57,376 nucleotides of DNA, taken from positions 1 to 57,376 of the IMG/VR virus record IMGVR_UViG_3300034407_002847, one strand, 5' to 3'. This document shows, piece after piece, positions 1-57,376 of the stretch. Within the stretch, counting starts at the first letter, position 1. Each line of letters opens with the position of its first letter. Source of the stretch: a virus. Its lineage: Duplodnaviria; Caudoviricetes. Position numbers and translations under genes: made by a program. The notes beneath the pieces were generated by a model. It was given only the letters and a program-made list of their open reading frames with translations, was not told the DNA's origin and searched no databases.

Positions 1-1337
1 CCACTAGTAGTTGTATTTCCAGTAATGTATGCATCTTTATAAACCTCAAGATTACCGCTAGTGTTTATTGTACCACTAACACCGAGATTTTCAAAAAGCT
101 GGATGCTACCACCAGAAAAATGTAAATCATTTGCTATAAAAGCAGAGTCTGCATTAAAAATTAGATTGTCGTGCTTAGTATCACCAAAAGTCATCGTGTC
201 TGCTGTGACTTTAAAATCTGATACATGTGCATCTAATGTGCCGCGAACAGTTAAATTCCCATTAAAAATAGAATCGCCACTAGCATGGAAAATTCCACTG
301 ACAGTGAGATCTTTGTTTACTAAAAGATCGCTACCAAGAACAACATTGCCACTAGTGTTTAGTGTACCGCTAATTCCAGCAGTTCCATCTACATCTAGCG
401 TATGTGCTGGAGACAAATGATTCAACCCAAGACGGTTATTAGTCTTATCCCAAGTTAAATATGGATCATATTCGTAAACCCCACTGGTTCTATAGAAAGC
501 TATGTTGCCTGAAGCACCATCAGTATATTGTCTAGCATATTTTTGAGAAAGATCTGGTATATCCCCAGAAGCCAAATATCTAAATGTAGGATACTGCGGT
601 GAGCACTCTGCTGTAGAACAACCACTAGACGGACCAGCAAGTACAAAACCTTTGACCTGTTTCTGGAAAAGCAAGCCTTGGTTGACAATGCCGCTTAAAG
701 AAAATACGGCATCCGTGCCGGTTGTATCATCAAGAACTGTTCTTAAAAATGGTTCTGTTTGTCTCCCACCAGCAGAAGTTATACCGGAGAACATAATACC
801 AGAATCACCAATGATCATGCCAGATGATCGAATAGTTGAAGCATTATTATCACCACCACGTACATCAATTGCATACTGCGGATCGCGAGTTAGAACACCA
901 AGCTTGCTTTTACTGGTATTCCATGTTAGATCTGAACTATAATCTAATATCTGGCTACTACCCCAAAAAGCTAAACCGCTTACAACTGGTGTTTGATGTG
1001 TACTTAATCCACCAGCAGAAAAAACAGCATGTTTACCTGGGTATGTAACAAATACCTCTTTGACACCAGCACCAAAGTTAACTTTAGAATCATTGTTAGA
1101 ACTATCAAATGGAAACCGAGAGATAGCAGGGTTGCTACCATCTTGATGGTATACACCAGACCCAACTTCATAATCCGTACCATCAGTAATAGCATAAAAA
1201 ATAGCGTCATTATAAGTATAATTGCCACTTAATGCACTAAAGCCCGTGGCGGCACCTTCTAGTCTAAAGTTGCCAGTCCCGGTACTGTGACTTATCTCTT
1301 TTATTCTGTCTGATAGAATAATCTTATCAATAGCCAT
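1..1337 (-). CDS. Tail fibre/virion structural protein (runs off window, partial)
   Basis: Not in ORF track; ATG at 1337 opens MAIDKIILSDRIKEISHSTGTGNF... and stays open to base 1; paralogous to 5108..6559 (SDRxKE..TGTG N-terminus, YITGNTT.SG). Confidence 0.8.
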   Translation of the reverse strand, partial: MAIDKIILSDRIKEISHSTGTGNFRLEGAATGFSALSGNYTYNDAIFYAITDGTDYEVGSGVYHQDGSNPAISRFPFDSSNNDSKVNFGAGVKEVFVTYPGKHAVFSAGGLSTHQTPVVSGLAFWGSSQILDYSSDLTWNTSKSKLGVLTRDPQYAIDVRGGDNNASTIRSSGMIIGDSGIMFSGITSAGGRQTEPFLRTVLDDTTGTDAVFSLSGIVNQGLLFQKQVKGFVLAGPSSGCSTAECSPQYPTFRYLASGDIPDLSQKYARQYTDGASGNIAFYRTSGVYEYDPYLTWDKTNNRLGLNHLSPAHTLDVDGTAGISGTLNTSGNVVLGSDLLVNKDLTVSGIFHASGDSIFNGNLTVRGTLDAHVSDFKVTADTMTFGDTKHDNLIFNADSAFIANDLHFSGGSIQLFENLGVSGTINTSGNLEVYKDAYITGNTTTS

Positions 1338-1366
1338 TTATTTTATACCTTTATTATGGTTTATGA

Positions 1367-2308
1367 TTAACCACCGTAACCAACTACAGTAGGTACAGTT
1401 CCAGAGGTTGCATTTGGTTCATATCCATAAACTACAAAATCATTAAGTTTGCCATCGACATATTCACCCGCATCATTTTGAATTACAAAAGTGCAGGTTC
1501 TTAATGCTGAACCGTCATCACCAGTTCTAACAACACATGCTACGGTATTCACATCCATATCAGAAGCAGAACTAGAAGTAGTCGTTCCATTACTTGTTCC
1601 AAAAGCTACATAATTATTATTAGTGAATACACCGGAATTAAATGTAATAGTAAATTTACCAATAGCATTTTTTGTGACACCACTAACATTATACCAAGAA
1701 TGGACAACTGGTGAGCTTGTGCCAACACCAGAAGCATTAAAATGCAACCATGCTTTAGCAGCAGAAAAACCAGTGTTTATACGAGAATTATCACCAAACA
1801 CAAGATCACCAGAGGTAAGGATATCTTCACCCCCAGCACCGTTTGGTGCAAACTTGAATCCTATATTATCATTTCCAGAAGCACCAACCCAATTATTCCC
1901 GACAGCAAGATTGCCAGTCATTTCTCTATTAGATTTATATCCACTAATAGATACATATTGCGTGTGTGGATCTCCGGTAGTTAATCCGGCTAAACTATCA
2001 TGCTCAAGGTTTCTTATGCCAAGAAATGGCTCTGTCTGCCTCGAAGTACTAACTGGAGAATTTGGGAATATAATGCCCGATTCTGCATAGAATGTACCAC
2101 CATTTGATGATATCTTTTTTGCTCTAACATCATTGTAGAATGGATATTTTGTATCAGTATCGCCACTAGCAACTATACGATTTATAGAAAATACTGTATC
2201 TTCCATGTTATTACGAACATCAGCAGCAGAAATCAAACCTGCATTATTATCAGCTAAATTTGTAGCGATATTACTAAGTATATCACCAGAGCTTCTCATT
2301 GTTGCCAT
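1367..2308 (-). CDS. Virion structural/tail protein
   Basis: Gly/Ser/Thr/Asn-rich; N-terminal LxDNxxxxISxADxRN motif shared with 10224..14423. Confidence 0.65.
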   Translation of the reverse strand: MATMRSSGDILSNIATNLADNNAGLISAADVRNNMEDTVFSINRIVASGDTDTKYPFYNDVRAKKISSNGGTFYAESGIIFPNSPVSTSRQTEPFLGIRNLEHDSLAGLTTGDPHTQYVSISGYKSNREMTGNLAVGNNWVGASGNDNIGFKFAPNGAGGEDILTSGDLVFGDNSRINTGFSAAKAWLHFNASGVGTSSPVVHSWYNVSGVTKNAIGKFTITFNSGVFTNNNYVAFGTSNGTTTSSSASDMDVNTVACVVRTGDDGSALRTCTFVIQNDAGEYVDGKLNDFVVYGYEPNATSGTVPTVVGYGG

Positions 2309-2354
2309 TTTAACAAATCCCCTTTTATAAGTCTAACCACTTGAGTTATTAAAT

Positions 2355-2861
2355 TTAAAATATGTGCCCGGATCTACGATCATTATTTCTAACAAAATCA
2401 GACCCCGGACTATATGGGCCTAATATAGCATGTCCAGCAACAGCATTTCCGGCACGATAATCTAATAGTACACTTTCATACCTTTCACATAGATCCTTAT
2501 AGAGGACTGACAATGTACCAGTTACACCTCTAAGATCAATTGAGCTTGGACCGTCCTTGATAGATATAGCATTACCTGATTCACTTCTTATCTCACCACC
2601 AATTATCATACATGCGGCTTTTAAGCATACTAATGCTATAAACGCATTATCTTTTGTATCAGTATCTGTCGGATCTGGACTTAAACTGCAACCCTCGACA
2701 TTAATAGTATATTCATTAGCAAAATCTACATTAAAGGAAGATAACTGTGCCGACACTAAAATAGATGTTTCTATTCTAGTAGTAGAAAAAGAATAACTTG
2801 AGGAATCTACATCGTTAATGAGATACCTAACCATTGTACCCATTTCGCCTTGCCAACTCAT
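2355..2861 (-). CDS. Putative head-tail connector/adaptor protein
   Basis: N-terminal VRYLIND helix typical of adaptor proteins; size and structural-gene context. Confidence 0.5.
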   Translation of the reverse strand: MSWQGEMGTMVRYLINDVDSSSYSFSTTRIETSILVSAQLSSFNVDFANEYTINVEGCSLSPDPTDTDTKDNAFIALVCLKAACMIIGGEIRSESGNAISIKDGPSSIDLRGVTGTLSVLYKDLCERYESVLLDYRAGNAVAGHAILGPYSPGSDFVRNNDRRSGHIF

Positions 2862-2870
2862 AGGAAACCC

Positions 2871-3182
2871 TTATAGATTAGAATGAACTTTAAAAGTGTA
2901 GATGTCAGTATAAAATGTACCACTAGGAATGGTCACTTTACCCTGCATTTTATATACACCTACCGCGTCAAGATCGCCAGCGACAGTATCGTAATACATA
3001 ATCCCTGAAGATTCGCTACCTCCACCAAGTCCTGAAGCAGTTCTGTTCAATACAGAATCATCCGGTTTTCTAAAATTTAACTGTTTTAAGGTGGCACTGG
3101 TCAAATTTACAGCTACTCCATCGTCTTTAACGGTAACTAGAAAACGTGTACCTATGTCATCTTGATGTATTTCGCTAGCCAT
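2871..3182 (-). CDS. BppU N-terminal-like baseplate/virion protein
   Basis: IHQDDIG..F.VTV.D.G.AVNLT, FRKPD and GDLD..G.Y..Q pattern. Confidence 0.6.
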   Translation of the reverse strand: MASEIHQDDIGTRFLVTVKDDGVAVNLTSATLKQLNFRKPDDSVLNRTASGLGGGSESSGIMYYDTVAGDLDAVGVYKMQGKVTIPSGTFYTDIYTFKVHSNL

Positions 3183-3407
3183 TTTGACTCACTAAAGTAT
3201 TAAAGTAACTGAAGTTGAAATATTTATGCTTAATGTGATTTCTATAACCATATCATTTCTCGTATAGATTTAATGTAACATTAACCACTTGTTGAACCGA
3301 TATATCTATAGATATTACCTCGCCATTAGATGTTAGTACCATATGTCTAGTAGAAGACAGGGGGTATTCGCTAAAAACAGTACCAAATATCATAGTTAAT
3401 CCAGTAT

Positions 3408-3416
3408 ATTATACAC
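3408..3416 (-). promoter_or_regulatory. GTGTATAAT phage promoter motif
   Basis: Same or near-identical motif upstream of gene blocks at 14954-14962(-), 21327-21335(-), 23448-23456(-), 30797-30805(-), 35624-35632(+), 40386-40394(+), 51390-51398(+). Confidence 0.6.
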
Positions 3417-3443
3417 TAAAATAAAGATTTCACACAAAACAGA

Positions 3444-4385
3444 TTATACACCAACCAACGAGGGACGTAATAAAGCATTGGTTACGGACACAATAGAGGA
3501 TAGAGCCGGATTAACTACACCTGAAATTGTAAAGTTAAATGGGTCTTCATCGGCATCATTGTTTTCAATGCTAATCTGACCAGCTTTTGTGCCCACAGTA
3601 GAATTGTCCAATCGTACAGAAAATGTATCATTAGCTGAAGCAGATATAGTAGAGTCAAGACCTTCCGTGAGGGTAAATCCTGTGGGTAAGCTTGGAGTAC
3701 CTAAAGTTAAATCAGCATCACCAGTATTAGTAACTTTGAAAATTCTGGTAACTGTACTACCACCCGCAGTAATCGTTCCAAAAGCTGTGCCATCTGCGGT
3801 GCGAGGAGAGGTATCTCCGTCTGCAATGTTTTCATCGTCCAATCCAGTCATAACAATTTCTGGTGCCGCTGCAACATTATAGGTTATTTCTAATTGTATT
3901 TCAGAAAGAGTTAATTCACAATCATCTCCATCACCCGGCCCTTCATGAGTAACTTTTAATTGCACTCCGTGCCAAGTTGTTTTAGTAGTCGATCCGGTTC
4001 GAGTGAAACTTACAGTGTCGGTACGAAAGGAACTAGAGACTGCTGATCCATCGATTGCCAGCGATATTTTATCTGATAGAGCTGTTGTTCCATCTGCTGC
4101 AAATAGTTGGTATGAGACATCATCGTCATCGTTATTAAAACCCTTCTGACGCACCTTCATTGTTACCGCTGTAATTGCATCAAAATTGGCAGGCATATTT
4201 TCAAAGCCAAAGTATGCAGATTTAGCAGAACCGCCTTCAGATATGCTAGACCTAATAAAGTCGGTATCATCCGGCGAAGATGTACCATTATTAATAGCAC
4301 CAAATCTATCGGAAGGACCACCAGTTATTGCAAAATTAGTAGCCCCTGTTCCATCAGCATTTGGTTTTACTGTTACGGTTGCCAT
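3444..4385 (-). CDS. Virion protein with C-terminal choice-of-anchor-D/ASH Ig-like domain
   Basis: APEIV..IADGD..GTAFG..F.VTNTG.ADLTL..NND.DE.PF.F.ISG; N-terminus paralogous to 7637..10222. Confidence 0.7.
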   Translation of the reverse strand: MATVTVKPNADGTGATNFAITGGPSDRFGAINNGTSSPDDTDFIRSSISEGGSAKSAYFGFENMPANFDAITAVTMKVRQKGFNNDDDDVSYQLFAADGTTALSDKISLAIDGSAVSSSFRTDTVSFTRTGSTTKTTWHGVQLKVTHEGPGDGDDCELTLSEIQLEITYNVAAAPEIVMTGLDDENIADGDTSPRTADGTAFGTITAGGSTVTRIFKVTNTGDADLTLGTPSLPTGFTLTEGLDSTISASANDTFSVRLDNSTVGTKAGQISIENNDADEDPFNFTISGVVNPALSSIVSVTNALLRPSLVGV

Positions 4386-4406
4386 TACACTCTCCTAATA
4401 ATAAAC

Positions 4407-4799
4407 TTATACTTGTTGATTTTCCCATTCAGGCTTAAGACCTGTTAAAGTCAGATCTACACCAGCAGTACCTGCATAATCGTAGGGGTAAGCAAGGTAT
4501 CTTGGTGGCACAAGTGAATCATCATCACCAAATGCCTCTGGGTATGATGTCATCACAAATTCCAAAAATTCTCCAGCATCTGATAACATCGTACCGATTT
4601 CTACCTGATTTTGATCAATAGTAGCTTGTAGATCTGTTATTGAAATTGCCTTATCGCTATGAGTTCTTGGCGTTTGCCAAAAAGACTCATAAGCATCTTT
4701 CCATAATTTAATGATACCATCCCTAGTCACATTAGCTTGATCTACACGATCATTAAACGCTTTCTGACTATCGTAAGACAGTGTTATCTTCTGATACAT
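4407..4799 (-). CDS. Hypothetical protein
   Basis: 130-aa ORF in operon. Confidence 0.7.
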   Translation of the reverse strand: MYQKITLSYDSQKAFNDRVDQANVTRDGIIKLWKDAYESFWQTPRTHSDKAISITDLQATIDQNQVEIGTMLSDAGEFLEFVMTSYPEAFGDDDSLVPPRYLAYPYDYAGTAGVDLTLTGLKPEWENQQV

Positions 4800-4812
4800 A
4801 ATAAAATACCTT

Positions 4813-5097
4813 TTATATTAATTCAGCTACTTTAGCTGATAATTCCTTTAAGTCTTCTCGTGCTTGCCTATGGCCTTCCATTAATCCTTCTAATTTTCCA
4901 ACTTTCTCTGACATTTCTACAGACCACTTGTCACGCTCTACATGTCTATCCTCGCAATCGTTTAGCTTTACAGATATACGTTTTTCAGTTTTTAGCATTT
5001 GATGATGCATTGCTCTCCATAATACCGCAATAGCACCAGAAAGAGACATTATTAATGGTAGAATAATTTTATATACAGTTTCTAAGCCTTCTGACAT
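4813..5097 (-). CDS. Small membrane protein with coiled coil (holin-like?)
   Basis: One N-terminal hydrophobic helix followed by charged coiled coil. Confidence 0.45.
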   Translation of the reverse strand: MSEGLETVYKIILPLIMSLSGAIAVLWRAMHHQMLKTEKRISVKLNDCEDRHVERDKWSVEMSEKVGKLEGLMEGHRQAREDLKELSAKVAELI

Positions 5098-5107
5098 GTC
5101 ATTCTTT

Positions 5108-6559
5108 CTATGCTGGATTGTTTGTAGAACAAGCTATCCAAGCTTTTACACCATTTATTTCGACTTGAATATGATGCGTAGTAGCACCAGTATTGGTTAA
5201 TGTAGAAATGGCGGATGTTGCATCCGCATCTGCCGATGCACGGAAATTAATCAATCCAGCATCTTCCGTGGTTTTGTCAACAACGACATCACCAGTAAAC
5301 TGTACAGCAGTAGGAAATTCAATATCTCTTACCGCACCTATACCATCAGCCTCTGCAGCAATTATAAAATTACTAGACAACCGACCATAAACACTTAATC
5401 TCTCATAACTGGAAGCAGTTATAAATTTATTATACACATTTAATTTAGATGGGCTTGAAGTTTGTCCCAAATGTAAATTACCATTTTTATCTACTAAAGA
5501 TAATACTGTACCCCCATCATTAGCCCATTCTTGTATAGACGCTGTATGAGAAGAGCCTCCGTCCACCGTTAATGCTGGATAAGAATTGGCCGATGAATCA
5601 ATATGAACACCCGTTACTGCATGTGCTTTTATAATATTGTCATTTTGATGCTGAACTACAAATCCATCAGGGTGAGATAACCTAAGCGAACTTGTGGAAT
5701 TTGCTACTAACCTTACGTCTCCATCTTTGCCATGCACATAAGCATGATCTGGGGCTTCTGAAGTATCATCAGGACTACTTTTAAGACCCAGCTTCCATGT
5801 TGGAGAAATTTCACCGTCATTATGTAAACTTACTGTTCTATCGTACACACTATCCACATAAGCATGAAATATATTACCCGGTTCCGATAATTTAAATGTT
5901 GTTACTTTTTTATTATAAGGTGTTAAATTAAGATTTCCACTAATCTGTACGTTATTAATTCCACCATTAATGTCTAAATTGTTTACACTAGCAGTTTCAT
6001 GAATAGTAACATCGCTATTAAATGTGGCACTATTATTGATCTCTGCGGTTCCACTTACGCCTATGTTTCCTGCTATAGACATGTCACCCGCTAGAGACAA
6101 ATCTTTATTAAATACCACATCGCCACTAGCATTAAAAATACCACTAATAGTAGTATTTCCAGTGATGTACATATCGTTAGAAACGATAACATTTCCAGAA
6201 CCAAGTTGAATGATAGATTTGGCAGGTACATCCAAGGCACCATCAGCATTTAAAAAAACCGCTTTGCTAGCTGGGTAAGTACAGAAAACAATAGACACGC
6301 CATTTAAATTAATACCTGAGCCTGCTCCAAGTGAACTACCAAAAACGGTATCTCTCGACAAAGTGTTCCCCGAGGCACTATATGTGCCTAGACCAACCTC
6401 CCATCTTGACTCGTTTTCTATGCCGTAATAGGTCTGGTTACCATCACCCACAGACGATCCAAAAGACTGGAATGCTCCGAAAGTTCCACCGAGAGATACC
6501 GTACCAGTACCGGTGGTAATGGACGTTTCTTTTACCCTATCTGAAATCACAAGAGACAT
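5108..6559 (-). CDS. Tail fibre/virion structural protein
   Basis: SDRVKETSITTGTG..YYGIE..WEVGLGTY..TLSR..VFCTYPA N-terminal module common in phage fibres; beta-helix-like repeats. Confidence 0.7.
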   Translation of the reverse strand: MSLVISDRVKETSITTGTGTVSLGGTFGAFQSFGSSVGDGNQTYYGIENESRWEVGLGTYSASGNTLSRDTVFGSSLGAGSGINLNGVSIVFCTYPASKAVFLNADGALDVPAKSIIQLGSGNVIVSNDMYITGNTTISGIFNASGDVVFNKDLSLAGDMSIAGNIGVSGTAEINNSATFNSDVTIHETASVNNLDINGGINNVQISGNLNLTPYNKKVTTFKLSEPGNIFHAYVDSVYDRTVSLHNDGEISPTWKLGLKSSPDDTSEAPDHAYVHGKDGDVRLVANSTSSLRLSHPDGFVVQHQNDNIIKAHAVTGVHIDSSANSYPALTVDGGSSHTASIQEWANDGGTVLSLVDKNGNLHLGQTSSPSKLNVYNKFITASSYERLSVYGRLSSNFIIAAEADGIGAVRDIEFPTAVQFTGDVVVDKTTEDAGLINFRASADADATSAISTLTNTGATTHHIQVEINGVKAWIACSTNNPA

Positions 6560-6562
6560 AAT

Positions 6563-7600
6563 TTACCTATAATAAGAATTTGCTTCTTCTATGTATTTAT
6601 TTATTTTCTCAGATGGAAAATCTTTAAAATGATCCATTATTGGTTGTAAATCTAAACCAAGTTCTGTAAATTCCAAAATATAATTTCTTACTTTGTTATC
6701 TAATGAAAGTGTATAGTTAACACCGCTTGGCCTTTGAAATCTATGTAACCATCTTAAAAATGGAAGACATACAGCCTTTCTGCCATTTTGCCTATACTTA
6801 GTATGAATATATCCTTCTTCTCCACCAAATCCCATACTATGCTCATTGAAACCCAACCAAGATTCTTTTCTAACTAAAAATAAACCTAAACCTTGAGCAA
6901 AAATCTCAAAAGGTTCTGGATTATTATCACATGCTTCATATCCCCATTGTTGTTGTAATGTTCGTTTATGTTGGTTGGCATTAATTTCAGGTAAAGCTAA
7001 TCCACAAGAGGGACACTTATCTATATATTCCTGTTCGACCAATGAAACATATTTAACTGATTGGTCTTGGCCATTAGGAACGGGTGAAAATTTAAACTCA
7101 CAGTCTTTGCAAGAAAAAGCAGACCCCCATTGCCCCCACATTCCTCCTCCCCACACATTATTAAAATGCGTATAAGTGATCATCATACTGTCATGAACCA
7201 GAGGTCCGGAATATAAATGATCGGTTTCCTTGTTTTTGTCTAGAAAATTAAATAATGTAACTAAAGCACCTACCGTTGGACATAACATAACATGACAGTC
7301 CATTACTAATACAAAGTCACCTGTTGCTTCCGATATTACTTTATTCCTAGTAGCAGAAGTCCCAAAGGTATCCTCTTCTATGATATATTTTATGTTTGAC
7401 GTATCAGGTAAATTATTCTTAGAGAATTCTTTTAATACCTCTCCGTGTTTACTTGTTGGATTATTATCTAATATAACAAATTCTATTTCGTTTAATAAAT
7501 GCCCATAGTTATTGAATATTAACTCTTTCCTAATATCCTGAATTGTAAAATAAGCACCATCAAAATCATCATAATGTGCCATTCCTATTGTTAATTTCAT
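6563..7600 (-). CDS. Glycosyltransferase family 2 with inserted CxxC...CxxC ribbon
   Basis: LTIGMAHY, VILDN, SATRN...ATGDFVLVMDCH, GFGGEEGY; CKDC/CPSC insertion. Confidence 0.8.
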   Translation of the reverse strand: MKLTIGMAHYDDFDGAYFTIQDIRKELIFNNYGHLLNEIEFVILDNNPTSKHGEVLKEFSKNNLPDTSNIKYIIEEDTFGTSATRNKVISEATGDFVLVMDCHVMLCPTVGALVTLFNFLDKNKETDHLYSGPLVHDSMMITYTHFNNVWGGGMWGQWGSAFSCKDCEFKFSPVPNGQDQSVKYVSLVEQEYIDKCPSCGLALPEINANQHKRTLQQQWGYEACDNNPEPFEIFAQGLGLFLVRKESWLGFNEHSMGFGGEEGYIHTKYRQNGRKAVCLPFLRWLHRFQRPSGVNYTLSLDNKVRNYILEFTELGLDLQPIMDHFKDFPSEKINKYIEEANSYYR

Positions 7601-7636
7601 AATTTGTCCTTCTTTAATTTTCCTTATTAATTTTTT

Positions 7637-10222
7637 TTAACAGATCCAGTTTGAACAAGTGTTTGAATCAAAAGCAAAGAAAAAGGATGGTGGACTCCCA
7701 CATAGTGGCGGTTTTTGTATTCCGGTAATACGAAAATTCTCAAAACAAGGCATACTAAGAATGTCAACAGTCCATTTATTGGCTTCATCTATCTTTTTAT
7801 CTTTGTTGCAAGTGGTTTTAAGATGAAATGCATCACCATTTACATTACCATCAAACTCATATACGAACTCAGATATTTTCGTCAGAGTAACCGTCATCTG
7901 ATAACATGGTTGTTGGTCAGTCAGGTGTTCAAGATTTTCACCAAAAGGACCACCGCCTTCGTAAAACACAAAGTTAGCAACGCCATCCCAGTCGCAACAA
8001 CCTGCATCGAATAGACAACATTCACAATCTTTGGTGTCAGCCCATGTACCAGTAAAGATAGGAGGTTGATCACAGGATTGACTATCTGCAGCAAGACCAG
8101 TTCCTACTGGGTATATTGGAGTAGCACAGGGGCGTTCAAGTTTTTCTAGTGACCATTTGTTGGTATTTCCCGCATGTAAATTTGTGTCACAACTTACTTC
8201 TATACTTACCTCGTCACCACAATCAAGCGGACCATTATATTCCCAATTGTTTGCACCACTTTTTGTAAATTGTATCTCCTGAACAAAACGACAATATGGA
8301 CATTTTGGGTCAGCGTCTGAACAATTATAATGCACCTCAACATATGCAGCTTGGACCGCAGTGTCACCGCCGTCTTGACCTGCATTGGGTCCATTTATAA
8401 TTTCCATTTGAATATTAGATACGCCATTTGACAAGTCGTCAGTAACATCCCAAGTGTATTTTTCCCATTCACAACATATCCCCGTTTCTTTTTCAGCATG
8501 TATTTTTTTACCTAGCCAAGCACCGTCCCACATAAGATTCACTCCAGATCCCTCAGTCTGGCTAGTATATACAAAAAGACTAACCGCAGTAGAAGTAGCT
8601 GGAGTTGGCGGAACATTTTCAACACCAAATATAATACTGTCTCCATCATTTGTAGAATAAATCTCACCATAAGAACCCGGAAATGCATGAAAAGGGTATC
8701 GAGATCCTTTAGCAACTACTTTTGTATAATCATCATCTATACTCCATCCAATTTTCGATACATCAGAATTTGGATCAAGAAATAATCCTGAAGGCCCAGC
8801 AAACGATATTCTACCAACGCCATTCCAATCACAACATCCCTCACAGCACAAGCAAGAATCCGCGTCAGTTAACTCAAAAAAGAAAGTTGGTGCTTCTTGA
8901 CAGACACCTACTGTGCCTGGATCTTGACCAGTAAATGTCATAGAAGTGGCACAAGGCATATTATTACTAATTACCGACCATTTATCTAATGAACCAAGAT
9001 CTTCTGTAGTATCACATGCAAGAGACATTTGTAATATATCTCCACAATCCGTTAAACCATTAAAAGTCCAAGTATGTTCGGGACTTTCTGTAAAGCTACC
9101 GTTAATACTAAAATCGCATATGCCGGTAACTGTTATTGTTCCATTGCCATCCCAGTCGCAACATTCTGGAGCTATTGTTGTAGTCGTTGTAGTTGTAGTT
9201 GTAGTACAACCTAATGTACACGCTTCTACAGTTGAATATGTACCATCTACAGCTTGGGAACATGATGTATCTGTTGGTAAATTACATTTATAATACCAAC
9301 AACCTGATTGACATCCTGATAAACTACTATAAGTACCACCTCCATCGGGATCTTCGACACATTCATTATCTATACAATTCCAACTAGGCACACAAGCTTC
9401 TAAACATTGTTCTTGACTACCATAAGCTCCTCCAAACTCTTCAACGCACCTGTCAGATGTTGTACCATTTGGATCTAAGCAACTCCAACGTGGCTCTAGA
9501 GGTTCAGGGCAAACAACATCGACACCAGAACTTGGAGCACCAGATGTCCAAATGGCAAAAGGATATTGCGACAAACAATCTGCTTGAGTCAACCACGAAA
9601 GAACTTTCGAACTTCCATCTTCATAATAACAACATGCACCGCTTGCCCCTAAATGCTCAGGACAATTAACACATGAATCACCAGAAGTATGATGTACATT
9701 AACTTGTATTTCTGATATATCAAGAGGACTTGTAGTTTCCTCACAAGTCACTGTCATTTTAAGTAGTGCATCTTCCCAGTTGCCAGGACAAGGACCGCCT
9801 CTTTCACCACCAGGTTTGAAGTCAAAATTAAATACATGATTTTGAAATGTACCTTGGCTAGATTGGAAGACACCACCAGTAGAATGAGACTTACCACTAG
9901 GATAAGTTAATGCGGTACTTCCATTTGATTCAAAAAATTGCAAATCAAGAGTATAATCGTCCTCTTGGCTATTAACCCGTAATCTTACAATACCAGAGAT
10001 AGATTGAATAATATTAGTATAGCTAGGAAGATCTTCTAACCCAAGAAACTGAACTTGTCCACCAGCTTGGTCTACTTCAACTCCGGAACTTCGTAGAAAT
10101 GTAGCATCAAATGCTTGAACAATTCCGCTATTAACGGTGTGAAACTTTACTGAAGGCCCACCTACAGCTATAAAGTCTCCCGTTCCGTCACCGCTAGGGA
10201 AAAGTATAGTCTCTATTGGCAT
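7637..10222 (-). CDS. Cysteine-rich modular virion/surface protein with poly-Thr linker
   Basis: Three C..G.Y.S...C...C repeats, Thr tract, three CCDWxG modules. Confidence 0.75.
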   Translation of the reverse strand: MPIETILFPSGDGTGDFIAVGGPSVKFHTVNSGIVQAFDATFLRSSGVEVDQAGGQVQFLGLEDLPSYTNIIQSISGIVRLRVNSQEDDYTLDLQFFESNGSTALTYPSGKSHSTGGVFQSSQGTFQNHVFNFDFKPGGERGGPCPGNWEDALLKMTVTCEETTSPLDISEIQVNVHHTSGDSCVNCPEHLGASGACCYYEDGSSKVLSWLTQADCLSQYPFAIWTSGAPSSGVDVVCPEPLEPRWSCLDPNGTTSDRCVEEFGGAYGSQEQCLEACVPSWNCIDNECVEDPDGGGTYSSLSGCQSGCWYYKCNLPTDTSCSQAVDGTYSTVEACTLGCTTTTTTTTTTIAPECCDWDGNGTITVTGICDFSINGSFTESPEHTWTFNGLTDCGDILQMSLACDTTEDLGSLDKWSVISNNMPCATSMTFTGQDPGTVGVCQEAPTFFFELTDADSCLCCEGCCDWNGVGRISFAGPSGLFLDPNSDVSKIGWSIDDDYTKVVAKGSRYPFHAFPGSYGEIYSTNDGDSIIFGVENVPPTPATSTAVSLFVYTSQTEGSGVNLMWDGAWLGKKIHAEKETGICCEWEKYTWDVTDDLSNGVSNIQMEIINGPNAGQDGGDTAVQAAYVEVHYNCSDADPKCPYCRFVQEIQFTKSGANNWEYNGPLDCGDEVSIEVSCDTNLHAGNTNKWSLEKLERPCATPIYPVGTGLAADSQSCDQPPIFTGTWADTKDCECCLFDAGCCDWDGVANFVFYEGGGPFGENLEHLTDQQPCYQMTVTLTKISEFVYEFDGNVNGDAFHLKTTCNKDKKIDEANKWTVDILSMPCFENFRITGIQKPPLCGSPPSFFFAFDSNTCSNWIC

Positions 10223-10223
10223 G

Positions 10224-13200
10224 TTATGCTCCTGAACAACTTACGGATATTGGTCTAAATTCCCCATTGACTCTTGCCGCAACAACAAAAGCACCACTAC
10301 CTATAGACATTGAATGATCTCTATTTACAATAGGTACATTTAAATCGTCAATAAAATTAGCCCCTTTAGTTTTCAATATCCCACTTGTTGGTGACTGATA
10401 TGCATCTGGACACGGTATTGCTTCCATTAGAAAACCTTCAATAATATTGCCTATTACTCCGGAAACACCAGAAGCAGTAGTCTCAAGATTTCCATCGCAT
10501 GTTAACTGAGCAACTTTTACATCATCACAATACCAAGTTTGAACATTATGAATGCCACTATGACCAGATATAGCATGGTCAAGCCTAACAGACAATGGAG
10601 CATCTGGAGTTATTACCGCATCTCCAATAGAAAGTCTTCTTCTGTCAGTATCGCCCGCCATGGTGTTTTGAATATTAAGTTTGCCCGTTAAATGCCCTCT
10701 TTCGTACAATAATCTCTCATTGTCAAGAAGACCAGCAACAATTTCTATGTTCCTTTTGCCACCTTCGCTACTACCAAGCGTACCACGTAAAGCATGTTCT
10801 CCAATACCGATTGAATCATCCATAGTATTATTAGTACCAGCACTTTGCCCGATAAATATACTACCATCAGAATTTTTAGCTAAGTAACCAGCATTAGTAC
10901 CGATGAATATTGAGTTAGATACATTGTCTGCATCTCTACCTGCACGATAGCCGAGAAATACCGCCGGGGTATCTGTTGCAAGATTCACATTTGGAGTGGT
11001 AGCATTCATGCCAGCTTCACTACCAATCATCACAGAATTTTTCCATCCAGTAGCACTAGCACCCGTTCCGCAGCCAATAATCACAACTCCGCTATTGCCA
11101 CCAAGACTTATATCACTATTTGTAAATACATGATTACAATTGGTTGCTACTGTTGCGGTTCCAGAAGTAGATATATAAGTCGTTAGTTCTTGTATCGACA
11201 TCTTACCAACAAGATCACTTGTGCCAGAAGCAACACTTACTGCAACGTATGATTCGCCAGTAAGTACAGTTGGAGTTAATGATTCTGCATTTTGCAGATT
11301 GATATATTCTAAATGCATCACATTGCCATAACTAGCAGACGCTAATCTCAAACCTGTTCCGGCAAAGTTAGATTGAGCATTGGCCGAGTCCATGTATGTA
11401 CCATCGGCAAACTTAACACAACCTCTAAGCAGCATGTCACCTTCAAGCTTCACAAATGGTCGCGGGCTAGCCGTAGTAGGACCAACGTAAGAAGGAGTAT
11501 TACTCATTCCTGCAGCAGTATGGTCAAATTCCACTAACTGTCTTGTGTCACCATCAGAATCTGTAAATCTCAGAGCAAGAGCACCAGAAACAGCAGCACC
11601 ATTAACATTATCTTTCAAGTCAACTACAGTGATTTCTCTTACACCAGAAACACCATGGCTTATTGATAGAACATGTCGATCACCGGAATTACCTATAGAC
11701 AAACTTCCATCTTTAATATCAAAACTTCTACTGCTCAAGCTACCATAAACAAGAGGAGCGGTTCCATGACCAATAGCAAGTGTATGATTTACAATAGTAT
11801 CATGAACATTATCTTTTATTCCCGTTCCGATAATAATGCATCCGGTTGGACTAGATGCTGAATGTCTAAGATTACCATGCCCTAAGACTACGTTCCCTTC
11901 CGCATCGGTTCCAGAACCAACATTGAAAGTACCAACAATAGTGTTGTCGTTAGGTGCAACAGCTTTGAATAAAGATCCACCACCCACCACTGTGTTTTCA
12001 GAACCTGTTGTTGTATACTGTAAAGCACCACTACCAATAGCTATATTACCAGAAGCTGTAGTTGCAGCATTTAATGCATAATAACCAAGCGTAGTGTTAT
12101 GATGTGCAGAAGCGGTAGGTCTTGAAGCTGGCGAAGATGTACCAGCATATGTATTTGCTCTTATGTCTCCATAAACACCATCTTCCACTTCATTCCGGAC
12201 TATATTAAATTCATTACCACCGTCATCACGGAAATATAGTGACTGAGTTTGACCAGTAAGAACTTTTGGTTTAACATAAATTTTACCAAAGTCTGCTGTA
12301 GCAGATGGAGTCGTTGCCTGCTCTCTAATAGCAATTGTTCCACTATTAGATACGCCGGAATGACTAATTACTAATGGTTCAAACGGAACTATATTCCTGC
12401 TGCCAGCTCTACTCAACTCACCAATGCCGACATACCCAGCGTTTGTAACAGATATAAAGCTAGATAGTTCCCCGTTATGTCCACTTGATTTTATTAATGA
12501 GAAATCAACAATCTTACTTGTTGGGCTATAGGCAATTTGCACTCCAGAACCACGAGTATTCCCATTGGCTATAAGATCCAAAGAAGAAGACTGAAGACCG
12601 CTGCTAGAGAATCTTACATTACAGTTATCGCCAGCTTGCACATGAAGCACAGTACCACTAGCTGCCACAATAGGTGCAGCACCAGCAGCAACAGAAATAT
12701 TGGTAATACCAACTGAACCATTACTTCTTAAGACACTCAGAGGCTCAAGAATTGTACTAGTATTGTTGTGTACTTTTACAGAAAACCTATCAGTATCTGT
12801 ATTGACATCATCATAATTCGCAAGGCCAAACCCAACCATATCGCCAGATATTCGTGTGGCAAAATCAACACCAACACTAACACCAGAATCAACTGAGCCT
12901 ACAGATAAGTAATAGTCGCCAGTACCTGATGTTCCAATTAAATTGACAGACTGATGATAACTATATGCGTCAACATGATCCTGAGTTCCAAGATATGTAA
13001 TATTCCCAGAGGCATTGTTCAACTGCCTAAAGAATAAACCATGGCAACCACTTTGAGTAACTAAGGATAGTCTTCTATCACCAAGAACTCTTTGTGTTTG
13101 TACGTGTTGACCTTCTGTAACTTCAAGAGATATATTTGATTGCCATCTAGACCGTGCATAGTTACTGTCGCCTTCAAGACAAGCAATACTTTGATCTGGC

Positions 13201-14423
13201 TCTTTAAAGATGAATCTATAATCTCTAATGTAGTCAGAGCCGCTAGAATGTACTTCAAATCCAGCACCATCAAGAGAGCCATCGCTTAGATATCCACAAA
13301 GAGCACCACCAGTAAGTCCATCGGTGCCTGGGTCACAAAAGCCACTTGTAGCAAGATGTAATGTTTTACAATCATAAATACATTCATTAATGGTATTATA
13401 CTGAAGATCATTAATAGTAGCATTGCCGCTTACAATGATATCATTAAACCATCCATCCCACTTTAAGCTAGGACTACCCAAAGCATAAACATTGTTTTTA
13501 TGAGGAACAATACTCCCAGCAACTGTAACAGCACCTTCGTTGCCGGATGGAGTCTCTGTATGAATTCCAATATTTCCACCACTATCGATAATGAAAAAAG
13601 TGGAAACGTCATATTGATCTGGATAAGCCTCTCCTTTAGGAATATGTCTCTTAATAGAGAATGAACCAGACTCAGGATAAGATATACTGGATAAAAACGC
13701 TGTTTTCCAATTATACGAACCGTGCCCAAGATTAAAACCATCATTATGAGAAGGAGATATATCACCAGAAGACTGTATAGCACCAAAACTATGTAGGGTA
13801 TTTACACCTACGCCAAGTTTTTTATTAAGTAAATCACCAAACAATAATGGGATATTGCCAGAAGATACTTCTATATCACATAGATCATCATGATCAACGG
13901 CATGAGCACCAACATAGAAATTATAACTAGAATCTTCGCCAACGTAACTACCAGCACCATGACCAATAGCTATATTAAAGTCACCTTTTTTATTGCTCTG
14001 AAGACTAAAGTTACCAACGCCAACATTACCTGAACCAGTAGTATTTCCCGCAAGAGCATTGAATCCCACTCCCACATTCTGACTACCATAAAGATTGCAA
14101 CTTAATGCGGCAGCACCTATTGCAGTATTTTTTATACCGTCATAGTTACCATTGAGAGCATAATAACCAAAAGCAGAGTTGTCTTGGTTTGATCTACCAA
14201 TTAGATCCCTTTTTGCGATAGCTCCGTCACCAACGAGAGTGGTTCTAGTTTCAACACTAGCGACATTTTTAGCTACAACAGTCTCATTATCAAGAAAGGA
14301 ATTAACTGAGTCAACTAGATCAGTTAGACTATTTCTTAAATCTGCTGGCGATATCTGTTGAGTAGAGTTGTCTGGCAACAACAACCCTATAGAGGTAATA
14401 TACCCCTCTTTGGTGAGAATCAT
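10224..14423 (-). CDS. Large tail fibre protein with adhesin-like NxAxGxxAL repeats
   Basis: 1399 aa; three blocks of N(S/T)A(F/I)GxxAL / IFIGxxAG beta-roll repeats. Confidence 0.75.
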   Translation of the reverse strand: MILTKEGYITSIGLLLPDNSTQQISPADLRNSLTDLVDSVNSFLDNETVVAKNVASVETRTTLVGDGAIAKRDLIGRSNQDNSAFGYYALNGNYDGIKNTAIGAAALSCNLYGSQNVGVGFNALAGNTTGSGNVGVGNFSLQSNKKGDFNIAIGHGAGSYVGEDSSYNFYVGAHAVDHDDLCDIEVSSGNIPLLFGDLLNKKLGVGVNTLHSFGAIQSSGDISPSHNDGFNLGHGSYNWKTAFLSSISYPESGSFSIKRHIPKGEAYPDQYDVSTFFIIDSGGNIGIHTETPSGNEGAVTVAGSIVPHKNNVYALGSPSLKWDGWFNDIIVSGNATINDLQYNTINECIYDCKTLHLATSGFCDPGTDGLTGGALCGYLSDGSLDGAGFEVHSSGSDYIRDYRFIFKEPDQSIACLEGDSNYARSRWQSNISLEVTEGQHVQTQRVLGDRRLSLVTQSGCHGLFFRQLNNASGNITYLGTQDHVDAYSYHQSVNLIGTSGTGDYYLSVGSVDSGVSVGVDFATRISGDMVGFGLANYDDVNTDTDRFSVKVHNNTSTILEPLSVLRSNGSVGITNISVAAGAAPIVAASGTVLHVQAGDNCNVRFSSSGLQSSSLDLIANGNTRGSGVQIAYSPTSKIVDFSLIKSSGHNGELSSFISVTNAGYVGIGELSRAGSRNIVPFEPLVISHSGVSNSGTIAIREQATTPSATADFGKIYVKPKVLTGQTQSLYFRDDGGNEFNIVRNEVEDGVYGDIRANTYAGTSSPASRPTASAHHNTTLGYYALNAATTASGNIAIGSGALQYTTTGSENTVVGGGSLFKAVAPNDNTIVGTFNVGSGTDAEGNVVLGHGNLRHSASSPTGCIIIGTGIKDNVHDTIVNHTLAIGHGTAPLVYGSLSSRSFDIKDGSLSIGNSGDRHVLSISHGVSGVREITVVDLKDNVNGAAVSGALALRFTDSDGDTRQLVEFDHTAAGMSNTPSYVGPTTASPRPFVKLEGDMLLRGCVKFADGTYMDSANAQSNFAGTGLRLASASYGNVMHLEYINLQNAESLTPTVLTGESYVAVSVASGTSDLVGKMSIQELTTYISTSGTATVATNCNHVFTNSDISLGGNSGVVIIGCGTGASATGWKNSVMIGSEAGMNATTPNVNLATDTPAVFLGYRAGRDADNVSNSIFIGTNAGYLAKNSDGSIFIGQSAGTNNTMDDSIGIGEHALRGTLGSSEGGKRNIEIVAGLLDNERLLYERGHLTGKLNIQNTMAGDTDRRRLSIGDAVITPDAPLSVRLDHAISGHSGIHNVQTWYCDDVKVAQLTCDGNLETTASGVSGVIGNIIEGFLMEAIPCPDAYQSPTSGILKTKGANFIDDLNVPIVNRDHSMSIGSGAFVVAARVNGEFRPISVSCSGA

Positions 14424-14441
14424 CTAATTACCCTCTCTCTA

Positions 14442-14906
14442 CTACTTAAAGCTTATTTGGAGCGTATCTGTATCAAATTTAACACTATCTCCCGTGTAGA
14501 TTATACGAGGATTGTCTAACTGTGCGTACATTAGTAAATTCCCAGAAGCATGATTAGCTGTGTCACATATAGCAATACCAGACACGGCTCCCCAATCTAC
14601 CAAAGCTGTGTCAAAGATATAAGAACTAGCATTTCCAATAACTCCACTACCAACAGCGTTATCTGCTAATGTATAGGTCCAATAGCCATTCCCGCTTTCT
14701 GATGGATTTCCAAGGTTTATTCTAGAATAACCAGTATCAACTCCACCTATGCCAGATGGTATTTCCGGTATAGTAGAGCCAGTATCTGATTCAACAGGTA
14801 CTCCGCTTGTTAATGCAATTCCAATACCGGAGGGTTTATTAAAAATGTCACCACGAAACATGTGATGCAATAAGCCAGATTCTAAATAATCTGAAAGTGC
14901 TGCCAT
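14442..14906 (-). CDS. Phage tail-associated protein (SDYLE family)
   Basis: MAALSDYLE..LL, GYSR, DWG.V....I.D...GNLL.Y..L motifs. Confidence 0.7.
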   Translation of the reverse strand: MAALSDYLESGLLHHMFRGDIFNKPSGIGIALTSGVPVESDTGSTIPEIPSGIGGVDTGYSRINLGNPSESGNGYWTYTLADNAVGSGVIGNASSYIFDTALVDWGAVSGIAICDTANHASGNLLMYAQLDNPRIIYTGDSVKFDTDTLQISFK

Positions 14907-14963
14907 GACTTAATTCTCCAATTAAAATTCCTGAATATATTGATATGTACTGTATTATACACG

Positions 14964-15001
14964 AAAAAAGGGGTATCACCATTAATTGATGAATACCCCT
15001 T
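14964..15001 (-). terminator. Intrinsic terminator
   Basis: AAGGGGTAT/ATACCCCTT stem followed by T-run on minus strand, next to a GTGTATAAT motif. Confidence 0.65.
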
Positions 15002-15026
15002 GATTACCCCTTAAGGCCGTAACGAC

Positions 15027-15707
15027 TTACGAATCTTGATTCTGTAATGAACTACCAAATGACACTGCAGGATTTCCAATCCTATTAGGTGCCGGATTAT
15101 TAGTTGGCTCATCTGTAGCCAGAGGCTGGGCTATATCCATTTGGTTATCATGACCCAAGAATCTGTCACAAAGATCACGGAATGTTTGCATCATACTATA
15201 CATTCGCAAAGAATCATTAACCGTAATCAAATAACTACGATTTCTAGATTCCAATCTTGTGTACTGGACTAAGATCTGAGATGCTGCTGAATAAAGCATT
15301 CCGCCAATACCATTGCGAAACTGCAAACTACTCCAAGTAGGAATATTTACATCTGAACCATCGAACATCCATGGAAGCTCGATTAGTGGAGTACTGGACA
15401 TTTGAATATTATCCAAATTGATAGGACGTAAGCTTTCGCTAAGTTCTATATCAGCATCTAGAACAGACATAATATCAACATCTTCTGGATTATAAGTGAT
15501 AACACGCCTTGTGCGATCACACATGCCAACGAGTTGAATCATATGTTCCTTAGTTGAATCATCAGTACCTACGCGGTTATTAAATTCATCATTACCAACG
15601 ATTTCATGCAACAGATCAACACATGGTCTCATACCAAGAAGGATGCTCTGGTTCTTAAATCTGGTAATCATTCCTGTGAAATTACCTACTGCTATTTGTT
15701 CTGTCAT
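15027..15707 (-). CDS. Hypothetical protein
   Basis: 226-aa ORF with AGGAG RBS. Confidence 0.75.
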   Translation of the reverse strand: MTEQIAVGNFTGMITRFKNQSILLGMRPCVDLLHEIVGNDEFNNRVGTDDSTKEHMIQLVGMCDRTRRVITYNPEDVDIMSVLDADIELSESLRPINLDNIQMSSTPLIELPWMFDGSDVNIPTWSSLQFRNGIGGMLYSAASQILVQYTRLESRNRSYLITVNDSLRMYSMMQTFRDLCDRFLGHDNQMDIAQPLATDEPTNNPAPNRIGNPAVSFGSSLQNQDS

Positions 15708-15735
15708 AATTAATCTCCTGTGAAAAATTGTGGAA

Positions 15736-17316
15736 TTACTCAGTGTCTACTCTGGTGTGTTGCGTTGCGACCGGTGCGATTTGGTTAAATTTAGCATTGA
15801 CGGTTGCAAAAGCTTCCTCGAACGATTGGTTAGGGTTGGCATTAAATTCATCCTCGAAAAGGATTCCTCGCATTGTGTCAAATATTGGTTCGCGTTGTTC
15901 TGATTGGCGAAGACCAATGATTTGTTCGGCTTCTGTAACGTCTCTGCGAAACAAAGGTGGAATAGTATCATCCCCCGCCTCCTTACGACGCTTTCTTCGT
16001 CTAACTAAAGACAAGATACCTTGAACACCAAGCCAACCCAAGGCACCGCCCGGAACAGAAACACCTAAAATTGGTAATATCCAACCAGACTTACTGATTA
16101 AATTTCCTAAAATGCCCACGTTTTCTTTTTCCTTTGGTCCAGATGGACTAGGATTCACCAGTGGTGGCTCTGGTGATGATTCCGGAACTATCTCCGGAGT
16201 CGGTTCTACTGGTGGCTCTACTGGCGGTTCCGGAACAACCGGAGGAACCACAGAATTCTCTTTAGAATTGATCTCCTTTATAACACTTATTATTTCTTCT
16301 TTTAGTTTTTTGATTTCTTGGTCTATATACGCACGATCTTCTTCCTCCACTTCTTTTTGTTCTAACTTAAGAGGCTCTTCTGTACTAGGTGCCTCGTTAG
16401 ACTCTTGCAATGGAGGTAATGGTGTAGAATCGACAGGATCTTCCTGTATAGGACTATCTTGATCCGGTGGTTCTGGTGCTCCATCGTTAGGGGGTGTTGA
16501 GACTCTATCATCAGGAGCGTTATTCCTGTTTACTCTACATGCACAATCTTGGTCGCAATCACAACTTGGCTCACATGGACATTCACCCGTGTTACAACCC
16601 TCACAACCTTCACATCCGCAATCACATTTGTCATGATGGTGGTCATCATCTTGGTCGTGCAGTCCTATTCTGTTTTCATCATTCTGAGAACGCGGAATAA
16701 GAAATGGATAATTCTCGTTAATAGTACTGGCAAATAGTGCTATATTACTATGAACTCCCTCTCGACCTTTAGATTGTGCGAATCCATGAATAATACCAGC
16801 TAGTCTTCCATTATCATACACAACAAGTCCACCAGAAGCACCAAAGCTTAAATAATCCCTAGTAAGAAACTGGTCCCCTATTAACTGTGTTACATATGTT
16901 TTTTTAGATTGAAATCTACCACTAGGGTATCCCAATAACCAAACTTTATCGCCTACTTTAGGTTGTCTATTTGGCTCCATTAAGTAAGTACTAAGACGAT
17001 CCTGCGGAATTTTTCTTACAGTACGTAGAATTGTCAGGCCATCGGGAATTAATCCATTAGTGCGAAAATTATCCATGACACGAACAGGATACTTATCACC
17101 CTGTATTGTTACTGAACATGATCCGTCCTTAATAACATGAGTAGCCGTAATAAACCAGCCGTATTTTTTGTAAACACGTAGACCAGCCGCAGTACCTTGG
17201 GCTTTTATAAGACCAGACCCAGCATTGATTATATATGCCGGTGGTGCATTTTCCGTATCTGCACACAAGCCGGAATGAATACACAAAAACATTAACAACG
17301 ATAAAATGTATTTCAT
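15736..17316 (-). CDS. Secreted/membrane-anchored trypsin-like serine protease
   Basis: Signal peptide; ITATHV, LLGYP and GASGG motifs; His/Cys cluster, Pro/Glu linker, hydrophobic segment then RRRKRR. Confidence 0.8.
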   Translation of the reverse strand: MKYILSLLMFLCIHSGLCADTENAPPAYIINAGSGLIKAQGTAAGLRVYKKYGWFITATHVIKDGSCSVTIQGDKYPVRVMDNFRTNGLIPDGLTILRTVRKIPQDRLSTYLMEPNRQPKVGDKVWLLGYPSGRFQSKKTYVTQLIGDQFLTRDYLSFGASGGLVVYDNGRLAGIIHGFAQSKGREGVHSNIALFASTINENYPFLIPRSQNDENRIGLHDQDDDHHHDKCDCGCEGCEGCNTGECPCEPSCDCDQDCACRVNRNNAPDDRVSTPPNDGAPEPPDQDSPIQEDPVDSTPLPPLQESNEAPSTEEPLKLEQKEVEEEDRAYIDQEIKKLKEEIISVIKEINSKENSVVPPVVPEPPVEPPVEPTPEIVPESSPEPPLVNPSPSGPKEKENVGILGNLISKSGWILPILGVSVPGGALGWLGVQGILSLVRRRKRRKEAGDDTIPPLFRRDVTEAEQIIGLRQSEQREPIFDTMRGILFEDEFNANPNQSFEEAFATVNAKFNQIAPVATQHTRVDTE

Positions 17317-18152
17317 AATACGTCCTTTAAGGAATGATTTATGACAACCGTAGCGGTATATCCATCGACAGAATGATGATTGACTACTGCACTTAATGAT
17401 TTACCCAACCACAAAGAACCAAAATATTTTTTAATAAACATTATTGGACGATACCAAGGAAGGTGATCTAATAGTTCAAAGTGCGGTGCGATATATCTTA
17501 CTAAGCCGAAATGTTCAAAACCGGGTAACGGCCCTCTCCAAGTGAGAGGTGTACACGGAACAATATCGTAAATTTCTTGAAATCTCAGTCTTTCGCAGGG
17601 AAAGATGTCTATAGGCTGGCCATCTTTTAGATATCTTGGTGATCCAAAATCGACAATGACCTGGTCACAAGCAAGACCTTCTCCGTAATAAGCGTCGGCC
17701 TCAAAAAACTTAAAAGCCATTATACCAGCCACTGCTCCACCAGCACTGTGACCACAATGAACAACTTTTTTAATACTGTTGTCTTTTATAAGATTAAAGA
17801 TGTAGTTATCTTTAACAAGAACTGTTTCAACTTCTTCGGCAAGGCTCAAAAATCCATCATGAAGACCTATGCCATTAAAATAGCGAACATCTGTATCGGC
17901 ATTGTACAACCAAAATTCAATATCTTGCGTGCCAGAATAAGCAAGGTACAATGTCTGGTCTTCTATTGTATGCCCTACTTTGATTACGCCATCATTACCT
18001 ATCAAGTTTCTTTTTAATGAAATCCTTTTCGACCAAAAAGTCGTTTTATGCCATTTGTTTTCATTAGACCATTCTTCGGTCTCGTTAACATTGTATATTA
18101 CATTTGATAGTATGGCTGCACGAGATATGTTATGTTCGTTGATTTTAGACAT
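17313..18152 (-). CDS. Class 3 lipase (alpha/beta hydrolase)
   Basis: LHDGF, GHSAGG nucleophile, FGSPR, DIVP, HSVDGY. Confidence 0.85.
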   Translation of the reverse strand: MSKINEHNISRAAILSNVIYNVNETEEWSNENKWHKTTFWSKRISLKRNLIGNDGVIKVGHTIEDQTLYLAYSGTQDIEFWLYNADTDVRYFNGIGLHDGFLSLAEEVETVLVKDNYIFNLIKDNSIKKVVHCGHSAGGAVAGIMAFKFFEADAYYGEGLACDQVIVDFGSPRYLKDGQPIDIFPCERLRFQEIYDIVPCTPLTWRGPLPGFEHFGLVRYIAPHFELLDHLPWYRPIMFIKKYFGSLWLGKSLSAVVNHHSVDGYTATVVINHSLKDVL

Positions 18153-18223
18153 ATTTGCTCACCATTTAAGTGTCGTTGTTGTATCCTTACATATACTTCC
18201 TGTTTTTCATGGTTATTACATAG

Positions 18224-18261
18224 AAAAACTAGGCTCAATCCATGACAGAAAGAGCCTAGTT
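18224..18261 (-). terminator. Intrinsic terminator after major capsid gene
   Basis: AACTAGGCTC/GAGCCTAGTT stem and T-run on minus strand. Confidence 0.7.
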
Positions 18262-18281
18262 CGTTATATACAAATTAACTC

Positions 18282-19286
18282 TTAGAAGGAGCCGAGAAGG
18301 ATGCGTCTGTTGTCCAGAACGCCAAATCCAATTTCTGCCCAACCATAGAATCCAGCTCGTTGATGCCGATGCAATGCAGGATCTTCATAGACCTCCAAAG
18401 CTGCCTTAACTGGCATAACAAAACTGTCATTAGATGACTGATCCAAACCAACTACCAATTCAAGGTCAGAGGTCTGAACAGCACCAGAGAGACTATCTGT
18501 AAAGAATGTCTGATACTCTTGACCTTCGCCAAGCTCATCAATGTCATGAAGGTTAACACCAAACACGCGAGTAATTGGAGCACCGTCTTCAGATGCAACA
18601 TAAATTTCTCGACGGCTTACTTCATCGATCTGATCCAGACCCCAGTTACGAATGTCTTCCAGAGCTTCTGGAGAGACATAGAGGTCAGTCAAACGACCAC
18701 GACCGGTAGTACCGGTGTTGCCGCCAGCATTTCGACGCATAACGGTCTGCATGAGAGAAATCAATCTCTTGCTAAACATACCAGCAGTTGCATCACCATC
18801 GTAAACGAGGATGTTGCGGTCAACGCCAGCAGCGAGCAGTGTATGCCAACCATCGTCATTCATCTTCTTGACAAAAGAAGCTTCCAGAACCTGCATAGCA
18901 CGAGAAACAATGTCCCACCGTGCTTCACGAGCATATCGCAGCAGCCAGTCAATTGAACTGGTAATGCCGTAAGTCGGAATGGTCACATAGTCACCTTCGA
19001 CGGCTCGTTCTGGAATTCTACCATTTCCAGGATTCGTGTAAGCAATGTGCTCACCTTCAAGACCTGGAGAAATCAAGTCGAGTGGATACTCAGTACCAGC
19101 ACCAGGCTCAACCGTAATAGTTTCGAAAATATTACCAAGAATATCGCCACTCAAAACACCTTTACGTAAAGGCAATTCGAGAGCTTTAGCAAATTCTCGT
19201 TGTGCAGCTACGGCAACATTCATATCAGAATCGCCTGTGCTTTTCAGAAGCGAAATAACTTCTTCGCTTGGTCTATCATAAGACAT
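18282..19286 (-). CDS. Major capsid protein (HK97-like)
   Basis: 334 aa, downstream of scaffold and decoration genes, strong RBS, terminator follows. Confidence 0.8.
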   Translation of the reverse strand: MSYDRPSEEVISLLKSTGDSDMNVAVAAQREFAKALELPLRKGVLSGDILGNIFETITVEPGAGTEYPLDLISPGLEGEHIAYTNPGNGRIPERAVEGDYVTIPTYGITSSIDWLLRYAREARWDIVSRAMQVLEASFVKKMNDDGWHTLLAAGVDRNILVYDGDATAGMFSKRLISLMQTVMRRNAGGNTGTTGRGRLTDLYVSPEALEDIRNWGLDQIDEVSRREIYVASEDGAPITRVFGVNLHDIDELGEGQEYQTFFTDSLSGAVQTSDLELVVGLDQSSNDSFVMPVKAALEVYEDPALHRHQRAGFYGWAEIGFGVLDNRRILLGSF

Positions 19287-19328
19287 ATTTAGATCTCCTT
19301 TATAAATTATAAATAATGTTGTGATTAA

Positions 19329-19835
19329 TTAGTCGATAAACGGATCGTTACCACCAAAGTTCGGAAGATTAACAGATACCTTAGCATAACCATCAGCATC
19401 TTTACGACTCATCCAACGACCAACAGCAAGGTTACCAGAAGCGGCACCTATAGTAGCTGATGTACCGAGTGTTCCAGTTGTGCTAGCATAAGCTACAGCC
19501 CCAGGAGTCGGTGTGCCTGTGATCATGTTGGTTACAACAGTACCACGAGTCATAATGGTGACTTTGCCACCCTTTTGAACTTCATCTTTGTGTTCGTTGA
19601 GATGAGTTCGTGTCAGGTCTTTGTTCACAACATCGTTTAAAAGGATACCAACAGGAACATCTGTAGCACCAGGTGTTGCATACTTAACGAGGTTAGCACC
19701 TTGGTCCAATGCTGCACCAGACGCTGTATTCTGTGAAAGATCATAAATAGCGATACCACCACGAGTGGCAGTACCTGCATTGTAGAAAAATGAAATATCA
19801 GTAGTTTCTACGTGTCTATCTGCTTTAAGAGCCAT
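19329..19835 (-). CDS. Capsid decoration/cement protein
   Basis: PVGILLNDV, GGKVT..RG.V.T, G..AY....G.L, VGRW pattern; between scaffold and capsid genes. Confidence 0.65.
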   Translation of the reverse strand: MALKADRHVETTDISFFYNAGTATRGGIAIYDLSQNTASGAALDQGANLVKYATPGATDVPVGILLNDVVNKDLTRTHLNEHKDEVQKGGKVTIMTRGTVVTNMITGTPTPGAVAYASTTGTLGTSATIGAASGNLAVGRWMSRKDADGYAKVSVNLPNFGGNDPFID

Positions 19836-19870
19836 GTTTTATTTCTCCTATGTAAGAAAAATGATTATTA

Positions 19871-21307
19871 TTACTTATTGAGTCTACCTGAAATCCAGTC
19901 AGACAGTTCTGCTCTAGCCGACATAGCTTCTGCAGCTTCGTCTTTTTCAGCAACAACCAAAGTAGCATCTTCAGACACAACATCTTCAAATACTTCTTCG
20001 GGTGTTTCGATTGCTTCTTCGACTTCTTCTGATGCCTGTGCTTCATCTGTGGCTTCTTCACTTATTACTTCTTCAGCAACAGTAGAACTTTTAGCAGCAT
20101 ACAGACTAACTACAGATTCAAAAGCTTCGTCATCTAATGCTTCAAATGAAGCAAGATTTGCTTCCGCATCACTGGATTCCATACCAGCTTCGACAAGTGC
20201 GGCTTTTCTCTTTTCTTCTTTTTGCTTTTTCTTCATATCATACATTTCAGATTTGTTAGCGGCCAATTCTGTCTCAGATACTTCAAGAGAAGCAGTAAGT
20301 TCACTTACCTGAGCTTCAGACGCACTAACTTTTTCTTCTAAACTAGCGATAATCTCTTCTTTTTCCTTAACAGAAGCTTGAAGAGTTTCAATGTCAGAAG
20401 ATAATGCTTCAGCCTTAGCGGCTTCTGCTTTCAATTCTTCGATTGTCTCATTAGCTTGAGTAAGCTCAGATTTGATTTCACTAATTTGTTCTTCCAATAC
20501 CTTGGAATCGGACATTTTTAGATCTCCTATTAAACTAGATGAGTCCACACTAAAAGCTACACTTTTAGAGTTTAAAATTATACTTCTTGGGTTAGCTGGG
20601 TTTGAGACCAGACCCTTTCCTGAAAATGAAATATCACGTAGAGCACGGCCTATTTTGTACCCTTCGTATTCTCCCGTACCACCATAAGCTCTCAAATGTT
20701 TAGTAAGAAATGCTGATTCGTTATCTCTGGTTACTAAACTTTGGTTGCCTAAATCGTCTATAACAGAATAATCAAAGCCAGCAAAAGAACACTCCATGGA
20801 AACAAACCATTTGTCTTCTTTAATTTCAGCAATGATATTTTCCATCCTGACCCTGTTTTCTGGATCTGTCCAAGTATTATATAAAACAGCTTTGGTTATG
20901 ATGTCGAAACTATTTGGAGCTTCAGTTATATCGGAAGAAATGCTATTGCCTTCTGCGTCAATAACACGGCTACCTATAATATGCCCGATGATATCGTTTT
21001 CATCATGCATAAAATTAAACTGTTTGTCTACTGGCGTATCTCTTGCTGCCCATGTGGCATCAGCCAGAAAAACATCATCATTACCATTCCAGTTTGTTGA
21101 TACCAGAACTGACTCAAGATAATAGAGATCAGTACTTTCTGCTATACCGTCTGAATCGTTAGCAGCTATAATAGTAGCTAAAGAAAGATCTGTATCTTCT
21201 TTTTGAAGAAGAAGCACAGGACTGCAGTATGCAATCGAAGCTTGACTACTAACTGAATCAGAAATTCCGTCTTGTATTTCTCTGTCAAATATTTGTATTT
21301 TTTTCAT
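19871..21307 (-). CDS. Prohead protease-scaffold fusion
   Basis: N-terminal domain with NxNDD.F, NFMH...IIG, VSMEC and F.GKGLV.NPA; acidic coiled-coil C-terminus. Confidence 0.75.
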   Translation of the reverse strand: MKKIQIFDREIQDGISDSVSSQASIAYCSPVLLLQKEDTDLSLATIIAANDSDGIAESTDLYYLESVLVSTNWNGNDDVFLADATWAARDTPVDKQFNFMHDENDIIGHIIGSRVIDAEGNSISSDITEAPNSFDIITKAVLYNTWTDPENRVRMENIIAEIKEDKWFVSMECSFAGFDYSVIDDLGNQSLVTRDNESAFLTKHLRAYGGTGEYEGYKIGRALRDISFSGKGLVSNPANPRSIILNSKSVAFSVDSSSLIGDLKMSDSKVLEEQISEIKSELTQANETIEELKAEAAKAEALSSDIETLQASVKEKEEIIASLEEKVSASEAQVSELTASLEVSETELAANKSEMYDMKKKQKEEKRKAALVEAGMESSDAEANLASFEALDDEAFESVVSLYAAKSSTVAEEVISEEATDEAQASEEVEEAIETPEEVFEDVVSEDATLVVAEKDEAAEAMSARAELSDWISGRLNK

Positions 21308-21367
21308 AGTTATTACCTCTACATAAAGTATACACGAAAAACTGTTTTTATTTAGAAATACCTCCCT

Positions 21368-31476: not shown

Positions 31477-31920
31477 ATGGCAATCAGTGAACAAACCAGA
31501 CAGGCAGTATTGATCCGGGACAACTGCCGTTGTCGTGCCTGTGGATTCTCGGACACGTTGACAATGGAAATCGACCATGTTAAGCCGCGTAGTTTGGGCG
31601 GTCTGGACGATCTGGACAATCTGCAAGCTTTGTGCTCGTTCTGTAACAATACGAAGAAGAACGTGATTATCGAAGGCCTGGCAATTCAGGCACCTTGCGA
31701 GGGATTCGGGAACCAGGGGCACGTTACCGCCAAGCGTATTGCATTCCGGCAGTATGTCGCACAATCGCGAGCCAGGCAAGTTGAGGAACTGACAAACCAG
31801 GCACGAGCCTGGAAGGCAGAAGGAACCAGGGGATTGACAATCAGGAAACGCCTGGAGAATAAAACGACATCCGGAATCGTCGAAGATATCCTCAAGAATA
31901 TCCTGTCAGCTAGTCGATAG
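31477..31920 (+). CDS. HNH endonuclease
   Basis: RD..RC.ACG, EIDHVKP.S.GG....NLQ.LC..CN..K. Confidence 0.9.
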   Translation: MAISEQTRQAVLIRDNCRCRACGFSDTLTMEIDHVKPRSLGGLDDLDNLQALCSFCNNTKKNVIIEGLAIQAPCEGFGNQGHVTAKRIAFRQYVAQSRARQVEELTNQARAWKAEGTRGLTIRKRLENKTTSGIVEDILKNILSASR

Positions 31921-31990
31921 GATTGACATAACAACTCACCATAGAGTAGAATCTACTCTCACACTTCACACCCAACAGGAAGCAACAACC

Positions 31991-32395
31991 ATGAAAATTT
32001 ACATCGACCAGAACCAAGCAACACGCAACAACGTGTCATACTTTGACGCCGGGGAATTGTCAGTACGTGCCGATAAGCTACTCAACAGCAGGATTGACGG
32101 ATACGACGCCGAACACACTGCACTGCTCACCGGATACGGACAGGCTACACTTGTCCTAACACGCGACGACAACGACGACCCAGGCTGGTGGACAATCAAA
32201 CAGGCTGGCACAACCATGGAAGCTGGCGAGTCTGTATCGTTTACGTACAACGGGAAAGCAAGGCAGGGCAAGGTGATCGACGCACCTTGGAAAGCCAAGA
32301 CAGGATACACAGTTTGCCGCGTTGAGTGTGTTGGGGAAGAATATCCAAAGACGTTCAATGTTGACAGAATGGGGAGTCTGCAGAATGTTGGTTGA
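31991..32395 (+). CDS. Hypothetical protein (SH3-like C-terminus)
   Basis: V.F.Y.GK.RQG.V...KTF..DRM pattern. Confidence 0.65.
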   Translation: MKIYIDQNQATRNNVSYFDAGELSVRADKLLNSRIDGYDAEHTALLTGYGQATLVLTRDDNDDPGWWTIKQAGTTMEAGESVSFTYNGKARQGKVIDAPWKAKTGYTVCRVECVGEEYPKTFNVDRMGSLQNVG

Positions 32396-32551
32396 TTTCA
32401 TAATTGCCATTTGCGGGATCGGATTTCCATTATTGGGAATCTACCCGCTTTGCCGGAAATAGCCTTGACAAGGGAAGGGCAAGACACGGAGTGTCTTACC
32501 CGACCCTGTCGGGTAATGTTGTAGCCAGTCAGCCAGCCAGAAAGTGAGAAA

Positions 32552-32659
32552 ATGAGAAGATTTGCCGATTTTAGCCTTGCATTGTTGGAAGTAGTCGTTC
32601 CGTGTGTTGCCATGATGGGACTGATTCAACTCGTAGTGTATTTGCTATTGAATTATTGA
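32552..32659 (+). CDS. Small hydrophobic peptide
   Basis: 35-aa ORF ending 2 nt before bipartite element 1. Confidence 0.45.
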   Translation: MRRFADFSLALLEVVVPCVAMMGLIQLVVYLLLNY

Positions 32660-32661
32660 CG

Positions 32662-32737
32662 TAAACCCTTGCCACATAACGACTTACGACGTGAAAACCG
32701 GCCCCGTGAACATAAACCCTTGTACGGCAACGACTTA
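32662..32737 (+). repeat. 76-bp bipartite element copy 1
   Basis: TAAACCCTT-gccacat-AACGACTTA, 26-nt GC-rich linker, TAAACCCTT-gtacggc-AACGACTTA. Confidence 0.9.
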
Positions 32738-32904
32738 CGGCAAAAACCAAATTTCTTAAAAATAGGGAATGTTTATTTTCTTGGTAATGACGGCGGCATT
32801 CTCATCAATGGGATCTTAAAAACTTGGCGGATTGTTGTATTGCAATCCGTTCTGAAATGACGATACTACTTACAGACACGAAACAAAACAAAGGGAGCAA
32901 CACA

Positions 32905-33144
32905 ATGTGGAAGATCATCAGACAACACCGGGTAGCATACGACGCAGTTTATAACGGGGCTGATCTTATGGATTACCCTGCGTTCTTTCAGGCTCTTTAC
33001 AACTACTTCGTTTTCGGTGGCGAAATGCCTTACGGGGTCGCCAAGGCACGATTCGGAGATCCTGCCGAATGGATCATGGATCGTTCAGAAGTATGGCACG
33101 GACCCTCATCATCATGGGACGCATGTGAATCATACGAGGGATAG
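32905..33144 (+). CDS. Hypothetical protein (GEMPYGVAKAR motif)
   Basis: ATG after GGGAGCAACA; LY.YF...GEMPYG.AKAR.GDP..WI motif seen in small phage proteins. Confidence 0.7.
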   Translation: MWKIIRQHRVAYDAVYNGADLMDYPAFFQALYNYFVFGGEMPYGVAKARFGDPAEWIMDRSEVWHGPSSSWDACESYEG

Positions 33145-33207
33145 AATTGGACGCTACTAGGGAGCCGGATTTTCCGGCTCCCGTCACTCTCAACAGGAAG
33201 CAACAAG

Positions 33208-33483
33208 ATGAAATTCACACCAGAAGCCGACATTCAACACGAAATCACTCAGACCGTTTTGGAATTTGAGAACAACGACGGCAAACTGTACAATGATGCA
33301 ATGAGAACACTCAGCACACACTACAAAGAAGCTTGGAACGCTTTAGATGCCGAAGCGTTAATCTTTATCCAATTCTACAAAAGCGAATTGCAGCACAAAA
33401 ATATTAAAGTAAAACTTGCGGCGGCGACTGAAATTGTAAATGGTGCCGTTGCTGAATTTGAACTTGGGAACTTTTGGGAGTAA
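33208..33483 (+). CDS. Hypothetical protein
   Basis: ATG after AGGAAGCAACA. Confidence 0.7.
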   Translation: MKFTPEADIQHEITQTVLEFENNDGKLYNDAMRTLSTHYKEAWNALDAEALIFIQFYKSELQHKNIKVKLAAATEIVNGAVAEFELGNFWE

Positions 33484-33487
33484 GAAA

Positions 33488-33685
33488 ATGCAAACGAGCG
33501 AACTGGTAACATTGAACGGATGGGAATTCGATCTCTCAGCCTACGAAAACCGGGATCATTTCACTCACACGGTCTGGCAAGAAACTTTCGGACATTATGA
33601 CCAAATTGACACCACGGTTTACGCTGTTGCCGTAGCGAATCGCGTGGAATCCGCCGCAAAAGTTTTATGGGATATCAACCAATGA
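33488..33685 (+). CDS. Hypothetical protein
   Basis: GGAG RBS. Confidence 0.6.
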   Translation: MQTSELVTLNGWEFDLSAYENRDHFTHTVWQETFGHYDQIDTTVYAVAVANRVESAAKVLWDINQ

Positions 33686-33783
33686 TTACGGTTTTCTCAA
33701 TTGTAGGAATCTTTCTGTTTGCTCTTGTGTTCTCTTGGGCAATGGCGGAAACCATCGCAATATTGACGGATATTTTTACCTAA
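33682..33783 (+). CDS. Small hydrophobic peptide; stop codon supplied by element 2
   Basis: MITVFSIVGIFLFALVFSWAMAETIAILTDIFT*, ATGA overlap with previous gene. Confidence 0.55.
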   Translation: MITVFSIVGIFLFALVFSWAMAETIAILTDIFT

Positions 33784-33856
33784 ACCCTTGGTGGCAAACG
33801 ACTTATGTCGCCAAGCCCCGCCGCGTCGTCGTAACCTGTTAAGTGCCAACGACTTA
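33781..33856 (+). repeat. 76-bp bipartite element copy 2
   Basis: TAAACCCTT-ggtggca-AACGACTTA, 26 nt, TAACCTGTT-aagtgcc-AACGACTTA. Confidence 0.9.
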
Positions 33857-33968
33857 CGGCAATAGCTTAAACTTGCCATAAACTTGGGGAATAACTATTG
33901 ACCACGGAATAGAATGCCGATAATATACGTATCGGGTTACAATTCACTTTCTTTAAAGGTTTGACACG

Positions 33969-34145
33969 ATGAACAGTTTTGATGAGATTCAATGCGAAGA
34001 AACCCCAGACCACCAGTGGAACAGCATACTGGAAGAAACCACTTACTTTCACGAATGGATGGAATTTCAGGATCGTAAAACACAAGACGACTGGGATTGC
34101 AAGCTTTCTGATCTAAACGCAGAACTTCAGACCGTTGCCGCCTAA
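33969..34145 (+). CDS. Hypothetical protein
   Basis: 58 aa (MNSFDEIQCEE...) between promoter and hairpin. Confidence 0.55.
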   Translation: MNSFDEIQCEETPDHQWNSILEETTYFHEWMEFQDRKTQDDWDCKLSDLNAELQTVAA

Positions 34146-34158
34146 CATCCCACCACCA

Positions 34159-34181
34159 GCCGCCCTACGGGGCGGCATTTT
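34159..34181 (+). terminator. Intrinsic terminator-like hairpin
   Basis: GCCGCCC-TACG-GGGCGGC-ATTTT. Confidence 0.55.
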
Positions 34182-34194
34182 CAGGGGTTTGAAA

Positions 34195-34368
34195 ATGTCC
34201 GAATTCAAAACATGGGATTCTTACACGGAAGTTGAGAAACTTCAATGTGTGGTCAGTGATACTTACAAGGACCACTTCAACGTGCGGCCACGTCACTACA
34301 CTCCAGAACAGTGGAGCAACAAAGAATTCTTAAAGAAAGAACTTGACTGGCTTTACGATAAAGGTTAA
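34195..34368 (+). CDS. Hypothetical protein
   Basis: SD.YKD....RPR motif of small phage proteins. Confidence 0.6.
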   Translation: MSEFKTWDSYTEVEKLQCVVSDTYKDHFNVRPRHYTPEQWSNKEFLKKELDWLYDKG

Positions 34369-34378
34369 ATAACGGCAG

Positions 34379-34407
34379 GTGTCCAATCGGACCTTGTCCG
34401 ATAATGT
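34379..34407 (+). repeat. 29-bp direct repeat copy 1 (promoter-like)
   Basis: GTGTCCAATCGGACCTTGTCCGATAATGT, identical at 35650-35678. Confidence 0.85.
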
Positions 34408-34457
34408 CTGCAGTCAGCGGGCCAGCAGTCACCGAGAATTTTATAAGGGAGAAAATA

Positions 34458-34637
34458 ATGGTTGAAGCGATAATACAGCTTTTAGTAATGCTAGCAATTT
34501 TGTATGGCTGTGTATTTCACAGTTCAGGGACTACTCTGGCTTATGTACTTTGTGCGGCTTGGATGTTGACAATTATGGGTTCATTGCGTATATTTACAAG
34601 TGCGATCAAAGACATTATTGGATATCACGAGGATTGA
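34458..34637 (+). CDS. Small two-TM membrane protein
   Basis: Two hydrophobic helices, GGGAG RBS. Confidence 0.6.
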   Translation: MVEAIIQLLVMLAILYGCVFHSSGTTLAYVLCAAWMLTIMGSLRIFTSAIKDIIGYHED

Positions 34638-34641
34638 TCAA

Positions 34642-34926
34642 ATGACATTTCAGGGTTCTGTTGACGTTCTGCAAGACTACAAAAACGGCAAGAAATTAGA
34701 CCATTTTGCTTGGCCAGGCGGATATCAGATGTTCTATTATGTTTACGCGGATAATGAGCATATGCACTGCTGTCCAGACTGCACGAACAAAAAAGACTTT
34801 TATGAAGAATTCGAAGATGTAAACCGCGTCGAAGCGTTTATTAACTTGGAGGATCAAAATCTCACTTGCGATGTGTGTGAACAAAATATCCCAGCATCTT
34901 ACGGCGAAAACCAGCCTATAAATTGA
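34642..34926 (+). CDS. Small Zn-binding phage protein
   Basis: AWPGGY.M.Y, C.DC, CD.C...I...YG. Confidence 0.7.
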   Translation: MTFQGSVDVLQDYKNGKKLDHFAWPGGYQMFYYVYADNEHMHCCPDCTNKKDFYEEFEDVNRVEAFINLEDQNLTCDVCEQNIPASYGENQPIN

Positions 34927-34932
34927 TATAAG

Positions 34933-35042
34933 ACCCGGCCCCCTTGCTGTCTCAGTGTCTGTTGGTCTATTCGAATGCAAAAAAGACCGGGTGGGAGTCA
35001 CACCCACCAAAATACAGATGTTGAAGGGTATAAAAGCCGGGT
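34933..35042 (+). ncRNA. Putative multi-branched structured RNA
   Basis: Nested stems ACCCGGC/GCCGGGT and TCAGTGTCTGT/ACAGATGTTGA enclosing GGTCT/AGACC and GGTGGG/CCCACC hairpins. Confidence 0.4.
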
Positions 35043-35051
35043 AGGATCTCG

Positions 35052-35112
35052 CAGTCCTTTGTGTTTACGTGTTGCGTTGCTTCCTCACGTAGCACAAGGG
35101 ACTGGTTTTTTT
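35052..35112 (+). terminator. Intrinsic terminator
   Basis: CAGTCCTTTGTG/CACAAGGGACTG stem and T-run. Confidence 0.65.
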
Positions 35113-35123
35113 ATGGAAAAATA

Positions 35124-35312
35124 ATGAAAACTAAAATATTGTGCAAACTAATGCGTCCAAGCACTGACAGTTATCTTAAAGTGGAAATTCCTCAAGAAAT
35201 TGGTCCCCACGAAGAAGACTGGAAGAATTGGATCTTGCAAGAATTCAATGCGACGTTTATCCTAATGGACTTTTACCTTAGTGACGCCAACGGCGACAGG
35301 GAGTTGAAATGA
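35124..35312 (+). CDS. Hypothetical protein
   Basis: 62 aa, ATGA-coupled to next gene. Confidence 0.55.
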   Translation: MKTKILCKLMRPSTDSYLKVEIPQEIGPHEEDWKNWILQEFNATFILMDFYLSDANGDRELK

Positions 35313-35515
35313 GCACTGAACTGATGGCAGCAACAAACGACAGCGGAACAATTACTATGACCGGACTGTACCGAGATGGACAACCACGTTACCAGATCAC
35401 AGTAATGAGCAAAACTGGACTTTGCCGACCAGATGCTGTTTATCTGGAAGTTGACGCCGAGACCATTGCAAACATGCAAAGATGTGTTAATAACTACGAA
35501 ACTCCGGAGGTGTAA
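35309..35515 (+). CDS. Hypothetical protein
   Basis: GGGAG RBS. Confidence 0.6.
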   Translation: MSTELMAATNDSGTITMTGLYRDGQPRYQITVMSKTGLCRPDAVYLEVDAETIANMQRCVNNYETPEV

Positions 35516-35536
35516 AAGGGTTGGCAATAATCGTCC

Positions 35537-35612
35537 TAAGTCTTAGCCCCGCAAGGGGTTAGGGCCAAGGGGCCGGTTTTTTTGACGTAAGTTGTTGGTG
35601 TATATAGACTTA
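35537..35612 (-). repeat. 76-bp bipartite element copy 3 (inverted)
   Basis: Reverse complement reads TAAGTCTAT-atacacc-AACAACTTA, linker cgtcaaaaaaaccggccccttggccc, TAACCCCTT-gcggggc-TAAGACTTA. Confidence 0.8.
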
Positions 35613-35649
35613 CGTCGATTTTTGTGTATAATAGTAGGTTGATGGACAA

Positions 35650-35678
35650 GTGTCCAATCGGACCTTGTCCGATAATGT
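35650..35678 (+). repeat. 29-bp direct repeat copy 2
   Basis: Identical to 34379-34407. Confidence 0.85.
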
Positions 35679-35741
35679 TTATAGCCAGTAGTCAGCAGTT
35701 GTTGACATGGTTTCATGTTTTTGTTATAATGGAGGTGTAGG

Positions 35742-35933
35742 ATGAGGAGTAGATTAGAAGGAAGTCAACAGAAGGCAGACATTTTTGTTGGTTCTGAACT
35801 AAGTATTGGAAAAGTTGTCAAGATTCGTCACGAGGGTGTCGATGTTAAGAATAATGGCAACGAGTTTTTTGTTTCTAGGACAGCTATAGAAAAGGTTTTT
35901 GCAGATGATCAAAACACACAAACGAACAGGTAG
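35742..35933 (+). CDS. Hypothetical protein
   Basis: GGAGG RBS; TTGACA..TATAAT upstream. Confidence 0.55.
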   Translation: MRSRLEGSQQKADIFVGSELSIGKVVKIRHEGVDVKNNGNEFFVSRTAIEKVFADDQNTQTNR

Positions 35934-36099
35934 CCAAGTAAGTTTCATGTATCCAGCACGGGGAAAGGGAAATATCCTGCGACGTGTCAAGGGTGTAGTT
36001 GAAGAAAAGGGTAACGGACCAAACGGACCATTCCTTAGAGTTCTTGAGTCTAATGGCGAATACAGAACTTTCAGCACTAAGAAAATTGTGGATATGTAA
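35905..36099 (+). CDS. Hypothetical SH3-like protein
   Basis: VSF.YP...R.V.G.V....YRTFS..KI. Confidence 0.6.
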   Translation: MIKTHKRTGSQVSFMYPARGKGNILRRVKGVVEEKGNGPNGPFLRVLESNGEYRTFSTKKIVDM

Positions 36100-36512
36100 T
36101 GAAACCGTTCATTCGTAATTGTTCAACCGACAGTAAAGTGTCGGAACTTATCGATCCAACAAAGCCGGTGGAGGTTTACAAAAATCTCCATCGGGGCTGT
36201 TGGTCGGTTCGACAAAGCGGCATTGTTAGATTTCACACCTATGCAATAGCATTAGAACAGTGCCAATTCAAAGTGAGCGAATCAGGACGGCAGAGAGTTC
36301 TGAGAGAAAAACGGAAAAACGTTCACGCCTTTATTAAGGGCATCTTTATAACAAAAGGTGATCTTGTGAAAGGTGACAAGGTGACATACAATCCGTACAA
36401 AATGTCTTCGTTTAGACATCTCGGAGGACCGTGTCATAACATGAACGCTGTGATATTAAATACAGTAGGTGTTTACGAACTTCTTCCTCACCCTTATCTT
36501 GTGGAGAATTGA
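36099..36512 (+). CDS. Conserved phage hypothetical protein
   Basis: VYKNLH.G.WSV, F.V.E.GRQRVLREKRKNVHAF, VTYNPY. Confidence 0.75.
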   Translation: MKPFIRNCSTDSKVSELIDPTKPVEVYKNLHRGCWSVRQSGIVRFHTYAIALEQCQFKVSESGRQRVLREKRKNVHAFIKGIFITKGDLVKGDKVTYNPYKMSSFRHLGGPCHNMNAVILNTVGVYELLPHPYLVEN

Positions 36513-36513
36513 G

Positions 36514-36648
36514 ATGAGAATCTTAATAATTGCTAGTCTACTATTATTGCCGGGCTGTAAAGTTGTAAGCTCATTTGCAGTAGATCATAGTTTTCACAAA
36601 GAAGCGACACAAGCTAGAGCCAAAATTCAGTTTGAACATTGTTTCTAA
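36514..36648 (+). CDS. Small lipoprotein; stop codon supplied by element 4
   Basis: MRILIIASLLLLPGC lipobox-like N-terminus; TAA at 36646-36648. Confidence 0.6.
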   Translation: MRILIIASLLLLPGCKVVSSFAVDHSFHKEATQARAKIQFEHCF

Positions 36649-36721
36649 ACCCTTATGCCGTCTCGACTTACGACGGCAGGGCGGGCCGCGTCGGCCTAAA
36701 CCCTTTGCTGGTAACGACTTA
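36646..36721 (+). repeat. 76-bp bipartite element copy 4
   Basis: TAAACCCTT-atgccgt-CTCGACTTA, 26 nt, TAAACCCTT-tgctggt-AACGACTTA. Confidence 0.9.
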
Positions 36722-36829
36722 GGTCGAATACCTCATTTTGTGCATAAATGGTCTTGAGTATTTCAGGGGATGCCCTACAATGGGAAGTTACAAGCGGAAA
36801 GTTGGAAAAAACTCAAAATAGGTGAGAAT

Positions 36830-37585
36830 ATGTTCTCGAAAGCCAACGTAAAAATCCAAGAACTCGCAAAACATCCTGACCTACAAACATTTTTAGAAAA
36901 TCGTCGCAAAATTTACTCTTTCGACTTGATTTCTGGACACTCCTGCCCATTTGCTGATAAATGCCTGTCAAAGGTTATTATTGTTGACGGGCGACGTAAA
37001 ATTGTAGATGGTCGCAATACAGAATACCGATGTTTCTCAGCGTCTCAAGAAGCATTGTTGACAAACGTTTATAACAAGCGATCAAACAATTTTGAAGCAT
37101 TGAGACAAAAGACCACCAATGAGATGGTCGCGATAATTTCCGACATGATGCCAAACAATCTCGGAATATGCAGGATTCATGTTGCCGGTGATTTCTTTAA
37201 TAGGAAATATTTTCGGGCATGGCTACAAGTTGCCGAATCGAATCCTGACCGCCTGTTTTATGCCTACACCAAAAGTCTACCGTACTGGCTGGATAACCTG
37301 GGAAACATCCCAGACAATATGATTCTAACGGCTTCTTACGGTGGGCGGTGTGACCGGCTTATCCATCAGCTCAACCTACGATCTGCCACTGTAGTGTTAT
37401 CATATGAAAGGGCGGAAGAACTAGGTTTAGAAGTTGACCATGACGATTCCCATGCTGCAAATCCATTGACTAAAGACCAGGATTTTGCTCTAATGATTCA
37501 CGGACCACAACCGGCAGGCAGCGAAGCATCGGCAGCGACTTCTGAACTCAAGAAACAAGGAAGGAAGTTTTCTTACTCTAGATAG
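36830..37585 (+). CDS. GP88-like (radical-SAM-related) phage protein
   Basis: F.L..G.SCP.A..C, C..A..E, RIH..GDFF, FYAYTKS motifs. Confidence 0.75.
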   Translation: MFSKANVKIQELAKHPDLQTFLENRRKIYSFDLISGHSCPFADKCLSKVIIVDGRRKIVDGRNTEYRCFSASQEALLTNVYNKRSNNFEALRQKTTNEMVAIISDMMPNNLGICRIHVAGDFFNRKYFRAWLQVAESNPDRLFYAYTKSLPYWLDNLGNIPDNMILTASYGGRCDRLIHQLNLRSATVVLSYERAEELGLEVDHDDSHAANPLTKDQDFALMIHGPQPAGSEASAATSELKKQGRKFSYSR

Positions 37586-37670
37586 AAAGGCATCGGATGG
37601 CCGCTTTATTTTGCTTGACAGTCTATGTCGTGTTGACACACTGGCTGGAATAGCTTAGGGAAGAAAACGG

Positions 37671-37699
37671 GGCGGGAGTGTAAAAGCTCCCGCCTTTTT
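37671..37699 (+). terminator. Intrinsic terminator
   Basis: GGCGGGAG/CTCCCGCC stem and TTTTT. Confidence 0.7.
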
Positions 37700-37722
37700 C
37701 AAAATTTAACCGGAGAACTTAG

Positions 37723-37944
37723 ATGATTGCAAGAACTGCTGAAGAATTGGTTGAGAATTATCCGAGACTGCATGTATCTAGTGCGACTGAGATTATGCGA
37801 GAGCATAGTTTGGAACCATATGTGATCTGGGGCAAGGAAACAGGCGAATTGTTGGTTGATATGATTAGTCAAGAAGTTATCTGTCGTGTGGGCGATAATG
37901 GTTGTATTGATACCAAAACTTTGACAGACTGGATCGGATACTAA
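37723..37944 (+). CDS. Hypothetical protein
   Basis: GGAG RBS. Confidence 0.6.
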   Translation: MIARTAEELVENYPRLHVSSATEIMREHSLEPYVIWGKETGELLVDMISQEVICRVGDNGCIDTKTLTDWIGY

Positions 37945-38148
37945 ATGACCGCTTTAATAGACATAACCGGGCAAACGTTTGGCAAGTGGAAAGTCATTAA
38001 AAGATCCGACCAACCCAACGTATACACTCTATGGCAATGTCAATGCAAATGTGGGAAAGTTAAAAATGTCGCAAGTCAACATCTTAGATATGGCAACTCT
38101 AAACAATGTTTAAGTTGTGCAAACGTGACACGAAAAAAATCGACGTAA
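37945..38148 (+). CDS. N-terminal Zn-ribbon module of HNH/AP2 homing endonuclease type, ending at element 5
   Basis: DITGQTFGKW.V, W.C.C.CG, L..G.SK.C..C; no nuclease domain; stop is the first TAA of element 5. Confidence 0.65.
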   Translation: MTALIDITGQTFGKWKVIKRSDQPNVYTLWQCQCKCGKVKNVASQHLRYGNSKQCLSCANVTRKKST

Positions 38149-38221
38149 ACCCCTTGAGGGTAACGGGTTATGACGACCCGGCCCGCCGCGTGACCCTAAG
38201 TCCTTTGATGCCAACGACTTA
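38146..38221 (+). repeat. 76-bp bipartite element copy 5
   Basis: TAAACCCCT-tgagggt-AACGGGTTA, 26 nt, TAAGTCCTT-tgatgcc-AACGACTTA. Confidence 0.9.
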
Positions 38222-38358
38222 CAACTATTTTTGTAAATCCGGCCAAATTGTTATTTTGAAGCAATTATTAGTTACAATCTACGCCGATATAAACTACAAT
38301 GGGATTTCGCCGGGAACATGTGTTTCCAGCACTTAAAACCTTTTGGAGAATTTGAGCT

Positions 38359-39261
38359 ATGCACACTACAGCAAACGAAGCCGTTGAGACCGTCAAAGCA
38401 AAATTTGATTTCAGCGTTGACAAGTTTCCACTGTTCGGACCTGATCATATGCCGACCGACCAATACGGTTTGTTTCATTCAAAGGATGGATATTTGAAGG
38501 GTGTAAAATCCGTTTCCCCGCGTTATGTGCCGCATACTACTGAGCAGGTAGTCGCACTGACTGAAGCGGCTGCAGAAGTGTTCGACGGTCAAATTTCTGT
38601 TAAATGTCATTTCAACAATGGACACTATGTCCAAATGAAACCGACTGACGATGACCGTAGAAACATGTTCAGCGTTACCAATGGCGACAACGTGTTTCCT
38701 CGTTTTATGGTTCGCGGTGGTTTCGACGGTACTGGTTTTAAGGCTTCCATCGGATACTATCGGGACTTATGCGACAATCTGTCAATGATGAGATCCGTTA
38801 GTTCATTCTCACAGTCGATTCGTCACACTTCCGGATTGTTACCCGCAATGGACGAACTGATTGGAACTTTCTCACAGTTGAAAGAATCGTGGTTCACTCT
38901 GACCGATATGATCGCTCAGATGCAACAGCGAACAGTCGATATGGAAGAGTTCTTAGAAAAAATCTACGACGTACCTAAAGACGACGCGGGTCGTCGTGAG
39001 ATGACGATGCACAAGAACAGGAGTACATTAATCATGAATAGGCTGTGGGAAGAACTCCGGAAGACCGGGCAAATGAAGGCAAACAGCGACAATACTTCTA
39101 GTGTTCCGGCGTGGTTCGCTTACAATGCTGTGCAGGGTTTTGAGCAGCACGACGCTATTCGTCGCAACATGCCCGATACCAACCGGAAATTTGAACGGAT
39201 TATACGTTCCCAAAAATGCGGTTTTGTTTTGGACGCGGAAAGACTAGCCCTCACGGCATAG
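38359..39261 (+). CDS. DUF932-like phage/plasmid protein
   Basis: VS.RY.P, G.DG, R..C.N, IRHT, W.AYNAV..FE.H motifs. Confidence 0.7.
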   Translation: MHTTANEAVETVKAKFDFSVDKFPLFGPDHMPTDQYGLFHSKDGYLKGVKSVSPRYVPHTTEQVVALTEAAAEVFDGQISVKCHFNNGHYVQMKPTDDDRRNMFSVTNGDNVFPRFMVRGGFDGTGFKASIGYYRDLCDNLSMMRSVSSFSQSIRHTSGLLPAMDELIGTFSQLKESWFTLTDMIAQMQQRTVDMEEFLEKIYDVPKDDAGRREMTMHKNRSTLIMNRLWEELRKTGQMKANSDNTSSVPAWFAYNAVQGFEQHDAIRRNMPDTNRKFERIIRSQKCGFVLDAERLALTA

Positions 39262-39278
39262 GCTGGGATGCCTAAGTC

Positions 39279-39313
39279 AAGACCCGTTCGGAGAAATCCG
39301 GGCGGGTTTTTTT
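39279..39313 (+). terminator. Intrinsic terminator
   Basis: ACCCGTTCGGA-GAAA-TCCGGGCGGGT followed by T-run. Confidence 0.8.
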
Positions 39314-39320
39314 ATTGCCG

Positions 39321-39396
39321 TAAACCCTTACCACCAAACGAGTTAAATCGGCCCGGCCCGCCGCGTCGTCGTAAACCCTGTTATACCAACGACTTA
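39321..39396 (+). repeat. 76-bp bipartite element copy 6
   Basis: TAAACCCTT-accacca-AACGAGTTA, 26 nt, TAAACCCTG-ttatacc-AACGACTTA. Confidence 0.9.
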
Positions 39397-39583
39397 GGGC
39401 AATTGTTCTAAAAATTCTTGACATGCGTTGATTGGCCTTGTCGGTTTTAATGGGATAGCGTAGAATGGATAGCTGGTGTGTATATGGTGCAAGGAGGAAC
39501 CACTACCCGGTTATTCATTCATAGTTATTCACTCGGTGAACTATTAGTTCATTGTGAATGTTGGATGGCCGGGTATTTTTTTT

Positions 39584-39668
39584 GGCCGGGTGGTGGAATA
39601 GGCAGACACTCAGGACTTAAAATCCTGTGCCCGTAATGGGCGTGCGGGTTCAAGTCCCGTCCCGGCTA
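39584..39668 (+). tRNA. tRNA-Leu(TAA)
   Basis: Cloverleaf, CAGGA-CTTAAAA-TCCTG anticodon arm, long variable arm, TTCAAGT T-loop. Confidence 0.95.
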
Positions 39669-39674
39669 ACAACA

Positions 39675-39747
39675 GGGTCTATAGCTCAACGGTTAGAGCA
39701 GCGAACTCATAATTCGTTGGCTGTAGGTTCGAATCCTACTAGACCCA
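39675..39747 (+). tRNA. tRNA-CAT, probably Ile2 (Met not excluded)
   Basis: GGGTCTA/TAGACCC acceptor, GCGAA-CTCATAA-TTCGT anticodon arm; lacks initiator GGG/CCC stem. Confidence 0.9.
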
Positions 39748-39879
39748 ATCCTTCCTCCCGGTTACCCGCAAGCTCCCCGTTTGCATCATGGGTGACCGGG
39801 TTTTTTTGTGCCCTGATTTGTCTTACCGCATCCCTGCGGATACGCGACTTGTTTAACTGCCAGCGGAAAATGGGCAAAA

Positions 39880-39953
39880 TAGGGATGGTGGGACTTGAAC
39901 CCACGACCACCGCTTTATAAGAACGACACTCTTACCAACTGAGTTACATCCCT
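39880..39953 (-). tRNA. tRNA-Ile(TAT)
   Basis: AGGGATG/CATCCCT acceptor, TCGTT-CTTATAA-AGCGG anticodon arm, GTGGG-TTCAAGT-CCCAC T-arm. Confidence 0.88.
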
Positions 39954-40157
39954 GTGGACTGCCTGAACCCATCGGATCGCAATTTGTTCAACAGTCAGCG
40001 ACATTATAGCATTTACTTGTTTACGTGTCAAGCCCAATCCGTCACAATCGCAAATTGTTTAATAGTCAGCGATAGAGTAGTATATTATTTCAGACTAAAT
40101 TGGAAAAGTTGATATTTTGTGGTTGGAGAAAGGGCTTCTCGTGGCTACTATAGATAT

Positions 40158-40280
40158 AGCTTATACAAATATTTATTCTGAGCGACTAGCGAAGGATAAA
40201 CTTGTGTTTAAGTGAACCCCAAAGGTGAACGGTATCTCGACCGAAGGGAGTTATCGAACGGAGTGAGATCTATAAAGCTT
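40158..40280 (+). other. Cluster of four tandem-G.A-mismatch hairpins
   Basis: ct-GA-gc-GACTA-gc-GA-ag; gt-GA-acc-CCAAA-ggt-GA-ac; c-GA-cc-GAA-gg-GA-g; atc-GA-ac-GGA-gt-GA-gat. Confidence 0.55.
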
Positions 40281-40428
40281 CAGGGGAGGGTCTATCAAAA
40301 ATTGATCTATTGTTTTATATTGATACAGTGTGCAGCAAGACCAGACAGTCAATCGCAATATTTTATATTAAAAGGGAAGGGGTTAGTGTATAATATTGTA
40401 TGACTTTAACCTTATAAGGAGTTATACA

Positions 40429-40905
40429 ATGAATGTATTCAAAAACAGTATTAAAAAATCTGCTAAATCCTTTATTATTTGGGGTTTAGGATGTGCTTTT
40501 GGGTTGCTTGCGTCACCGATGTCGTATAACATATACAGCTCATTAGTTGCAACGCCCGGTAACGTTGTAGCACTGAACACTGACACTATTAATAAAATAG
40601 CAACAGCATGTGACCTATTACATCGTAATTCTGATATGATGGGCAGGTATAGTCATTACCTTTCACCTCACCCGATAGATGCAGAAATTCCATTTTGTAT
40701 GGAGTGTTCTGGTGCAGAATTTAAAGAAGAGGATCTTGACTTAGGAAAACCTACAGACGACTTCTATGTAAGACTTTCCCAAGTTTACGATGACTCGCGA
40801 GAAATTAATAGATCCTTGGGCAGTATGATTAATGCTTTAGCTGTACAAAATGAAACCCTAAATAATGCCTTACGAAGATTGAGAGATCAGTCTTACCCTA
40901 AGTAA
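40429..40905 (+). CDS. Membrane-anchored hypothetical protein
   Basis: AGGAG RBS, N-terminal TM, coiled coil. Confidence 0.7.
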   Translation: MNVFKNSIKKSAKSFIIWGLGCAFGLLASPMSYNIYSSLVATPGNVVALNTDTINKIATACDLLHRNSDMMGRYSHYLSPHPIDAEIPFCMECSGAEFKEEDLDLGKPTDDFYVRLSQVYDDSREINRSLGSMINALAVQNETLNNALRRLRDQSYPK

Positions 40906-40952
40906 ACCAATCGCACCATATGTAATAGTCAGCGACAAAGGAGTCAGTTGTT

Positions 40953-41279
40953 GTGAAGAAGTTTTTATTTATAATGATGTGTTTGTTGCCCTTGAATGTC
41001 ATGGGTGATGACGCTAAACCTGAACCTTTAACGGCTCAACAAGTTGCTCAAGTTCGTGCCGACTATATGGCAAAGTATAACTATCGAGGCCATCCCCCTT
41101 TCAATATTCCTAATAACCGTTTATGGCGAGTTTCTAGGTTTGAGGGTGCCGGATGGTCTAGAGCAAATGCAAACCCCAAAAGGATAGGCACTTGCATTCC
41201 TCGTTATAGAATGACGCTTGTAGCTGATGCTTGGGCCAAAAGTAAATACGGTACATATCGTATTAGATTGTGGAGATAA
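40953..41279 (+). CDS. Secreted hypothetical protein
   Basis: Signal peptide; FEG.G.S, TC.P, A....G.Y..R.W. Confidence 0.65.
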   Translation: MKKFLFIMMCLLPLNVMGDDAKPEPLTAQQVAQVRADYMAKYNYRGHPPFNIPNNRLWRVSRFEGAGWSRANANPKRIGTCIPRYRMTLVADAWAKSKYGTYRIRLWR

Positions 41280-41467
41280 ATGAACCTAACCGCCGTTTTC
41301 CTCGTGATGATCTCGCCTGTATTCCTTCCCTCCTCCGGTTTAATAGCTTAAAAACTCCAAAAACACTGGGTTTATCTAAAAAGGTCTACTTTTCTACCTA
41401 GTGAAAACACTTTTTAACGCTATAAAAATCCAAATAACCTATTTTTAGTCAAAAAACGACTCCATTT

Positions 41468-41539
41468 TTGGTATATATCAGAATTCAGTGGATTATTGTA
41501 ACTAGATTACGATTCAACATCTCATTCTGTTTATACCAA
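41468..41539 (+). ncRNA. Dual-guide stem-loop unit 3 (segments GTGGATT / ACATCTC)
   Basis: CAGAAT-TCA-GTGGATT-ATTGTAA-CTAGA-TTACGAT-TCA-ACATCTC-ATTCTG inside a TTGGTATA/TATACCAA outer stem. Confidence 0.75.
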
Positions 41540-41908
41540 CTATGGGGCTGTTTCACCACTATGCTATTCACATAACCAGCAAAAATATTGACTTTTTGAT
41601 GCTTTGGGCGTGATCCCCATGTGTGAAAATTTTTATTGCCTGTACCCCACCCTAAATTCTCACATTTGAGAAAACTCTACATATTTCGGTTACTTGTATT
41701 GCCTTATACTTATAGTAGTATTAGTATTGTGTATAGAGTAATAAATTGATTGATGAAGTTGCATTTTCGTAGATGTTGGACTTTTGAGAAAATCAAGCAC
41801 GTTTAAGTTGTTATAAGTGTAATCTCTCTCTATATTGTGTATCTTAAGTTCATAGTAAAAGAGAGAAAACTGCACAAAAAAACCTTTCTAGAGAAAAACT
41901 GAGATGAA

Positions 41909-42424
41909 ATGATAAATAAAAGAATAACTTTAAATGATATCGAACAAGACACCTGCCGTAATATTGCCACTCAAAGATTTAACAACAATAGAAAAGAATG
42001 TGTTAATAACGCAAAAATAGGCAAACAGTCTAATAACTTCACCGACCTTGAGGGAATAGGATCAGAATTTGCGTTTTGTAAACTGTTTAATGTTTTTCCA
42101 GATCTTTCTATCGAGATAAGATCTTCTCAAAAAGAAGAGGACAATGGAGACGCTATTCTTCACAACGGAGCTAAGGTTGATGTCAAGTCAACTAAATATA
42201 AAAATGGGAAATTATTAGCTGTTCCGTGGAAAAAGCCAGATGTTGAATTTTTTGCCTTAATGATTGGTCAGTTTCCATCATATGTCTTTAAGGGATTTAT
42301 GAAACAAGAAGAATTATGTCAACCAAATAGACTTGGCTCACTGGGATATGGTGAAACATATATTGCTCAACAACAAGAACTAAAAGAACTTGAAGATTTA
42401 CTTCCTGTAGGAGTTGACAAATGA
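41909..42424 (+). CDS. PD-(D/E)xK nuclease-like protein
   Basis: G..SE.AF, D.GD, VDVKST. Confidence 0.6.
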   Translation: MINKRITLNDIEQDTCRNIATQRFNNNRKECVNNAKIGKQSNNFTDLEGIGSEFAFCKLFNVFPDLSIEIRSSQKEEDNGDAILHNGAKVDVKSTKYKNGKLLAVPWKKPDVEFFALMIGQFPSYVFKGFMKQEELCQPNRLGSLGYGETYIAQQQELKELEDLLPVGVDK

Positions 42425-42795
42425 AACTTATATCTGTTCCACCTGAAACATACTTTATGTCATCAGAGCCTTCACCATTTCACGGCAATGATAATTGTTT
42501 AAGTATTGACTATCATCGTGCAGCTATACAAGTTTGGGATAAGCTAAACGATCTTGGTTATACTCCGGCATGTATTATTAACTGTGATATATTTATCCGG
42601 CTTTCTGATTTTAAGGATTTAATGATAGACCTTGGTGGTGAATGCTCAATAATGGAGCGTCAAGGTTATCGCTATTCGTGTACATGGATGGACTGTAATG
42701 ATAACAATCTACCTATAAAGGTTATGTACAGAGAACGCATTGACCAAGAAAGTGGAGATTGGGAATCGATTAATAACTGGAAACCTTTACGTTAA
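42421..42795 (+). CDS. Hypothetical protein
   Basis: ATGA-coupled, GGAG RBS. Confidence 0.65.
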   Translation: MKLISVPPETYFMSSEPSPFHGNDNCLSIDYHRAAIQVWDKLNDLGYTPACIINCDIFIRLSDFKDLMIDLGGECSIMERQGYRYSCTWMDCNDNNLPIKVMYRERIDQESGDWESINNWKPLR

Positions 42796-42809
42796 GAGGA
42801 GTTATATAA

Positions 42810-42992
42810 ATGGGTAAAATTACTAAAATAGCCATGTGTTTAATGTTCGTTGCTCTTTCTGTTTTATTTACCATCGCTGTTATTGAGAATGGTAAAAAGA
42901 GCAGGATTGAAGATCTTAAAGAGATGGGGTTTGAAGACAACCTTATTCTTGCTATTGACAACTATCACACCTACCAAGATTTAGGAGATTAA
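42810..42992 (+). CDS. Small membrane protein
   Basis: One TM helix, GAGGAG RBS. Confidence 0.6.
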   Translation: MGKITKIAMCLMFVALSVLFTIAVIENGKKSRIEDLKEMGFEDNLILAIDNYHTYQDLGD

Positions 42993-43092
42993 AATGATTA
43001 GCGGTTTACTTTCTTTGTTGACAAAAAGCTTGACTTTTCTAAGGATATGTTTTGCTTCACACATACCAGAAGATTTTTAGGGGAGGTTAGCT

Positions 43093-43458
43093 ATGGACGA
43101 TAAACAAGTTTGGAAACCTTGGGGTCACTACATTGATATTCATCGACCAGATGATAAAAATATTGTTTTAAAACAAATTGTTGTTGATCCAGACGGTCAG
43201 TTGTCTAATCAGTATCATAAAAATCGTACAGAGTTTTGGTATATTGTAAGTGGTGAAGGCGTTATCACTGTAGAAAATTTTGACTTATATGTTACTGATG
43301 GTGATCACCTAACAATCAAGCCTATGGAAAAACATATGGTTAAGAATATTGGTGTAGAACCTCTGGTTATTTACGAAACACAAGTTGGTCAGTGTGAGGA
43401 AGATGATATAATTCGATTGTCCGATAAATATGGAAGGGGATATATAACAGATGAGTAA
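43093..43458 (+). CDS. Mannose-6-phosphate isomerase type II C-terminal cupin
   Basis: KPWG.Y, K.I.V.P...LS.QYH..R.E.W.IV.G, E.Q.G...EDDI.R..D.YGR. Confidence 0.88.
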   Translation: MDDKQVWKPWGHYIDIHRPDDKNIVLKQIVVDPDGQLSNQYHKNRTEFWYIVSGEGVITVENFDLYVTDGDHLTIKPMEKHMVKNIGVEPLVIYETQVGQCEEDDIIRLSDKYGRGYITDE

Positions 43459-43675
43459 TTACCGCGAAACAGCATTAGATTCTTTATACCATCAAGCAGT
43501 CACCGATAAGGTCAAGGCTGAAGCAAGTTTACAAATTTTACTTGATCATCCTGCTGGCATTGGTGATCATAGTACAGAGGATTTACACAATAATTTAAAC
43601 CAAGCATTGTCTAGTTTAGCTGATGCTGAAGATAGATTAGAATCTCTTGAAAAATTTAGATCTAAAAACACATAG
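43451..43675 (+). CDS. Conserved phage hypothetical protein
   Basis: PAGIGDHS motif in a helical hairpin. Confidence 0.75.
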   Translation: MSNYRETALDSLYHQAVTDKVKAEASLQILLDHPAGIGDHSTEDLHNNLNQALSSLADAEDRLESLEKFRSKNT

Positions 43676-43719
43676 AGCTAAGGTAAATTGGATTTACCTA
43701 CTAGTATTACGGAGATAGA

Positions 43720-43977
43720 ATGTATTGTATAGGTAATTGTTATTGCTGGGCATTAATAATGAAATGCTTTTACGGAGGAGAAGTATTCACCATGGGTTCA
43801 GAAGTTGGCGAGAAGGGTCGCGAAGTTGAACACTACATGCTGAAAGACAGGAATGGTAGAGTGAGACATTTCAAAAGAGTTTTCGATTTTCTTCCTGAAC
43901 CCTTGTGTTACTTCTGTTTCATTGGTAAGATCGAAAGATCTGGTAAAAAGGTTGAGTCAAGCTATCGTAGGAGTTGA
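43720..43977 (+). CDS. Hypothetical protein
   Basis: GGAG RBS. Confidence 0.6.
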   Translation: MYCIGNCYCWALIMKCFYGGEVFTMGSEVGEKGREVEHYMLKDRNGRVRHFKRVFDFLPEPLCYFCFIGKIERSGKKVESSYRRS

Positions 43978-44112
43978 AGATGACTGATGACAAAGTCCGA
44001 GGACTAATTGAATTGATTGATTGGTTTCATGGAAATCAACTAAAGGACAGAGAAGATTCTCATATCCAATTAGAAGTTGATGTTATCAAATCATACCTCA
44101 AGGAGTTGACAA

Positions 44113-44334
44113 ATGAGTAAGACAATCAATTACGATTTCGAAGTCATGAGTATGGTTTCTGTTAAGGCTCCGTATGGAACGAATCCTGAAACATTGCATG
44201 AAGAAGCCATGATTAAGCTTATGGAAAGAGTAAGAGAGAATGACATAGAACTCTATTGCGAGACTATGTTTGATAGTGAAACAGGATCTTACGAAGAGGT
44301 TCCTGAAGAATGGTATGATGGAGATGACAAATGA
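44113..44334 (+). CDS. Hypothetical protein
   Basis: Starts and ends in junction motif. Confidence 0.65.
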   Translation: MSKTINYDFEVMSMVSVKAPYGTNPETLHEEAMIKLMERVRENDIELYCETMFDSETGSYEEVPEEWYDGDDK

Positions 44335-44651
44335 GTAAAGTTGCTTACGGTAGAAAGCCTTTAGGTTGGTTTGTTCGTCGAACTGACAATGGCATGTTGA
44401 AATGTACCGATGGTCAGTGGCGGCACAATGCTGGTGCTATTGAGAACATTAAGATTTGGAAGCACTCTACAAACGCATTGAAGTATGGTGAACGTGGAGT
44501 ACCAGATCAGGGTGAATTAGGTGGAGTTTCTTTCGCGAAAGTTACAGCATATGCTGTATATGAGGACCAACCTATGAATTGTTATGGTAATTTTGATATG
44601 TCATTTTGGGGTGCAGAACACTTTACAACAGAGGAATTGACAAATGACTGA
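44331..44651 (+). CDS. Hypothetical protein
   Basis: Starts and ends in junction motif. Confidence 0.65.
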   Translation: MSKVAYGRKPLGWFVRRTDNGMLKCTDGQWRHNAGAIENIKIWKHSTNALKYGERGVPDQGELGGVSFAKVTAYAVYEDQPMNCYGNFDMSFWGAEHFTTEELTND

Positions 44652-44818
44652 TAGTGAATTTAAAACACAGGTAGTTCTTAACTTAAGAAGCATTGATCGA
44701 TGTATGATATTGCTTGTCGCTATTGCGGGTTCAGCGTGGTTGTTCTGGCTCCTTGGACTTGACAAATGAGTTCTGACGAACATAATAAAGCAATCAATGA
44801 ACTTAACTGAAGGTTACC

Positions 44819-45796
44819 ATGTATAACTTATGTTGTATTAGCAACGAACTAAAAGACCAAGGCTACAAGTTTCAAACCATGACTTGGAAGCGTTACAATC
44901 AATTAGTAGATTCAGAGGGTCAGCAGTTTGCTTTAAACGAGTTGGGCAGTCGCTGGCTCAACAATGTAATCGTTACTCGTTTGTGTATAGAACACTGTCA
45001 CAGAGAAGGTTGGGGATACCGTGTATCTTCTTCGTTGTTCCCTGTTCTGACTCATCCAGATTTTGAGTACACTATAAAAGATGTGCCGCAGTACGAGCAG
45101 ATCATGGAGGAATTTCGTAACATTGTGTGTTGCAACGAGACTTGGAACGTGCGTTTGTCTACGCATCCTGACCAGTTCAACGTGCTTGCCAGCGAAAACC
45201 AGTCAGCAGTAGACAAGACTATCGCAGAACTTAACCATCATGGTTGGGTTATGGACAAGCTAGGTTGCGAACGTAGTTACCAAAATCCTATCAACATTCA
45301 TGTCAATAATACCAAGGGCGATCTTGACGACATCGCTGCTCGCTTTATGTCTAACCTAAACAAGACTGATCAGAGCGTACAGTCTCGTCTAGTGATTGAG
45401 AACGAGGATAAAGGTTGTTGGAATGTAGATAATCTTCTCCTTCACTTTTTTGACAATTACGGCATTCCAATTACTTATGACAATTTACATGACAAATGTA
45501 ATAATTCTGTTGTAGGTAATATGTCAGACTGTGCTGACACTTGGCCTTGTAAACCACTGTTTCACTACAGCGAGTCAGCACTAGGCTCGACCAATCCACG
45601 CAAGCACGCGGATATGCCTACAGATTGTCCTGTTGAGATTTTATACGATTGGGATATTGAACTCAAATCTAAAGATGCAGCGGTTCGTGCTTGTATTGAG
45701 TTGCAACCACTCAAGATTGGTGAAACACTTGCCGAGCCTTTGCGACATGGACTAAACATTAAAGATTGTTTTATCTATGAAGGAGTTGACAAATGA
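44819..45796 (+). CDS. uvsE: UV damage endonuclease
   Basis: LCCIS, YRVSS.LFP, RLSTHPDQF.VLAS, NIHV, RLVIENEDK, YD.LH..CN, HYSES, HAD, IE.K.KD.A. Confidence 0.92.
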   Translation: MYNLCCISNELKDQGYKFQTMTWKRYNQLVDSEGQQFALNELGSRWLNNVIVTRLCIEHCHREGWGYRVSSSLFPVLTHPDFEYTIKDVPQYEQIMEEFRNIVCCNETWNVRLSTHPDQFNVLASENQSAVDKTIAELNHHGWVMDKLGCERSYQNPINIHVNNTKGDLDDIAARFMSNLNKTDQSVQSRLVIENEDKGCWNVDNLLLHFFDNYGIPITYDNLHDKCNNSVVGNMSDCADTWPCKPLFHYSESALGSTNPRKHADMPTDCPVEILYDWDIELKSKDAAVRACIELQPLKIGETLAEPLRHGLNIKDCFIYEGVDK

Positions 45797-46029
45797 AAGA
45801 TGGTAAAGATTTAATTAGTGCAATGCAAAAACAGTTTGGCCGAAAGTTTTGGTCTACTGATCATTTAATTAAATTTCTGCATGAAAAAGAAATAGGCAGG
45901 ACTATCATCACAACTGACCCTAAAGAAAATGAACAATGCATTGAACTAAACGGAAGATTTTCTATTGCAGAGTTAGATGCTCTAGTTATGGCACAAGCCA
46001 ATGAAAGTAAAGGGGAGTCAAAATGTTAA
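45793..46029 (+). CDS. Hypothetical protein
   Basis: ATGA-coupled. Confidence 0.6.
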   Translation: MKDGKDLISAMQKQFGRKFWSTDHLIKFLHEKEIGRTIITTDPKENEQCIELNGRFSIAELDALVMAQANESKGESKC

Positions 46030-46232
46030 CTTGGTACACAACAACAGAGTGGATTGCTCTACAGTTTAATGGGAAACACTTAGAAGAATTAAATGAAAAT
46101 GAAACGAATATAGCAAAAAGACTAATGGATGAAGGTTATTTAGTTTCTCATCAAATTAGTGTAGGTGATGGTTCGCAGAAAGTTAGCGTTACTAAGCTAT
46201 GCTATACTCATAGACCAGAAGTTAGTGATTAA
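46023..46232 (+). CDS. Hypothetical protein
   Basis: EL.E.E.NI...L...GY motif, similar to 51852..52046. Confidence 0.55.
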   Translation: MLTWYTTTEWIALQFNGKHLEELNENETNIAKRLMDEGYLVSHQISVGDGSQKVSVTKLCYTHRPEVSD

Positions 46233-46251
46233 TAACCTTGGAGATGAAGTT

Positions 46252-46830
46252 ATGATAACTAAAAATGAGTTGCGTCGAACTGCTCATGATAACCGCAATA
46301 AACAAGAAAACAAAGACGAACTAAGTGAATGGATTGTAGGGGCGTTCATGTCCTTGCCTGAATATACTGCTGCATCAACTGTTATGTTTTATATTGATGT
46401 CAGGAGTGAGGTCAGGACTCGCCATGTTTTACCAGAGTCACTTAACTCTGGCAAGAAGATAGTAGTGCCTTGGTGTAATCATGATGGAGAGTTAGAGCTT
46501 TTCCATCTTCAAAGTATGCATGAATTAGAAACTGGTATGTATGGTATTCTAGAACCTTCTCAAGAATTCCGTCTTCTTCCACGGAAGCAGGTTCAATTAA
46601 AAGAATTAGATCTCATAATGGTTCCGGGCGTAGGGTTTGATTCTCGTGGTGCAAGAATGGGTCATGGTAAAGGATACTATGATAAGTTGCTGGAAAATGC
46701 TCGACCTGACACATCATTGGTGGCATTAGCATTTGAATGTCAAATGTTTCAAGAGATTCCAGTAGCACCTCATGATGTATTTATGGATAAGATCATCACA
46801 GAGAAAAAATGCTATGACAACATTGCATAG
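46252..46830 (+). CDS. 5-formyltetrahydrofolate cyclo-ligase
   Basis: K.ELR, SEV.T, YGILEP, DLI.VPGVGFD..G.R.G.GKGYYD, HD..MD.IITE. Confidence 0.92.
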   Translation: MITKNELRRTAHDNRNKQENKDELSEWIVGAFMSLPEYTAASTVMFYIDVRSEVRTRHVLPESLNSGKKIVVPWCNHDGELELFHLQSMHELETGMYGILEPSQEFRLLPRKQVQLKELDLIMVPGVGFDSRGARMGHGKGYYDKLLENARPDTSLVALAFECQMFQEIPVAPHDVFMDKIITEKKCYDNIA

Positions 46831-46976
46831 TTATATTGATAGAATTAAGTTTTTAATAGTTACAAATTTTGATGAAACAAAAGATACAATAGTGCTAATC
46901 CTTGTTTCACTTTGCATTGTTGCCTTGATAAATATATTCTTTTTTGCTAAATACGATGATGAATAAGGAGTTGACA

Positions 46977-47177
46977 ATGTGGCTTGATCATATTGAATAT
47001 GGAGAAGTTTGTGACGCATTAGCTCGCGATCTGAATGAAGGCTTCTGTATTAATCCAAAGTGTGGCGACCAGACTCTCGGTGTAGAGCCAGACGCTTTTG
47101 AGAATAAATGTTTAGTTTGTGGCGAATTTACCCTTTGTGGAGCAGAAATTGTTTTATCGATGTTGGAGGGTAAATAA
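46977..47177 (+). CDS. Small Zn-ribbon protein
   Basis: GFC...CG, VEPDA....C..CG. Confidence 0.65.
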   Translation: MWLDHIEYGEVCDALARDLNEGFCINPKCGDQTLGVEPDAFENKCLVCGEFTLCGAEIVLSMLEGK

Positions 47178-47182
47178 TAACT

Positions 47183-47536
47183 TTGAAAAAGTCGATGCTT
47201 GCATATGGGGTCAGCACTCTTGATCCTAAAATTAAAATAACAGACATAACTACTACTAAAAATAATATTAAAACAAATGTAGACAAGAAGGTTGTAGCTA
47301 GACTTCAAGAACTTAAAGATGAGTTTAATAAATTGTCTGAATTATTTGATGTAAATAAAAAAGTTTTAGAGGCTGAGTTTAGGTTCAAACCTATAATTGG
47401 TGAAACATATCATTTGTATCAAAATAAAAAAGGCATAGACTTCTTGTCTATGATCGCTCCAGATGAGTGGAATGAAAAATTTATATTTTCCGTAAGATTT
47501 AACAGTGATTTAATTTGGGAGCTGGTGAATGATTGA
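47183..47536 (+). CDS. DUF2452-like protein
   Basis: F.P.IG.TYHLY, FLS.I.P.EW, W end motif. Confidence 0.7.
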   Translation: MKKSMLAYGVSTLDPKIKITDITTTKNNIKTNVDKKVVARLQELKDEFNKLSELFDVNKKVLEAEFRFKPIIGETYHLYQNKKGIDFLSMIAPDEWNEKFIFSVRFNSDLIWELVND

Positions 47537-48461
47537 ACTTTGGGCGATTGTTGGAGTTATCTTTGCTGCATGTTCTGTTATTGGCAATGATGCGGTACAG
47601 ACATTAGGAACTTTTATAGCTTCTAATAAAAAGATTAGTTGGTGGACACAGTGGTTGTTTGCTTCTGTTATTTTAGTAGCTACGGTATCTTATGGTTGGT
47701 ATGTTAATGATGGCGATATTTCTTTTGGCAGGTTGGCAAAAATACCTCATATAGAGATTCAATGGTATCACGCTTTAGCCCCAGCAGTATTGTTGGTGCT
47801 AACAAGATTAGGCATTCCAGTATCTACAACCTTCTTGGTATTATCATCATTTGCCAGCACAATTGTGTTTCAAAAGATGTTGATTAAAAGTGCGTTGGGT
47901 TATGCTATTGCTGCCGTAATAGCTTACACGGTATGGATTGTAGTCTCTCGATTTTTAAACGAGAAGAACAAGGTTAACCCTAAACATGAGAGAGTTTGGC
48001 GTATTGGTCAATGGGGAACGACAGGATTTCTATGGTATACATGGCTGAGTCATGACTTAGCTAATATCGCAGTGTTTCTACCAAGATCTCTACCTTTGGG
48101 TATGCTGTTTGATATGTTGGTATTGTTAGTATTGATTTTAGCCTTGATCTTTTGGGAACGAGGTGGTAAGATACAGCAGATCGTTATTGAGAAAACATCT
48201 ACAGAATATGTAAGATCAGCAACCATTATCGATGGTGTTTATGCTATCATTCTGCTATACTTTAAACAGATGAATAGTATTCCAATGAGTACAACGTGGG
48301 TGTTTGTGGGATTGCTATGCGGTAGAGAATTAGCGATTGCTACAACTCTTGACAAGAAAATCAAAAGAGTCTGGCCTATTGTTATGAAGGACTTCTTCAA
48401 GATTATGTTAGGCTTGGCGGTTTCTGTTGTTATTGTATTATGTATTCATAGCATTAGGTAG
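47529..48461 (+). CDS. PiT/PHO4-like inorganic phosphate transporter
   Basis: Multi-TM; GND..Q and HD.AN motifs, GIPVSTT and IPMSTT repeats. Confidence 0.7.
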   Translation: MIELWAIVGVIFAACSVIGNDAVQTLGTFIASNKKISWWTQWLFASVILVATVSYGWYVNDGDISFGRLAKIPHIEIQWYHALAPAVLLVLTRLGIPVSTTFLVLSSFASTIVFQKMLIKSALGYAIAAVIAYTVWIVVSRFLNEKNKVNPKHERVWRIGQWGTTGFLWYTWLSHDLANIAVFLPRSLPLGMLFDMLVLLVLILALIFWERGGKIQQIVIEKTSTEYVRSATIIDGVYAIILLYFKQMNSIPMSTTWVFVGLLCGRELAIATTLDKKIKRVWPIVMKDFFKIMLGLAVSVVIVLCIHSIR

Positions 48462-48572
48462 CCAAGAAACTAACATAAATGAATATCAGTAAAATTCAGC
48501 GTCATGATTTATTGATTATAATAATTGATTTAATCGTGATCTTTCTAACCCTTTATATTCCAACCTTTCTCT

Positions 48573-57376: not shown

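What the first reader, a model, noticed from the sequence alone, without database searches (positions are those of the whole stretch)
32662..39396. Six 76-bp bipartite sites partition the early region into cassette-like modules
Seen: copies at 32662, 33781, 35537 (inverted), 36646, 38146 and 39321. Each has two 25-bp imperfect inverted repeats (TAAACCCTT-N7-AACGACTTA consensus) starting exactly 51 bp apart, with a 26-bp GC-rich linker (often GCCCGCCGCGT). All 12 central 7-mers differ while lengths are invariant. Each site is followed by a promoter-like sequence and a few small genes. Established: inverted arms around a 6-8 bp spacer is tyrosine-recombinase core-site geometry; integron attC sites and pdif modules delimit mobile cassettes. 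Inference: a phage cassette-shuffling array, or paired in-phase protein-binding sites (51 bp is about 5 helical turns). No recombinase gene is in the window, and non-matching spacers argue against simple homology-dependent exchange.
Basis: partly seen in the sequence, partly recalled or inferred. Interest (0 to 1): 0.85.

Follow-up and report, generated by a model that had tools for sequence, protein, structure and literature searches.

The report
Paired docking sites before phage promoters
Six rigid pairs of near-mirror-symmetric DNA sites sit just upstream of the early promoters of an uncultured marine phage; they look like landing pads for a still unknown DNA-binding protein, not like cut-and-paste recombination sites, and the same module recurs in many related phages and in some planctomycete chromosomes.

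Summary
There are six 76-bp elements, each with two 25-bp units exactly 51 bp apart, and 12 different central 7-mers. The recombination reading is not supported. No tyrosine or serine recombinase or IS200-like transposase was found in the window or in four related records, one of them a complete 230-kb genome. No two spacers match. DNA contigs from two independent studies are colinear across all six elements. Units are near-palindromes of TAARYCCTT-N7-AAsGRYTTA. Pairs (mode 53 bp, also 42) lie upstream of sigma70-type promoters at about 30, 41, 52 and 62 bp, in 78 of 103 cases. No hairpin covariation exists on either strand. Instead, the two half-sites of a unit are preferentially different. 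The motif occurs in at least 119 IMG/VR stretches of what looks like one phage lineage (TerL 55-73% identical in 5 of 5 tested). It also occurs beside promoters and iterons in Planctomycetota chromosomes and mobile elements. The binder is unknown. This scan found the same family at least seven times on other DNA. I found no description in print.

The parts
32662..32737 (+). Element 1: units 32662-32686 and 32713-32737, 26-bp linker (GC 0.62)
Evidence: Only a weak promoter candidate follows (TTGGTA-N17-ATCAAT, about +43, read by eye).
33781..33856 (+). Element 2: units 33781-33805 and 33832-33856. Its first TAA is the stop codon of ORF 33667..33783.
33898..33926 (+). Predicted sigma70-type promoter TTGACC-N17-TAATAT, 41 bp after element 2
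   Evidence: consensus match only
35537..35612 (-). Element 3, inverted: units 35537-35561 and 35588-35612
   Evidence: (I1)
35702..35730 (+). Predicted promoter TTGACA-N17-TATAAT (12 of 12, TG-extended), 89 bp after the inverted element
36646..36721 (+). Element 4: units 36646-36670 and 36697-36721. Its first TAA is the stop codon of ORF 36469..36648.
36754..36781 (+). Predicted promoter TTGAGT-N16-TACAAT, 32 bp after element 4, ahead of the GP88-family gene (PF17338)
38146..38221 (+). Element 5: units 38146-38170 and 38197-38221. Its first TAA is the stop codon of ORF 37945..38148.
38272..38300 (+). Predicted promoter TTACAA-N17-TACAAT, 50 bp after element 5, ahead of the DUF932 gene 38359..39261
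39279..39320 (+). Intrinsic-terminator-like hairpin plus T-run, directly before element 6
39321..39396 (+). Element 6: units 39321-39345 and 39372-39396
39438..39466 (+). Predicted promoter TTGTCG-N17-TAGAAT, 41 bp after element 6, ahead of tRNA-Leu (39583-39670) and tRNA-Met (39675-39747)

Best explanation
Each 76-bp element is a double-stranded-DNA regulatory module. It holds two sequence-specific docking sites for a DNA-binding protein, about five helical turns apart and separated by a rigid GC-rich spacer. The module sits a whole number of helical turns upstream of a host-type (sigma70) early promoter. Each site is a pseudo-palindrome built from two different half-site types (TAAACCCTT-like and TAAGTC[C/G]TT-like), and the TAAGTCGTT type faces the promoter. 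This points to an asymmetric, perhaps heterodimeric, binder. The binder is most likely host-encoded, because the same palindrome lies beside sigma70-type promoters and iteron clusters in Planctomycetota chromosomes and mobile elements that lack this phage. Bound upstream at about -80 to -110 and -135 to -160, the protein would tune initiation, by activation through bending or contact with RNA polymerase, or by insulating one transcription unit from the next. Shown: the anatomy, its conservation, the lack of hairpin covariation, the phased distances and the chromosomal occurrences. Inferred: that a protein binds, which protein it is, and the sign of the effect. Because the modules are repeated at unit borders, they also serve as passive homology patches where related phages differ in gene content.
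For: Unit spacing is quantised: 53 (62), 52 (15), 51 (9) and 42 (8) of 103 promoter-oriented pairs.

A promoter of at least 9 bits follows 86 of 170 elements, against 20 of 170 after shuffling.

The distance from unit 2 to the -35 hexamer falls in 14 of 71 possible positions (about 30.5, 41, 51.5 and 62) for 78 of 103 pairs from 42 loci. The periodicity peaks at 10.75-11.25 bp with resultant 0.70.

No RNA or single-strand structure is supported. RNAalifold gives 0 pairs on either strand. With the two-hairpin structure named, 71.7% of cells pair against 72.7 +/- 0.5% in shuffles, and the covariation score is 0.075 against 0.085. The linker folds no better than shuffled sequence.

Watson-Crick symmetry at positions 4/22, 5/21 and 7/19 is depleted: 17-27% observed against 43-52% expected, z -8 to -11, in 360 units. 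The promoter-proximal half-site is TAAGTCGTT in 52 of 103.

Units are intergenic: 599 of 682 lie outside homolog-supported ORFs, which cover 42% of the DNA.

Sites cluster in one region of 11-23 kb per phage record.

Host side: 80, 38 and 42 sites with 2 mismatches or fewer in MAGs G006, G007 and G009, with controls 0. Ten G006 loci show two palindromes about 90 bp apart followed by TTGACA-N17-TATAAT at +32/33. No relative of the window's TerL was found in 0 of 5 of these MAGs. None of the 6 phage records searched (G000-G005) encodes an HU/IHF-family protein.
Against: No binding protein is identified and nothing here was measured; the promoters are consensus matches only.

In this window the promoters are weaker than in relatives. 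One element has no good promoter, and one is inverted and 89 bp from its promoter.

The three or four distance classes could partly reflect descent from a few ancestral modules rather than selection on phase.

In a random sample of 120 other Planctomycetota genomes, only 22 carry 1-3 sites at 1 mismatch or fewer (the control pattern hits 7). The motif is therefore not a phylum-wide high-copy signal, and a host factor is not proven. The site-rich MAGs owe their counts to multi-copy modules.

All phage records tested belong to one lineage, so a phage-encoded binder remains possible.

An RNA-library contig covers element 4 from its first base. Read-through or a role in RNA is therefore not excluded, although DNA carry-over cannot be ruled out either.
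Confidence: 0.6

Rival explanations
1. The sites are operators of a phage-encoded regulator, for example an early shut-off repressor or an early activator made or injected by this phage lineage. The chromosomal copies would belong to elements that listen to that phage protein.
For: All 5 motif-bearing phage records tested share a TerL 55-73% identical to the window's, so the motif could be a lineage trait. Sites are confined to the early region. Chromosomal copies sit in multi-copy, apparently non-coding promoter modules and in mobile-element ori-like regions. Only 22 of 120 sampled Planctomycetota genomes have any strong site.
Against: No candidate DNA-binding protein is shared. None of the 9 proteins scanned, eight of them small early ORFs of this window, has a Pfam DNA-binding domain, and PF00216 is absent. 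The site-rich MAGs lack a relative of this phage's TerL. The sites lie at about -90 and -140 rather than over the core promoter, where simple repressors act.
Confidence: 0.2
2. The palindromes act as RNA or single-stranded DNA hairpins, serving as terminators or attenuators between early units, like the stem-loops of PeSLs.
For: Elements start at or on the upstream stop codon: 3 of 6 here, and 15 of 100 in the family against 6 and 5 in the other frames. Single 33-nt units fold at about -5 to -8 kcal/mol. Only one of the six junctions has a classical terminator. PeSLs combine a sigma70 promoter with a stem-loop (PMC2839356, abstract and section 13 read).
Against: RNAalifold finds no consensus pair on either strand. 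Pairing and covariation are at or below shuffled values. Complementarity at three arm positions is actively depleted. No U-run follows the units. The arm sequence is conserved, which a structure-only signal does not require.
Confidence: 0.1
3. They are core sites for a host site-specific recombinase or single-strand transposase (Xer-like, integron-like, or REP/RAYT-like) that moves promoter-led cassettes.
For: The 9-7-9 geometry with two different arms recalls XerC/XerD sites. Adjacency of homologous genes is kept less often across elements (0.13 against 0.43). Contigs of relatives share only the units (tables 5 and 5c). In MAG G006, 4 of 17 site loci lie within 2 kb of one of 41 IS200-like Y1_Tnp genes. 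CGTC-tagged REP families are described (PMC3733652, passages read).
Against: No PF00589, PF00239 or PF01797 occurs in 5 phage records, including a complete genome. All 12 spacers differ, so spacer-homology-dependent exchange between them cannot work. Units come as direct pairs phased with promoters, which recombination does not require. The adjacency effect nearly vanishes when gap size is matched: 0.20 against 0.27 and 0.10 against 0.15. The main DNA contigs are colinear through all six elements. The sites number in the dozens per chromosome, unlike dif.
Confidence: 0.06

Closest known systems
PeSLs (promoter-early stem-loops) of T4-type phages RB49 and phi1 (Arbiol et al. 2010, PMC2839356; abstract and section 13 read)
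   Same: Both are small repeated regulatory cassettes in the plastic early region. Both start at the upstream stop codon and contain a strong sigma70-like promoter. Both lie upstream of small ORFans and mark the places where related phages differ in gene content.
   Different: PeSL stem-loops vary in sequence and in position relative to the promoter, and were shown to terminate transcription. Here there are two palindromes of conserved sequence at fixed spacing, always upstream and in helical register with the promoter. They show no structural covariation and have deliberately unlike half-sites. Mini-circles were not seen, but only contigs could be examined.
Upstream activator or architectural sites at bacterial and phage promoters: Fis sites at rrn P1, tandem CRP sites, and IHF sites upstream of lambda pL. 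These are recalled; for lambda pL only the reference to Giladi et al. 1992 was seen, in the reference list of PMC1874639.
   Same: Sequence-specific sites lie upstream of -60, in tandem, on the same helical face as a sigma70 promoter. The use of a host factor by a phage early promoter is also shared.
   Different: The motif matches no consensus known to me. The full E. coli IHF consensus WATCAANNNNTTR (recalled) is met in only 16 of 412 arm readings, and among top-strand readings in 0 of 172 units of the 51-53 bp class to which this window belongs. The binder is unknown. The rigid 76-82-bp double module with a GC-rich linker has, as far as I found, no described counterpart.
Integron attC sites and pdif modules
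   Same: Imperfect inverted repeats lie between small gene units.
   Different: There is no integrase or Xer-type enzyme in the phage, no RYYYAAC/GTTRRRY cores, no 11-6-11 dif-like arms and no alternation of site orientation. The sites are paired and phased with promoters.
REP/BIME elements, including CGTC-tagged REPs (Di Nocera et al. 2013, PMC3733652; passages read, figures not held)
   Same: Both are short intergenic palindromes with A/T pairs at the stem base and a CG-rich tag, often occurring as dimers.
   Different: REP dimers are mostly head-to-head and REPs are species-specific. Here the pairs are head-to-tail, and the motif is shared between a phage lineage and two classes of Planctomycetota. 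It is tied to promoters, and no RAYT is present in the phages.

Membership tests
Tyrosine-recombinase core sites (Xer/dif, pdif, lox/FRT type) | A cognate tyrosine recombinase is encoded or available | tested here: not met
   PF00589 gave 0 of 5 phage records, including the complete G001, while the control rang in 14 of 14 genomes. Host Xer could not be tested.
Tyrosine-recombinase core sites (Xer/dif, pdif, lox/FRT type) | Partner sites share an identical central (overlap) region | tested here: not met
   All 12 of 12 central 7-mers are different, also after reverse-complement collapse.
Tyrosine-recombinase core sites (Xer/dif, pdif, lox/FRT type) | Recombinant junctions (deletions, circles, inversions) occur at the sites | tested here: inconclusive
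   The main contigs of X5 and X12 are colinear across all six elements. The few joints have short sides (22-52 nt) or come from abundant relatives that share only the units. Contigs cannot show rare events.
Integron attC | An IntI integrase, attI and Pc are nearby, and the site has conserved RYYYAAC...GTTRRRY cores (features recalled) | tested here: not met
   No PF00589. Unit ends are TAA...TTA, not the attC cores.
PeSL regulatory cassettes | A sigma70-like early promoter lies inside the repeated cassette | tested here: met
   In the window, 4 of 6 elements have a match at +32 to +50 and 1 at +89. In the family, 86 of 170 against 20 of 170 shuffled. These are predictions only.
PeSL regulatory cassettes | A stem-loop acts as terminator or attenuator; its sequence is free and its position relative to the promoter varies | tested here: not met
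   No consensus structure or covariation was found. The sequence is conserved and the position is fixed upstream. Terminator activity could not be measured.
PeSL regulatory cassettes | Gene-content differences between relatives map to the cassettes | tested here: inconclusive
   Adjacency is kept in 0.13 against 0.43 of cases, but in 0.20 against 0.27 and 0.10 against 0.15 when gap size is matched.
Upstream activator or architectural protein sites | A sequence-conserved dsDNA site lies upstream of the core promoter, with face-of-helix spacing | tested here: met
   78 of 103 distances fall in classes about 10.5-11 bp apart. Unit spacing is 53 or 42 bp.
Upstream activator or architectural protein sites | Demonstrated binding by a named protein and an effect on transcription | not testable with these tools
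   This needs EMSA or footprinting and reporter assays.
IHF sites | Match to WATCAANNNNTTR (E. coli consensus, recalled) | tested here: not met
   The full match occurs in 16 of 412 arm readings, and among top-strand readings in 0 of 172 units of the 51-53 bp class. The partial CAANNNNTTR is met in 57 of 103 proximal arms.
REP/RAYT | An associated Y1 (RAYT) transposase, with hairpin-forming units | tested here: not met
   PF01797 gave 0 of 5 phage records. There is no hairpin covariation. On the host side, 4 of 17 G006 site loci lie within 2 kb of a Y1_Tnp gene, which is unexplained.

The most novel reading that the evidence does not exclude
The double palindrome is a portable enhancer/insulator module. 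It docks an asymmetric, possibly heterodimeric, DNA-bending protein of Planctomycetota in helical register with sigma70 promoters. The same module is shared between a large lineage of big uncultured phages (marine and other habitats), multi-copy non-coding promoter modules in planctomycete chromosomes, and origins of mobile elements. That would make it an undescribed regulatory system of a phylum whose transcription control is almost unknown.
Probability: 0.35. Interest if true: 0.75.

Novelty: new variant of a known kind. Interest (0 to 1): 0.62.

Why it matters
Almost nothing is known about how promoters are controlled in Planctomycetota or in their phages, none of which has a cultured relative in the phage collection searched. 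A 25-bp site of high information content, with fixed geometry and hundreds of natural variants, is a ready-made bait for finding the protein that binds it, by DNA-affinity capture or DAP-seq. It also gives a host-linkage marker for a widespread group of large uncultured phages; this one is held almost whole (at least 95% of sampled words) by 17 seawater or marine runs, 20 listed runs in 10 studies holding at least part of it. It adds a second, mechanistically different example beside PeSLs of repeated regulatory cassettes that organise the plastic early regions of phage genomes. Finally, it corrects a tempting misreading: recombinase-like geometry does not make a recombination site.

Tried and rejected
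Recombinase or transposase in the phage: PF00589, PF00239 and PF01797 gave nothing in G000-G004.

Phage-encoded HU/IHF (SPO1 TF1-like idea, recalled): PF00216 gave nothing in G000-G005.

RNA structure: rejected.

Sigma54 or ECF promoter readings of the unit: considered by eye and dropped, because the spacing does not fit and the site is palindromic. HspR/HAIR, CIRCE, IscR, GacA-box and LexA-box resemblances (all recalled) were also considered and dropped because the arm order or spacing differs. None of these was tested by a tool.

Known RNA families: nothing in host modules or G009 loci except two tRNAs at gathering threshold, and only sub-threshold noise at E up to 0.1. No tRNA in 11 host loci.

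Cultured relatives: TerL reaches at most 26.6% identity among the 15 records listed (all 120 matching records are under 60%), and the element gave no blastn match.

Literature: a search for the four 9-mers gave 730 papers, of which the 20 listed are unrelated primer or sequence hits. 'Planctomycetes + palindromic + motif + promoter + upstream' gave 29 papers, none on this motif judging from the 20 listed titles and abstracts. 'Planctomycetes, bacteriophage, early promoter, intergenic repeats' gave 1 unrelated paper. On that basis I say I found no description; subscription journals and supplements were not searchable.

Reads: only Logan contigs were available, so starts, ends, strand and rare junctions could not be read. 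The RNA runs X18 and X20 hold small shares with 90-99% likeness and may include DNA, so they give no claim of expression. Parts without cover mean nothing.

The first orientation of pairs, by site asymmetry, was circular for half-site statistics, so I replaced it with orientation by the downstream promoter. Of 217 pairs, 114 could not be oriented that way and were left out. The crude downstream-ORF test (103 against 66) was not used. Ten Pfam and one PHROGs look-ups of window proteins gave no DNA-binding candidate. Structure prediction, complex prediction, the protein-database searches and the atlas were not used, because no candidate binder emerged.

Full report
**What is there.** The window is a fragment (CheckV estimate 34%) of a large uncultured phage. 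It has a leftward structural arm (terminase, virion proteins) and a rightward early arm of small ORFs.

Between 32.6 and 39.4 kb lie six 76-bp elements, five direct and one inverted. The twelfth unit appears with a slightly degenerate pattern.

In all six elements the two units start exactly 51 bp apart. The 26-bp linker has GC 0.62-0.88 in a region of 43-47% GC. All twelve central 7-mers differ. Three elements use their first TAA as the stop codon of the upstream ORF.

I fetched relatives by scanning IMG/VR for the exact pattern.

In these loci the units again come in pairs. Same-strand neighbour distances peak at 53 (103 cases), 52 (24), 42 (19) and 41 (10). The window's 51 is a minority class.

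The family consensus is GaCG-TAARYCCTT-N7-AAsGRYTTA-CGnC, followed by a linker of about 81% GC and then the second unit. In five longer records the sites are confined to one stretch of 11-23 kb. One of these records is a complete 230-kb genome with terminal repeats.

All five records encode a large terminase 55-73% identical to the window's, so this appears to be one phage lineage. No cultured relative was found.

**Relation to promoters.** Downstream of unit 2 there is a canonical sigma70-type promoter, typically ccccTTGACA-aatgCCGATA...-TATAAT. 86 of 170 elements have a match of at least 9 bits within 120 bp, against 20 of 170 after shuffling.

I then oriented the pairs by the promoter alone, which was possible for 103 of 217 pairs from 42 loci. 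The distance from the end of unit 2 to the -35 hexamer falls at 29-32 (12 pairs), 40-42 (32), 50-53 (30) or 61-63 (4). That is 78 of 103 distances in 14 of 71 possible positions. The periodicity maximum lies at 10.75-11.25 bp with resultant 0.70.

The unit-to-unit spacings (53 or 42) also differ by about one helical turn. The unit centres therefore lie near -80 to -110 and -135 to -160.

In this window the predicted promoters sit at +32, +41, +41 and +50. A perfect one lies at +89 after the inverted element. Only a weak one follows element 1.

**DNA site or hairpin?** I aligned 62 promoter-oriented elements of the 53-bp class. RNAalifold finds no consensus pair on the sense strand or the antisense strand.

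With the two 13-bp hairpins named explicitly, 71.7% of cells pair against 72.7 +/- 0.5% in column shuffles. The covariation score is 0.075 against 0.085, and 474 of 500 shuffles score at least as high. The linker folds no better than shuffled sequence.

In 360 units anchored only on the invariant bases, Watson-Crick symmetry at positions 4/22, 5/21 and 7/19 is far below expectation (0.18, 0.26 and 0.27 against 0.43, 0.52 and 0.45; z -11, -10 and -8). A TAAACCCTT-type half-site is preferentially combined with a TAAGTC[C/G]TT-type one. The promoter-proximal half-site is TAAGTCGTT in 52 of 103 cases.

Conserved sequence, avoided symmetry and fixed polarity are what one expects of an asymmetric protein on duplex DNA, not of a hairpin.

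**Recombination?** No tyrosine recombinase, serine recombinase or IS200-like transposase family is detectable in the window or in four relatives, including the complete genome. The controls rang.

No two spacers match. In two DNA runs from independent studies, long contigs run colinear through all six elements. The joints reported have short sides or belong to more abundant relatives that share only the units or single genes. Contigs cannot reveal rare events.

Gene order between relatives is kept less often across an element (0.13) than elsewhere (0.43; p = 2e-12). With intergenic gap size matched, the difference shrinks to 0.20 against 0.27 and 0.10 against 0.15. Elements therefore mark transcription-unit borders, where phage genomes are plastic anyway.

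This is the PeSL picture of homologous exchange between repeated regulatory cassettes (PMC2839356, abstract and section 13 read). It is not a dedicated site-specific system.

By their record titles, 37 of them are from Planctomycetota. Several multi-site hits in other bins look like mis-binned phage contigs.

Three MAG chromosomes carry 80, 38 and 42 sites at 2 mismatches or fewer, with controls 0. In G006 these form a multi-copy module, seen at ten loci:

- two palindromes about 90 bp apart;
- TTGACA-N17-TATAAT at +32/33;
- about 700 nt with no ORF, no Rfam hit and copy-specific 10-11-nt repeats;
- a third palindrome at the end.

G007 has another family, with a promoter-like TTCGCA-N17-TATATA at +28. 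Elsewhere the palindrome is flanked by iterons, next to a DUF5906 primase-like gene or a family A polymerase. These look like origins of mobile elements.

None of the five MAGs has a relative of this phage's terminase, and the phages encode no HU/IHF protein. This favours a host factor used at promoters and origins.

Two results go against that. First, a random sample of 120 other Planctomycetota genomes shows only 22 with 1-3 strong sites, where the control pattern hits 7. Second, the full E. coli IHF consensus (recalled) is matched in only 16 of 412 arm readings, and among top-strand readings in none of the 172 units of the window's spacing class. The binder stays unknown and a phage-encoded one is not excluded.

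In G006, 4 of 17 site loci lie within 2 kb of one of 41 IS200-like genes. I cannot explain this.

**Verdict.** The element is best read as a tandem, helically phased protein-docking module upstream of host-type early promoters. It is a new variant of upstream regulatory sites and of PeSL-like cassettes.

Earlier follow-ups in this scan reached the same reading on at least seven other genomes. I had formed it before looking. What I add is the half-site anticorrelation, the promoter-independent polarity, the gap-matched synteny control, the read-level check and the negative IHF-consensus test. I found no published description.

Noticed in passing
window 32492-32515, 34376-34417, 35647-35688, 39819-39842: A second repeat family (D4/D5): TGTC-[7-bp stem, 3-4-nt loop, with compensatory stem changes between copies]-TAATGT. 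It looks like a promoter with a hairpin between the -35 and -10 hexamers, the commonest PeSL layout (PMC2839356, section 13).
   Followed up: partly
window 29081-29590 (-): A 169-aa protein with a Sigma70 region 2 domain (PF04542, E 6e-6) sits at the head of the leftward arm. Homologs occur in 23 of the 120 early-region loci compared. It is probably the phage's own sigma factor for middle or late genes.
   Followed up: partly
window 39583-39953 and 54790-54862: Four tRNA genes: Leu-TAA, Met/Ile2-CAT, Ile-TAT (minus strand) and Arg-TCT. The first two lie directly downstream of the promoter that follows element 6.
   Followed up: no
window 37712-37944: The 73-aa ORF 37723..37944 is covered about tenfold deeper than its surroundings in two DNA runs (221 and 109 against about 20 and 15). 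Loose ends lie at both of its borders. It is therefore shared with a much more abundant relative, where it sits directly behind a promoter.
   Followed up: partly
L145 4300-5950, L150 2300-3500, L175 1950-3050, L163 800-2250 (MAG G006): Multi-copy chromosomal modules: two palindromes, a strong sigma70-type promoter, about 700 nt without an ORF or Rfam match but with copy-specific 10-11-nt tandem repeats, then a terminal palindrome. Some copies lie beside IS200-like Y1_Tnp genes. Their nature is unknown.
   Followed up: partly
L254, L267, L248, L263 (MAG G009) and L188, L222: Palindromes are embedded in arrays of short direct repeats (TGGGTTCGTT, GGTGAACC and ATTTGCTCAT types). In two cases they lie next to replication genes (DUF5906, family A polymerase), which is origin-like.
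   Followed up: partly
promoters downstream of elements in L018, L028, L059, L062, L104 and others: The spacer between -35 and -10 carries a conserved (t)gcCGATA block. A related GATAAG/GTTAAG block sits at the same place in the chromosomal promoters of G006. It may be an extra promoter element of these hosts.
   Followed up: no
window 27106-28269 (-): A GDP-mannose 4,6-dehydratase gene (PF16363, E 2e-103) lies in the phage. Homologs occur in 21 of the compared loci.
   Followed up: no

Follow-up and report, generated by a model that had tools for sequence, protein, structure and literature searches.

A bipartite site made of two pseudo-palindromes recurs through the early region of the phage whose DNA was analysed here; it is followed at a few preferred distances by a sigma70-like promoter, and break points of rearrangements cluster at its edges. 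On balance, the site is probably the upstream module of a conserved ~190-bp early-promoter cassette and at the same time a border between mosaic modules. Its edge would be where the gain, loss and exchange of genes come to a halt, and this would be why genes often end in its first bases. The window, that is the whole stretch of 57,376 nucleotides that was analysed, represents ~34% of the phage genome, and its relevant features are collected in Table 1.

Anatomy and distribution of the site

Each site comprises two 25-bp pseudo-palindromes of the form TAAACCCTT-N7-AACGACTTA, 51 bp apart in the window and 51-53 bp apart in relatives, with a GC-rich core between them. The four arms follow the consensus TAA[A/G][C/T]C[C/G]TT and are arranged in the order -> <- -> <-, so to speak two inverted pairs in tandem. 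Two-fold symmetry is seen in the information content (cGTAA..C.TT / AA.G..TTAcG), and an alignment of the five forward copies has a mean column identity of 72%. Both the N7 and the core differ between sites of one genome. The arm centres are 16 bp apart, a distance unusual for a simple helix-turn-helix dimer.

Table 1. Sites, site-associated ORFs and promoter-like sequences of the window
Feature	Position	Strand	Remarks
Bipartite site 1	32658..32737	+	flank GACG; half-sites 32662-32686 and 32713-32737
Bipartite site 2	33777..33856	+	half-sites 33781-33805 and 33832-33856; TAA closes ORF 33682-33783
Site 3, reversed or degenerate	35537..35612	.	arm pairs at 35537-35561 and 35588-35612 (spacing 51 bp)
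Bipartite site 4	36646..36721	+	half-sites 36646-36670 and 36697-36721; TAA is the stop of ORF 36514-36648
Bipartite site 5	38142..38221	+	half-sites 38146-38170 and 38197-38221; TAA is the stop of ORF 37945-38148
Bipartite site 6	39317..39396	+	half-sites 39321-39345 and 39372-39396; tRNA genes downstream
35-aa hydrophobic ORF	32552..32659	+	stop is the flank TGA
33-aa hydrophobic ORF	33682 (or 33667)..33783	+	stop TAA 33781-33783
44-aa ORF	36514..36648	+	stop TAA 36646-36648
67-aa Cys-rich module ORF	37945..38148	+	stop TAA 38146-38148
Sigma70-like promoter TTGACC-17-TAATAT	33898..33926	+	66 nt past second TAA of site 2
Sigma70-like promoter TTGAGT-16-TACAAT	36754..36781	+	57 nt past second TAA of site 4
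Weak sigma70-like match	38271..38300	+	downstream of site 5
Sigma70-like promoter TTGTCG-17-TAGAAT	39438..39466	+	66 nt past second TAA of site 6

Half-sites in the window are found only within 32662-39396. Site 3 is a minus-strand nhmmer match (E 5.8e-9) with a T-run in its spacer, and gene 35309-35515 stops ~20 nt upstream of it; site 4 has a non-consensus left flank, TTTC. Upstream of site 6, for which the preliminary description gives no stop, gene 38359-39261 ends 59 nt before the TAA at 39321, and a hairpin resembling an intrinsic terminator (39279-39310) lies between the two.

To judge from sequence matches, the site is common to a large group of uncultured marine phages. The exact half-site occurs in at least 119 IMG/VR stretches, and 205 of the 221 full-length elements among the matches listed open with TAA. 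In listed loci with three or more elements, 167 of 201 elements share a common orientation and the median spacing is 1258 bp; the listed loci are not phylogenetically independent, exact duplicates alone having been removed. These phages are not T4-like, the terminase being ~26% identical to its best matches, from Microcystis and Bacillus phages. A complete relative, G002, is devoid of sites, with 1 match versus 1 for a reversed-pattern control.

The same palindrome is also present in several genomes of Planctomycetota, within dispersed repeats whose flanks are unrelated. For these host copies, the idea of a MITE or REP-like repeat may still apply.

Genes that end at the sites

Tracing of the ORFs in the sequence confirms the preliminary description. 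ORFs 33682-33783, 36514-36648 and 37945-38148 stop on the TAA that opens sites 2, 4 and 5, and ORF 32552-32659 stops on a TGA (32657-32659) 2 nt upstream of the TAA of site 1 at 32662. This TGA is part of the conserved left flank TTGACG. In the relative G001, a sister contig, ORF 32552-32659 is missing and the leader reads directly into the site. ORF 33682-33783, whose start overlaps the stop of the preceding gene (ATGA), is kept in G001 with an identical stop arrangement. ORF 36514-36648, which starts 1 nt past the preceding TGA and carries a lipobox-like LLLLPGC in its translation, has a G001 orthologue with its own TAG stop and a 90-aa gene between the orthologue and the site. The latter two, the smallest ORFs, are 82% and 80% identical to G001 at the amino acid level, with substitutions by codon position (5,1,5 and 7,3,13) that follow the pattern of a neighbouring Pfam-supported gene (14,9,32), and by these signs they look like real genes.

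In the window, three of five site TAAs close an ATG-ORF of at least 33 aa, versus 29 of 597 other plus-strand TAAs taken from 31501-57376 (binomial p=0.001). That stop use would exceed chance in a larger set was borne out as well, but the excess is modest, ~2x background: 16 of 180 site TAAs versus 641 of 14176 others (p=0.008; ATG-ORFs of at least 40 aa, listed loci). The left end of the site offers stops in two frames, the TAA at 0 and, in about 1/5 of the copies, a TGA at -5. Among 196 junctions in the listed loci, the upstream gene stops at the TAA in 17 and at the flank TGA(-5) in 12, as it does in locus L083; 15 genes read into the site and 55 end within 13 nt. The 42 genes of these loci that reach the edge fall into the three frames as 18, 18 and 6, the frame without an edge stop being depleted (chi-square p=0.03).

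ORF 37945-38148 had been taken for the N-terminal piece of an endonuclease cut at the site. This view can be abandoned, since the 67 aa hold the whole module and the G001 homologue is a stand-alone ORF of 76 aa, which has its own stop, touches no site and is separated from the next one by another gene. The two versions differ in the last 8 codons alone, via a rearrangement that ends at the flank of the site. Residues 1-64 match positions 191-256 of 617 in phrog_374, and larger proteins contain the Cys-rich unit in 3-11 copies. In one gene family, the distances between the homologues and their next sites are 1, 18, 206, 507 and 1352 nt; gene and site therefore do not travel together.

Downstream promoters and the proposed cassette

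The link between site and promoter is seen throughout the listed loci, where 107 promoter-like matches start between +100 and +139 (195 elements), versus 0-8 per 10-nt bin upstream. The best match scores at least 9/12 in 112 of 166 elements and 12/12 in 24, these being sequence matches alone. From the second TAA to the -35 hexamer the distance is 66 nt in 20 elements, 76/77 nt in 26 and 56 nt in 4. The distinct sequence clusters for these offsets number 17/20, 20/26 and 5/6, respectively, and the median intervening identity of elements sharing an offset is 0.41-0.42. A 10-11-nt motif, CTTTnnGAAT, is visible by eye, either once or twice. The ~10-bp steps in promoter distance may correspond to the copy number of this motif and not to helical phasing.

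The sites might themselves be tandem ECF-type promoters read by a small sigma factor of the phage's own, with GTAAAC as the -35-like and CGAC as the -10-like element. A 168-aa protein of the window matches Sigma70_r2 (26.4 bits versus a cutoff of 24), its gene is conserved in 30 of the listed loci, the sites have one orientation relative to genes, and their AAC and CGAC motifs are reminiscent of ECF promoters, in which the gap between the two is about 16 nt. However, the gap is 13 nt in the site consensus, the information content is two-fold symmetric, and G002 possesses the sigma gene (61% identity) without any sites. Moreover, the sites keep to the early region, where consensus sigma70 promoters are present already. 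All in all, we find this reading highly improbable.

Alternatively, the site, or its GC-rich core together with the inner arms, could fold in RNA and serve as a terminator, a processing site or a 3' stabiliser. An RNA element at the end of each early unit would explain why stops adjoin the site. In G002, GC-rich hairpins with T-runs precede the same type of promoter at the place equivalent to that of the sites, and in the consensus the inner arm AAGGACTTA is complementary to the inner arm TAAGTCCTT. Core folding gives a mean z of -0.71, with 11% of cores below -2, and flank positions 6-7 pair above all of 500 permutations. Nevertheless, base-pair covariation is absent from the site. RNAalifold returned 0 pairs in 14 copies, the top-30 mutual-information pairs of 191 non-redundant copies from the listed loci contain no long-range Watson-Crick pair, and pairing at variable arm positions, as at flank positions 1 and 3, is no better than permuted. 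Mismatches are conserved, 63 of 150 copies having, for example, a G-G at flank position 1; most copies have no T-run (U-run), no Rfam family is matched by the site, and the tight, stepped distance to the next promoter is unexpected for a terminator. We hence rate a transcript-level role as unlikely, although the core may act as a hairpin in RNA or DNA.

In the cassette model that we favour, the paired palindromes are probably bound by a protein. A dimeric or tetrameric DNA-binding protein would occupy them in double-stranded DNA and have a regulatory effect, by acting on the following sigma70-type promoter and/or by insulating it from the upstream unit. At a frequency of about one per 1.3 kb, the cassettes would punctuate the immediate-early region and mark where transcription units end, and the left-end stops in two frames would catch genes that reach the site. 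Deletions, insertions of small ORFs and exchanges between cassettes would be tolerated up to the conserved site and not into it, and a gene that has lost its own stop would run on to the first stop of the site. Pfam and PHROGs gave no DNA-binding match among the early ORFs scanned. It also counts against the model that G002, itself without sites, possesses the sigma-like gene together with its 271-aa neighbour. A bolder version, to which we attach a low probability, has a dedicated protein dock on the paired palindromes, set the activity or insulation of each early promoter and also direct how co-infecting phages swap ORFan cassettes. If true, phages of a large, uncultured marine clade would share a protein-marked gene-cassette system, copies of its site also lying within dispersed repeats of some Planctomycetota genomes.

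Rearrangement borders and comparison with known systems

Between the window and G001, three indels or replacements end a few nt from the TAA of a site. Of the 43 pure indels detected among 121 sequences (119 listed loci, the window segment and G001), 4 end at most 16 nt upstream of the TAA. Ends of long homology blocks in the listed loci number 27 in the interval -10..+9, versus about 1-7 per 10-nt bin elsewhere, and 14 fall at the right edge (+80..+89); blocks that comprise the site and one flank are equally frequent on the left and on the right (21 each). DNA contigs from a seawater run part from the window at 32655/32658, 36706 and 39396 (a weak indication, from assembled contigs alone). 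As all copies are alike, long alignments run through a neighbouring copy and stop at its far edge; the pile-ups at the edges therefore do not locate the exchange. Breakage at both edges, with one-flank blocks at 21 versus 21, fits either exchange via the ~80 bp of homology that the copies share or a turnover of the sequences around an island that is itself conserved, and the route of exchange would be homologous recombination by analogy with the PeSL cassettes discussed below. The earlier proposal that the left edge behaves as a capture or recombination junction thus survives as regards a favoured end point of rearrangements, but not as regards capture at one edge, since the right edge breaks too.

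Site-specific capture was nonetheless worth considering: the 9-N7-9 inverted arms would be core sites of a tyrosine (or other) recombinase, with ORF cassettes inserted and excised at the left edge in the manner of integron attC. Inverted 9-bp arms around a 7-bp spacer do resemble recombinase core sites in geometry. ORF-precise indels adjoin the left flank (window 32556-32654, 153 nt in locus L047, 280 nt in G001), G001 contains "empty" units in which the leader runs straight into the site, and the palindrome lies within dispersed repeats of several Planctomycetota genomes. However, the left break points of these indels fall at ordinary stop codons, where microhomology spans 2-5 nt, and not at a second site, break points occur at right edges also, and gene and site do not move together (1-1352 nt in one family). 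The N7 is unequal among the sites of one genome, and this would prevent a tyrosine recombinase from exchanging strands. Nor is there an attC-type, covarying fold, each unit has its own promoter, and no recombinase was detected among the scanned ORFs of the window (part of its 39 ORFs of at least 150 aa, in ~34% of the genome). These features lend no support to the integron-like capture suggested in the preliminary description, and we hold site-specific capture of any kind to be very unlikely.

A selfish miniature mobile element in the intergenic DNA of phages and some hosts would account for the sharing of stops as a by-product of insertion at TA or TAA. The element starts and finishes with TA, one indel has TA microhomology at its edge, and the host palindromes reside in dispersed repeats with unrelated flanks. 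Gain or loss of the element alone, however, was seen in 0 of the 43 pure indels (121 sequences), copies have a fixed place, a stepped promoter spacing and a common orientation, and those within one phage have diverged in N7 and core; we give this explanation very little credence. A MITE or REP-like repeat was rejected for want of filled/empty pairs in the same indels and of covariation in the palindromes.

Among known systems, some activator or repressor sites are phased upstream of promoters, as are those for Fis at rrnB P1 and the class I sites of CRP. The sites described here resemble them as dimer-type palindromes on one helix face, in ~10-bp steps upstream of a sigma70 promoter. They differ in that their centres, calculated from the promoter offsets, are further upstream (near -90/-100 and -142/-152) and in that they always form a pair with a GC-rich core.

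The attC sites of integrons are repeated 3' boundaries of small ORFs, which may stop inside them, and gene content varies alongside. They are imperfect inverted repeats with RYYYAAC / GTTRRRY cores that fold as single strands, pairing being kept while the sequence varies; an adjacent tyrosine recombinase IntI, attI and Pc complete the integron, the cassettes of which are without promoters. The present element is likewise a repeated boundary at the 3' ends of small ORFs with variable neighbouring genes. In contrast, it shows no folded single-strand structure and breaks at both edges, its consensus TAAACCCTT-N7-AACGACTTA lacks the GTTRRRY/RYYYAAC cores, the scanned ORFs of the window (~34% of the genome) include no integrase, and a separate sigma70-like promoter accompanies every unit.

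A stoperator is an asymmetric 13-bp sequence that occurs singly and is recognised by a monomer; many copies are present across a phage genome, in one orientation relative to transcription and in short intergenic spaces beside gene ends. Stoperators are the repressor sites of cluster A mycobacteriophages (L5 gp71; PMC9283540). The many copies, the single orientation and the location in short intergenic spaces beside gene ends are shared, whereas our sites are paired, symmetric 25-bp sequences that are confined to the early region and tied to a downstream promoter.

The closest parallel is provided by the PeSLs (promoter-early stem-loops), which T4-type phages carry as cassettes (Arbiol et al. 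2010, PMC2839356; Comeau et al. 2014, PMC4122927). As described there, PeSLs are small and recur in the early region, which is plastic; the unit opens with the stop of the gene before it and includes a strong sigma70-like early promoter and a stable stem-loop that serves as terminator or attenuator. They are reported there upstream of ORFans and at break points of insertions, deletions and replacements, and recombination between cassettes yields mini-circles. Measured against that description, our cassettes are also small, repeated, upstream of ORFans in a plastic early region, and open with the stop codon of the preceding gene. A sigma70-like promoter is part of the repeated unit by sequence match (112/166 elements with at least 9/12). 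Furthermore, indels and replacements that distinguish close relatives have their break points at these cassettes, in an early region that is rich in ORFans, inasmuch as early ORFs have no PHROG or Pfam matches. Unlike the PeSLs so described, they carry paired conserved palindromes without covariation instead of a stem-loop terminator, these palindromes are placed in steps 56-77 nt upstream of the -35 hexamer, and the phages are not T4-like. By their sequence features, the site cassettes thus appear much like the PeSL cassettes of T4-type phages, with paired palindromes replacing the stem-loop.

The bipartite site and its genomic surroundings

In the window the bipartite site, two 25-bp half-sites around a GC-rich core, is present in six copies (see the table), and half-sites are confined to 32662-39396. 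The layout of a half-site is TAAACCCTT-N7-AACGACTTA. Each half is a pseudo-palindrome; the model gives matches on its own reverse strand as well, and the positions of highest information are symmetric (cGTAA..C.TT / AA.G..TTAcG). In 165 copies a single 9-mer accounts, with its variants, for all four arms: left arms read TAAACCCTT or TAAGTCCTT, right arms AACGACTTA or AAGGACTTA. Half starts lie 51 nt apart in the window copies, with a GC-rich stretch in between; among 196 junctions collected from the family the spacing is 53 nt in 100 copies, 52 in 24 and 51 in 21, the second half not being called by the pattern in 41.

At least 119 IMG/VR stretches contain an exact half-site. Searching these with nhmmer and a 14-copy model gave, among the matches listed, 494 hits at 297 non-overlapping places, 221 of which are full-length elements. 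Among the same matches, 205 of the 221 start with TAA, 167 of 201 elements from loci with three or more follow the majority orientation, and successive same-strand copies are separated by a median of 1258 bp. The close relative G001 (76-84 % amino acid identity) carries nine copies oriented with the genes and a reversed one. G002, a complete relative of 166.8 kb (53 % identity), is devoid of sites, the single match at two mismatches being equalled by one in the reversed-pattern control; in its early region repeated GC-rich hairpins with T-runs precede promoters of the same type (TTGAC...CGATA...TATAAT). Rfam contains no match to the site, and nothing relevant on arms TAAACCCTT/AACGACTTA was found in the literature, where the strings recur only in unrelated papers.

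Features of the window
Feature	Position	Strand	Remarks
Bipartite site, forward copies (sites 1, 2, 4, 5, 6)	starts 32662, 33781, 36646, 38146, 39321	+	five in the window
Bipartite site, reversed or degenerate copy (site 3)	35537-35612		sixth in the window
GDP-mannose 4,6-dehydratase	27106-28269	-	E 2e-103; auxiliary gene
Sigma-like gene, 168 aa	29081-29590	-	Sigma70_r2 26.4 bits, cutoff 24
HNH endonuclease gene, 147 aa	31477-31920	+	first gene of the rightward arm
UvdE-type UV endonuclease	44819-45796	+	E 3e-35; auxiliary gene
5-formyltetrahydrofolate cyclo-ligase	46165-46830	+	E 3e-41; auxiliary gene

The window record has a CheckV completeness of 34 %. Structural and packaging genes are on the minus strand as far as about 31.8 kb, and from about 31.5 kb onward small plus-strand ORFs follow, the majority without family match. 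The HNH gene, not far from the Cys-rich module ORF, may be a sign of homing-type gene turnover there. The sigma-like gene probably encodes the phage's own middle or late sigma; together with the 271-aa neighbour it is kept in 30 of the loci compared and also in the site-free G002. This neighbour (28276-29094, minus strand) comes after the sigma-like gene and belongs to no family above Pfam's cutoff. Four tRNA genes are found at 39583-39953 and 54790-54862 (Leu-TAA, Met-CAT, Ile-TAT on the minus strand, and Arg-TCT), the first two directly 3' of site 6 and its promoter.

No close named relative was found for the early region or for the terminase, whose best matches are about 26 % identical, and the GenBank phage collection gave no DNA match to the region or to a single element, tRNAs excepted. 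For 10 studies, seawater or marine metagenome runs contain the window DNA nearly in full, and the record itself may derive from some of them. Contigs from RNA libraries are present for parts of the region, at shallow coverage; they list no joints and cannot reveal where transcripts start or end or on which strand. In one seawater DNA run, positions 37712-37944 are about 10 times deeper (237-297 versus about 20), and several short contigs of this run part from the window at 37712 and 37944, which suggests that the 73-aa ORF 37723-37944 is common to other, more abundant genomes.

Stop codons at the left edge

The preliminary description had noted that upstream genes use the first TAA of the site as their stop codon and had proposed, against the background of integron cassette ORFs that often stop at the attC boundary, that this edge behaves as a capture or recombination junction. 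The coincidence itself is real: the TAAs at 33781, 36646 and 38146 terminate ORFs of 33 (or 38), 44 and 67 aa, and ORF 32552-32659 stops at a TGA 2 nt ahead of the TAA at 32662. At the site at 39321 the upstream gene stops 59 nt earlier, and a terminator-like hairpin lies in the gap. Such stop usage exceeds chance, both in the window, where three of the five site TAAs end an ORF of at least 33 aa versus 29 of the 597 remaining TAAs on the plus strand (p=0.001), and in a larger set (16 of 180 site TAAs versus 641 of 14176 others, p=0.008). The two smallest ORFs have orthologues in a relative and, judged by their substitutions at the three codon positions (5,1,5 and 7,3,13), appear to behave like genes, with the pattern of a neighbouring family-supported gene (14,9,32).

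A survey of 196 unique junctions, each with 400 nt or more of sequence upstream, considered the nearest upstream ATG-initiated ORF of at least 40 aa. Genes as small as 33682-33783 fall below this threshold, which makes the stop counts lower bounds: the stop falls on the site TAA in 17 junctions, on a flank TGA at -5 in 12, and no more than 13 nt from the site in 55 in all. Fifteen ORFs run 8-53 nt into the site and 21 junctions have no qualifying ORF within 300 nt. The TGA at -5 is present in 44 of the 196 copies. Reading frames of the 42 ORFs that reach the edge are distributed 18, 18 and 6, the rare frame being the one without an edge stop (p=0.03). A stop shared with a conserved site is expected where a compact genome adjoins an element starting with TAA, and alone it is no indication of a capture site.

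The 67-aa ORF 37945-38148 had been taken for the Zn module of an endonuclease cut at the site, a reading that did not survive comparison: its G001 orthologue has 76 aa, its own stop and 64 alignable residues, and touches no site. Residues 1-64 correspond to positions 191-256 of the 617 of phrog_374, an HNH endonuclease (E 3e-14); Pfam gave no hit. An exhaustive search returned 23,427 proteins at E <=0.001, the best 150 of which have lengths of 232-1039 aa and contain the Zn unit 3-11 times, a ranking that favours multi-copy proteins and is silent on the frequency of single units. A word-based protein search found one match, diverging after residue 43, and nothing among longer proteins. Since the unit repeats in larger proteins and the phrog_374 match extends over residues 1-64, the module is whole.

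Rearrangements at the site edges

Gene content next to the sites differs between relatives. G001 is without the 35-aa ORF 32552-32659, GAGAAATTGACGTAAACC connecting the leader directly to the site, and about 5 nt of shared letters mark the break. The G001 orthologue of the 44-aa gene ends on a TAG of its own, and a 280-nt insert with a 90-aa gene separates it from the site; the window shows the TA of the G001-type stop fused to the site TAA, with the usual flank absent. At the Zn-module gene, the next gene in G001 is 76 aa long and ends 9 nt before the site, while in the window 21 unrelated bases run into the flank. An independent pair of loci behaves similarly, L047 having a 153-nt, 51-codon ORF insert where the L083 gene stops on the flank TGA. 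Among all sequences compared, four of 43 pure indels (some of them duplicates among near-identical loci) end no more than 16 nt before a TAA, and none is a gain or loss of the element only.

Of 694 ends of alignments of at least 250 nt, 27 fall in -10..+9 and 14 in +80..+89, the other 10-nt bins holding about 1-7 each. Twenty-one blocks begin at the left edge and extend downstream, 21 coming from upstream halt at the right edge, 10 halt at the left edge and one starts at the right. Because the copies are alike, an alignment crosses any adjacent copy, which places module borders next to or inside the sites and no finer. Depending on the phage, the distance between one gene family and the next site is 1, 18, 206, 507 or 1352 nt, a variability that speaks against cassettes made of a gene plus its site. 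The site is a border of gene gain, loss and exchange whose first bases often act as a stop.

A second repeat family is found at 32490-32551, 34379-34440 and 35650-35700 of the window and at 13718-13780, 14734-14785, 16837 and 21215 of G001 (reverse-complement coordinates). It consists of GTGTC, a 6-7-bp hairpin (e.g., ATCGGAC CTT GTCCGAT), TAATGT and AGCCAGTCAGC-like text, which is C/A/G-rich and closes with GAGAAA before a small ORF. Two G001 copies lead directly into a bipartite site with no ORF between. Rfam has no match to this family.

A proposed promoter cassette and a lead to the host

Promoter-like sequences (at least 9/12) accumulate downstream of the site, with 107 matches in 195 elements at +100..+139 from the first TAA and 0-8 in each upstream 10-nt bin. 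With the second TAA as reference point, such a promoter follows 112 of 166 elements and reaches 12/12 in 24; the other 54 have none at this threshold. The -35 hexamer starts at offsets of 66 (20 elements), 76 (13), 77 (13), 56 (4) and 86 (3); in the window it lies at 66 for sites 2 and 6 and at 57 for site 4. The sequences between site and promoter are diverse, falling into 17 clusters for 20 sequences, 20 for 26 and 5 for 6, at median identities of 0.41-0.42. By eye, the motif CTTTnnGAAT (10-11 nt) has two copies in the 76/77 class and one in the 66 class; as its copy number tracks the offset class, the 10-bp steps may reflect motif copy number, helical phasing, or both. At loci L019-L126 it sits once or twice between site and promoter. 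Early promoters of these loci, and of G002 (L015, 1-18500), share the spacer motif TTGACA-N3-4-[GT]CCGATA-N8-9-TATAAT.

Covariation was examined for signs of a folded nucleic acid. RNAalifold predicted no pair in 14 copies. In a set of 191 copies, made non-redundant at 85 %, the 30 pairs with the highest mutual information are either adjacent columns or artefacts of gaps. At the variable positions of the arms, pairing does not rise above the permuted level, be it between the two inner arms or within each half. Core positions 1 and 3, next to the arms, do not covary, with G-G at position 1 in 63 of 150 copies. We conclude from these alignments that the arms would be read as sequence on duplex DNA. 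Pairing of core positions 6 and 7 exceeds all 500 permutations and 11 % of cores fold with z below -2 (mean z -0.71), which leaves some room for a hairpin role in some cores. Sigma54 and sigma70 readings of the arms were dropped on inspection by eye, TTGACG-17-TAGACT in site 3 being the exception.

The palindrome also provides a lead to the host. The exact half-site is present in 65 stretches of a species-level genome collection (rough chance estimate about 17), 27 of them Planctomycetota by record titles. Half-sites in large chromosomal contigs are single; full elements occur in small contigs of MAGs assigned to many phyla, and these contigs may be phage DNA. A relaxed 15-base pattern gave 33 matches in five such genomes versus none in the reversed control, partly inside dispersed repeats with unrelated flanks, and 22 matches in 15 of 200 further Planctomycetota genomes versus three control matches. 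In GC-rich genomes the genes around the host copies gave too noisy a picture for use. G005 (Phycisphaerales, L201-L228) and G003 (Planctomycetia, L205-L230) have 10-14 copies of the 25-bp palindrome within dispersed repeats of about 300 nt with unrelated flanking genes, in partly N-masked loci; in G005 two half-sites are 84 nt apart. The literature yielded nothing relevant on palindromic sites linking phage and Planctomycetes. These palindromes are a lead to a host or to a shared mobile element, short of a host assignment, and their enrichment in some Planctomycetota genomes could be tested as a way towards the host and the putative binding protein.

Being easily recognised, the cassette can be used to delimit early units, to trace module exchange and to annotate tiny genes that stop within it. 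The cassette also offers a sequence handle on the immediate-early transcription layout of a widespread group of uncultured marine phages and bears on the turnover of their ORFan genes. Of the junction originally proposed, the border of gene gain, loss and exchange is retained and the integron-like capture site is not, as it is not what the evidence fits. The preferred reading is a conserved promoter cassette, probably bound by a protein that may activate, repress or insulate it, of the kind of the promoter-early stem-loop (PeSL) cassettes of T4-type phages.
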